Source: Squalus acanthias (taxonomy: Eukaryota). From it: a stretch of 64,000 nucleotides of DNA. The number at the start of each line of letters is the position of its first letter. Position 1 is the stretch's first letter. The notes beneath the pieces are model-generated. The model was not told the DNA's origin and made no database searches. It was given only the letters and a program-made list of their open reading frames with translations. Position numbers and translations under genes: made by a program. The stretch is from assembly GCA_030390025.1 (NCBI GenBank), contig CM059432.1, forward strand, positions 46,936,001 to 47,000,000, in the 5' to 3' direction. Positions 1 through 64,000 of this stretch are shown here, piece after piece.

Positions 1-617
1 TCAGTTCTGCAGTTCAATTTTAAAAGCCTGTGTTCAGCAGAAGTCAGTGCTGGAGTTACAGAGTTCAGGACAAGCAGGCAGAAGGCAGTCCCACAGCTCA
101 GAAGAAGACAGGTTAAACAGAGGCAGAGTTACAGCAAGAAGTTCAACAAAGAAGGCCAACAGCTTCACAAGCAGACCGACATGCAAGAAGAAACCAGAGC
201 GACTGCCTCAGTGACCATCGGACACCTCGCGGCAACAAGGGCCTTACGAAGCCTTTTACTCAAAAGACTCTAAACCCTAACTCTCAACTGTCAAGGATTC
301 GTTTGGTGAGCATTATCCCTGGTTCTCCAGAGTCCAACCTAGCTAGTGAAGTGGGATTGGGAGGGGTGAAGTATTCTTCTAATGTTATTTCCCTCGCCTG
401 TACCGCGTGTTCCCCAACCTGTGTTTAAGCATTAATAGTGTTTTAAGTTTGTTACCTTTTTCTTTTAGTCAAAATTCTTTCATCAGAACCTGTTGTCTAC
501 TGCATCTTTGTTCACAACCCCTAAATAAGTCCAAGGTCTAGAACCAGGGGCATGGGAGCGATTTGAACCGCTCACTGAGTCAGAGGTAAGGCTGACCCTA
601 CCACACCACCCCCTACA
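1..617 (+). mobile_element. Possible 3' part of a solo LTR
   Basis: Composition differs from the AT-rich flank and the block ends in ...CCCCTACA; 5' end is outside the window, so no TSD check. Confidence 0.25.
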
Positions 618-1320
618 AAGATCCTGAATTAAATAATATTTTAGTAATTTCCATTTCTAAGTTGGAGCACTCACTGCACAAATTTTCTCAAAGTATCTCT
701 GTAGTGACTTATTACAAACTCTGGGTAGGGTTTCCTTTGTGCAGTATTTGTAACAAATTCATGGGTCTATTTACAAAGAATAAGTTTTTGATTTTGTTGA
801 CCTAACGCACAAAGGATTTTTTCCCTCATACTATTGCAAACCATTTATTACAAAAAACATTTTCCTAGCAGCTTTGTTAATACCAGTAGAAATCTTCTAA
901 ACTTTAATCAATATAAAAGGTTTTACCATTGTTATAGGGTAAAATGTGGTGTTTTCCATCACTTTTGAAAGTGTTTGTGTGCAAGCATTTGATGAACACG
1001 AAAATGAGCTTGATTATAATGACTGCCACAGTCACTACCCAAGGGTACATATGAACAATCACCAATTGGGTAAAATTTTGGTGGGCACAGCGCCAGATTG
1101 CAGAACCAGAAACTAGCCTTCGAAGAAAAAATGGTATGAAAAAACAGCATAAAAATGGTTAGGTAGAAGCAACTAATTTGCCCCACATCAACTTAAATAG
1201 CTCCCTAAATTCCTCATGATCTTGGATTGTCATTTCATTTTCAACAGCAGTCAATATATTTTAGAATGCTTCAATATAGACAATAAATTAACTAACTTTG
1301 TGCCTCAGTGCTTTGCATAT

Positions 1321-3625
1321 CATAGAATGATATAGCACAGAAGGAGACCATTTGCCCATCCTGCCTGTGTTGGCTCTTTTAAAGAGCTATTCAATTAATC
1401 CCATTCCCCTGTTCTTCCCCAACAGCCCTGCAAATTTTGCCTCTTCAAGTATTTATCTAATTGCCTTTGAAAGTTATTACTGAATCTGCTTCCACCACCC
1501 TTTCAGACAGTACATTCCAGAACATAACAACTTGTTGCGTAAAAGAAATTCTCCTCATCTCACCTCTGGCTCTTTTGCCAATTACCTTCAATCTGCGTAC
1601 TCTGGTTACCGATCCTTCTGCCAGTAGACAGTTTCTCCTTATTTACTCTATCAAAACCCTTTATGATTTTGAACACCTCTTTTAAATCTCCCCTTAACCT
1701 TCTCTGCTCTAAGGAGAACAACCCCAGCTTCTCTAGTCTCTCCACATAACTGAAGTCTCATATCCCTGGTACCATTCTAGTAGATTTCCTCTGTACCCTC
1801 TCAAAGGCCTTGACATCTGGTGCCCAGAACTGGACACAATACTCCAGCTGGGGACTAACCAGTGATTTATAAAGTTTAGCATAACTTCCTTGCTTTTGTA
1901 CTCTATGCCTCTGTTTATAAAGCCAAGAACACTGTATGCTTTTTAACAGACTTCTCAATTTGTCCTGCCACCTTCAGAGATTTGTGTACACACACCCCCC
2001 AGGTCTCTCTGTTCCTGCACCCCATTTAAAATTGTACCATTTAGTTTATCACAGAATCCCCCACAGTGCAGATAGAGGCCATTTCGGCCCATCGAGCCTG
2101 CACCGACACATATCCCACCCTATCCCCGTAACCCCACGTATTTAATTCCCCTAACACTAAGGGTCAATTTATCATAGCCAAATCAACCTAACCCGCACAT
2201 CTTTGGACTGTGGGAGGAAACCAGAGCACCCGGAGGAAACCCACGCAGACACGGGGAGAATGTGCAAACTCCACACAGACAGTCACCTGAGGCCAGATTC
2301 GACCCCGGGTCCCTGGTGCTGTAAGGCAACAGTGCTAACCACTATGCCACCGTGTTGCCCACAAATATTGCCTCTCCTCATTCTCCCTACCAAAATGCAT
2401 CCCTTCACACTTCTCTGTGTTAAATTGCATCTGCCATGTGTCTGCTCGTTTCATCAGTCTGTATATGTTCTCCTAAACTCTGTTACTATTTTCTTTACTG
2501 TTTACTACAATTCTGAATTTTGTGTCATCTGCAAACTTTGAAATGATGCCCTCTATACCCAAGTCCAAGTCATTAATTTATATCAAAAGGAGCAGCGGTG
2601 CTAATACCGACTCCTGGGGGATACCACTGTATACTTCCCTTCAGTCTGAAAAATGGCCATTCACCACTACTCTCTGCTTTCTGTCTCTTAGCCAATTTCG
2701 TATCCATGTGGACATCAATTTTGCTATCAAGTCTATTATGTGGTACTTTATCAAAGATCTTTTGAAAGTCTATATACACAACATCAACCGCATTACCTGC
2801 ATCAATCCTCACCGTTACTTCACCAAAGAACCCAATCAAGTTAGTCAAAATGATTTGCCTTTAACAAATTTGTGCTGGCTGTCATTTGTTAACCCATGTT
2901 TTTCCAAGTGACAATTAATTTTGTCTCGGATTATTGTCTCTAAAAGTTTCCCCACCATTGACGTTAGGCTGACTGGCCTGTATGCCTGGTTTATCCCTCT
3001 CCTCTTTTTTGAATGGGGTGTAACATTTGCAATCCTTCAGTCCTCTGGCACCACCCCCATATCTAAGGAGGATTGTAAGATTGTGACCAGAGCCTCCACT
3101 ATCTCCACCCTTACTTCCCTCAGCAACCTAGGATGCATTCCAACTGGACCAGATGACTTTTCTGCTTTGAGCACTGCCAACCTTTGAAGTACCTCCTCTT
3201 TATCTATTTTTATCCTATCCAAATTCTCTATTACCTCCTCCTTACCTATGACATTGGCAGCATCCTCTTTTTTATTAAACACAGATGCAAAGTACACATT
3301 TAGTACCTCAACCATGCCCTCTGCCTCTACAACAAGATCTCCTTTTGGTTCCTAATTGGCTCCACCTTCCCTTTTACTATTTATATGTTTATAAAAGACT
3401 TTTGGGTTCCCTTTTATATTACCCACTAATCTATTCTCATACATTCGCTTTGCCCCTCTTTTTTCCTTTTTCAGTTCTCTGTACTTTCTGTATTCACCTT
3501 GGTTCTCCACTGTATTTATGAGCCTGACATTTATCATAAGCCTCCTTTTTTTGTTTCATTTCAATCTCTATACTTTTAGTTATCCAGGGAGCTCCAGCTT
3601 TGTATGCCCTTTCTCCTCATGGGAC
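1321..3625 (-). mobile_element. CR1 LINE, 5'-truncated and degraded (RT region plus 3' tail)
   Basis: Fragmented minus ORFs with CR1 RT motifs ([44 protein letters not shown]); ATTCTATG-type tail at 1321. Confidence 0.92.
2050..2360 (-). mobile_element. HE1-like tRNA-derived V-SINE inserted in CR1
   Basis: Minus strand: tRNA head GGTGGCATAGTGGTTAGCAC, V-domain TGTGTGGAGTTTGCACATTCTCCCCGTGTCTGCGTGGGTTTCCTCCGGGTGCTC, CR1-type 3' tail. Confidence 0.9.
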
Positions 3626-3629
3626 TAGA

Positions 3630-4109
3630 AAATAAGAACATAAGAATTAGGAACATAAGAGTAGGCCATTGAGCCCCTCGAGCCTGTTCTGCCATTCAAT
3701 GAGATCATGGCTGATCTGCGACCTAACTCCATATACCCGCCTTTGGCCCATATCCCTTAATACCTTTGGTTAACAAAAAGCTATCAATCTCAGATTTAAA
3801 ATTAATAATTGATCTAACATCAATTGCCATTTGTGGAAGAGAGTTCCAAACTTCTACCACCCTTTGTGTGTAGAAGTGTTTCCTAGTTTCACTCCTGAAA
3901 GGTCTGGCTCTAATTTTTAGACTATGTCCCCTAGTCCTAGAATCCCCAAACAGCAGAAATAGTTTCTCTCTATCTACCCTATCTGTTCCCCTTAATATCG
4001 TGAAAACTTTGATCCGATCACCCCTTAGCCTTCTAAATTCATGGGAATACAACCTTAATTTGTGTAAACTCTCCTCGTAACTTAACCCTTGAAGTCTGGT
4101 TATCATTCT
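3630..4109 (-). mobile_element. CR1 3' fragment
   Basis: ORF2 C-terminus (RTRGHSLKIR...FYTQRVVEVWNSLP) and TTCTTATG tail. Confidence 0.88.
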
Positions 4110-4392
4110 GGAGTAGGCCATATGGCCCCTAGAGCCTGCTCCGCCATTCAATAAGATCATGGCTTATCTTCGACCTCAACTCCACTTTCCCACCCTATCT
4201 CCATATCCCTTGATTCCCCTAGAGTCCAAAAATCTATCTATCTCAGCTTTGAATATACTCAACAATTCAGCATCCACAGCCCTTTGGGGTAGAGAATTCT
4301 ATAGATTCAGAACCCTCTGAGTGAAGAAATTCCTCCTTGTCTCAGTCTTAAATAGCCGACCCGTTATCCTGAGACTATGCCCCCTAGTCCTA
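4110..4392 (-). mobile_element. Second CR1 3' fragment, head-to-tail with the previous one
   Basis: 3' UTR motif GAATGGCGGAGCAGGCTC...GGCCTACTCC and ORF2 C-terminal sequence. Confidence 0.85.
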
Positions 4393-4999
4393 GGGGGAAA
4401 AATTCAGTTGCTTTGCGCCTCCCGTTAGCATCCTAAGAGGGCGCTAATGGGGCGCAAAGCAACTAGTGCCTGGGCGCGGCGCCACCAGCGCTTCCCGCAA
4501 AATTCAGAGGGAGGTTAGCGGCGGCAGTAACCGTTAGCGCCCCATGGCATTGCGCCACCAGTGATGACGTCATCGCCGTGCGCAGCACCCCACTCGCGTC
4601 CCAGCCATGATCTTCGGTAGCGCCCCCTAACTTACCGCCTGACGCTATGTCCGACGGGATCAGGGGGGCCTATATGCGGCCGGGGCAGCGCTAATTAAAG
4701 GCGAGGTGCCGGGCAGCCATTTTTGTTGCTGGCCACCTGCCAGCACCTGCCCCCGTTGCCGTCCCCGGCCTTCTGAGAAGCCCCTGAGCCCGGCACTTCT
4801 CTTGCGTGCCGGACTCTTTTGCCGGCACTCCGATCCCTGGTGGCCCAGCTGGGCCCCGGGTTGCACTGCGCAAGGCCCCTCCCCTTTAAGAAGGGGAGGA
4901 AGGCCTGCGATATTGACTCGCAGCGCCCCAAGAGGGAAGCGGGGCGCTTCCAGTAGCGCCCCTCCTCCCTCTTGGGGTGCTACCTGGGAAAATCGGCTC
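4393..4999 (+). mobile_element. Harbinger-type GC-rich terminal region or MITE
   Basis: Starts GGGGGAAAAATT; similar to MITEs 13412-14047 and 17737-18336; abuts a Harbinger transposase remnant; no matching TSD found. Confidence 0.7.
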
Positions 5000-6243
5000 A
5001 GGGTCTCTCTTGGTCTGGAGGAGGAGGAATGGAAGGAGGAGATGAGGTCGGGCAGAGCAGCACCAGCTGCTAGAGGAGAGAGGGACAGGAGGACTCTCAG
5101 CAGGAGGCCCTACTCCTACATTCACATGTCCCAAGACCAGTGTATGAGGAGGCTGCATTTACCAAGGAGGTTTTTACAGAGCTCTGTAGCCTCGTGGAAG
5201 GAACATAAGAACATAAGAAATAGAAGCAGGAGTAGGCCATTCGGCCATTCAATGAGATCATGGCTGATCTTCTGCCTCAACTCCATTCACCGGCCCTATC
5301 GATAAGACTCAGACGTCGCAACACAGCCAGGACTGCATTGCCTGTGGCAGTCAAGGTCATAGTGTTACTTAAGTTTTATGCTACTGGAACATTCCAGGAT
5401 GCCACAGGTGATATCAGTCACATATCCCAATCTTCTGTGCACTTCTGCATAAGGGAGGTCGCTGAGGCTCTATACGCTCTGAGTAATGACTATATATCAT
5501 TCCCTATATATCATTCAGTATTGCCAGACAAGACCAGAGTCAGAGAGCTCTCGGATTCAACAGGATTGCATGATTCCCCATGGTCCAGGAAGCCATTGAC
5601 TGTACACATGTGGCCATGCGAACCCCTCATTTAAACTCGGAGGTGTTCAGGAACAGGAAGGGATTCCATTCCCTCAATGTGCAACTCATGTGCGACCACC
5701 GGCAGCACATCATGCAGGTGAATGCTTGCTATCCAGGGAGCTGCAAAGATACTTTTATAATGAGACCGTCATCCATCCGACAGATCTTTGAGCCCCAACG
5801 CAATGTGCATGGCTGGCTACTAGGTGACAAGGGATACCCTCTGATGCCATGGTTCATGAATTCCCTGAGAAAGCCCCAGACACCAGCTGAGCACTCATAC
5901 AATGAGAGCCACTCAGCCACCAGAAATATCATTGAGCAGACCTTTGGTGTCCTCAAGCAGAAGGGTTAAGATGCCTTGACTGGTCAGGAGGTGCCCTGCA
6001 GTACTCGGCCAAGAAGGTCTCCAGATTCGTGCTGACTTGCTGTATCCTCCACAATCTGGCGATCATGAGAGACCAGTCATTACCACCAGCAATTGTGCCA
6101 GAGGGTTAAGCTCAGGAGCCACAAGAGCAGGAGGAGGAGGTTGAAGAGGAGAAGGAAGACCAGGAGGAGCACAAGAGGGTTCCAGGTACATGGGCTGCAC
6201 CTGCGAGGGACAATCGCCGCCATCCAATTGAAGGCCGCTTTTG
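5000..6243 (+). pseudogene. PIF/Harbinger DDE transposase (HARBI1-like) pseudogene
   Basis: Frameshifted motifs [58 protein letters not shown]. Confidence 0.92.
5201..5305 (-). mobile_element. Short CR1 3' tail inserted in the transposase
   Basis: (TTCTTATG)n tail and GGCCTACTCCTGCT motif on minus. Confidence 0.75.
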
Positions 6244-6522
6244 AGAGATATCCTCCATCATCAGACTTCAGAGCACTGTTGCCACATGCCTTACCTTCCA
6301 CAACTGAGGATCAATCAAGAAATCCACCATCTTCACTCAATCCTTTCAACCCCTTCCCCATGAAGAACACAATAAAAAAGACGACCAATTCCACCACTAC
6401 CCAATTACCATAATCACTCTTTATCTATACCAAAACAAAATATGAAAACATGACACAACCAACAGCACATATTATATTAAACAGCACAACAAATATTAAA
6501 CTAGTCACCCTGGTGCTTACTC

Positions 6523-7625
6523 TTAGTGGCTATCTATAAGTGCTTTGCCTACACTGCTGCTTCTACGAAGTGCAACCCGAGTGACAGTAGCACGCAAGGT
6601 GGATGGCTGCTGAGAATCTGAAGTGGGAAGTTCAGGTGTCCTCCTGGGACGCCCTCTAGAGTCTGTGGGCCATGATGGCCCCGCCTCAGACTGCACCATC
6701 TCATCATGGGCTTGAGTAGTCTGGGCCGCCTGGCTGACAGGCAACTGCAAGGGCAATGGTGGGGTGGCAGGAGAGGGAGCAGGAATGCTGCCATCCGGAG
6801 AGAAGCCAGTAGGTTCCTTCTCTGTGATTCCCACGTCACTTCCTCGGGGCATCTGTTCAGCCAGCCCAGTGATCTGCTGGAGGACAGATCTCTGGGCAGC
6901 TGAGACACTCTGCGAGCCCATTTCAACCGTGGAGCCCAGATCCACCATGGCAACTGTCTGAGCTTCCATTGCAGCACTTTGTCGTTCCATGGATGCTGCA
7001 ATGATTGTAATGGAATCAGTCAGAGCTTCCATTGCACCATTTACACATTCAATGGAAGCTGTTTGGTGTTCCATGGAAACTGCTATGACTGTCGAGTGGA
7101 CTCGGATGAGGACCTCAATGGGCCAAGCTACAGAAGAAGGCTGATGTGTGTACACACCCAAATGTTTGGTGGACTAGAAATCCTGCCCTGGTTGAAGTGC
7201 TCTGCGATGTGTCTGAGGTGTGAGTAGTGCCTGTGAAGGATGCAATAGTGTGGGTTGTGTGAATGTCAGTGTATAGTTAGAGGTTGTGATGCTGGTGGTG
7301 GTGGTGCAGTTATTGAGAAGTGTTTTTCTGAGATGGGATCTTACCTTGACCACTCGTGTTAAATCATTAAATTTTTTGCGGTCCAGGAGCTATGTCCTGG
7401 GGCAGTGCTCCTGGCTGTGACCTCCTCAGCGATCTCCTGCCACATCCACTGCATTAGTTGCCTCTGTGGCCTCCTTCCCCCTGTGGCTACAGGACATTCC
7501 CTCCTCTGCTGTACCTCCTCCACCAGGACCTCCAGTGCCGCCTCTGAGCCCTCTCCCTCGGTACCTGAGCCATCCTGAGAAGTGCTGTCATCCTGCTCCT
7601 TCAGTTTCACTGTTAGCCAACGCAT
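6523..7625 (-). pseudogene. Harbinger Myb/SANT-like partner gene remnant
   Basis: Exon 1 SEAALEVLVEEVQQRR...WQEIAEEVTA with AAG|GTAAG donor at 7345; coiled-coil/Pro-rich last exon about 6523-7090; convergent with the transposase; TIR-like AAAATAACCCCC ends at 7808. Confidence 0.8.
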
Positions 7626-7950
7626 CTTTGTGTCAGCCAGCCAGTGGAACTGTGTGTGTGGAGGCTAACCCTGCAGGTCTCCGTTTTAGCGCCTCCAGAC
7701 ACGTTTAAATCATGGTAATCAGCAAAATCCAGACTTTTAAACAGGCGTGTTTTATTAGCACAGCTCCCACTAAGCACCTGTTTTCACCCTTTCCTCAAAA
7801 TAACCCCCTCAATCTTTGAACGCTCAAGTACATCATCCCTTTCCAGTGCTGTAACAGCATCTTTGACCAATACTGCCACCCCCTCCTTTTTTTCCTTCCC
7901 TATCTTTCTTCAATACCTTGTCGCCAACCCTTGTCCCTTTTTCATTTCAG

Positions 7951-8870
7951 ATACTCAAGAACTGGAACCTACCCAGGCAGTGGAGGAAGAGGAAGAAGAA
8001 AGTGAAGATGAAAACACACAGTCACTCGATCTCACAGTCACAGCCACCAGCTCAGATACTGACGCTGAGTGGTATTTTACAGGATAGGATAGAGGAGGGG
8101 TATGCACTTGGTGAGACACCGGGTACAAGTGCGCAGGAGCCAGGGCAGGGGGAAAGGATAGCAGAGGTGCCAGTTCACCGGAGGGCAAGGTCGTACACTA
8201 GTTCTGCTGCAGTGGAATCAGATGAGGACCTCGATGGGCCAGTCTAAAGAAGAAGGCTGATGTGTGTACACACCCAAATATTTGGTGCACTAGAAACCCT
8301 GCCAGAAAGCCTGCGCTCAATGTCAAGGAGCACAGAGGAGTCCAGCACCAAGTTGGCCTAAGGCTTTGTGCAGAGCTTGGAGCCCATTCTTTCCCACATG
8401 GAACAGGTGGTCACCTCCATCAGCACACCTGTGGAATCAACTATGATGCAGCGTCTGATAGCCGATGTCTCAGCTTCCATTGCAGCACAAGCAGCAGCCA
8501 CCTAAAGTCTGAGTGCTACAGTGGAATCTCAGACTGCTGTCATGCAATCATGGCTCTGGATACCACTGTTCAAAGGGGCTTCCAGGGTGTCACTGCACTC
8601 CAGCAATCTGTTCTCCAACAAATCATTAAGATTGCTGAGGCGCTGCCCTGGGAGAGTGGCAGTGGCTCCATGAAGTACGAACCTGCTCCCCTCTCTCAGG
8701 ATGACAGCATTCATGCTCCCACCCCTGCCACACCGCCATTGCCCTTGCTGTTGCCTGTCAGCCAACCAGCCAGCCCAAGCTGAGATGGTGCAGTCTGAAG
8801 CCGGGCCTCCTAGGCCCAGAGCTGCTCAAGTTCGCTCCTCCAAGGCCATCTGCAGTCTTCTCAACTGAAG
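7951..8870 (+). pseudogene. Last exon of the Myb/SANT-like gene of a second, inverted Harbinger
   Basis: Acceptor TTTCATTTCAG at 7950, then acidic DTQELEP...EEEEEESEDE, SSDTD, SDEDLDGP, QQSVLQQI; homologous to 22245-23270. Confidence 0.78.
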
Positions 8871-8908
8871 GTCAGTGCTCTATAATATTCCTTGTGACAG
8901 CATGGCTC

Positions 8909-9741
8909 TCATTGTATGCCTGCTGTGCATGGGTTCCTGACCAGAGTCATGATCCATGTCATGAGTAGATAACCCTTGTTGCCCTGAAGCCACCGTTTGA
9001 TTTGCCATGTTAGTTCAAATACAGCTGGCACACGGGACTGCTGCAGAATGAATGAATCATTAGCACTGCCAGGATAACGGGGACTCACCTGCATGATGCA
9101 CTGCCTCTGGTCACATACCAGCTGCACATTGAGGGAGTGGAATCTCTTTTGGTTCAGGAGAATGGCAGAGTTGACATGAGGCACACGCAAAGCAGTATGC
9201 GTGCAGTCAATGGCACCCTGCACCATAGGGAAGCCTCCAATCTGAGCAAACCCTCGTCCTCGCTCTGCTTGCTTGTCTCTGGCAAGAGTGAATGAGATGA
9301 AGCTGTCTCTTTTCTTATAGAGAGCCTCAGTGACCGCCCCCCCCCCCACCACCTTGCAGCAGTGTACAGCAAACTGCGAAATGTTGCTTATACCTCTAGC
9401 AGCAGCTTGGAAGGAGCCGGATGCATAAACATCCTTAGCCAGAGCCGCACGCAATGCGGTCCTGGCCCTGCTCTGAGGTTAGAGTTGTGGCTGCAGCAGT
9501 TGGCAGATTTCAGCCATGACCTCTTTAGTGAAGCACAGACGTCTCAAGCATTGGTTGTCGTGAATTTCAGGAGAGAGAATTGCTCCCAAAACATCCTCTG
9601 TGGATATGGCCTACTGCTAAGAGTCCTCCTCCTCCTCCCTCTTCTAGCAGCTTGTACTGCTCTGTGTGGCCTCTCTTCCTTCTCCCAGTCATACCCGATT
9701 CTAAGGGGAAGGCCCATTAGGCCACCCATGTCTGCAAGCAA
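8909..9741 (-). pseudogene. PIF/Harbinger transposase pseudogene of the second element (about 7811-10135)
   Basis: RRPYP-like N-terminus, [31 protein letters not shown]; frameshifted and C-terminally deleted. Confidence 0.9.
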
Positions 9742-10842
9742 TTGGTTTCAGCACAAGACTTTAAGTCACCAAAAAAGTACTTCAGCACCAGCCAGACCAC
9801 TCCCTGTAGACTATTGAAACTTTAAACAAGTATGGAAAAGCTTAGTAAAATGCATAGAATTGCATTAACAGCCAGAATAAATAATCCAGCAACTAACTTG
9901 TAAATACTTCATGCTCTCTGTAAATACCGCTGGTGGGGGGCGGGGTCCTTCATGCCATTTAAACGTTGTGTTCAGCTGTGCAAGGTTAAGAGAGGGCATA
10001 GGCATAGGCTGCAGCGTGGAGCTTGAAAATTGCAGCGCTGGCGTCAAATCAGCATTACACACTGATTGACGTCATGATCTGCCTGCTCGGCATGCTGCCT
10101 GCGGTCATTAGGTGTGCGCGCGCAAGCCTCTTTACAAATAGCATGCAGAGGACATTTTTCCCACACATGGTACACTGGAGAAGGCAGTGTAGCAATGCTG
10201 TGTTTCTGCTGAAGATAAAATCCACAACCTGTAAATCCGCTGTATATCTGTATCCAAGTATAAGTACCAGGATCAGCTAGCCAGAAAACTCCATCACTCC
10301 TGGCTCACACTGGGAGCATGCCGGAAAGACCCACAGATATTTAGCACCTGCATTCTCCTGTTTAAATAGTAATGTTCACATTGCTGCAACCCAGCTTCAG
10401 TTATTGCTATCAGGTTCCATCTTTTTCAGTGGTTAGGTTCTCAAAAATAAAACCTACTTATTTGATCATTGCTTTCTCATACTAATCTACACAGCATGCT
10501 TTTGTGTCTTACTGTAATCATCCCGTCTCTTTCCCCTGTCTCTGTCAAGTAAACAATAGATGGAAATTTAACAGAATTAAAAAGTCAAAATAAAAAAGTT
10601 GTCCAGTGTAATGTCAGCAGCAAAGATTATTTAGGGGCAAAATCAATCTCTAACAGTCCCTGGAAAACATACACACAATTCATTTTTAACACTGGGTAGT
10701 AAAAGCGCCAGCAATAAATTTATTTTTACTGTTGCGTGCTCACGGAAGAGATTACGAAAAAAAATGACAGATCTTATGACAAAAATATATAATGACTATC
10801 TGTTATTGATGGCCAAGGATATGGTTTCCTTTCTCGTATCAG

Positions 10843-10914
10843 GCACCATCATTTCATCCAACAGTTTTTTTCAGAAATGAAAGCACGGAGGTGCAATGCC
10901 ACAGGGATTGACAA
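10843..10914 (+). CDS. Candidate upstream host exon (HHHFIQQFFSEMKARRCNATGID)
   Basis: Pyrimidine tract plus AG, 72 nt, phase 2-2 and so compatible with exon 31041; donor GTAATA is weak. Confidence 0.3.
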
Positions 10915-11348
10915 GTAATATATTAAAAATCCAACATCTGTTTGGATGTCCTGTCAACTTTTCCCATTATAAATTCCTGATATCCACATTTGTAATGGAA
11001 ACTGCCTATATAAACTTGTTATGTCCTCCTTTTTCCCCTTATGCTTCTGTGAAGCACCTTGGGACGTTTTTCTACATTAAAGGTACTATATAAATGCAAC
11101 TTGTTGTTGTTGCTTCTGCCTTATAATTCCTGAAGTCAGCTTTTAATCAAAAGCATCCATTTTACACTATCATCCAAAGTCAATATTACCCCCGGAGCGT
11201 GACTCTGATAATCAAGGCTACAGTGTTGTAGCCCTGTATCCGACCCACACTTCTGACTCCCCGCTGGAAGCATACAAGAGGGGAGTTAATGACGCACCCC
11301 CCTCCCCTCCACCTTTCTTTTGCTCTTTAAATAACTAACCTAATTTTC

Positions 11349-11427
11349 ATAGCATGGATCATAGAATGATACAGCACAGAAGGGGGCCATTCGGCCCATC
11401 GTGCCTGCCGACTCTTTGAAAGAGCTG
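11349..11427 (-). mobile_element. Short CR1 3' tail
   Basis: Matches the tails at 1321 and 33258. Confidence 0.75.
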
Positions 11428-11454
11428 AAATGTTTCAAACTCTTTGGAGCTTAA

Positions 11455-13001
11455 AGGCTCGATTTTGCTAGGCCTGAGGAGGCGGGATTGGAGGTGTGTG
11501 GGGTGTTAAAATCGCAAAAAATGACGGGCGGCTCCAATCCCACCTCCAGCCCGCCTCCGAGCAATTTTCCCAGAATCGGGGTTTCAGACCCCGTTTCCAT
11601 CCTGCCTCCAAGAGGCGAGATAGGCACTTAAGGCCCTTAACAACCAGTTAAGTGCCTCAATAATCCCATTTTGAGAGGCCTTTCTGAATTTAACACTTTT
11701 CCCCCGTGCTGCACGTCTCCTCTGGAACACGCCAGTTAATCCTAGTGGCCTTACAAGCTGCAGCTCCACCATTAAAAAGGAGTTTTCAGCAATTATCATT
11801 TGCAGGTGGCAGAACTTTGTTGTCTCAGGTCTGGGGGAACTTTTAGCAGGCCTACTCATTGTTGTGGAAGTTTGGAGCCTGAGACCCATCTCCAGTGTGA
11901 CTTCCTGGGAAACCCCTCTCCCCACCTTGACTGAGCGCTTCCTCAACTGAGGTATATACCAGAAGAATGGGAACCATTTATTTCCTTTCCTCCTGGACAT
12001 CAGATTCGGACGAAGACCAGCCGCGGCAGCAGCAGAACCCTGAACAACAGCAGCACCAACAGCAGGAGCAACAACAGGAGCGCCAAGCTGCTGCTCACCC
12101 ACCTGAAGCTGCACAGGCAAGAAGGCGCCAGCGCATGGAAGCTCGTCGCCACAGGAGATACCCCCAAAACAGGGTTTACAGACAGAGGATGAGCTACCTC
12201 AACATGACTGAGCAGCAGTGCCAAAGGAGGCTCAGACTTTCGCGAGAGGTAGTGGGTGACATCTGCGCAATGCTGCAGCAAAACCTGGAGCCCAGAGGAG
12301 CAGGTGGACACCCCTTACCAGTGGCCGTCAAAGTCACCACCGCACTCAACTTTTTTGCTTCAGGCTCATTCCAGGGATCAGCAGTAGACATCAGCAGCAT
12401 CTCCCAGGTGGCCGCACACACTTGTATCACGCAGGTAACCGATGCCCTCTTTGCCATTGCGCACTACATCAACTTTTCCAAGGATCAAGCAAGTGTAAGT
12501 GCGCGTGCAGTTGGATTCGCTAATCTGGCAGGCTTTCCAAGGGTGCAGGGCGTCGTTGACTGCACACATGTGGCCCTTAAGGCACCCCATCACAATCCAG
12601 GTATTTTTGTCAACTGCAAGGGCTTCCACTCCCTCAACGTACAGCTGGTGTGTGACCACAAGAAGGAAATTTTACATGTTTGCGCCAACTACCCTGGTAG
12701 TTGCCATGACTCCTTCATCCTGCGGCAGTCTAGTGTGCCTCCGCTCTTCAGTCTGCCAGACCAACTTTGCGGATGGCTACTTGGAGACAAGGGCTATCCC
12801 CTGAAGACATGGCTAATGACGCCGCTGAGGAGCCCATCCAACGAAGCTGAGGAGCGCTACAACTCCAGCCACATTTCCACCAGATCCATAATCGAACAAA
12901 CCATCGGCTTGCTGAAGATGCGCTTCAGATGCCTTGTTAGATCAGGTGGAGCCCTGCAGTACTCAGCAGCCAGGGTCTCCAGAATCGACAAAATCCAGCC
13001 C
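11455..13001 (+). mobile_element. PIF/Harbinger deletion derivative, transposase only
   Basis: TIRs AGGCTCGATTTT / AAAATCCAGCCC; TAA TSD at 11452-11454 and 13002-13004. Confidence 0.9.
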
Positions 13002-13004
13002 TAA
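11967..13004 (+). CDS. Harbinger DDE transposase (HARBI1-like), uninterrupted 345 aa, C-terminally truncated
   Basis: [48 protein letters not shown]; lacks the CC.LHN segment seen in the 5000-6243 copy. Confidence 0.9.
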
Positions 13005-13107
13005 ATGTTTCAAACTCTTTGGAGCATCATTGCAACTCCTGATTTCAGCCGATTGCATGCAAATTGGTCCCGTCCCCAAAGTTACCAACTTTTCTCATCT
13101 GCTATTC

Positions 13108-14313
13108 CGTAAGATCATGGCTGATCTTTGACCTCAACTCCATTTTCCAGCCTGATCCCCATATCTCTTGATTCCCCCAGCGTCCAAAAATCTAGCTATC
13201 TCAGCCTTGACTATACTCATGACTGAGCATCCAAAGCCCTTTGGGGCAGAGAATTTCAAAGATTCACAACCCTCAGTGAAGAAATTCCTCCTCATCTCAG
13301 TCTTTAATGGCCGACCCCTTATCGTGCGACTATGCCCCCTAGTTCTAGACTCTCCAGCCAGGGGAAACAATCTCTCAGCATTTATCCTGTCAATCCCCCT
13401 CAGAATCTTATGGGGGGAAATTGGATGCCTTTGCGCCTCCCATTAGCACCCCCCTTCGCCCGGAGATCGTGACGTCATCGCCATGCGCATCGCCCCAGTA
13501 ACGCCCCAGACCCGAAATTGACTTCCTCCCCCTGCAGCAGCGCTGGTCGAAAGCACCGACAGCTGCAGGAGGCGTGTATCGGGCGGCCAGCCGCTTCGTG
13601 GGCGATGATTAAAGGTGAGGTGGTCGAGGTAAGTAAAAATAAACTTACATTTCTTTTTCCAATTTTTTTCGCGGGTTCCTGCCCGCGATCGATCAGCCCG
13701 GCACTCTGCTTGAGTGCTGGGCTGATCACGTCTGCTTTGGTGGTCCAGGTAGGTGCTTTTTAAATTGCAGAGCCTGCAGCGATGACCCTTCCCTTTCAGG
13801 GAGGGAAGGAACCTTTGAACGCAGCAACGTTGCACGGCCCAGTGTGCAGCGCTGCTGAAGTCTCTGCCCCGCCTGCTGCCAATTGCGCTCCAAGAAGGAA
13901 GTGGAGCGATTGATTTAGCGCTTCACTTCCTTCTTGGCATGCAAACGGCGAATTTTTCAAAAGTTTGAAATCGTTAGCGCCTGGCGCTAACTTTTCAAAC
14001 TTTTAAAAATTAGTGGCCCAAACGGGGCGATAGTGAATTTCTCCCCCTATATGTTTCAATGAGATCACCTCTCATTCTTCTAAATTCCAGAAAGTATAGG
14101 CCCATTCTACTCAATCTTCCTCATAGGACAACCCTCTAATCCCAGGGATCAATCCAGTAAACCTTCGTTGCACTGTCTCTAAGGCAAGTACTGTATATCT
14201 TTCCTCAGATAAGGAGACCAAAATTGTGCACAGCACTCCAGGTGTGGTCTCACCAAAGCCTTGTACAATTGTAGCAAGACTTCCTTACTCTTGTACTCCA
14301 ACCCCTTGCAATA
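13108..14313 (-). mobile_element. CR1 3' fragment interrupted by a MITE
   Basis: MFPLAGESRTRGH...RRNFF; sequence resumes after 14050. Confidence 0.88.
13412..14047. mobile_element. Harbinger MITE (GC-rich family)
   Basis: TIRs GGGGGGAAATT / AATTTCTCCCCC; TAT TSD; removal restores the CR1 sequence. Confidence 0.9.
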
Positions 14314-14819
14314 AACTGAAAAAACATTCCTTGCACTGTAACTATTATGGCTTATTTTTAAACCCAGATTTCAACATGTGGCAGACCGGGCAACTTGGGG
14401 TCAACCACTATGATGACCTGGGAGGATATCTGAAGGAAGTATCATAACGTTAAAGTGATTAATTAAGAACGTGGAAGATACTTAGGTCTATATTTTCTTC
14501 TTTTCCAAAAATGGGTTATGTTACTTTGTAGAATTTACTCCGCACCAATCAAAATTTCAGGTGCTCACGATTTTGCTGCGAATTATTTTGTGTAATTCCA
14601 TCGTAGGAACAATGCACCTTCGGTATTGCAGAGTTGCCACTTAACTCATATAAATTAAGAATATTTTGTTCATCGAGCTGTAGACTGCAAAAAAAATTTG
14701 AAAAATGGCACAATGAAAATTTAGAAATTTTGTCTCACTGGCCGGGATATGAAGGTCCTGTTAGATTGCATCTTTAGAAAAATGTGATGAGCATTTGGCC
14801 CAGTGGTCAGCCTACAAAC

Positions 14820-15240
14820 TCACCCAATATCCCTGTCCTCGTTGATCTACATTGGTTCCCAATGCCTCAAATTTCCTTGTGTTTGAATTCCTCCCTAGCT
14901 CTGTAACCTTTTCCAGCTACAACTCCTCCCACCCCAAGCTCTCTTTGCTTATGTCTCTGGCCTTGTGTGCATGCCCCCTCATTTCCCCCCCACCATTGGT
15001 AGCTGTGCATTCAGCCACTTGGGCCCCATGCTCTGGAATTTCCTCCCTAAATCCATCATCCTCTCCACTGCCTTCTCCTCCTTTAAGATTTTACTTAAAA
15101 CCCACCTTTTTGACTAAGTTTTTTGTCACCCTCCTAATAGCTCCTTCTTCGCCTCAACATCCATTTTTTGATCGTGTCTCTGTAAAATGCTATGTAGATG
15201 CAAGTTGTTGTTGCTGTTATTGTTGTTGGTGGTGCTGCTG
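14820..15240 (+). mobile_element. Old L2-like LINE 3' end
   Basis: CTCTGGAATT..CTCCCT, TTAAAACCCACCTTTTTGAC and GCAAGTTGTTGTTG tail. Confidence 0.55.
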
Positions 15241-16182
15241 CTTTGAGGACTAAAACCCAAGAAGTATTTAAAACTGGCTTGCTTTAATAATGCTTATAGA
15301 CAACAATTAGATAGGGATTCAGATATCTCAGAGTGCCACTGTACTATGCTGAGACACTCATTGGGCTTTATGATGAGATGTCCTCCATTAGTATCATGAA
15401 AATTGTGCAGTCAAGTGTCATTAATGTCAGCCCCAGTTCTGGGCGACCACATAATTCTGCAAAAGTGGCTACAGGCTTCACCTGAGAAAGTAATATGCCA
15501 ACGGCTAAGAACACTCCTGGCAGATAATCAGAATTATTCACAGATGAAGATAGCAGGCCTTCCAAATCAAAAATATGGTAACACACTATTGCTACTCCCA
15601 TGGCTAAGGGAACATCTAACAGTAGGGTAATTCACAGTTGTGCATGTATCACCTGTCTATGTTCAGTAATAATTGAAGATAAAAATTACAGATATATTTT
15701 CTGTATTTTAAGGTCAGAAAATGAATCTGTTTTGCTAATTTAGTCAACTTAGAAAACTTCCTCTATCTCAATCTTACTGAATGAAGTGACTACTGTAGCC
15801 TTGTCTACCTGTCTTTAGTGCACTTTATTCTTCTACAGTATTGAGAAAAACTTACATCTATTTCAGAAGCAAATGCACCTTTTATCATTTTAAATACTAC
15901 TTGAAATCTGCATATAAATTATTTAAATACAAACAGACCTGCATAACATTTTTCATCAGAAGCCAGAACAGAGATGACAAATAACAAAAGCAAAGGCAAA
16001 TCACAAATTTCTACTTGTTTATGGAATAAATCAACAATAGACATAAAGTACTTTCTCCAAGGAGAAAATGTAACCCAAAAATTGCACAGAATCCCAAAAG
16101 GTTTGCAGATGTGTTGTTTGTAAGTGTGCAGTATAATAGTATGGAAGCCCTAACTTGCATAGACGGAAAGGCTTTGTACAGT

Positions 16183-16530
16183 TTTTTTCATTCATTCATG
16201 GAATGTGGGCGTCACTGGCAAGGCCAGCATTTATTGCCCATCCCTAATTGCCCTTGAGAAGGTGGTGGTGAGCCATTTTCTTGAACCGCTGCAGTCCGTG
16301 TGGTGAAGGTACTACCACAGTGCTGTTAGGTAGGGAGTTCCAGGATTTTGACCCAGCGACGATGAAGGAACGGCGATATATTTCCAAGTCAGGATGGTGT
16401 GTGACTTGGTGGGGAACTTGGAGGTGATGGTGTTCTCATGCACCTGCCGCCCTTGTCCTTCTAGGTGGTAGAGCTTGTGGGTTTGGGAGATGCTGCCGAA
16501 GAAGCCTTGGCAAATTGCTGCATCTTGTAG
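16183..16530 (-). mobile_element. LINE family B (CR1/L2 group, poly-A tail) 3' fragment
   Basis: Reverse complement of the 3' end at about 28900-29255. Confidence 0.85.
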
Positions 16531-16537
16531 ATGTAGA

Positions 16538-16626
16538 ATTAAAAACAGAAAATGCCTGAAATACTCAGCAGGTCAGGCAGCATCTGTGGAGAGAGAAACG
16601 GAGTTAACGTTTCAGGTCGATGACCT
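16538..16626 (-). mobile_element. Penelope terminal-repeat fragment
   Basis: Matches 24304-24387; flanked by 13-bp direct repeat TTGTAGATGTAGA. Confidence 0.82.
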
Positions 16627-17202
16627 TTGTAGATGTAGATTTAGTTTGAGGGACTATTCTGTGTAGTTCCAACACTGCAGCCATTTCGAAAAGGCATACT
16701 TGCAGAATATGGAACAGCATGCCTTCTGGATTCTATGTGGCATGTAAAACTATTTGGCTGCTGCTACAAAAGTTGAAGACCTAGATAGTTCTGGCTTATT
16801 TTCACATTGCATAGGCCATATATACATAGAACTGTTTCTGATAAAGTCATACAAATAATTACTTTTTGTAGAAAATAACTTAATTTGATTAATTTGTTGA
16901 GAAGTCACAGAAACAGAAAACCTTTATACTTGTTGCATTTCATAATTTATACGTCATTGAATCCAGGTTGGATGGGAAAATATAACTAATCAGCTTTCCT
17001 GCTATAACATAAAAGAAAAGAAAACATATAGCTCCTTTCACGTCCTCCCAAAGGACATCCCAAAATGCTTTACAGCCAACTTTACACTGTTGTTATGTTG
17101 ACAAATGCGGCACACAGCAAGATCCCACAAACAATAATATAAATGAGCAGTTAATCTGTTTTTGGTGGTGTCGGTTGAGGGATAACGGTTAACTAAGACA
17201 CC

Positions 17203-17665
17203 TGTGTCAGCCATGGCTCAGTTGGTAGCACTCTCACTTCTGGGTCAGAAGGTTGTGGGTTCAAGTCCCACTCCAGAGAGTCGAGCACAAAAATCTAGGC
17301 TGACACTCCAGTGTCAGAGGGAGTGCTGCACTGTTGGAGGTGCTATCTTTTGGATGAGATGTTAAACCAAGGCCCTGTCTGCTCCCTCAGGTGAACATAA
17401 AAGATCCCATGGCACTATTTTGAGAAGCAGAGGAGTTCTTCCCAGTGTCCTGGCCAATATTTATCTCTCAATCAACAACACAAAACAGATTATCTGGTCA
17501 GTATCACATTGCTGTTTGTGAGAACTTGCTGTGCGCAATTGGCTGCCGCGTTTCCTACATTACAACAGTGACTACACTTCAAAAAGTACTTCATTGGCTG
17601 TAAAGTGCTTTGGGACGTCCTGAGGTCGTGAAAGGCGCCATATAAATGCAAGTCTTTCTTCTTTT
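17203..17665 (+). mobile_element. tRNA-derived Deu-domain SINE (SacSINE1/AmnSINE1-like)
   Basis: A box TGGCTCAGTTGG, B box GGTTCAAGTCC, Deu-like core AAAAGATCCCATGGCACTATTT...GTGTCCTGGCCAATATTTATC, L2-type tail. Confidence 0.85.
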
Positions 17666-17736
17666 CAGGAGAAATAGTGTTATGGGATTTTTACCTTCAC
17701 CTGAGCAGGTAGACAGGGCCTTGGTTTAGGAACATA

Positions 17737-18336
17737 GGGGAAAAATTTCGGTGTCGCCCCAGTTTAGCATCCTGAAAAAGTTAGCGCCCCTCCGCCTGAA
17801 ATTCAGTTGTAGCACACCAAGCAGGAACTGGAGCGCTACTGGAAGCACTCCACCTCCTTCTTGGGGCGCTACAACTGAATATCGCGGCGCTACATGCAAC
17901 TGCACCATGTGCGGCGGCACGTAGCGCCGCGTCATTGCAGGCCTCCTCCCCTGATTAAAAGGGAGGGCCGGGCTGAGCGATTGCGGCCGGCACCCCGAGG
18001 AAAAAAGGGGAAGGGGGCAGGTGCAGGCAGTCGGCCCAAAAGAAATGGCCGCCCGACACCTGCCCCTTTTACTAGTGCCGCCGCGGCTGCAAAAGTGCCC
18101 CCTTGACATCCGGCGATAGGTCAGGGGGCGCAACCGAAGTTTGCGGCCGGGGCGCGAGAAGGGCGCTGCGCACGGTGATGACGCCATCGCCGGCAGTGCA
18201 GCGTCGAGGGGTGCTACTGGCTACTGCTGCCAGTAACCTCCCGCTGAATTTCGCGGGAGGCATTAGCGGCGCCGCGCCTGGGCGCTAGGGGATTTGGGCG
18301 CTAACGAGAGGCGCAAATCAACCCAATTTTTCCCCC
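17737..18336. mobile_element. Harbinger MITE (GC-rich family, reversed relative to 13412)
   Basis: TIRs GGGGAAAAATT / AATTTTTCCCCC; ATA TSD. Confidence 0.9.
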
Positions 18337-18800
18337 ATAGGAGCAGGAGTAGGCCATTCAGACCCTTGACCCTGTTCCGCCATTCAGTTAGATCAAGGCT
18401 GATCTGTACTTCAAATCAATTTACCTGCCTTCGTTCCATATCCCATGATACTCTTACCTAATAAAAATCTATTGCACTCAGTCTTGAAAATTTCAATTGA
18501 CCCAGCATCCACAGCTTTTTGAGGGAGTGAATTCCAATTTCTACTCTGAGCGTGAAAAAGTGCTTCCAGATTTCACTGCTAAATGACCTGCCTCTAATTT
18601 TAAGGTTATACTATCTTGTCTGAATTCCACCATTGGAAGAAATATTGTTGTCTGTATTCAACCTATCAAATTCCTAAATAATTTTAAAAACCTTGATTAG
18701 ATCATCCCTCAAACTCTAAACTCAAGGGAATCCAGAACAAGATAGCTAAATTTATGCAACCTGTCCTCATAATTTAACGCTTTATGCTCTAGTAACATTC
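18337..18800 (-). mobile_element. Degraded CR1 3' fragment
   Basis: CR1 3' UTR motif and similarity to ORF2 C-terminal sequence. Confidence 0.75.
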
Positions 18801-20055
18801 TCATCCAAAATTCAGCACTTCTAATAATACAGAACTCAGTATTGCACAGATGTATCAGCCTAGATCACATGCTATGTACTGGAATGGGGCCTGAACCGAT
18901 GACCTACTGCCGCAGAAGCAAGAGTGCTACCACTGAGCCATGGTTGATCATTTATGGCCAATTATTACAAAAATGACATTCGGGTTCCTGCGCTGTTTTC
19001 ACAGCAGCAGGCAATCAGACTGAGGGTTTTGAACAGATGTTCTTTCACTCAGTTGGAGCTAAATTCTGATTTGTAACTAGATTCATTGAAGAAGTTTATC
19101 TTCTTCAAAATGAATTTGTCACACCTCAGTGATGGTGACATAATTCACACAGGTGCCAATGAGCATGATGATGTTTCATCAGAATGCCAATATATTGCAC
19201 AACAACAGATACAACAGTAAACGTCATCTGCCTGGGCTGCAAATAAAATCAAAAGCTTAACAAGCCATCACTATTGGATGCTTCATCATCCAGGAACGAC
19301 AGAATATTGATTTGTAAGCAGCCTACTGATCCTCTGAGTGTGGCCATGAATGACATTGTTTCTATATTGAATTGATCGAACTCCTTCCATTGTAATGATT
19401 CTCACACACTCTTGACTCTACTTTCCTCATCAAAGATCAAGTCAGGGTATAAACAGGAACATCAATATTAGCAAACACATTTGCTATTGCATGGTGTAGA
19501 CAGGAGCTCAATTCTACAATGTGCACCCATGATGTCTACGCTTTGAAGTAGATGGACCGTAAAGATACTCACACACTAACACACTTTCTACCTCTAAATT
19601 TCATCATTGCTTCTTTTGAATTTCAAACATTTTGAATTATTGCATTTGTCAGGTATTCAATCACCATCAACATGTATGCTGCTGATCTCCCTTAAATGAA
19701 CAAAAAGATGCTTCCTTTTCCTTTTTTTTCCTTTATTCATTCACGGGATGTGGGCGTCGCTGGCAAGGCCAGCATTTATTGCCCATCCCTAGTTACCCTT
19801 GAGAAGGTGGTGGTGAGCCACCGCTGCATTCCATGTGATGAAGGTACTCCCACAGTGCGGTTTAGGGAGTTCTATGATTTTGACCCAGCGACAATGTAGG
19901 AATGGTGCTGTATGTCCAAGTCATGATGGTGTGTGACTTGGAGGGGAACTTGCAGGTGGTTTGTTTCCATGCGTCGGCTGCCCATGCCCTTCTAGGTGGT
20001 ACAGGCCACGGGTTCAGGAGGTGCTGTTGAATAAGCCTTGGCGAGTAGCTGCAGT

Positions 20056-21018
20056 ACATAGAACATAGAACATAGAACAGTACAGCACAGTACAGGCCCT
20101 TCGGCCCTCGATGTTGTGCCGAGCATTGTCCGAGACCAAGATCAAGCTATCACACTCCCTATCACTCTGGTGTGCTCCATGTGCTTATCCAATAACCGCT
20201 TGAAAGTTCCTAAAGTGTCCGACTCCACCATCACAGCAGGCAGTCCATTCCACACCCCAACCACTCTCTGAGTAAAGAATCTACCTCGGACATCCCTTCT
20301 ATATCTCCCCCCATGCACCTTATAGTTATGCCCCCTTGTAACAGCTGCCTCTACCCGCCAAGGAATTCTCATGCCCCCTCCTAGCTCTCCTAAGCTCTTT
20401 TTTTAGCTCATTCCTTGCTACCTTGTACCCCTCAATCGACCCAACTGAACCTTGTTTTCTCATCCTTACATACGCTTCCTTTTTCCTCTTGACTAGACAT
20501 TCAACCTCTTTTGTGAACCATGGTTCTCTCACTCGGCCATTTCCTCCCTGCCTGACAGGGACATACCTATCAAGGACACGCAGTAATTGCTCCATGAAAA
20601 AGCTCCACTTTTCGTTTGTGCCTTTCCCTGATAGTTTCTGTTCCCATCTTATACTCCCTAATTCTTGCCTAATCGCATCATAATTACCCCTCCCCCAATT
20701 ATAAACCCTGCCCTGCCGTATGGCCCTATCCCTCTCCATTGCAATAGTGAAAGTTACCGAATTGTGGTCACTATCTCCAAAGTGCTCTCCCACATACAAA
20801 TCAAACACTTGGCCCGGTTCATTACCCAGTACCAAATCCAACGTGGCCCCAGCTCTTGTCAGCCTATCCACATATTGTGTCAGGAAACCCTCCTGCACAT
20901 ACTGTGCAAAAACTATCCCATCCGAACTGTTTGACCTATAAAGGTTCCAATCAATATTTGGAAAGTTGAAGTCACCCATGACAACTACTCTGTGACCTCC
21001 ACACCTATTCATAATCTG
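20056..21018 (-). mobile_element. CR1 with internal RT deletion
   Basis: APE endonuclease motifs (MGDFNFP, LDLVL, GDSDHN) joined at about 20350 to the ORF2 C-terminus and a (GTTCTAT)n tail. Confidence 0.88.
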
Positions 21019-21781
21019 CTTGTAGATGGTACACACTGCAGCCAGAGTGCATCGGTGGTGAAGGGAGTGAATGTATAATGTGGTGGATGGGGTGCCAATC
21101 AAGTGGACTGCTTTGTCCTGGATGGTGTCGAGCTTCTTGTGTGTTCTTGGAGCTGCACTGAACTGCACTCATCCAGGCAAGTGGAGAGTATTCCAGCACA
21201 CTCTTGACTTGTGCCTTGTAGGTGGTGGAAAGGCTTTGGGTAGTCAGGAGTGGAGTCACTCACCACAAAATACCCAGGGGGAAAATTCATCCCCTTAGCG
21301 CCTCCCGTTAGCACCAGTAGATGGCGCCAGTGGGATGCTAGACCAGTACCACCGGGGCTAGCTGAATCCAGCGCCGCATGCCAAATCTGGCCCTCCCGTA
21401 GCGCCACCAGTAAGAGGTATTGCCGGGAACGTCAACACCAGGTAGATCGTGACGTCAGTGAGTGTGCAATGCTCACTGACTGCCCGATTTGCAAAATTGA
21501 TTCTCGCCACGTACCTCACCACCTGGCGTAAACACCGACAGGTAGAGCTGGCGTGCAGCACCAGGAAGCCAGTGACGTTATTTAAAGGGGTCATCAGTAA
21601 TCATTCGCAGCTGTCAGGTTAATGCAGTTTCAGTGGTTTCAGTGGTTTTTTGTTAGTTTCACCCACTGCAACAGTTTCATTCAGTAATTTCAAGCTTCTT
21701 TTGTATCAGGAGTCTTCTGGCAACTAAAAAGTAGCTACATTTATTTTTCAAAGATTCAAACTGCTACACTTGGTAACATTA

Positions 21782-22060
21782 ATGGGGGCTGTACTGGCAT
21801 GCCACCTCACCCTCCAGGATCTACGGTGGAGGGAGTGTAGGCAGAGAGAAATACGGGAACATGTGCACAGAGAGATGAGGAGGGACATCAGGGCTCTCAC
21901 CAGGAGGCCTTACCCTCCGAGGGTATTGCAAGAGCACTTCCCCTACCTTCAATTAAGCGAGGAGCAGTGTATTAGATGGCTCTGCTTCACCAAGGAGGTG
22001 GTCACAGAACGCTGCCACCTCCTCCAAACAGACCTCCAGCCTCACACCAGGATGATTTAA
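21782..22060 (+). pseudogene. N-terminal fragment of Harbinger transposase
   Basis: RRPYPPRV..YLQLSEEQCIRWLCFTKEVV homologous to the 11967 ORF; catalytic core deleted. Confidence 0.82.
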
Positions 22061-22244
22061 ATCCCGATCCCCTTTGCTCACCACATCCCCATCATTCCAT
22101 CCCTCTCGCAGGCCATATCACAGCGCAAAGCTGAAATGAGAGACACCACAAAAAAATGGTAAGTGAAGTAATAAATTTATCAAAAAGTAGTAGACACATT
22201 TTTACACCAAAAATATTTACTTTTCACCCTTGTGCAGTCCCTTA

Positions 22245-24032
22245 GTGCCTGTCGTTACTGTGCCTTTTCCTGCTCTAGTGCTCCTACGAAGTGTTGGCCC
22301 AGTGGCTGCAGCACGGCTGGTGGAATGCTGCTGCGTGTCCATGCAGGAGGCTTCAGATGGCCTCGCAGGACATTCTCGACCAGCTCTGGACCTGGAAGGC
22401 CCAGTTGTAGACTGCACCACCTCAGCATAGGCGGCAGCAGTCTGGGCTGGCTGGATGAATGACAGGCAGCGACAAGGGCAATGGCGGAGTAGCAGTGGTG
22501 GGAGCAGGAATGCTCCACTGACCCACTCCCCCGGGGCAGCACCTCAGCATCCCTAGCAATCTGTTAGAGCACAGATTGCTGGCCTGTTGCGACACCGTGA
22601 AAGCCCCGGTCAATGGTGGTAGACCCAGCCACGATGGCAGCAGTCAGAGCTTGCATGGCATCAAGCTGAGACTGCATGAGAGCAGTTTGAGATTGGATGC
22701 CACCAAGCATAGACTCCATTACAGTACTAAGACATTGCGTCGCTTCTACCTGTGTTGCAATGGAAGCTGCCAAATTGCCCATCACATGTGGCATCAGGTC
22801 TGGGTCACCACGGCCTCTCTGGGAGTCTACCATCCTTTGCAGACTGGAAATGATGGGCTCCATGGTGTGCGCAGAGCTCTGTGCAATGTTGGAGGCGGAC
22901 TCTTCCATGCTCCTTACCATTGCCGAGAGGCTCTCAGGCACCCTTGCCATTGCACCTATCATCTCCGTGTGCATGCCCATCACCCTTTTTCTAAAGGCCT
23001 CCCCATCGAGGTCCTCATCTGAGTCCCTTGCAGCAGAACTCGCGCGCGAATTCACCCTCCAGGGAGCTGCCCCCCCCGAGCTACCCTTTCCCCCTGGTCT
23101 TTCTGCAGGCCATTCGTCCCCGGTGCCTCACCCTGTGCAGATTCCGCTACTATGCTAGCCTCAAAAGAACGCGTAGTGTCAGTATCTGAGCTGGTGTCTG
23201 CGGGTAAGAGATGCAGTGCCGCGGTGTGTTCTTCCTCCTCCTCTTCTCCCGCCTCGCTCTCTACAGTGCCCTCAGGGAAAGCATAAAGGCACAAGAGTCA
23301 GGTTAAGGTGAGGAGAGGGGTGCAGGAAGGGAGAATGCATGCATACAGCATAATTAGCTGGAAAGTGCAAAACACTTGTGGGGTGAGGAGGAAGTGGGAT
23401 GTGAGAAGAAGGATTAGGGATGAACATACCGTTGTTGTCCCAAAGGGGGTCAACGTTGCTGGTGGCCACGGCGCCCACAACCTGGTGCCCAATGATTTGC
23501 AGCACCCGATTCTCCAGCGCAGACCCCCACCTGTGCTCCCTCCTGTTGTATGCCACCTTGGCCTGCAAGAGAAAAGAAAGTGTGTGAGTGAGTGTGGAGC
23601 AATGTGTTTGGGTGATGTGCCTGCCATAGTTGAATAGCTGTCATTGTGTGCAAGGTGTGAGATGTGGGTGTGAGTGTTGGTAGGTGGAGATTGTTGGTGG
23701 GTGAGTGTTGGGGGTGCGGTGCTTTGGGCAGTGTTTGCAGACTGATGTTCAGATGATGGTATGTAGCATTTGTTGAAGCATTCACTCACCCTGACCACCC
23801 AAATGAGGCCGTTAAATTTCTTCCTGCACTGTGTGTGGGTCCTGGGGACCACAGTGCTGCCCGAGAGGTGCTGCGCTACCTCCCTCCACATGGTGCAAAT
23901 GTCTTGTGGTGAGGGCCTCCTGCCACTTACTGGGTAAAGCACCACCCTCTGTCTCTCCACAGCAAAAACCAATGCCTCCAATGCTTCATCAGACAATCTG
24001 CAGGCTCTCTCCCTGGGGCGTGGACCTGCCAT
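22245..24032 (-). pseudogene. Three-exon Myb/SANT-like (NAIF1/MSANTD-like) Harbinger gene, decayed
   Basis: Exon 1 24032-23790 (LSDEALEALV...WREVA...QCRKKFN, GTGAGT donor), exon 2 23562-23430, exon 3 from about 23272 with mutated acceptor, frameshift and stop. Confidence 0.85.
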
Positions 24033-24296
24033 GAGCACACCTGGGCTCCTGCTCCTGCCTCTGCTCCAATGTTGAGAATGAGGTGCTGCAGCATCAATGA
24101 CCCTCCCCTTTAAGTAGTGAAAAAAGCCTGTGGCAATGATGAGTTGCGCCTGGTGCTAATTCTCAACTTTTCTACTGACACCGCCCATTCCTTGGCTATA
24201 ACAAATTTCTAGCCCGCAGTCTCTAACCTGCTCTTGTGGCTACAGTATTTATGTGGCTGGTCCAGTTAAGTTCCTGGTCAATGGTGACCCCCAGGA

Positions 24297-25425
24297 AAAC
24301 AACAACAGAAAACGCTGGAAAAACTCAGCAGGCCAGGCAGCATCCATGGAGAGAGAAACAGAGTTAACGTTTCAGGTCGAAGACCTTTCGTCAGAACTGG
24401 AAAAAAGCAGGAAATTAAATAGATTTAAAGCAAGTATAATGCTGGGAAAAGGGGGAGGGGATAAAAGAACAAAAGGCAAGGGCAGTGGTGGGATAGAAAG
24501 CAGGAGAGATTAAGAGACATTAAGAGATAATCAAGGCAAGAGGAGGTGGTAATGTGACAGGTAGAGGCTAGATGAAGTGTGAACTGTGCTGGCAGAATGA
24601 AGGACAGCTGCCAGCTTCTGGGAGGGGAAAAAAAGGTCAAACAAAAGGGTTGATGAAAAAATAAAATAAAAATATATATATATGTGATAGGGGCCAAGGT
24701 TATGATCTGAAATTGTTGAACTCGATGTTGAGTCCAGAGGGCTGTAAGGTGCCTAAACGAAAGATGAGGTGCTGTTCCTCGAGCTTACGCTGAGCTTCCG
24801 TGGAACAATGCAAGAGGCTGAGGACGGTGAGGTAAGAGTGGGAGTGGAGCGGAGAATTAAAGTGACAGGCCACCGGGAGCTCGGGGTCCCCCTTACGGAC
24901 TGAACGGAGGTGTTCCGCAAAGCGGTCACCCAAACTGTGTTTGGTCTCCCCAATGTAGAGGAGACCACATCGTGAGCAGCGAATACAGTATTCTAAATTG
25001 CAGGAAGTACAAGTAAATCGCTGTTTCACCTGGAAGGAGTGTTTGGGGCCCTGGACAGTGGGGAGAGGGGAGGTATAAGGGCATGTGTTGCATCTCCTGC
25101 GCTTGCACGGGAAGGTGCCGGGCGAAGGGGAAGGGGTGCTGGGGGTGGTAGAGGAGTGGACTAGGGTGTCGCGGAGGGAGCGGTCCCTGCGGAATGCTGA
25201 AAGGGGAGGTGAGGGGAAGATGTGTTTGGTGGTGGGATCACGCTGGAGGTGGCGGAAATGGCGGAGGATGATCCGTTGAACGTGGAGGCTGGTGGGGTGA
25301 AAGGTGAGGACAAGGGGAACTCTATCGTAGTTCCGGGAGGGAGGGGCAGGGGTGAGGGCAGAAGTGCGGGAGATAGAACGGACACGGTCGAGGGCCATGT
25401 TAACCACAGTAGAGGGGAATCCTCT
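24297..25425 (-). mobile_element. Penelope-like element 3' part (GIY-YIG endonuclease plus terminal repeat)
   Basis: CKRRRCNTC, YCIRCSRCGLLYIGET, RFAEH, VACHF, GLN in ORF 24700-25420. Confidence 0.93.
24362..24398 (-). ncRNA. Minimal type I hammerhead ribozyme motif
   Basis: AGTT-CTGACGA-A-AGGTC-TTC-GACCT-GAAA-CGTT-AACT: conserved core, stem II, palindromic stem III, stem I AGTT/AACT. Confidence 0.75.
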
Positions 25426-26849
25426 AGGATGTTGATCCCCAGGATGTTGATGTTGGTGGTGGGGAGGGGGGAAGGTAATGCCATTGAATGTCAAGGGGAG
25501 TTGGTTAAACTCTCCCTTGTTGGATATGGTCACTACCTGGCAATTGAGTGGCACAAATGTTACTTGCCATTTATCAGCCCAAGACTGGATGTTGTCCAGG
25601 TCTTGCTGCATGCGGGCACAGACTGCTTCATTATCTGAGGAGTCGCGAATGGAACTGAACACCCTGCAATCACCAGCAAACAATCCCACTTCTGGCCTTA
25701 TGATGGAGGGAAGGTCATTGATGAAGCAGCTGAAGATAGTTGGGCCTGGGACACTGGCTTGAGGAACTCCTGCAGCGAAATCCTGGGGCTGAGATGATTA
25801 GCCTCCAACAACCACAACCATCTTTCTTTGTGCTAGGTATGACTCCAGCCAGTGGAAAGTTTTCCCCCTGATCCCCATTGATTTCAGTTTTACTAGGGCT
25901 CCTTTGTGCCACACTCCGTCAAATGCTGCTGTGATTGTCAAGGGCAGTCAATCTCACCTCACCTCTGGAACTAAGCTCTTTTGTCCATGTTTGGACCAAG
26001 GCTGTAATAAAGTCTGGAGCAGAGTGGTCCTGGTGGAACCCAAACTGAGCATTGGTAAGCAAGTTATTGGTGAGCAAGTGCTGCTTGATCGCATTGTTAA
26101 CAACTCCTTCCATCAGTTCCAGATGATTCAGATCAGGCTAATAAGGCAGTAATTGGCCGGGTTGGATTTATCATGCTTTTGGTGAACAGGACATAATTGG
26201 GCAATTTTGCACTTTGACTGGTAGATGCCAGTGTTATAGCTGTACTGAAACAGTTTGGCTACAGGTGTGACCTCTAGTTCTGGAGCATAGATCTTCAGCA
26301 CTATACCCAGGATGTTGTCTGAGTCCTCAGCCATTTCTTGATATTATGTGGAGTGAATCAAATTGGCTGAAGACTGGCTTCTGTGATGGTGGAGACCTCA
26401 GGAGGAGGTCTACTGATACTGTAGTAATTTGATCCCATTATCTATTAATCTATAAGCAAGCCTACTGTTTTATGATAGCTGAATAATTTGATTTTTTTCA
26501 TTACATCGGAATCAGGAGTTTTTATGGAGTCTTAGGAATCGCTTTCCATGATTATGGCCCACGAAATTCCCCAGGACACGATGATGGCGGTTATGCCAGG
26601 ACCATGCCCACAAGTGCCCTCAAATGCTGGCCTTGCCCAAGTTTGTGAGGTCAGCATGAGGGCACCTTACTTGATCAGCCAGCTGACATCCATTTCACCA
26701 TGCGCACATCTCGGGCACCTGTCTGGCCAATGCAGCCAGAAAATTAGACAACTGCTCACCACTGGGGCAGGGGGACCCTAGTCCTTCCACCTTCAAACCC
26801 CATCCAGTTTTACTTTGGTCAAACCCATTTTTTTTTTTTGATTACCTCG

Positions 26850-29255
26850 TCCTCACCAACACAAGGAAAAAACCTACTTGACCTCATCCTCACCAACCTA
26901 CGTGTCGCAGATGCATCTGTCCATGACAGTATTGGTAGCAGTGACCACCGCACAGTCATTGTGGTGACGAAGTCCCGTCTTCAAACTGAGGACACCCTCC
27001 ATCGTGTTGTGTGGCACTACCACCGTGCTAAATGGGATAAATTCAGAACAGATCTAGCAGCTCAAAACTGGGCATCCATGAGGCGCTGTGGGCCATCAGC
27101 AGCAGCAGAACTGTATTCCACCACAATCTGTAACCTCATGGCCCGGCATATCCCTCACTCTACCATTACCATCAAGCCAGGGGACCAACCCTGGTTCACT
27201 AAGGAGTGTCGAAGAGCATGCCAGGAGCAGCTCCAGGCGTACCTAAAAATGAGGTGCCAACCTGGGGAAGCTGCAACACAGGACTACATCCATGCTAAAA
27301 AGTGGGAACAGCATGCTATAGACAGGGCTAAGCGATCCCACAATCAACGGATCAGATCAAAGCTCTGCAGTCCTGCCACATCCAGTCGTGAATGGTGATG
27401 GACCATTAAACAACTAACGGGAGGAGGAGGCTCCATGAATATCCCCATCCTCAATGATGGTGGAGCCCAGCACGTGAATGCAAACAACAAGGCAACCATC
27501 CTCAGACAGAAGTGCCAAGTGGATGATCCATATCGGCCTCCTCCTGAGGGCCCCAATATCACAGAAGCCAGTCTTCAGCCAATTCGATTCACTCCACGTG
27601 ATATTAAGAAACGGCTCAGCGCACTGGATACAGCAAAGGCTATGGGCCCTGACAACATCCCAGCTATCGTGCTGAAGACTTGTGCTCCAGAACTAGCCGC
27701 TCCTCTAGCCAAGCTGTTCCAGTACAGCTACAACACTGGCATCTATCTGACAATGTGGAAAACTACCCAGATATGTCCTGTCCACAAAAAGCAGGACAAA
27801 TCCAATCCGGCCAATTACCGCCCCATCAGTCTACTTTCAATCATCAGCAAAGTGATGGGAGGTGTCATCAACAGTGCTATCAAGTGGCACTTACTCACCA
27901 ATAACCTGCTCACTGATGCCCAGTTTGGGTTCCGCTAGAACCACTCGACTCCTGACCTCATTACAGCCTTGGTCCAAACATGGACAAAGGAGCTGAATTC
28001 CAAAGGTGAGGTGAGGTGAGGTGAGTGACTGCCCTTGACATCAAGGCAACATTTGACCAAGTGCAGCATCAAGGAACCCTAGTAAAGCTGAAGTCAATGG
28101 GAATCGGGGGGAAAACTCTCCACTGGCTGGAGTCATACCTAGCACAAAGGAAGATGGTTGTGGTGGTTGGAGGTCAATCATCACAGCCCCAGGACATCAC
28201 TGCAGGAGTTTCACAGGGCAGATTGTCTGACAGTTTATAGAGTTCAGACCCGTGGAACAGACAACTCAAGACAAAGATTTCAGGGTAAACTATTCTTTAC
28301 TTAAAATCAGCAAGAGGTTACAAGTAAGTACTCAAAATACAACCCGTACTCAAATCATTTACGTGTTATAACCAAGCACACACGGAATGACAACCATACT
28401 CAAATCATTTACTTATTACGAGTAAGCACAATGAACGTCTTACACTTCCCTCCAACAGAAGCTCAGAAATGGGGATGTTTGCTGATGACTGCACAGTGTT
28501 CAGTTCCATTCGCAACTCCTCAGATAATGAAGCAGTCTGTGCCCGCATGCAGCAAGACCTGGATGACGTTCAGGCTTGGACTGATAAGTGGCAGGTAACC
28601 AGAAACTTAACTGGACCAACCATATAAATACTGTGGCAATGAGTGCAGGTCAGAGGCTAGGTATTCTGCGGCGAGTGTCTCACCTCCTGACTCCCCAAAG
28701 CCTTTCCACCATCTACAAGGCACAAGTCCGGAGTGTGATGCATACTCTCCACTTGCCTGGATGAGTGCAGCTCCAACAACACTCAAAAAGCTCAACATCA
28801 TCCAGGACAAAGCAGCCCGCTTGATTGGCACCCCATCCAACACCTTAAACATTCACTCCCTCCTTCACCACCGGCGTACCGTGGCTGCAGTGTGTACCAT
28901 CTACAAGATGCACTGCAGCAACTTGCCAAGGCTTCTTCGGCAGCACCTCCCAAACCCACTACCGCTTCCACCTAGAAGGACAAGGGCAGCAGGTGCATGG
29001 GAACTCCACCACCTCCAAGTTCCCCTCCAAGTCACACACCATGCTGACTTGGAAGTATATCGCCGATCCTTCATCGTCGCTGGGTCAAAATCCTGGAACT
29101 CCCTCCCTATAAGCACTGTGAGAGTACCTTCACCACACGGACTGCAGCAGTTCAAGAAACTGGCTCACCACCACCTTCTCAAGGGCAATTAGGGATGGGC
29201 AATAATTGCTGGCCTTGCCAGCGACACCCACATCCCATGAACGAATAAAAAAAAA
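26850..29255 (+). mobile_element. LINE family B, 5'-truncated (end of EN, RT, poly-A)
   Basis: LDLILTN, SSDH, KAMGPDNIP, NYRPISLL, QFGFR, FADD; A-tail at about 29247-29255. Confidence 0.9.
28224..28440 (-). mobile_element. Unclassified insertion, possibly an LTR 3' end
   Basis: Interrupts the LINE RT; minus strand has AGTAAA and ends ...TCAGACA; internal repeat TACTCAAATCATTTAC. Confidence 0.35.
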
Positions 29256-31040
29256 ATCTCCTCTTCAGGAATCCAGGCTACTTCTCTTGAACAAATCTTA
29301 ATTGGCCCAGCATTCACAGCCTTTTGGGGGGAGAGAGAGTTCCAGATTTCCACTACCCTTTGTGTGTAAAAAGTGCTTCCTGATTTGTCTCCTAAATGGC
29401 CTAGCTGTAATTAGTCATGGTGAAAATGGTCATGCACAGGCAATCTAGAGCACCTGGATGCAGCCACAGGAAACTCTCCTCTATTATAAGAAACAAGATA
29501 AAAGCTATTAGATTAACTCAAATGAAAATCTCTTGCAAGCCTGATTTAAAAAGAAATCATTAGATAATATGCTTTTTAATTACTCTACTTTAAAAATTAA
29601 TTTTGATATCACCTTGGATGTAACAAACATCGAATAATTTTACACAAGATTTGCAAGATCTCAACATTATAAGGGTTTGCCTGATATTTCCTGTCACAAA
29701 GTAACACTTGTCTTGCTTAATGCTCTGAAGTAAACAGATAGCTGAGCAGTTAATAAGATAGTAACTGGACTGCCTTTACTTAATCTTCTTACTTAACTAG
29801 AAATCATGGTGTGTAATTAAACAGAGTGCTTTGAATATTTATGCTAGTCCTGCCTATCAAATATGCCTGATATTTGCATTAATTATATAATTAGTATTAG
29901 CTAAAATAATAAAAATAAAATTATTATACTCACCTCACTGGATGTTAATTTGCATATAAAATAACCCCATTCCCCAAAATGGGTTTCTATAGTGAGCCTC
30001 AGATTATTAATGTTTTAATATTATTTATTACAAATAACATCCAAGAAGTGTACCAAACAGGATAAAATTTTCTCATAATTTCTAACATTCAATTTTTTCC
30101 CTTTCTGAAGGTTCTAACTCATGACACTGGGCACCCATGATACATAGCCTAAGAAGCCATAGGTGGCCATTTTTGATTTGTGACCCTAAACAGTATCACA
30201 AGGCTACTTGACTTTGGGAGTATCACATATCAACCCAATTCTGTCATAACCCAACACCCATACCTATGCATTTCTAGCAGTAATTAGATAGCAATCAGAA
30301 ATATGAATCCTGGCTGCTTTTTGCTCTCCTTAGCCCATTGACACTGAGGCTAATTGTAGTGGCCCAATACTGCTGCTGATACTAAGATCAGTTACATGGG
30401 CAGTTTCCATTATACATGTGAACAATGGAAATTTAAAAATCACGACAAAATGTACAACTTTAAAATGAGGACTAAATTATGTCTGTGCATTCTGGTACAA
30501 TTATCTCCCAGCATCTAAACCGGTTTCACCTGAAGAATACACTTGATCTTGACTCCCCATGTGCAACACCTTGTGACTCCAACTCGCACACATTTAAAAT
30601 TCTACAGAATGTCAAAGTGTATGGCATGCAATAATTCACTCTTCATGAGTCCATGCAATCATGAAGAAAGTGTCAATATATTTCCTGGTTTTTGTCCATA
30701 TTAGTAACACCTACATAACCAGATGGTTACACCTGCTGACTGTTGTGTACTCCTGTTAACATTCTTTAATCAATCACTAACTGGTGTAGCAATTTCAATA
30801 TCCAGTGAAAATTACTGTTACAAATTTCAAGTCTATCTTAGATATTCTCACAGGTTCAGTAGTGCTCCTCCCTCCACCTTATGTTCAGGAATGTGCCAGT
30901 ATTGCCCAATAGCCAATCATAGGGTAGTATCACATGAGGTGTAACAAGAGCACCTCTTCATGATCTGAATTAAATATCGTGAATTCAAAGGAGTAGGGGA
31001 GAAAACCGAGGTGGAAAACTGGCTTATATTCTAAACTAAG

Positions 31041-31100
31041 ACTAAGCCTTTATATTGGAATCTCACTGAGAGAGCTGGGTCTGAAAGAGGTTAATCCCAA
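31041..31100 (+). CDS. Host gene exon (LSLYIGISLRELGLKEVNP)
   Basis: AG acceptor, GTAAGC donor, 60 nt, phase 2-2, in frame with the next exon. Confidence 0.6.
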
Positions 31101-31232
31101 GTAAGCCATGATTACAGTGACAATCTTATTTGATTTCTTTAGACTGACTCAGGAAAGTACATTTAGATTGTTTTTGCTGGTGCTACAAACGCATTGCTAC
31201 AAAATGTTTCGTAAACTATGGTTTGTGTTTAG

Positions 31233-31314
31233 AAAAGTTACACCAAAACGGGAAGAGCCAAAGGACATTCAAAATGCTAGACCTCAGCAGGAAGACCAAA
31301 AGTCAGCAGCACAG
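31233..31314 (+). CDS. Host gene exon (KVTPKREEPKDIQNARPQQEDQKSAAQ)
   Basis: TTTGTGTTTAG acceptor, CAG|GTAAGT donor, phase 2-0. Confidence 0.78.
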
Positions 31315-31405
31315 GTAAGTGTGCAACTAATTGATTTTTCCACTGGTTACTGTTATTACTATATAATTACCACGGTTTTTTCTTTGTTTATTTTCTTCAT
31401 CGTAG

Positions 31406-31496
31406 GAAGCTAAAACAACCGAAAATGACTCGAGGAAGGCTGAGGGAAAAGATACAGAGGTCACAACAGCTCCCACGAACACTCAGGATAAGCAAG
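31406..31496 (+). CDS. Host gene exon (EAKTTENDSRKAEGKDTEVTTAPTNTQDKQ)
   Basis: Long pyrimidine tract plus TAG after a 91-nt intron, phase 0-1, donor AAG|GTCTGG. Confidence 0.75.
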
Positions 31497-34400
31497 GTCT
31501 GGATTGAGTGATAGATACTGTGTACTGTTTAAAGGATACGGTCATCAATAATGTCAATATGCTTAGGACCGGCCTAATATAAGAATTACACATAGAATCC
31601 TTGATTTGTATGGCCGTTCAGTTTACTACTGCTTTTGATGAAATTCACCAAAACATTGAACTATAAACCCGTAGGATAAAAAGTCCATCGACTGTTAACC
31701 GGTTTTGTCCCTGTTGATATAATTGTAAGCAAGAAAGGTTGACAATGGAAGAACCCTTAAAGTAAATTAACAAAATAATTAATCTGTTTAAAAAAAATTG
31801 AAATGTACCTTTTATTCTAAAATAAATCATGAATACACAATGTTGCCATTCTTTTCCCACCCCAACATAGCACAGATGTGAGTTAGGAGCTATAACTGTG
31901 ATCTGTTACAACAACACAAGTGTCACTGTGACAGACGAGTTGCTGGCGCTCACTTTTGTACTCAGAATGGTGCATATTGCAGTGCAAGGCATGATTCCCA
32001 CAATCCCTTACACAGCCAATCGCCATCCTCAGTGAGAGCAGCAACAGGTTCTGAACAGCCTGTTCCCACCCAATCCTGGTACCTACCTTCACCATTATAC
32101 ATATTGATCACCATCCTGTCACATACCCCAGGATTTACCAAAGCTATTGGGGCTACAATATTTTAGGCTGACCTGTGCTCCCTTCAAATGGAGCTTCCAT
32201 AATGGGAGTGCGGGATCACAGAGTTATTCCTATAGAATTTGAGTACATTACCAAAGGCACATGCCTAGGAGACATTGGGAGACATACAGAAAACAGTGGA
32301 GGCACTGAACAAATTAAAATGAGTGAAGCAAATACTATGTCCTGTAGCCTATTGCAAGCAGGTAATAAATGAGATTGTTTAAATGCTTAGCGTAATGTAA
32401 TGTTAATGTTTTGGAATAGACAATAATTCAATATGAAAAGTAAAGATACACTTATATCTAAAGTATGTCTGAAATTGTTAAACATAAGGTTAAAAAAAAC
32501 CTAGAGAAAAGTACAGAATGACTTATGCACAAAAGAATACCTTCCATGTCACATCTGTGCAGAAAAAAGAGGAAAATACAAGTTACCTTTCATGACAAAC
32601 AAAAGTAGACTTGGTGTGAACCACCGAAAGACAGTGACGGGAGAGGATAAATGTAGTGAGACAACTGATCAAAGATAATCACATTGAGCCAGTTCTGGGT
32701 GAATTCTTAATGTCAGTGTTTGTAAATTTGAGGACAAATATTTTCACAAATATTAATTTTCCTGGTACCAACGGGAAAGGTATCTTAACGGAACTTGAGA
32801 GAGTAGCAGTGCTGCTCAGAGTTAGATCAAAATGAGTTCAGGTGAAGTGCCCATTGAATATAGGTGGCTGTGTACATTGTGTAGTAAAGAAATTGAAAGG
32901 AGTACTTGAAACAGCTCACCTGGCAGGTGAATTTCCTTTTTTTTAATGAAAAAGGGGAAAATTCCTGTTTTCTCTTCAACTAAAGCTTACTAACAAAATT
33001 GCACTTCCAGAAAAATTACAAATTTCAGGGCGCTGAGTTATGATTTTGTTACTAAATCATTAATGATGGAGAAAAACATATGTTCCAATTTTTTGGTGGT
33101 ATTTTAGTCTCCTCTCCCACTGCCCATGCCCAATGGTACATTTCTTTCCTCAGTGTGGTGAGGCTAATGATGCTCTAAATTCACCATGATTACATTGCAA
33201 TGCAGATCTAGAACACTAGGGGCAACATTGAAATAACTGTGTATGAACAAATTTCTACACATAGAATCATAGAATAGTACAGCACAGAAGGAGGCCATTC
33301 GGCCCATCGAGTCTGCACCGGCTCTTTCAAAGAGCAATCCAGTTAGTCCCACTCCCCCGCTCTTTCCCCATATCCCGGCAATTTTTTCTCCTTCAAGTAT
33401 TTATCCAATTCCCTTTTGAAGGCTACGATTGAATCTGTATCCACCACCCTATCAGGCAGTGCACTCCAAGTCCTAACCACTCGTTGCATAAAAAGTTTCT
33501 CCTTGTGTTGCCTCTGGTTCTTTTGCCAATCACCTTAAATCTATGTCCTCTCGTTATCGACCCTTCAGCCGTTGGAAATCGTTTCTCTTTATTTACTCTA
33601 TCTAATTCCTTCATGATTTTAAACAACTCTATCAAAGCTCCTCTTAGCCTTCTCTGCTCCAAGGAGAACAACCCCAGTTTCTCTAATCTATCCACATAAC
33701 TGTAATCCCTCATCCCAGGAACCATTATAGTGAATCTCTTCTGTACCCTCTCCAAAGCCTTCACGTCCTTCCTAAAGTGTGGTATCCAGAATTGAACACG
33801 ATACTCCAGCTGAGGCGAAACTAGTGTTTTATATAGGTTCAGCATAACTTCCTGGCTTTTCTTCTCTTTGCCTCTATTTATAAAGCCCAGGATCCTATAT
33901 GCTTTATTCACTGCTTTGTTAACCTGTCCTGCCTCCTTCAAAGATTTGTTCACAAGTACCCCCAGGTCTCTCTCTTCTTGCACCCCCTTTAAAATTGTAC
34001 TGTTTAGCATGCATTGTCTCTCCTCATTCTTCCTAACAAAATGTATCACCTCACACTTCTCTGCATTGAATTTCATCTGTTATGTGTCTGCCCATTCCAC
34101 CAGCCTGTCTATGTCTTCTTGAAGTCCATTACTATCTTCCTCACTGTTTACTACACTAACAAGTTTCATGTCATCTGCAAATTTTTAAATTGTGCCCTGT
34201 ACGCCCAAGTCCAAGTCATTAATGTATATCAAAAACAGCAGTGGTCCTAGTACTGAACCTTGGGGAATGCCACTGTATACCTCTCTCCAGTCCAAAGAAA
34301 AGGCCATTCACCACAACTCTCTGTTTTCTATCCCTTAGCCACTTTTGTGTCCATGCTGCTACTGCCCCTTTTATCCCATGGGCTTCAATTTAGCTAACAA

Positions 34401-35379
34401 GCCTAATAAGTGGTACTTTATCAAACGCCTTTTGAAAGTCCATATACACAACAGCAACGGCACTGCCCTCATCCACCCTCTCTGTTTCCTCACCAAAAAA
34501 ACTCAATCGAGTTAGTCAAACACGATTTGCCATCAATAAATCCATGCTGGCTCTCCTTTATTAGTCCATGCTTGTCGAAGTGGCTGTTAATTTTCTCCCT
34601 GATTATTGTTTCTAAAAGTTTCCCCACCAACAACATTAAACTGACTGGCCTGTAATTGTCAGTTTTCTTCTTTTTTCTCTTTTTTGAAAAAGGGTGTAAC
34701 ATTTGCAATCCTCCAGTACTTTGGCACCACCCCTGTATCTAAGGAGGATTGGAAGATTGTGGCCAGTACCTCCGCAATTTCTACCCCTACTTCCCACAGC
34801 AACCTAGGATGCATCCCACCTGGACCAGGCAACTTATCCACTTTAATTACCGCCAGCCTATCTAGTACCTCCTCTTTATCTATTTTTATCTCATCCAGTA
34901 TCCCAGCAACCTCCTCGTTTACCATAGCTTTGGCAAAGTCCTCTTCCTTGGTAAACACCAATGCAAAGTACTAATTTAGTACCTCAGCTGTGCCTTCTGC
35001 CTGCACCAATAGTTCTCCATTTTGGTCCCTAATCGGCCCCACCACTGACAACCCTTTTTACTGTTAATATGCCAATAGAAGACCTTTATGTTAGCCGCTA
35101 ATCTATTCTTGTACTGTCTCTTCGCCCCTCTTATTTCCTTTTTCACTTCTCTGTACTTTTTATATTCATCCTGATTATCCCTTGTATAATCAAGCTGTCA
35201 AACGACCCCTTTTTTCTGCTTCATCCTACTCTCCAACTCCTTCATCATCCAGGGAGCTCTGACTTTGGTTGCCCCCCCCCCCCCTTTTCCCCTTGTAGGA
35301 ATGTATCTCGACTGTACCCGAACCATTTCCTCTTTAAAGGCAGCCCATTACTCCATTACATTTTTGCTTGCCAATCTTT

Positions 35380-37078
35380 GGCCGCAATTTTGCCAGTCCT
35401 CAGCGTGCGGGATTGGAGGCGGGACGGCTGTCAAAATCGAAAAGATTGACAGCAGGTAGGATACCCGCTGTCAACCCGCCTCCAATCAATCTTCCCAAGT
35501 GTCGGGTCCCCGATTTGTGCATGGACCCAACACCTAGCGGCGGGAAGAGGATTATAGCCACTTACCTGGCTGTTAACAGGTACTTGATACTTGTTAACAG
35601 GCTCTTTTTCAATTTTGCCGCTTCTGCCTTGGGTTCCCCGACGTCAGGACACCACGCCAGGTAAGTGTGGCGTGTTGTGAGTCTGCTGTAATGTTTCTGC
35701 ATTGATGACAGCTGCAGAAGTAGTGTGAAGGATCCAAAGGTGCACTGGTGAGTTTCAGAGGTAAGAAAATGTTGGGAAAATCATTTTTTAAATATTTACT
35801 CTTTTCTGTAGGTAACAAGTTTTGAATTGGCTGTCTAGTCCCACCTCAGAATCATAGAGTCATAGAAAGTTACAGCACGGAAGGAGGCCATTTCAGCCCA
35901 TCGTGTCCGTGCCGGCCAACAAAGAGCTATCCAGCCTAATCCCACTTCCCAGTTCTTGGTCCGTAGCCCTGCAGGTTAGAGCATCCCAAGTGCACATCCA
36001 AGTACTTTTTAAATGTGGTTAGGGTTCCTGCCTCTACCACCCTTTCAGGCAGTGAGTTCCAGACCCCCACAACTCTCTGGGTGAAGAAATTTCCTTTCAG
36101 ATCCCCTCTAAACTTTCCACCAATTACTTTAAATCAGTGCCCCCTGGTTTTTGATCCCTCTGCTAAGGGAAATAGGTCCTTTCTATCCACTTTATCTATG
36201 CCCCTCATAATTTTATACGACTCAATAAGGGCTCCCCTCAGCCTCCTCTGTTCCAAGGAAAACAGAGCCAGCCTATCCAGTCTTTCCTCATAGCTAAGAT
36301 TCTCTACTCCCGGCAACATCCTTGTAAATCCCCTCTGTACCCTCTCCAGTGCAATCACATCTTTCCTGTAATGTGGTGACCAGAACTGCACGCAGTGCTC
36401 CAGCTGAGGCCTAACTGGTGTTTCATACAGTTGAAGCATAACCCCCCTGCTCTTGTATTCTATGCCACAGCTAATAAAGGCAAGCATTCCGTATGCCTTC
36501 TTAACCACCTTTCAACTTGGCCTGCTACCTTCAGGGATCTGTGGACATGTACTCCAAGGTCCCTTGCTTCCTCTACACTACTCAGTGTCCTACCATTTAA
36601 TGTGTATTCCCTTTCCTTGTTAGCTCTCCCCAATTGGGAGGGCTAACAAGGAAACGAGGCTAACAACCTCATTGGGAGAACCTCTCTTACCAGTGACAGA
36701 TTGCTTCTGTAACCTCACCTGCAGCTTCCATCTGTTCTAGCCTATGGAAGGAGTCACTGGAGAGCCTGGGTGCAAGAGCTCACCTGTGAACAGTCATTGT
36801 CAGTGTTTGCAGCACCTCAATGCTGTCAAACACTGAGAAATGAGCTGTCCAAGAAAAATTGTGCATGGTCCCTTTAAGAAAACTGGCAGATGGTGCGTCA
36901 TCAAGTGACGTCATCTGACCGGCTTCTTCTTAATTGGCCGGCAAGCCCGCAGGGCGGGTTTAACAAGGCCAATCGACGTAAAATCACGTCCGTTGGCTGG
37001 ATGCAGTTGGGGGCGGGACTGGAACCCGGAAACCAGCTGACTCACTCCCAAGCCGCATTCATTTGCAAAATCGTGGCC
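35380..37078. mobile_element. Harbinger MITE (same family as 55308) carrying a nested CR1
   Basis: TIRs GGCCGCAATTTT / AAAATCGTGGCC; TTT TSD. Confidence 0.9.
35849..36665 (-). mobile_element. CR1 3' fragment nested in the MITE
   Basis: ORF 36134-36508 is the CR1 C-terminus; ACCTCA TSD, checked against the empty site in the 55308 copy. Confidence 0.9.
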
Positions 37079-37159
37079 TTTGACTCCAATTTACCCGGGC
37101 CAGATATGTCCTCAATTTGCTGAGATTAGCCCTCCTCCAGTTAAGTACTTTTATTCTAG

Positions 37160-39900
37160 ACTACTCCTTGACCATTCGGAAGGATAGACAGAAAGGAAAG
37201 GGAGGCAGGGTGGCTTTGTTGGTAAAGGATGGGATCAGTGCAGTGGTGGGAAGTGATATTGGCTCAGAAGATCAAGATGTAGAATTGGTTTGGGTGGAGA
37301 TAAAAAATAATAAGGGGAAAAAGTCTCTGGTGGGTGTAGTCTACAGGCCCCCAAACAGTAGCAATACTGTTGGACAGAGTATAAATCAACAAATAATGTA
37401 GGCCTGTAAAAAAAAAAGGTATGGTAATAATCATGGGTGATTTTAATCTCCATATTGATTGGACAAATCAAATTGGCCATGGTAGTCTTGAGGAGGAGTT
37501 CATAGAGTGCATCCTGGATGGTTTCCCAGAACAGTATGTAATGGAACCAACCAGGGAGCAGGCTATCTTGGATCTGGTACTGTGTAATGAGACAGAATTA
37601 ATAAATGATCTCACAGTAAAGAATCCTCTAGGAAAGAGTGATCATAGCATGGTTGAACTTCAAATTCAGTTGGAGGGTGAGAAAGTAGTATCTCAAACCA
37701 GTGTCCTGATCTTAAACAAAAGCAATTACAATGGCATGAGGGCAGAACTGGCTAAAGTGGACTGGAAAAATAAACTAAAGGGTAAGGCAGTTGAAATGCA
37801 GTGGTGGACATTTAAGGAGATATTTCATAACTCTCAACAAAAATATATTCCAGTGAGAAAGAAAGATTTTAAGAGAAGGGAGCACCATCTGTGGCTAACT
37901 AAGGAAGTAAAGGATGGTACCAAATTGAAAACAAAGGCATACAATGTTGCCAAGATTGATGGGAGACCATAGGATTGGGAAATTTTTAAAAATCAGCAAA
38001 GGATGACTAAAAAAATAATAAAGAGAGAGAAGATGAATTATTAGAGTAAACGGGCCAGAAATATTAAAACAGATAGTAAGAGCTTCTACAGGTATATAAA
38101 AAGGAAGAGGATAGCTAAAGTAAACATTGGTCCCTTAGAGGATGAGACTGGGGAATTAATAATGGGGAACGGGGAAATGGCAGAGACTCTGAACAAATAT
38201 TTTGTATCTGTCTTCACGGTAGAAGACACTAACAACATCCCAATAATAGATAATCAAGGGGCCACAGGGAGGGGGGAACTAAAGACAATCACTATCACGA
38301 AAGAAATAGTACTTGGTAAAATAATGGGACTAAAAGACGACAGGTCCCCTGGACCAGATGGCCTGCATCCCAGGGTCTTAAAAGAAGTGGCTGAGAGATA
38401 GTGGATGCATTGGTTGCAATATACCAAAATTCCCTGGACTCTGGAGAGGTCCCAGCGGATTGGAAAACCGCAAATGTAACACCCCTATTTAAGAAAAGAG
38501 GGAGACAGAAAGCAGGAAACTATAGACCAGTTAGCCTAACATCTGTCGTTGGGAAAATGCTGGAGTCCTTCATTAAGGAAGCACTAGCAGGGCATTTGGA
38601 AAATCATAATGCAGTCAAGCAGAGTCAGCATGGTTTTATGAAAGGGAAATCATGTTTAACAAATTTGCTGGAGTTCTTTGAGCATGTAATGAGCAGGGTG
38701 GACAAAGGTGAACCAGTGGATGTGGTGTATTTGGATTTCCAGAAGGCATTCGATAAGGTGCCACATAAAAGGTGACTGCATCAGATAAGAGCTCACGGAA
38801 TTTGGGGTAATATATTAGCATGGATAGAGAATTGGCTAACTAACAGAAAGCAGAGAGTCGGGATAAATGGGTCATTTTCCGGTTGGCAAACGGTAACTAG
38901 TGGGGTGCCACAGGGATCGGTGCTGGGGCCTCAACTATTTACAATCTATATTAATGACTTGGATGAAGGGACCGAGTGTAATGTAGCCAAGTTTGCGGAT
39001 GATACAAAGATGGGTGGGAAAGCAAGTGGTGCAGAGGACTCAAAGAATCTGCAAAGGGATATAGACAGGCTAAGTGAGTGGGCAAACATTTGGCAGATGG
39101 AGTATAATGTGGGAAAGTGCGAGGTTATCCACTTTGGCAGGAAAAATAAAAAAACCAATTATTATTTAAATGAAGAGAGATTACAAAATGCTACAGTTCA
39201 GAGGGACCTGGGGGTCCTTGTGCATGAAGCACAAAAAGTTAGCATGCAGGTACAGCAAGTAATCAAAAAGGCAAATGGAATGTTGGCCTTTATTTCAAGG
39301 GGGTTGGAGTATAAAAGCAGGGAAGTCCTGCTACAACTGTACAGGGTATTGGTGAGACCACACCTTAAGTACTGCGTACAGTTTTGGTCTCCTTATTTAA
39401 GGAAGGACATACTTGCATTGGAGGCAGTTCAGAGACAATTCACTAGGTTAATTCCAGAGATGAGGGGATTGACTTATGAAGAAAGGTTGAGCAGGTTGGG
39501 CCTATACTCATTGGAATTTAGAAGAAACATATAAGATACTGAGGGGGCTCGACAAGGTAGATGCAGAGAGGATTTTTCCCCTCGTGGGGAAATCTAGGGG
39601 GCACAGTTTCAGAACAAAGGGTCGCCCTTTTAGAACTGAGATGAGGAGGAATTTCTTCTCTCAGAGGGTCGTAAATCTGTGGAATTCTCTGCCCCAAAGA
39701 GCTGTGGAGGCTGGGTTATTAAATACATTTAAGGTGGAGATAGGCAGATTTTTGCAAGATAAGGGAGTGAAGGGTTATGGGGAGCGGGTGGGGAAGTGGC
39801 TTTGAGCCCAAGATCAGCCATGATCTTATTGAATGGCGGAGCAGGCTCGAGGGGCCAAGTGGCCTATTCCTGCTCCTATTTCTTATGTTCTTATGTTCTT
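37160..39900 (+). mobile_element. CR1 LINE, degraded ORF2 (EN plus RT)
   Basis: YRPPN, GDFN, SDH, YRPVSL, QGSVLGP, FADD; (TTCTTATG)n tail. Confidence 0.93.
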
Positions 39901-40557
39901 GACCTTCTCCATAATTAATCTAAACCTTACAATACTATGATCACTATTCCCAAGATGCTCTCCAACTGTGACATTCTCCACTTGACCCACTTTATTCCCT
40001 AGGACTAGATCCAGCAATGCCTCCTTCCTCATTGGGCAGGAAACATACTGATCAAGAAAATTCTCCTGAACACACTTCAGAAATCCTTCCCCTTCTCTGC
40101 CTTTTGCACAATCATTGCCCCATTGAATATTAGGGTAGTTAAAGTCTCCCATTATCACTACTCTGTAGCTCATGCACCTCTCAGTAATTTCATTGCAAAT
40201 CTCCTTTATCTGCTCCTCTATCTCCTTCTGACTATTTGGTGGCCTATAAAATATACCAAGTAGTGTACTAGCTCTTCTATTGTTTCTCAGCTCCAACTAA
40301 ATAGATTCTGTCTTTGATCCCTCAAGGACATTCTCTCTTTCTAGCACTGTGATATTTTCCTTAATCAAAACTGCTACCCCTCATTTTTTTCCTTGCCTAT
40401 CTTTCCCGAATACCTTGTACTCAGGAATATTAAGCACCCATCCTCCCCTGTTTTGAGCCAAGTCTCAGTTACCGCCACTGCATCATATTCCCACGTGGCT
40501 ATTTGCGCCTGAAGCTCACCAACCTTATTAATTACACTTTGTGCATTTACACACATG

Positions 40558-41401
40558 GGGCTGGATTTTGTCAATGGGGACGTGATGGAGGCGGGACTCC
40601 CACTTTTTGGGTTGTAGTCCCGCCTCCATCGACTTGTGGCCAACCCATTGTATTTTCCCTTGATTGACCTTGTTAAGCCCGCCCAGCAGGCTTAGCAGGC
40701 CAATCAAGGGTCCCTTGGATACAGGTGACGTCAGCCATTGAAATTTCATCTGTCAAGAGCTTTTGACAGATGAAATTTCAGCGTTTGACAGCTCTGTGAA
40801 GCTGTCAAACACTGACAATATGATTTCTAACTTGAGTCTCTGGACTTAGACTCAGTTAGAAATCAATCCAGCACAGAAAGCAGAGACTGCAGCTTTTGAC
40901 AGCTCCGCAGCCATTCTGCTTTCTGTGCCGTGGATGTGAGGGATTCCCGACACCTTAAGGAAGCTAGCCTGCAGGACAAAGTTAAGGTAAGTACAAGTTC
41001 TTAAAACACTTTACACACACCAAACACACTTACCTCTGCACTCATGCACCCATCACTCACCTGCACACCGGACATCTCGGCCCCTCCAAGCCCTCCAGAC
41101 TGACGGTCCACCTCGCTAAATCGCCGTGGTTCGGGCCTGTCGGGAAGCCCACACTTCAGGGCTAAAAATAGGGATTAGGCAAAAAACTGCCTGTTAACTA
41201 CATGTTAACAGGCAGTTTATTGGCATTAATCCCCTTCCCGCCTCGGGGAGGTGGGTCCCAGCACAGGTCGGGTACCCGCCTCCTGGAAAACTTGCATGGA
41301 GGCATGTTGGGGGCGGGAGGGGTTTGGGACCCCCGAATCTGCTATTTTCACACCACTCCCGCCTCCAAACCCGCCTCCACGGGGCGGTGAAAATTGAGCC
41401 C
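40558..41401. mobile_element. Harbinger MITE
   Basis: TIRs GGGCTGGATTTT / AAAATTGAGCCC; ATG TSD; removal restores CR1 ESMCV. Confidence 0.9.
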
Positions 41402-41562
41402 ATGGACTCCAAACCTGACTTAGACCTCTTTGTATTTTCTATGATCCCATCTAATTCTTTATTATTTCTAACTCTAACTATCTCTCCCACTCCTCTGTGC
41501 ACCTTGTTTCTACTTTTACTACTATATCTTGGTGCCCAAGCCCCTGCTGAATTAATTTAAAC

Positions 41563-41895
41563 TGTTTCCCCTGGCTGGGGAGTCTAGAACACGGGGTCAC
41601 AGTCACAGAATAAGGGGTAGGCCATTTAGGATTGAGATGAGGAGAAATCTCTTCACTCAAAGGGTTGTGAATCTTTGGAATTGCCTACCCTAGAGAGCTG
41701 TGGATGCTCAGTCGTTGAGTATATTCAAGACAGAGTTCAATAAATTTTTGGGAACGAAGAGAATTAAGGGATATGGGGATAGTGTGGGAAGGTGGAGTTG
41801 AAGTAGAAGATCAGTCATGATCTTGTTGAATGGCGGAGCAGGCTCGAAGGGCCAAATGGCCTACTTCAGCTCCTATTTCTTATGTTCTTATGTTC
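41563..41895 (+). mobile_element. CR1 3' fragment inserted at the ORF1/ORF2 junction of another CR1
   Basis: TTAAAC TSD at 41557-41562 and 41896-41901; TTCTTATG tail. Confidence 0.9.
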
Positions 41896-42952
41896 TTAAA
41901 CCCACCCCCACAGCACTAGTTAACCTGCCCACAAGGATATTGGTCCCAGCTCTGTTCAGGTGCAACCCAGAAATCTTAAACAGGTCCCTTCTGCCACAGA
42001 ACTGGTCCCAATGTCCCAGGAATCTGAAACCCTCCCTCCTGTGCCATGCCACTAGCCACACATTAACCTGCCATATTTCTACTCTCACTAGCACATGGCA
42101 CTGGGAGTAATCCAGAGATTACCACCTTTGAGTTGTTCAGAAGCTATGTTCCTGTTTCTACCACAGTCCTTCCCCAACATGAACAACAATAACTTGCACC
42201 ATTACATAATCCAGATAAAAGAACATCTCAGAGCATGGTACAAGAGTAAGAGGGTGCTGACTAGCAGATGATGGGAAAGATTAAAGGCACTATGAGGTTT
42301 TTAAGAGGCTTTTCCAGGAGAGTGATGGGTAGGTAAAGTGGTTTTAGAAGAGAATGGGAAAGAACAGGGCATTTTGACTGAAAGATCGCTTAGTGGAGTG
42401 GTAGGGGAAAGTAGGGAACAACAACATTCCAGAGTTGGAGGTATCCAACATGCAGACTGGGAGATAAAGCTGGAGAATATCTCCACTTGGGAGAAGGCCC
42501 GTACTGGCTATTAATTAAGTTATTAAATTATTGGCCTGAGAAGTCAGCCTGTACCTAGAAAAAATAGTAAACAAAGACTTCCAAAGCCTCTGGAGGTAGC
42601 CTATCAGGTTTGTCTTTAGCAGAGTTCTGTTTTCAGAGGCCCTAGAAGCGTACCTGGGCAAACTAATTTATGTTACAAGTCCTATCTCCAAACTGCTTTA
42701 ATTTATTATGTTTATATTACTGCACTACTTCCGATGCATAGTTGATCCAAATCCACATTTATGACTTTCATTTTCTGGCTGCAGTCTTTACCTGATGTCA
42801 GGGGAGCTGGGTCTGTCAAGGCCTGCAATTAACAAACCAAATTTCTGACCTGTAAGGCAGACTGAGGGCTCAAGATCAGAAAAAAACTGGCAGCCAACTG
42901 GTATCCAGCACTGCCAACACCATCTAGTTATATTTGCCTCCAGTGACACTTT

Positions 42953-43690
42953 GGGCTGGATTTTGTCATTGGGAAGCTTTTGGAGGCGGGACTCCCACTT
43001 GTCGGGTTTTAGTCCCGCCTCCATCGACTTGTGGCCAACCCGGTTGCAGGTGACATCAGCGAGTGACGCTTCATCTGTCAAGAGCTTTTGTCAGATGAAT
43101 TGTCAGAGTTTGAGAGCTCTGTGAATCTGTCAAACACTGGCAATCTGTCCTCTAAGTTCAGTCCTGTCACTCAGGCTGAGTTAGAGAGCTCTCCTGAGCA
43201 GAAAGCAGAAGGCTGCAGCTTTTGACAGTTCAGCGGCCATTCTGCTTTCTGTGCCGATGAGCTGAGGGACTCCGAGACCTGAAGGGAGGAAGCCTGCAGG
43301 AAGAAGTAAAGGTAAGTAAAACTTATTAAAACATTTTAAACACACCTCACACACTTACCTCTGCACACATGCACCCATCACTCACCTGCACACCGGACAT
43401 CTCGGCCCCTCTGACCCCCGCAGACCCACGGCTCGCCTCACTGACCCTGACGAGGTTTGAAGCCGTCGGGAAGCCCACACTTCAGGGCTGAAAATAGGGA
43501 TTAGCCAAAAAACTGCCTGTTAACTACCTGTTAACAGGCAGTTAATTGGTACTAATCTCGGGTACCCGCCTCCTGGGAAGGTGGCACAGAGGCGGGTTGG
43601 GGGGTGGGATGGGTATCCGCCCCAGATTCTGCCATTTTCCTGGCAGTCCTGCCTCCAAACCCGCCTCCCCAGGCTGGCAAAATTCCCCCC
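42953..43690. mobile_element. Harbinger MITE (same family as 40558)
   Basis: TIRs GGGCTGGATTTT / AAAATTCCCCCC; TTT TSD. Confidence 0.9.
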
Positions 43691-44336
43691 TTTGCCTCTA
43701 AGCCCCACTGGAGCTTGTGAGTCAGTGCTGCAGCATAACTGAGATGGAAGCATGTGCCACAGTCATCTTAGGAAAGTATTAACTGCCAGCCACAAAAGGG
43801 AAAATGTTGCCAGAGGTAAAGTTAAATATTTGCCACCAGTAGCATTTTTCATCGGGTCTTCTTTTATTCTGACCATGTGCAGACTGGGTTCTTAGTCCAT
43901 TCATACAAGTCAAGCTGTTAACTTTGCTGGACTTTTTTCCAACACTGGGGAAGGTCTAGGCCAGTGTGATGAAGTCACAAATACAGCTTTACAGTAACTG
44001 CACGTGCATTAGATCACAAATGTGCCTGTGCTTATGTGACTTTTTTGCAACTGCATACATTTAAAAAAAAAATATTCATTCAAAGGATGTGGGCATCACT
44101 GTCAAGACCAACATTTATTGCCCATCCAAAGTTGCCCTATTTTACCAAAAACACTCTGTATCATAATTCCTCAAAAACATTCCTTTGGTAACCCTCAGGG
44201 CAATATTGATGCACTGTAGTCCTCTAAAGCAGTTAATTATGGCTCCACAGTGCTGATGCGCTAAATGTTTGGAAAATTTACAGTTCTAATATTCATATTT
44301 GAAAGTATATAATTATATGTTTTAACTTATATGATC

Positions 44337-47300
44337 GCTTTAAACTAACTAGTGGGGGGGAGGTTCCTAGAGAGCAAATAATAAAAATGACAACAGAGAA
44401 GGTCATAGACTTAGGTAGCAGTGGGGAAATTAAAAACCAGAGTGTGTCAGGAAGGGGCAGAAGGTACGGAGTAAAAGGTAAAGGAATAAAAAGGGCAAAA
44501 GCAGGAACTAAGTGTCACAAAACATATTTGAAAGTTCTCTATCTGAATGCACGTAGCATTCGTAACAAAATAGATGAGTTAATGGCACAAATAACTACAT
44601 ATGGGTATGATCTTGTGGCCATTACAGAAACATGGCTGCAGGGTGACAATGCCTGGGAATTAAACATACCAGGTTATTTAACGATCAGGAAGGAAGGGGA
44701 GGTGGGGTGGCTATGTTAATAAAGGAAGGAATCACTGTAATACAGAGAAATGATATTGGGTCAAAAGATCAGGATAATGAAACAGTTTGGGTGGAGATAA
44801 GGAATAATAAGGGGAAAAAAACACTAGTGGGCGCAGTCTATAGGCCTCCGAACAGTTGCAACTCTGTTGGACGGAGTATCAATCAGGAAATAGTTGAGGC
44901 TTGTAATAAGGGAACATCTATAATTATGGGGGATTTTAACTATCATATTAATTGGACAAATCAAATTGGGCAGGGCTGCCTTGAGGATGAGTTCATTGAG
45001 TGTATTAGGGATGGGTTTCTTGAGCAGTATGTAACTGAACTGACCAGGGGGCAAGCAACCTTAGATCTGGTCCTGTGTAATGAGACAGGATTAATTAAAA
45101 ATGTCCTAGTAAAGGATCCCCTTGGAATGAGTGACCATAACATGGTTGAATTCCATATTCAATTAGAGGGTGAGAAGGTTGGATCTCAAACAAGTGTGCT
45201 AAGCTTGAATAAAGGAGACTATGAAGGTAGGCAAGCGGAATTGAGTAGAGTGGATTGGGAAAATAGATTAAAGGGTAAGACGATACATGATCAGTGGTGT
45301 ACATTTAAGGAGTTATTTTACAACTTCCAAAAAATATATATTCCACTGAGAAAAAAAGGGTGTAAAAGAAAAGACAGTCATCCGTGGCTAAGTAAAGAAA
45401 TTAAGGATAGTATTCGACTAAAAACAAGGTCCTTTTAGGTAGCCAAATCTAGTGGGAGGATAGAGGATTGGGAAAACTTTAAAAGACAGCAAAAAATAAC
45501 AAAAAGATTGATTAAGAAAGGGAAGATAGATTATGAAAGTAAATTAGCAAAAAATATAAAAACAGATAGTAAGAGTTTTTATAGTTATATAAAAAGAAAA
45601 AGGGTGGCTAAAGTAAATGTTGGTCCCTTAGAGGATGAGACCGGGAAATTAATGGTGGGAAATATGGAGATGGCAAATACACTGAATGAATATTTTGTAT
45701 CAGTCTTTACAGTAGAGGACACTAAGAATATCCCAACACTGGACAAACAGGGGGCTATAGGGGGGGAGGAGCTAAACACGATCAAAATCACTAAGGAAGT
45801 GGTACTCGGTAAAATAATGGGACTCAAGGCGGATAAATCACCTGGACCTGATGGCTTACATCCTAGGATCTTGAGGGAAGTGGCGGTAGGGATTGTGGAT
45901 GCATTGGTAATAATTTTCCAAAGCTCCCTGGACTCAGCAAAGATCCCGGCAGACTGGAAAACTGCTAATGTAACACCCTTATTTAAAAAGGGCAGTAGAC
46001 AGAAGGCTGGAAACTATAGACCGGTTAGCCTAACATCTGTGGTAGGTAAAATTTTGGAGTCCATTATTAAGGAGACAGTAACGGGACATTTGGATAATCA
46101 TAATTTAATAGGACAAAGTCAGCATGGTTTTATGAAGGGGAAGTCATGTTTGACAAATTTGCTGGAGTTCTTTTGAGGAAGTAACATACAGGGTGGATAA
46201 AGGGGAACCAGTGGATGTGGTGTATTTAGACTTCCAAAAGGCATTTGACAAGGTGCCACACAAAAGATTATTGCTTAAGATAAAAAATCACGGGATTGGG
46301 GGTAATATTCTGGCATGGATAGAGGATTGGCTATCTAACAGAAGGCAGAGAGTTGGGATAAATGGTTCATTCTCAGACTGGCAATCAGTAACTAGTGGTG
46401 TTCCGCAGGGGTCAGTGCTGGGTCCCCAACTCTTTACAATCTATATTAACGATTTGGAGGAGGGGACCGAGTGTAACATATCAAAGTTTGCAGATGATAC
46501 TAAGATGGGAGGGAAAGTAGTGAGTGAGGAGGACATAAAAAATCTGCAAGGGGACTTAGACAGGCTAAGTAAGTGGGCAGAGATTTGGCAGATGAAATAC
46601 AATACTGGAAAGTGTGAGGTTATGCACTTTGGCCGGAAAAATAGTAGAGCAAGTTATTATCTTAATGGCAAGAAAGTGGAAAGTACTGAAGTACAAAGGG
46701 ATCTGGGGGTCTTGGTGCACGAAACTCAAAAGGTTAGTATGCAGGTGCAGCAAGTGATTAAGAAGGCCAATGGGATGTTGGCTTTCATTGCTAGGGGGAT
46801 AGAATATAAAAATAGGGAGGTATTGCTTCAGTTGTACAAGGTATTGGTGAGACCGCACCTGGAATACTGCATACAGTTTTGGTATCCATACTTAAGAAAA
46901 GACATACTTGATCTTGAGTCAGTACAAAGAAGGTTCACTCGGTTAATCCCGGGGATGAGGGGATGGACATATGAGGAGAGGTTGGGTAGATTGGGACTCT
47001 ACTCATTGGAGTTCAGAAGAATGAGAGGCAATCTTATTGAAACATATAAGATTGTGAAGGGGTTGGATCGGGTGGATGCGGGGAGGATGTTCCCAATGAT
47101 GGGTGAAACTAGAACTAGGGGGCATAGTCGGGTGAAACTAGAACTAGGGGGCATAGTCTTAGAATAAGGGGCTGCTCTTTCAAAACTGAGATGAGAAGGA
47201 ACTAATTCACTCAGAGGGTGGTAGGTCCATGGAATATGCTGCCCCAAAAAGCTGTAGAAGCTACATCATTACATAAATTTAAAACAGAAATAGACAGTTT

Positions 47301-47588
47301 CCTAGAAGTAAAGGGAATTAAGGGTTACCGGGAGCGGGCAGGAATTTGGACATGAGTCTAGGTTCGGATCGGTCATGGCCCTGTGGGTAGCGTAGCGGGC
47401 CCAGGGGCCGTGTAGCCTGATCCTGCTCCTATTTTGTGTGTCCAATTCTGTTAGGTTCAGGAGATGGTTCTGTGATAGTAGATTGGCGGTTAGGATCAGA
47501 TCAGCCATGATCTTATTGAATGGCGGAGCAGGCTCGAGGGGCCAATTGGCCTACTCCTGCTCCTATTTCTTATGTTCTTAAGTTCTTA
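44337..47588 (+). mobile_element. CR1 LINE with near-complete but disrupted ORF2, starting at the ORF1 stop
   Basis: YLNARSI through FADD in four ORF pieces; begins GCT TTA AAC TAA; TTCTTATG tail. Confidence 0.94.
44339..44345 (+). other. Candidate -1 frameshift slippery heptamer T_TTA_AAC
   Basis: Followed by TAA in the 0 frame; -1 frame is open into ORF2 (in frame with 44387). Confidence 0.6.
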
Positions 47589-47712
47589 TTAACTGAAACA
47601 AATTAGTTTTAAAGAATTCAATTCTGAAATACTTTTATTAAGTTATACCATAATAATGATTCGCAAATACGTGGGTACATTTGCTTTAACGCAGAAAATA
47701 ACATTTTTACAG

Positions 47713-47866
47713 CAGCAACTTCCCAGCCTCCTCCTTCTTGGAAAAGAACTGAAGAACCAAAGTCCCAGGCAGCAAATGAAGCTTTCCCTGAACAGTCATT
47801 TCAGGGGTCTGAATCAAGCATACAAATAGAAGCAGCATCAAATGAAGAAGAAGAAGCTGGATTTAA
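47713..47866 (+). CDS. Host gene exon (ATSQPPPSWKRTEEPKSQ...EEEEAGF)
   Basis: TTTTTACAG acceptor (NAGNAG), GTAAGT donor, 154 nt, phase 1-2, in frame with exon 31406. Confidence 0.78.
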
Positions 47867-48440
47867 GTAAGTCGGACTCAGCTAACACAAATTAACACCT
47901 TGATATGCACAAGTGTTCAAGTTGCCATTAAATTTCTTATTCTTTAAAATTTTTAATAAAGTGCATAGTTAGGCCATATAAAGCTAAAATGATACATTGA
48001 TATTCCTCACCTTGATCACAAAGATTAAAAAAAATAAACACTTTTGATATGTTAATAGAAGGAACAACTTTGCTCTGTTTCATAACAAATTAAACATAGG
48101 TTAAGGATCTATTAGAAAATAAATAATATTTTGACCGTGAAGAAATGTTTCAGGTTGTTATCACTTACATTGAACACTCAAAGCTCCCTTGTGTCCTTGA
48201 GCATAAGATTTAAGGATTGTCTGGGTCAGGTAAATCAGTTGAATGTAAACTTAGATGTGGATTCTGATTTCCATTTTCTACATGCTCAGATTTGAGTTTC
48301 TTTGCAATGTAATAGATTTTATTGGTAACTTTAAGTGCTATCTGTCACAACAGCTGTCTCTGCACTTATATGGAACAGATTGAGTGGTGGATGAAAATGC
48401 AAATAATTTCAACTGGGAAATTCAGAAAAGTCCTAATACG

Positions 48441-51307
48441 GGTACGGTAGCATAGTGGTTATGTTACTGGACAAGTAATCCAGAGGCCTGGACTAATAAT
48501 CTGGAGACATGAGTTCAAATTCCACCACAGCAGCTGTGAGATTTGAATTCAGTTAATTAAATAAATCTGGAATAAAAAACTAATATCAGTAATTGTTGTA
48601 AAAACCCATCTGGTTCACGAATGTCCTTTAGGGAAGCAAATCTGGTCTGTCTTATATATGACTCCAGACCCACAGCAATGTGGTTGACTCTTAACTGCCC
48701 TCTGAAATGGCCTAGCAAGCCACTCAGTTGTAACAAACCGCTACAAAAAACAATAAAACCGGACAGACCACCCACCGCATCGACCTAGGCACCGGCTGCA
48801 GACACAACAAAGGCACACCCAGCCCAGTCGACCCTGCAAAGTCCTCCTCACTAATATCTTGTGTCAAAATTGGGAGAGCTGTCCCAGAGACTAGTTAAGC
48901 AACAGCCTGACATATTCATAGTCATACTCACAGAATCATACCTTTCAGCCAATGCAACACAGGACTACATGCATGCTAAACAGTGGAAGCAGCATGCTAT
49001 AGACAGAGCTGAGCGATCCCACAACCAACGGATCAGATCAAAGCTCTGCAGTCCTGCCACATCCAGTCGTGAATGGTGGGGGACCATTAAACAACTAACG
49101 GGAGGAGGCGGCTCCATGAACATCCCCATCCTCAATGATGGCAGAGCCCAGCATGTGAGTGCAAAAGAAAAGGCTGAAGCGTTTGCAACCATCTTCAGCC
49201 ATAAGTGCCGAGTTGATGGTCCATCTCGGCCTCCTCCTGAGGTCCCCACCATCACAGAAGCCACGTGATATCAAGAAATGGCTGAGCGCAATGGATACAG
49301 CAAAGGTTATGGGCCCTGACAATATCCTGGCTGTCGTGCTGAAGACTAGCCGTGCCTCTAGCCAAGCTGTACCAGTACAGCTACAACACTGGCATCTATC
49401 CGACAATGTGAAAAACTGTCCAGGTATGTCCTGTCCACAAAAATCAGGATAAATCCAATCCAGCCAATTACTGTCCCATCAGTCTACACTCAATCATCAG
49501 CAAAGTGATGGAAGGTGTTGTCGACAGTGCTGTCAAGCGGCACTTACTTACAAATAACTTGCTCACAGATAAAGAAAAAAAGAAAGACTTACATTTATAT
49601 AGCGCCTTTCACAACCACCGGACATCTCAAAGCGCTTTACAGCCAATGAAGTACTTTTTTGAAGTGTAATCACTGTTGTAATGTGGGAAACGTGGCAGCC
49701 AATTTGCGCACAGCAAGCTCCCAATAAAGCAATGTGATAATGACCAGATAATCTGTTTTTAGTGATGTTGATTGAGGGTTAAATATTGGCCAGGACACCG
49801 GGGATAACTCCCCTGCTCTTCTTCGAAATAGTGCCATGGGATCTTTTACGTCCACTTGAGAGAGCAGACAGGGCCTCGGTTTAACGTCTCATCCGAAAGA
49901 CGGCACCTCCGACATTGCAGCACTCCCTCAGCACTGCACTGGAGTGTCAGCCTAGCTTTATGTGCTCAAGGCCCTGGAGTGGCACTTGAACCCACAACCT
50001 TCTGACTCAGAGGCAAGTGTGCTACCCACTGAGCCACAGCTGACACTGACGCTCAATTTGGGTTCTGCTAGGACCACTCAGCTCCAGACCTCATTACAGC
50101 CTTGGTCCAAACATTGACAAAAGAACTGAATTCCAGAGGTGAAGTGAGAGCGACTGCCCTTGACATCAAGACAGCATTTGACCGATTGTGGCATCAAGGA
50201 GCCCTAGTAAAATTGAGGTCAATGGGAATCAAGGTGAAAACTCTCCACTGGCTGGAGTCATACCTAGCACAAAGGAAGATGGTTGTCGTTGTTGGCGGCC
50301 AATCATCTCAGCCCCAGGACATTGCTGCAGGAGTTCCTCAGGGCAGTGTCCTAGGCCCAACCATCCTCAGCTGCTTCATCAATGACCTTCCCTCCATCAT
50401 AAGGTCAGAAGTGGGGGTGTTCGCTGATGGTTGCACAGTGTTCAGTGCCATTCGCAACTCCTCAGATAATGAAGCTCCCACATGCAGCAAGACCTGGACA
50501 GCATTGAGGCTTGGGCTGATAAGTGGAAAGTAACATTCACGCCACACAAGTGCCAGGCAATGACTATCTCCAACAAGAGAGGGTCTAACCACCGTCCCTT
50601 GATATTTAACGGCATTACCATCGCCGAATCCCCCAGCATCAACATCCTGGGGGGGTCACCATTGACCAGAAACTTAACTGGACCAGCCACATAAATACTG
50701 TGGCAACAAGAGCAGGTCAGAGGCTGGGTATTCTGCGACGAGTGTCTCACCTCCTGAATCCCCAAAGCCTTTCCGCCATCTACAAGGCACAAGTCAGGAG
50801 TGTGATGGAATACTCTCCACTTTCCTGGGTGAGTGCAGCTCCAGCAACACTCAAGAAGCTCGACACCATCCAGGACAAAGCAGCCCACTTGATTGGCACC
50901 CCATCCACCAGCTTAAACATTAACTCCCTCCACCAGTGGCGCACCATGGCTGCAGTGTGCACCATCTACAAGATGCACTGCAGCAACTCGCCAAGGCTTC
51001 TTCGACAGCACCTCCCAAACCCACAACCTCTACTATCTAGAAGGACAAGGGCAGCAGGTGCATGGCAATACCATCACCAGCATGTTCCCCTTCAAGTAAC
51101 ACACCATCCTGACTTGGAAATATATCACCATTCCTTCATCAAAATCCTGGAACTCCCTCCCTAACAGCACTATGGGAGTACCTTCACCATGTGGACTGCA
51201 GTGGTTCAAGAAGGCAGCTCACCTCCACCTTCTCAAGGGCAATTAGGGATGGGCAATAAATGCTGGCCTTGCCAGCGACACCCACATTCCAGCAACGAAA
51301 AAAAAAG
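48441..51307 (+). mobile_element. LINE family B with tRNA-like 5' head, internally deleted
   Basis: A box 48448-48458, B box 48511-48522, EN start KVLLTNI..KLGELSQRLVKQQPDI..LTESYL at about 48840, RT motifs, poly-A. Confidence 0.88.
49571..50046 (-). mobile_element. Deu-domain tRNA SINE nested in the LINE
   Basis: Reverse-complement match to 17203-17665. Confidence 0.88.
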
Positions 51308-51807
51308 ATTTACGGTGGCTTGATTAGATTCAAAAATGTCTTCAGAGCACCAGTTACATTTCCCTTTACATGGATAAGTGAACTGAACACACTATCATTG
51401 AGTATCTAGGCTGTGTGCAATCAAAAAGAGAGGATTTTGTTTTGGCCTGATTGTACTACACCATGGCATAAACTATCCTCCAAATAATAGGTCCTATATA
51501 ATTGTTTGCTGTGCGCTGATTTAATCTTAGTGCCATCTACGGCCTACATCCTAGGGTTCTAAAATAGGTGGCTGAAGAGATAGTGGATGCATTGGTTTTG
51601 ATCTTCCAAAATTCCCTAGATTCTAGAATGGTCCCAGCGGATTGGAAGGTCGCAAATGTAACACTGCTATTCAAGAAAGGAGGGAGAGAAAAACAGGGAT
51701 CTACAGGCCAGTTAGCCTGACATCAGTTGTCGGAAAAATGCTGGAATCCATTGTTAAGGAAGTGGTATCAGGGCGCTTAGAAAATCATAACATGATTAGG
51801 CAGAGTC

Positions 51808-54800
51808 TAAACTAGTATGGCAGGGGGCTAGAAACCTATGTAGTGAAATAGAGGAAAGTGAAAGGCAGACAGAAATAAATGGTAAAAGGGTGAGGAACAA
51901 AAAACAAAGGGCCAAACCAATTCATAAAAAATGTGAGCATAAAAAATGCCTGAGGGTTTTATACCTTAATGCGAGAAGCATCAGGAACAAGGTAGATGAA
52001 TTAGCTGTGGAAATAGAGGTTAATAATTATGATCTAATTGGGATTACGGAAACATGGTTGCAGGGTGAGCAGGGCTGGGAGCTTAACATACAGGGGTATT
52101 CAGTATTTAGGAAGGATCGACAAAAAAGAAAGGGAGGAGGGGTAGCATTGCTGGTAAAAGAAGGGATAAATGCAATTGAAAGGAAGGATATTAACTCAGT
52201 TAATACAGAATCTATATGGGTGGAGCTAAGAAATAGCGAGGGGCGAAAAACATTAATAGGAGTGGTATATAGGCCTCCAAATAGTAAAATAGAGGTTGGG
52301 GAGGGCATCACGAGGGAAATTAGAGAAGCGTGCAATAAGAGCACAGCTGTCATCATAGGTGACTTTAACTTACATATAGATTGGGCTAGCCTAATCAGTA
52401 AAAATAATGAGGAGGAGGAATTCCTTGAGTGTTTAAGGGATGGTTATCTGGATCAATATGTCGAGGAACCAACTCGGGAACAGGCTATATTGGACTGGGT
52501 ACTGTGCAATGAGAAGGGACTAATTAGTAATCTTGTTGTGCGGGGACCCTTGGGGCAGAGCGATCATAACATGATCGATTTCTCACTCGAAATGGAGAGC
52601 GAAGAAATTGACTCAGATACTAAGGTCCTGAATTTAAACAAGGGGAATTATGATGCCATTAGACGGGAACTGAGTAGGTATGATTGGACAACGTTCCTGG
52701 GAGGACTGGAGGTAGATAAACAATGGCAAGCATTTAAAGATAGAATGACAAAATTGCAAAAATTGTTTATATCAATCTGTCATAAAAGGAAATCTAAAAA
52801 GGTGACTCAACCGTGGATAACAGGGGAAATTAGAGACAGCATAAAATCCAAAGATAGGGCGTATAAAATAGCCAAAAAAAGCGCCAGAGCGGAAGCTTGG
52901 GAACAGTTTAAGATAGAGCAAAGGAGGACAAAGGGCTTAATCAAGAGGGGCAAAATAGCTTACGAAAGCAAGCTGGCGGAAAATATAAAAACTAACTCCA
53001 AAAGCTTTTATAAGTATATCAAGAGGAAAAGACTGGTGAAAACCAAAGTTGGCCCATTGCAGTCAGATACGGGGGAATATATAACGGGAAATAAAGAAAT
53101 GGCAGACCAACTAAATGCATACTTTGGGTCAGTCTTTACGAAGGAAGACACAAAAAACCTCCCTGGGATATCGGGAAAAATAGGGACATTTGCAAAGGAG
53201 GAACTGACGCAAGTCAATATCTCTAAGGATATGGTGTTAAGGAAGCTAAAGGGATTGAAGGCGGACAAATCCCCAGGGCCTGATAACATGCATCCTAGGG
53301 TACTGAAGGAGGTGGCCCTAGAGATAGCGGATGCACTAAGTATGATTTTTCAGAATTCATTAGACTCGGGAACAGTGCCCATGGATTGGAGGGTAGCTAA
53401 CGTTACCCCACTATTCAAAAAGGGGGGTAGGGAAAAAGCAGGTAATTACAGACCTGTAAGCCTTACATCAGTTGTGGGCAAAATGCTGGAGTCCATCATT
53501 AAGGATGAAATAGCGGAGCACTTAGCAAATGGGGACAGGATAGGACAGAGTCAACATGGATTTACAAAGGGTAAATCGTGCTTGACTAATCTATTGGAAT
53601 TTTTTGAGGGAGTAACTGGTAAAATAGATGGGGGAGAGCCAGTAGATGTGGTGTACCTGGACTTCCAAAAGGCCTTCGATAAGGTCCCACATAAAAGATT
53701 AGCAGGGAAAATTGAAGCTCATGGGATAAAGGGGAAAGTATTGACGTGGATAGAGAACTGGCTGTCAGATAGAAAACAGAGAGTTGGAATAAACGGCTCA
53801 TTTTCTGAATGGCAGGCAGTAACAAGTGGGGTACCACAGGGATCTGTCCTGGGTCCCCAGCTGTTCACAATTTACATTAATGACCTGGATCAGGGAGTCG
53901 GATGCAGCATTTCCAAATTTGCAGACGACACTAAACTAGGAGGGGGGGTGGGCTCAGAGGAGGAGACCAGGAAGCTCCAGAGCGATTTGGACAGACTGGG
54001 TGATTGGGCGGATAAATGGCAGATGCACTATAATGTGGACAAGTGCGAAGTTATCCACCTTGGGTGCAGGAACGGGAGGGCAAATTATTATTTAAATGGC
54101 AATAAATTGGGAGAGGGGGAAGTACAGAGAGACCTGGGTGTTCTTGTACACCAGTCACTGAAGGCGAGCATGCAGGTGCAACAGGCGGTCAAGAAGGCAA
54201 ACGGTATGCTGGCCTTCATAGCAAAAGGGTTGGAATACAGGAACAGGGATACCTTGCTGCAGCTGTACAGGGCACTGGTGAGACCACACCTCGAGTACTG
54301 TGTACAGTTTTGGTCGCCTCATCTGAGGAAAGATGTTCTTGCCATGGAGGGGGTGCAGCGGCGATTCACCAGGCTGATACCAGGAATGGCGGGATTGACC
54401 TATGAGGAGAGACTATGTAGTTTAGGGATGTACACACTGGAGTTTAGAAGATTGAAAGGGGACCTCATAGAAGTGTATAAAATTCTGACAGGTCTAGACA
54501 GACTAGATGCAGAAGGAATGTTTCCCTTGGCGGGTGAGAACAGAACTAGAGGACATAATTTAAGGATAAGGGCTAAACCATTTAGGACAGAAATGAGGGG
54601 GAATTTCTTCACTCAGAGGGTGGTGAACCTGTGGAACTCATTGCCACAGAGGGCTGTGTACGCCAGCTCATTAAATATATTTAAGAGGGAATTAGATATA
54701 TTTCTACAGGCAAAAGGGGTTAAGGGTTACGGAGAGAAGGCGGGGACGGGATACTGAATTGGAGGATCAGCCATGATCTCATTAAATGGCGGAGCAGGCT

Positions 54801-54865
54801 CGAAGGGCCGGATGGCCTACTCCTGCTCCTATCTTCTATGTATCTATGTATCTATGTATCTATGT
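51808..54865 (+). mobile_element. Young CR1 insertion, 5'-truncated at the ORF1 stop
   Basis: Splits host CAGAGTC|AACATGG with no TSD; (TATCTATG)n tail. Confidence 0.95.
51809..54757 (+). CDS. Intact CR1 ORF2: APE endonuclease plus reverse transcriptase
   Basis: Open from the insertion edge (982 codons plus stop); YLNARSI, ITETW, GDFN, SDH, YRPVSL, QGSVLGP, FADD; 51890 is GTG and the first ATG is at 52571. Confidence 0.96.
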   Translation, partial: KLVWQGARNLCSEIEESERQTEINGKRVRNKKQRAKPIHKKCEHKKCLRVLYLNARSIRNKVDELAVEIEVNNYDLIGITETWLQGEQGWELNIQGYSVFRKDRQKRKGGGVALLVKEGINAIERKDINSVNTESIWVELRNSEGRKTLIGVVYRPPNSKIEVGEGITREIREACNKSTAVIIGDFNLHIDWASLISKNNEEEEFLECLRDGYLDQYVEEPTREQAILDWVLCNEKGLISNLVVRGPLGQSDHNMIDFSLEMESEEIDSDTKVLNLNKGNYDAIRRELSRYDWTTFLGGLEVDKQWQAFKDRMTKLQKLFISICHKRKSKKVTQPWITGEIRDSIKSKDRAYKIAKKSARAEAWEQFKIEQRRTKGLIKRGKIAYESKLAENIKTNSKSFYKYIKRKRLVKTKVGPLQSDTGEYITGNKEMADQLNAYFGSVFTKEDTKNLPGISGKIGTFAKEELTQVNISKDMVLRKLKGLKADKSPGPDNMHPRVLKEVALEIADALSMIFQNSLDSGTVPMDWRVANVTPLFKKGGREKAGNYRPVSLTSVVGKMLESIIKDEIAEHLANGDRIGQSQHGFTKGKSCLTNLLEFFEGVTGKIDGGEPVDVVYLDFQKAFDKVPHKRLAGKIEAHGIKGKVLTWIENWLSDRKQRVGINGSFSEWQAVTSGVPQGSVLGPQLFTIYINDLDQGVGCSISKFADDTKLGGGVGSEEETRKLQSDLDRLGDWADKWQMHYNVDKCEVIHLGCRNGRANYYLNGNKLGEGEVQRDLGVLVHQSLKASMQVQQAVKKANGMLAFIAKGLEYRNRDTLLQLYRALVRPHLEYCVQFWSPHLRKDVLAMEGVQRRFTRLIPGMAGLTYEERLCSLGMYTLEFRRLKGDLIEVYKILTGLDRLDAEGMFPLAGENRTRGHNLRIRAKPFRTEMRGNFFTQRVVNLWNSLPQRAVYASSLNIFKRELDIFLQAKGVKGYGEKAGTGY

Positions 54866-55307
54866 AACATGGTTTTATGAAAGGGAAATCATGTTTGACA
54901 AATTTATTAAAGTTTTTTGAGGATGTAACTAGCAGGGTAGATAAAGGGGAACCAGTGGATGTAGTATATTTGGATTTCCAAAAGGCATTCGATAAGGTGC
55001 CACATAAAAGGTTATTACACAAGATTAGGGCTCACGGGGTTGGCAGCATATAGTAGCAGTAGTATATAGTAGCATGGATAGAGGATGGATAGCATGGATA
55101 GAGGATTGGTTAACGGACAGAAAGCAGAGAGTAGGGATAAACGGATCTTTTTCAGGTTGGCAGGCTGTAACTAGTGGGGTGCCGCAAGGATCAGTGTTAG
55201 GGCCTCAGCTATTTACAATCGATATTAATGACCTAGATGTGTAATGTATCCAAGTTTGCTGATGATACAAAGCTAGGTGGGACAGTAAGCTGTGAGGAGA
55301 ACACAAA

Positions 55308-56182
55308 GGCCGCGATTTTATCGGCACTGAGAGGGTGGGTTTGGAGGCGGGTCAAAGGTTAAAATCGTTTTGATTGACGGCGGGGTCTGATCCTGCCATC
55401 AACCCGCCTCCAAACAATTTTCCCAAGTGTCGGGTCCTCGATTTGTGCATGGACCCGACACCTAGCGGCGGGAAGAGGATTATAGCCATTTACCTGCCTG
55501 TTAACAGGTAGCTGAGAGTAGTTAACAGGCTCTTTTGTAATTTTGCTGCTTCTGCCTCGGGCTTCCCGATGCCTGGACACCACGCCAGGTAAGTGTGGCG
55601 TGTTGTGAGTCTGGTGTAATGTTACTGCATTGATGACAGCTGCAGAAGTGGTGTGAAGGATCCAATGGTGCACTGGTGAGTCTCAGAGGTAAGAAAATGT
55701 TGGGAAAATCATTTTTTATTCATTTACATATTTCTTTAGGTAACAAGTTTTGAAAACAATGTCTAGTGCCACCTCATTGGGAGAACCTCTCTCACCAATG
55801 ACAGATCGCTCCTGTCACCTCACCTGCAGCTTTCACCTGTTCCAGCCTATGGAGGGAGTCATTGGAGAGCCTGGGTGCAAGAGCGCACCTTTGTACAGTG
55901 ATTGTCAGTGTTTGCAGCACCTCAATGCTGTCAAACACTGAGAAATGAGCTGTCAAAAAAAATTGTGCGTGGTCCCTTTAAGAAAACCGGCAGATGATGT
56001 GTCATCAAATGACGTCATCTGACCGGCTTCCTCTTAATTGGCTGGCAAGCCCGCAGGGCGGGCTTAACAAGGTCAATCAACGTAAAATCATATCCATGGG
56101 CCGGATGCAGTTGGGGGCAGGACTGGAAGCCGGAAACCACCTGACCCGCTCCCAACCCGCATCCAATGACAAAATCGCGGCC
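55308..56182. mobile_element. Harbinger MITE
   Basis: Perfect 12-bp TIR GGCCGCGATTTT; AAA TSD. Confidence 0.93.
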
Positions 56183-56531
56183 AAAGAGTCTTCAAAGGCA
56201 TATTGATAGACTAAGTGAGTGGGCAGTAAGGTGGCAGATGGAGTATAATGTAGGGAAATGTGAGGTTATTCACTTTGGTAGGAAGAATATAAAAACAGAA
56301 TATTTTTTAAATGGTGAGAAACTTTCAAATGTTGGTGCTCAGAGAGATTTGGGTGTCCTCATGCAAGAAACACAGAAAGCAATAAGGAAGGCAAATGGCA
56401 TGTTGGCTTTTATTGCAAGGGGGTTGGAGTATAAGAGTAAGGAAATCTTGCTCCAGTTGTACAGGGCCTTGGTGAGACCACACCTGGAGTACTGTGCACA
56501 GTTTCGGTCTCCTTATCTAAGGAAGGATATA

Positions 56532-56926
56532 CAGGAAACTCTCGTTTAAATGGCACCTAAATATCCGGAATTCTCTATTAACCGGCAAAATTCATACCCC
56601 GAAAACAACACCTCAATAACAGGAAATGTTGCCGAGTCCGAGTCCAAGTCTCCTGCGGTGGCCGAGTTAGTCAGTGGGGGTAGTTCTCCAAACTGCCACT
56701 ACTCGGCTTCTTGGCGCTGTTGGAAGTCCGAACACCTCAATAACAGGAGTCTGACTCTCCCACGCTGCCGGGAGTACCCAGTTACTGTATATTGCACATT
56801 TCTTGATTTTTTTTATTTTTGTTTGTTAAAAATAGCCTTGGTAGATAACCCTCTCCGTCATCCAGAATTTTTAATCAACTGGCACCATCCCGGTCTCGTC
56901 GGTGCCGGATACCAAAGAGTTTCTTG
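56532..56926. mobile_element. Tc1/mariner (pogo/Tigger-like) MITE
   Basis: TIRs CAGGAAACTCT / AGAGTTTCTTG; TA TSD; removal restores CR1. Confidence 0.82.
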
Positions 56927-57489
56927 TACTCGCCTTGGAGGCGGTGCAATGAAGGTTCACTAGATTGATTCCTGGGATGAGAGGGCTGTCCTATGATGAG
57001 AGATTGTGTAGAATGGGCCTATACTCTCTGGAGTTTAGAAGAATGAGAGGTGATCTCATTGAAACATACAAGATTCTGAAGGGGATTGACAGGGTAGATG
57101 CTGAGATTGGCTGGAGTGTCTAGAACTAGGGGGCATAGTCTCAGGATAAGGGCTAGGCCATCTAAGACTGAGATGAAGAGGAATTTCTTCACTCGGAGAG
57201 TTGTGAATCTTTGGAATTCTCTGCCCCAGAGGGCTGTGAATGCTGAGTCTTTGAGTATATTCAAGGCTGAGATAGATAGATTTTTGGACTCAAGGGGAAT
57301 CAAGGGATATGGAGATCGGGCGGGAAAGTGGAGTTGAGGTCGATGATCAGCCATGATCTTATTGAATGGGGAGCAGGCTCGAGGGGCCGTATGGCCTACT
57401 CCTGCTCTTATTTCTTATGTTCTTATGTTCAAAACTGTGCTGTCACCTGGATAGATTAATTATTATTTGCTTGGCAGAGTGTTGTAATG

Positions 57490-58025
57490 GGACACTAATG
57501 CACATCCTGGCATAAAAAGCTGTGAAAGTCACAGCTGCTGGATCTGTCCTTCCAATGGGACAGCACACATCGAGGGATGGTGATGGAGGAGTCTGGTATG
57601 TTGGCTAATATGATTCTGTGAATATGATTATGATAGGCTATGGCTTGACTAGTCTGTGGAACAGCTGTCCCAACTTGGACACCAGCTCTCAGATGTTAGT
57701 GTGGAAATCTTTGCAGGGCCTTCTGAGCTGAGATTGTCTTAGTCTTGCCCTAATACAATGTCTGGGTCTTTCCTGATAGATGTATCTGATTTTATTTCTT
57801 ATTAATGAACTTTCTGCTGATTATTTACAACTGAGCGTATACTAGTGGGGTGGCAGGCTTGCTTCCTTAAGGACATTAGTTTTTTTTTGACAATTTTATA
57901 TTATTTTTTCCTGATGCAAGCCCACAAATTACCAAATTTATTGCATTCAATTGCAAAACTTGCCATGGTGAGATTTGAACTTCTGACCTCTGGGCTGCTA
58001 GTCCAGTACAATAACCAGTAAACTT
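57490..58025 (-). mobile_element. Old family-B LINE 5' end: tRNA-like head plus endonuclease start
   Basis: Minus: ...TGGTTATTGTACTGGACTAG...AGTTCAAATCTCACC..., then TNI*ELVSKLGQLFHRLVK...FTESY...PDSSITIP. Confidence 0.72.
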
Positions 58026-58479
58026 CCCTGGGAATTTCACCCTTTGCACCCTTTTTCAGCAGAACACATGCCAACTGAAAGCTGGTGTGAGTTCTGCTGA
58101 GGCCCAAGAAAGGCCCAAGAACTGTTGTTAGAACAAGCAATCGACCCTGGAAGGGATCAGTTACATAAGAAATAAGAGCAGGAGTAGGCCATACGGCTCC
58201 TTGAACCTGAAAACGGTTCCCCGTTGGCTTCCCAAGAAGCTGAAGACTCCTGTGTCCATTTTATCACTGGGCCTTCCTGGGCCCGCTCTGCTTCATCAAA
58301 GTGGCATGATGTCGCTCTGATATTCCACACAGTTTATCAGGGCAGGCACTGCTGAAGCTCCTGCCCCGCACATGTTGATCTGTAATTTGGGATGGGGTCT
58401 GGGCCTCTCTCTTCAGGTGAACTTAGTCAGTTCCACCACTCTTCAACCAGCAGAACACCCCAAGCGAAATTCTGGGGCC

Positions 58480-58920
58480 AAAGCTCGATCCATAAACAAT
58501 CTCCAACTTGTCCAAGTACAGCCACTCGTGTCCTGTCCATCACTAAGTCTTGCTCACCCATTACCCACGTCCTTGCTATCTGTTTCCCAACATATTAAAT
58601 TCAAAATTCTTGCGGGTGTCTTCAAATCTTGAAGTCTTGTCCCACCCCATCTCTGAAAACTCCTCCAGCCGTATATCCCCTCCCACACCCTTCGGTCTTC
58701 TGACCCTGGCCTTTTGTGAATTCACCATCATCCACCATTCATGGCAGAGTCTTCAGCTGTCCTCTCTCTGGAACTCCCTCCCAAACACATTCATCTCTCT
58801 CTCTCCTCCTTTAAAAACCTCTCAAAACCCATCATTTTTGGCCACGCTTTTAATCCCCTTCTAAGGCTCAGCATCTGTTCCTTTTACCCTTTATCCATTT
58901 CTGAAGTACATTGGATGTTT
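58480..58920 (+). mobile_element. Old L2-like 3' remnant
   Basis: Similar to 14820-15240 (CACCCATTACCC, ATTAAATTCAAAATT, CTCTGGAACTCCCTCCC). Confidence 0.5.
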
Positions 58921-59155
58921 TTGGCATTAAAATTGCTATTGAGTTGATTCTCAGATCGGGCATTCTGTATGAGGAGTAGCATTTGCAGGGAGCATTAGTC
59001 AGAAAACTGCAAGCCTGAAATCACTCATTTTCCAGACTACAGACCACAAACACAGGCCTATGATGTCCCAATTAGAGCTTCCTGCAGTGCTCATTCCTAG
59101 AAGCACCAAATTGGGGAATTAACCCTCATAAAAATGCAAGTTGTTGCTGTAATAT

Positions 59156-59314
59156 GGGATGAAATTTTCTGAGTCCCTGCGCCACTGGTGGGGCCTCACA
59201 TGTATACTGCCCATAATTGTCTGCCCAGCGATTTCAATGAACAGAAGATCATGTGCAGTGCATTTTATGATAAGCCACCTGCTGTTTGCACAAGGTCTCA
59301 GAAAATTTCACCCA
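59156..59314. mobile_element. 159-bp Harbinger-type MITE
   Basis: About 29-bp imperfect TIR (core TGAAATTTTCTGAG); TAT TSD. Confidence 0.75.
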
Positions 59315-59350
59315 TATAGGTTGGAATATGTATATTGATACTGAGTTCAG

Positions 59351-59378
59351 TGATGAAGAGCCTTTGATTCCCGATAAG
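59351..59378 (+). CDS. Candidate 28-nt host micro-exon (DEEPLIPDK)
   Basis: Strong AAG|GTAAGC donor, weak acceptor; phase 2-0 bridges exons 47713 and 62827. Confidence 0.5.
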
Positions 59379-59519
59379 GTAAGCTTTTATTGTCCGTGAA
59401 ACAGAAGTGTTTGTTAGATTTAAGTTGACTGGCTCAGCTAAATTCAGCGTGGTGCCTGCTGAAGTAGACTTGTGTGTATTTTAGTAAAGGGTTAACGGTC
59501 CCAACACCGAATCCCTGCT

Positions 59520-59835
59520 TACTATTTTTAATAATGTCTAGATGTAGGTGCTGGGGATACGATCTGTAAAGTTGCAGATGACGCTAATATTTGTGCAAGC
59601 GTTAGGACTGTAGACGATGCTTGACGGCTTCAGGCAGATCTCGATTAGTTGGGGAATTGGGCTCGTGACTGGCAAATGATTTTTAACTTAGAAAGGTGCA
59701 GTATTATGCAAGTGGACAGGGTGAATGCTGAACATGCATACAGCCTTCAAGAAAAAGCATTAAAGCATGTGGAGATAGAAGGCGATCTGGGCGTTCTAGT
59801 ACATAGATCTCTAAAAGTTCATGAGCAATTGCAAA
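59520..59835 (+). mobile_element. Old CR1 RT fragment
   Basis: ADD, LGNWARDWQMIFN..C, DLGVLV. Confidence 0.7.
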
Positions 59836-59876
59836 CTTGGAAATTATGCCCGCTATACTAAAGTCTGGAATATATT

Positions 59877-60641
59877 GGGCCAGATTTTCCAACCCCCATG
59901 GGTGCGTACGAGGTGTGTACGCACCCATTGGGGCCTCGCAAGTGCCAGTTTCAGGCATGCGAAGCGCATGCGCTAAAACCCGGCACTTGCGATCTGTCAA
60001 GAATCCTCTTGACAGATCATCCGCCTGCCCGGGAGAAGGGCCTCCGCGGGCAGAGAGTTCTGCTTTCTGCACAACATCCGCCCACTGAAAACCTTTAAAA
60101 TCTTACTCCTGGTAAAAGCAGGCGTAAGGCCTGCTTTTACCAGCATAAGAGTTTATAAAAATTAAAAAATCAAAAATTTTCACTCATTTATAATTTAAAA
60201 ATACTTTTAAAAAGGTAAGTTTATTTTTAGCCCTGTAAAATACTTTAATTGTTTTTTTCAAAAAATTAAATTTTTGTTTAAAATATTTAATTTAATGTCA
60301 TTTTAACTAATTTTAAATACGTGATTTAAAAAAAAATTATTTAATGTTTAACTGTTTTTTAAGTGAACGCCATTCATACTTTTGACAGATTTGTGCATAG
60401 AGACCTGTCAAAAGTGTGAAGGGGAATTCCCTTCTTTGATTGGTTCCCCATGGCCCACGTGATCCCAGGGGTGCTTGCCAACCGCATATGCCCCTGGGAT
60501 ACCTGGGCCTCTGCGCATTTCGTAGAGCAGAGGCCCAGGTTCGCAAGTCTCGGGACCTATGGAGCCAGCAGGTAAGTGCGTAGATTTTTTCCGATCGGAG
60601 GCATCCGCACGCAGGAAGCCTCCGATCGGAAATTCAGGGCC
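59877..60641. mobile_element. Harbinger-type MITE
   Basis: Imperfect TIRs GGGCCAGATTTTCC / GGAAATTCAGGGCC; TSD approximately TAT. Confidence 0.75.
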
Positions 60642-61479
60642 TATATGTCAAAAAGAGCAGTGGTCCTAAAACCGACTCCTGGGGAACACCACTGTATACT
60701 TCCCTCCAGTCTGAAAAACAACCATTCACCACTATTCTCTGCTTTCTGTCCCTTAGTCAATTTTGTATCCATACTGCCACTATCCTTTTAATCCCATGGA
60801 CTTCAATTTTGCTAACAAGTCTATTATGTGGTACTTTGTCAAATGCCTTTTGAAAGTCCATAAACATAATCGCACTACCCTCATCAACACGCAGCACTCT
60901 TGAGCTCCCGTGCAGCCGGTGAGCCAGCTTTTAAATTGAAAAAAACACGCATGCACGGAATTTTGAAAGGGGTCGCGCAACCCAAAAAAAATTACAGGGA
61001 ACATTGCTCATCGACCCTCTCCGTTACTTCATCAATGAACTCAATCATGTTAGTCAAACGCGATTTGCCTTTAACAAATCTGCGGTGACTTTCATTTATT
61101 AGCTCATACTTTTCCAAATGTCAATTAACTTTGTTCCAGATTATTGTCTCTAAAAGGTTTCCCCACCACCGATGTTAAGCTGACTGGACTGTATTTGCCA
61201 AGTTTATCCCTCTCCCCTTTTTTAAACAGATGTGTAACATTTGCAATCCTCAAGTCCTCTGGCACCAGCCCCCATATCTAAGAAGGATTGGAAGATTGTG
61301 GCTAGAGCCTCCACAATTTCAATCCTTACTTCCCTCAGTAACCTAGGATGCATGCCAACCTTTTAAGCACCTTCTCTTAATCAATTTTTTTCCTATCCAA
61401 TATTGCTTCTACCTCTTCCTTTACTGTTACGTTGGCAGCATCCTCTTCTCTCGTGAAGACAGATTCAAAGTACTCATTT
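60642..61479 (-). mobile_element. CR1 RT fragment
   Basis: Collinear with about 2580-3300 and 34225-34980. Confidence 0.85.
60888..61006. mobile_element. hAT-type miniature element remnant
   Basis: Right end AGGGAACATTG; 8-bp TSD CTCATCAA/CTCATCGA. Confidence 0.6.
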
Positions 61480-61870
61480 TTCTAGAGAATATTTGACTGC
61501 TGGAACAGGCTGCCAGCTCGTGCGGTGGATGTCGATTCGCTGAATTCCCTCATGCAAGAGCTGGACCTGTTTTTACTCGAGCAAAATTCACCTCTTACAA
61601 AAGATAGGCACTGCATAGAATTATTAGGGCCAGAGTTATCTCCTGGTCTAGTTTTGATCGCCTAGAGGGGTCAGAGAGAAATTCCCCAGATCATTTTCCC
61701 CAAATTGGCCTGGGTTTTTATCTGATTTTTCGCCTCTCCAAGGAGAGCACCTGGTATTGGGTGGGGTGGAGAGTGTATATATTGTGATGCACAAGGTAGT
61801 GCAGTTGTGTGGGATGGGCTGGATGGACCAGTGGGTCTTTTCCTGTCCATCGTTGTTCGTATGTGCGTAT
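61480..61870 (+). mobile_element. Old CR1 3' end, probably continuing 59520-59835
   Basis: WNRLP-coding segment, then GGATGGACCA...GGTCTTTTCC and TTCGTATG tail. Confidence 0.6.
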
Positions 61871-62023
61871 TTTTCCTTTTGATTCCAGAATATGATTTGC
61901 CTCACTACACTGACTGATAACTCCTCATAACCCCTGTTACAATACCTCTTACAGATAGTCATAATGCAAATTTTCAGTCAGCAGTGTTAAACTCCTGCCA
62001 AAAAGAATTAAATTTGGCCCATT

Positions 62024-62757
62024 GGCCCCGATATTGAAAGGGGCGTGTTGCGTAAGTGGGGGGAAGGAATTTTGGTCGGAAACCCAGAAGTCCCCGCATT
62101 CTGTGGAGGTTTAACTCCACAGTGTGTGTCTTATTTCTTTCAACAGGTTCCCCGCCCAGAAGCCAGCCTGATTGGCAGGATTGGCTCCCTGTTGGGCGGG
62201 GAACACTCTGGTAGAGGCCACAGCTGCAGAAGCAGGTACGGAACCTGCTGCTACGTTAGTGGGAGCTTGGTGGGGAGGGTCCTAATCTTGGGGGGGCGGT
62301 CGGACCCCGGGAGGTGGGGGGGGAGTCGGATCCCCAATCCCGGGGGTGGTCTTTGGATGGAGGGTTGGGTTGGGGGGGGCCCATAGCAGGGAAGAGGTAT
62401 TTTGGTGGGCTGGGAGGAAGTACTCCTGCTCCGCCTGGCCCACAAACAGAGCTGTATAGGCACTTACCTCTTCCCCCGAAGCTGTCCTCACCTCCCTTGA
62501 GCTGCCGGGTTTCCCCAGGCCTGGGAAACCCGGCCAGCCAAGGTTAAACCTGTAAGGCAGGTTAAATTTGAGGCTCCCAGTCTCATTATAATATTTAAAT
62601 GGCCAACCCGCCTCCTGGTAGCGGGTTGGTTGTCCGCCCCCTGTCCCACCTCCATTAAACCCAGAAGTGGATGGATTGGGGTCGGGGTTGAGATTTAAAC
62701 ATTTTTATATCTCCCCTACCCCAACCCACCCATTTTTGGGGGTTAAAATTACCCCCC
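62024..62757. mobile_element. Harbinger-type MITE with asymmetric ends
   Basis: Ends GGCCCCGATATT / AAAATTACCCCCC; ATT TSD. Confidence 0.75.
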
Positions 62758-62826
62758 ATTATTTCCCACTTTTCATTTGATCTTCCACTTTAAATCTGAC
62801 TTATTATTGGTATTTGTTTCTTGAAG

Positions 62827-62895
62827 TATGACTACTTGTCTGTCAAGGACCCGAGGACTTTCTGCTTGAGCAGGAACGACATTTGGCTTGCTTAA
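62827..62895 (+). CDS. Candidate last coding exon of the host gene (YDYLSVKDPRTFCLSRNDIWLA*)
   Basis: TTTGTTTCTTGAAG acceptor; stop at 62893-62895; GTAAGA donor at 62897. Confidence 0.55.
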   Translation, partial: YDYLSVKDPRTFCLSRNDIWLA

Positions 62896-63941
62896 AGTAA
62901 GAGCTTAATTTAAAAGTTGGCTTGCAATCAGCAGAAATGAGTTTGCCGATAACAGATGGCACGTATTCATTCAACACCTTGGGGTACGTATTTTAAAATG
63001 ATCACAATCCAATTTACATGCCCTGATATTTAAAATCCTTTACAATGTTTTTGGAAACTTAGTTAAACCCATGCATGTCCTCATATTGTTGCGCTACGAG
63101 TATTAAATTGGGAAGGTTCTGAATTTCAGCAGTTGTTTTTTCATTGGTTTTTAACCACTTGAAAAATAAACCATCTTTTATTCATTAAAACAATTGCAGT
63201 ACATTTGTGGTGTTGTTGGAAAGTATAATAAAGGCGCTTTGTTAACTGCAGTAAGGCAACATTACATGAATGAAATATCGGCTTGTTATGGGATAAGGCT
63301 GGCTTTTTCCACGTCTAAAGTAGGCAAATGTCACTGAGTGTTCTATCTAACATAAAGCAATGAAGTGACCATCCATCACTGGATGGTGATGGCAGTACGT
63401 GTTGTGTCCTTTGAGCACTCTCAGTACAAAGACAATTAAAAGATTTATGGTATGTCACTTTTAAGGTATTAAAAGAATTGCTAGAGGCTGCTACAAGGAA
63501 AAGTAAACAGACTTGGAAATGCAGAACAACAGTGCACTAATGCTTTACATATCAGGCCACAGCTATTGTAACATCTCACAGTGAATTGCAGACTTCAACA
63601 AGGCAATTAGGAAAAGTGTTGAGTGAGCATGCAGCCCCTCTCCTGCAAGGGTATGTAGCCTCGGACATAGAGGCTAACTTTTTCCTCCTGCATGAACTGT
63701 GGCGGAGGTGCGGAGATTGAAGGGGAAGAATATGTGAACTCTGGCTATTGTTACATTGTTGGATATTTACTCCAGATATATTTCTCAGGTGCAGTGTCTT
63801 GGACCTCTCCTGTCCTCATTCCCACAAAGCAGACTGTGCCTTTACCTTCCCAATATTCACAGATTGTACAGAGAACCCTCATTACTGTATTTCAATGTAC
63901 TGGTTATATTGCATGCCCTCACCCGATCCTCTTCGAGTTCA

Positions 63942-64000
63942 GAATTCAGCCAATTTGATTCACTCCACGTAATATCAAGAAACAGCTGAGTGTACTGGAT
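63942..64000 (+). mobile_element. Start of another family-B LINE fragment
   Basis: Matches 27574-27630. Confidence 0.7.

Follow-up and report, generated by a model that had tools for sequence, protein, structure and literature searches.

A conserved U_UUA_AAC heptamer at the ORF1-ORF2 junction of esterase-type CR1 LINEs points to -1 ribosomal frameshifting

Programmed -1 frameshifting at U_UUA_AAC probably yields an ORF1-ORF2 fusion in esterase-type CR1 LINEs, as judged from comparison of the junction over many lineages. The window (the whole 64,000-nucleotide stretch that was analysed) holds copies of three CR1-type families in which an esterase ORF1 ends in T_TTA_AAC followed by a stop codon, with ORF2, encoding an endonuclease and a reverse transcriptase (RT), in the -1 frame (Table 1). 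An earlier note on this DNA had suggested from these copies that a gag-pol-like fusion is made. Comparison supports that suggestion, and three of the four tests that were named as able to refute it were run without any of them doing so. Frameshifting in CR1 would be a variant of a known mechanism, strongly supported by comparison.

In the proposed mechanism most ribosomes would stop at the ORF1 stop codon and release ORF1p, while a minority would slip back by one base, tRNA-Leu and tRNA-Asn moving from UUA AAC to UUU AAA. The slipped ribosomes would resume at CUA, reading Leu-Asn-Leu onward, and would produce an ORF1p-ORF2p fusion, which in family B would amount to 315 + 981 residues, or approximately 1,296 aa. 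The predicted outcome is a high level of ORF1p and a low level of RT, with the ratio set as in gag/gag-pol. With less weight, we suggest that slippage may be aided by a pause from the adjacent stop and by a protein on an unstructured G motif instead of by a pseudoknot.

The junction in the window and in its families

The family A copy on the forward strand was borne out as it had been described. GCT TTA AAC TAA is read at 44337, the -1 frame (TTT AAA CTA ACT, from 44339) is open as far as the endonuclease motif at 44540, and the ATG at 44387 is the first in-frame ATG of ORF2. This copy is 5'-truncated at 44337 and its ORF2 is broken downstream, the open frame ending at 44719. For the family B copy at 51808 the claimed frame of 982 codons from 51809, free of ATG until 52571, was found, and that first ATG does lie past the Pfam endonuclease match (residues 54–253). 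The heptamer of this copy is however incomplete (C-TAAAC), truncation having occurred inside it; the full CAT TTA AAC TAG is seen in other family B members. The copy sits inserted in an older CR1 and has a short tandem repeat end, namely a tandem 8-mer tail after 54830.

On the reverse strand, the junction T TTA AAT TAA of the family C copy and its -1 frame FKLIQQG stood as claimed, while the excision of 41563–41895 alone, through which they had been reconstructed, leaves an extra duplicate. AAT is peculiar to this aged copy and AAC is present in most family C members. The G-run said to follow the stop was found in all three window copies. In two family C copies, the window copy (41563–41895, reverse strand) and locus L020, the 3' end of another element is inserted at or just after TTTAAA, as if this site were also an endonuclease target.

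Table 1. Junction features of the three CR1-type copies in the window
Feature	Position	Strand	Basis or remark
Family C copy, esterase ORF1, decayed 3' part	41896..42175	-	
Family C copy, later insertion at the junction	41563..41895	-	6-bp target duplication GTTTAA (41896-41901, 41557-41562)
Family C copy, heptamer T_TTA_AAT and stop TAA	41552..41561	-	
Family C copy, G-run	41541-41544	-	
Family C copy, endonuclease motif	40553	-	past a second insertion
Family A copy, putative slippery heptamer T_TTA_AAC	44339..44345	+	sequence; family ORF1 ends ERALN-stop
Family A copy, ORF1 stop codon TAA, immediately 3' of heptamer	44346..44348	+	sequence
Family A copy, G-run spanning +11 to +15 past heptamer; candidate stimulator	44354..44360	+	sequence
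Family A ORF2, -1 frame: linker, endonuclease from 44540, RT	44339..47167	+	optional ATG 44387
Family B copy, heptamer remnant TAAAC and stop TAG	51808..51815	+	truncated within site
Family B copy, GGGGG at +11 to +15	51823..51827	+	sequence
Family B ORF2, open, 982 codons: 50-codon linker, APE endonuclease, RT	51809..54757	+	first in-frame ATG 52571

Thirty loci per family were collected by genome searches. The site was present in 30/30 family A loci, for which the query itself contained it, and TTTAAAC TAG was present in 29/30 family B loci, for which the query started at AAAC and the window copy is the exception. The ORF1 proteins end in ERALN, REHLN and VGLN in families A, B and C, respectively. 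ORF1 encodes a zinc-finger-like and GDSL esterase protein of 315–320 aa, and Pfam domains PF13472 (SGNH/GDSL esterase, ORF1), PF03372/PF14529 (APE) and PF00078 (RT) were identified. The layout is that of the CR1 clade, with an esterase ORF1, an ORF2 with APE and RT, and a short tandem repeat 3' end. We take the elements to be CR1 from this domain layout. Sharks, reptiles and birds have CR1 as their main LINE. The nearest named homologs of the LINE proteins of the window were from sharks and rays. In PMC4120745, an ORF1 of the esterase kind is classed as type IV.

The 5' ends of family B copies (L031–L060) lay within 65 nt upstream of the shift site in 6 of 29 cases, the window copy included, and in none between 66 and 336 nt upstream. 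Two copies share an identical breakpoint 33 nt upstream, and in family A 2/29 ends fell within 30 nt of the site. Pausing of RT, nested insertions or chance could account for such clustering.

Conservation of the heptamer across lineages

A blind tally was made with a profile that was built from the ORF1 alignment and ends 11 residues short of the C-terminus. The input comprised 55 foreign loci from metagenomes and the loci of the source genome, among them 800 kb of stretches taken without targeting and the loci that two distant protein queries had brought in. Out of 167 ORF1 ends 7 were cut off, and TTTAAAC with a stop was found in 146 of the 160 that were scored. The count was 135/145 in the source genome, or 82/92 when families A and B were left out, as their queries overlapped the site, and 11/15 on the foreign metagenome contigs. 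The 14 misses comprised nine aged copies with a single changed base, the interrupted window copy, three decayed foreign copies and one outgroup of L2 type. The site is common to nine or more families of the source genome. Genome-wide (3.7 Gb), TTTAAACTAR-N7-GGGGG matched 29,779 times against 20 for a reversed control, the matches being repeat copies and not independent events. The motif of heptamer and G-run exceeds chance.

Conservation at silent positions was evaluated on 17 real copies, one per lineage (16 distinct, two being of the same family), which were picked for open frames; L174, L176, L177, L200 and L202 were set aside as decayed or outgroup. Median identity of the ORF1 protein among these copies was 31%. 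TTA and AAC were used in 17/17, and the preceding codon, which specifies Ala, Gly, His, Tyr, Ser or Cys, ended in T in 17/17, so that all three silent positions of the heptamer, for which the earlier note had asked that synonymous conservation be tested, are invariant, in lineages that are mutually related and hence do not give independent counts. None of 19 other conserved columns was codon-invariant (best 13 of 14). TTA occurred in 4/59 other conserved Leu columns and makes up 15% of Leu codons in the lineage ORF1s. The stop after the heptamer varied, being TAG in nine copies, TAA in seven and TGA in one. As silent positions are fixed while other conserved columns vary, the constraint on the heptamer acts on RNA. 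The heptamer, of the form X_XXY_YYZ, stands in the frame of the upstream ORF, as in the retrovirus and coronavirus type.

The site could be kept for a reason unrelated to frameshifting, either a need of ORF1p for a C-terminal Leu-Asn or an RNA or DNA element serving, e.g., RNP assembly or an internal promoter. This we consider quite unlikely. A protein requirement does not fit the fixed silent positions, a C-terminal tail that varies by 14 residues in length, or the teleost esterases of L2 type, none of which ends in Leu-Asn (0/33). Nor would the frame of ORF2 be fixed over eight linker lengths by an unrelated element, and family B would be left without a means of making its endonuclease. Consistent with such a role, on the other side, are a downstream G motif that is conserved as nucleotides and free of any fold, and a terminal Asn that is retained even in lineages ending in GN or KN, to which we return below.

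Protein ends were compared as well. ORF1 ended in LN in 35/38 proteins of the shark, ray and alligator type (named sources being sawshark, rays, skates, houndshark and alligator) and in 75/85 of a lineage with named homologs from the annelid Ridgeia. Foreign copies of the amniote type, presumably bird-like, carry the site in DNA. A search at the level of 50% clusters, with a profile that included the LN columns, returned 136 new proteins, of which 53 had no usable end and 83 were scored. Of the latter, 41 ended in LN, with tails of 25–39 residues. The residue before Leu was never K, Q, E, M or W (0/41), for which no T-ending codon exists, as compared to 10/41 and 12/41 one and two places further upstream.

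Among the 42 ends without LN, 12 were QGN, SGN, SKN or AKN, against a background of 5.6% and 1/33 in the L2 control. Judged from the protein ends, QGN/SGN and SKN/AKN would fit G_GGA_AAC and A_AAA_AAC, respectively. Gln preceded Gly in 8/9 of the GN ends and never preceded Leu, a covariation that a slippery site would predict. U_UUA_AAC, G_GGA_AAC and A_AAA_AAC belong to the four heptamers that PMC5009743 names as most prone to shifting. A G_GGA_AAC family was not found in the source genome (16 matches against 130 for the control), and a search for DNA of the QGN/SKN lineages returned none. ORF1 relatives were not found in a viral collection, where 62 motif matches, none adjoining an ORF1, were put down to chance. 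The six matches obtained from prokaryote genomes were all weak and were excluded from the evidence.

Frame and start of ORF2

The endonuclease lay in the -1 frame in 12/12 non-decayed lineage copies, over eight linker lengths and with stops in the other frames, and ORF2 did so in 29/29 family A and 24/24 family B copies. The check on whether ORF2 often lies in the 0 or +1 frame thereby returned -1 in every case. The open linker between site and endonuclease spans 37–69 codons in these lineage copies (35–65 codons by the general figure). Upstream, the ORF2 frame is closed within 1–5 codons in many lineages. In families A and B it is closed five codons before TTT, and ORF1 and ORF2 therefore overlap only in the region of the heptamer.

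A start codon upstream of the endonuclease that is conserved across lineages, the third feature sought, was not found, nor was any AUG or near-cognate codon common to all lineages. Family B, H (the L329 family), L171 and L172 have no Met before the endonuclease. Elsewhere the first Met is scattered, at codon 3–4, 7, 16, 22, 43 or 53. These observations bear on termination-reinitiation, in which a codon close by, whether AUG or not, would let translation begin again in the -1 frame in the manner of SART1 or L1, the RNA motif acting as a retention signal. The early AUGs of families A and E, 16 and 7 codons in, could serve such a restart. An in-frame AUG was moreover present at, or 2 nt past, the ORF1 stop in 5/10 foreign copies (one with a UAAUG overlap), as compared to 0/8 copies of the source genome. 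These foreign copies come singly from related lineages and are partly decayed. Initiation of L1 ORF2 is reportedly independent of AUG. There is precedent in SART1, for which UAAUG is described in PMC3708506 and PMC3894237. An AUG overlapping or adjoining the ORF1 stop, as in SART1, is however not conserved here, and reinitiation predicts neither an invariant X_XXY_YYZ nor an apparent swap to other slippery heptamers. With four lineages free of AUG before the endonuclease, we regard reinitiation as unlikely. In L177 (approx. position 2000), the L2-type outgroup, a stop-start overlap, ATGA, takes the place of the heptamer at the end of the esterase ORF1; the frame 3' of the ATGA is decayed, and the overlap is not tied to an open ORF2.

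Splicing, editing or polymerase slippage might instead join the frames in the RNA. The TAG stop of half of the lineages is a possible splice acceptor, and splicing of LINE transcripts occurs in other clades. Raw RNA reads from a related organism, in two runs, were examined over the family B junction at depths of approximately 77 and 103. At a threshold of 1% the site showed neither splice joints nor indels nor altered bases, and no splice joints were found across 2.9 kb. The AG is furthermore missing in the TAA and TGA lineages, and the G-run lies 3' of the stop, where polymerase slippage cannot bypass it. Joining at the RNA level is thus highly improbable, and programmed frameshifting at the heptamer remains the preferred reading. 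As the reads fall on both strands, they come mostly from inert, passively transcribed copies; they argue against joining of transcripts and do not bear on translation.

The downstream G motif and known frameshifting systems

GGG was present at exactly +11 to +13 after the heptamer in 18/18 lineage copies and in 134/146 copies overall, with G at +14/+15 in 16/18 and at +18/+19 in 14–15/18. The shared motif, GGGGG-NN-GG, begins at +11. In ORF2, +11 falls on the wobble base of codons for Gln, Lys, Arg, Leu, Gly or Ser, and since it holds G under six different residues the constraint is on the nucleotide.

A stimulatory fold 3' of the site was not detected. The mean folding z-score was approximately -0.3, the anchored consensus fold was empty and a stem scan stayed at the level of shuffled sequence. 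A pseudoknot or stem-loop 5–9 nt downstream was likewise not found with folding tools, which model pseudoknots and G-quadruplexes incompletely, and an Rfam search returned nothing credible. Three candidates were discarded. One family C copy folded well (z -4.4), but its fold is not a shared one, the G motif of families A and B showed no long-range pairing above the null, and an intramolecular G-quadruplex is not general, as there are 1–4 G-tracts per 60 nt and only one in families A and B. The label "coronavirus-type" that the earlier note had given to the site accordingly holds for the heptamer but not for an accompanying pseudoknot or hairpin, and the stimulator, if any, would be of another kind. 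If frameshifting occurs, a bound protein is the best guess, given slightly less than even confidence, and a further pause may come from the neighbouring stop. Whatever the reading, some binding function of the G motif is likely because it is conserved as nucleotides and without a fold.

The closest parallel to such a stimulator is found in arteriviruses. The PRRSV motif CCCANCUCC sits 11 nt to the 3' side of the shift site; nsp1-beta and PCBP bind it, and its action depends on bound proteins (PMC5009743). Both motifs are unstructured and begin at a like distance, here from +11. The PRRSV motif is however C-rich and that of CR1 G-rich, and CR1 has a classical -1 heptamer with a candidate stimulator.

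Retroviruses and coronaviruses make standard use of -1 frameshifting. In Rous sarcoma virus the stop follows immediately after the shift heptamer. U_UUA_AAC itself is the shift site of IBV ORF1a/1b and is listed among the most shift-prone heptamers in PMC5009743. As in retroviral gag-pol, a structural protein lies upstream and RT downstream in the -1 frame. In contrast to both virus groups, CR1 showed no pseudoknot or hairpin 5–9 nt downstream; unlike retroviruses, it is a non-LTR element without a protease, and its frameshift is predicted from comparison of sequences. Among non-LTR elements of the APE type, ORF2 of Dictyostelium TRE5-A and TRE3-A requires a -1 frameshift according to a figure legend in the review PMC5911963, these elements being of another clade and having another ORF1. 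CR1 shares with SART1 and human L1 a bicistronic LINE RNA from which only little ORF2p is to be made (PMC3894237). In those elements, by contrast, translation restarts and a separate ORF2p is made, whereas the CR1 copies lack a common start codon.

Translation of LINE ORF2 is treated as an open question in PMC3894237, which lists reinitiation, IRES and 2A. No proposal of frameshifting in CR1 was found in the literature searched, a scope that does not extend to the founding CR1 papers and Repbase reports. The word "frameshift" had no match in PMC3905857, PMC4120745 or PMC3708506, and the supplements of PMC4120745 held no sequence with the motif. The conserved site offers a precise and cheap test of how LINE ORF2 is translated. 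If the proposal is true, CR1 RT bears an esterase and RNA-binding N-terminus, the first Met is the wrong start for ORF2 models of these elements, and frameshift stimulators may gain a new class. Tentatively, a LINE branch reaching over sharks, amniotes and invertebrate lineages might make its RT as a gag-pol-like fusion, with swaps between the three strongest slippery heptamers and, as stimulator, a G motif free of structure and bound by a protein of the host or by that of ORF1, which would be the first protein-stimulated frameshift in a transposon; we consider this broader picture possible but somewhat doubtful.

Four database gene models (P0034, P0058, P0186 and P0188) show the ORF1 esterase continuing through FKL into the ORF2 linker, an arrangement like that predicted for the fusion; they are probably copies with an indel and are not taken as evidence of expression. 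A shark-type ORF1 that is 58% identical to that of family B (P0008) is labelled Pseudomonas aeruginosa, likely by host contamination of an assembly. Elsewhere in the window, a non-autonomous element whose long inverted ends are rich in G+C occurs twice, in inverted orientation, at approx. 40560–41390 (reverse strand) and 42960–43700 (forward strand). ORFs at 11931–13004, 5574–5969 and 8909–9478 encode Harbinger-like nucleases, and at 25000–25797 (reverse strand) an ORF end that presumably resembles the GIY-YIG endonuclease of a Penelope-like element is fused to a LINE RT fragment.
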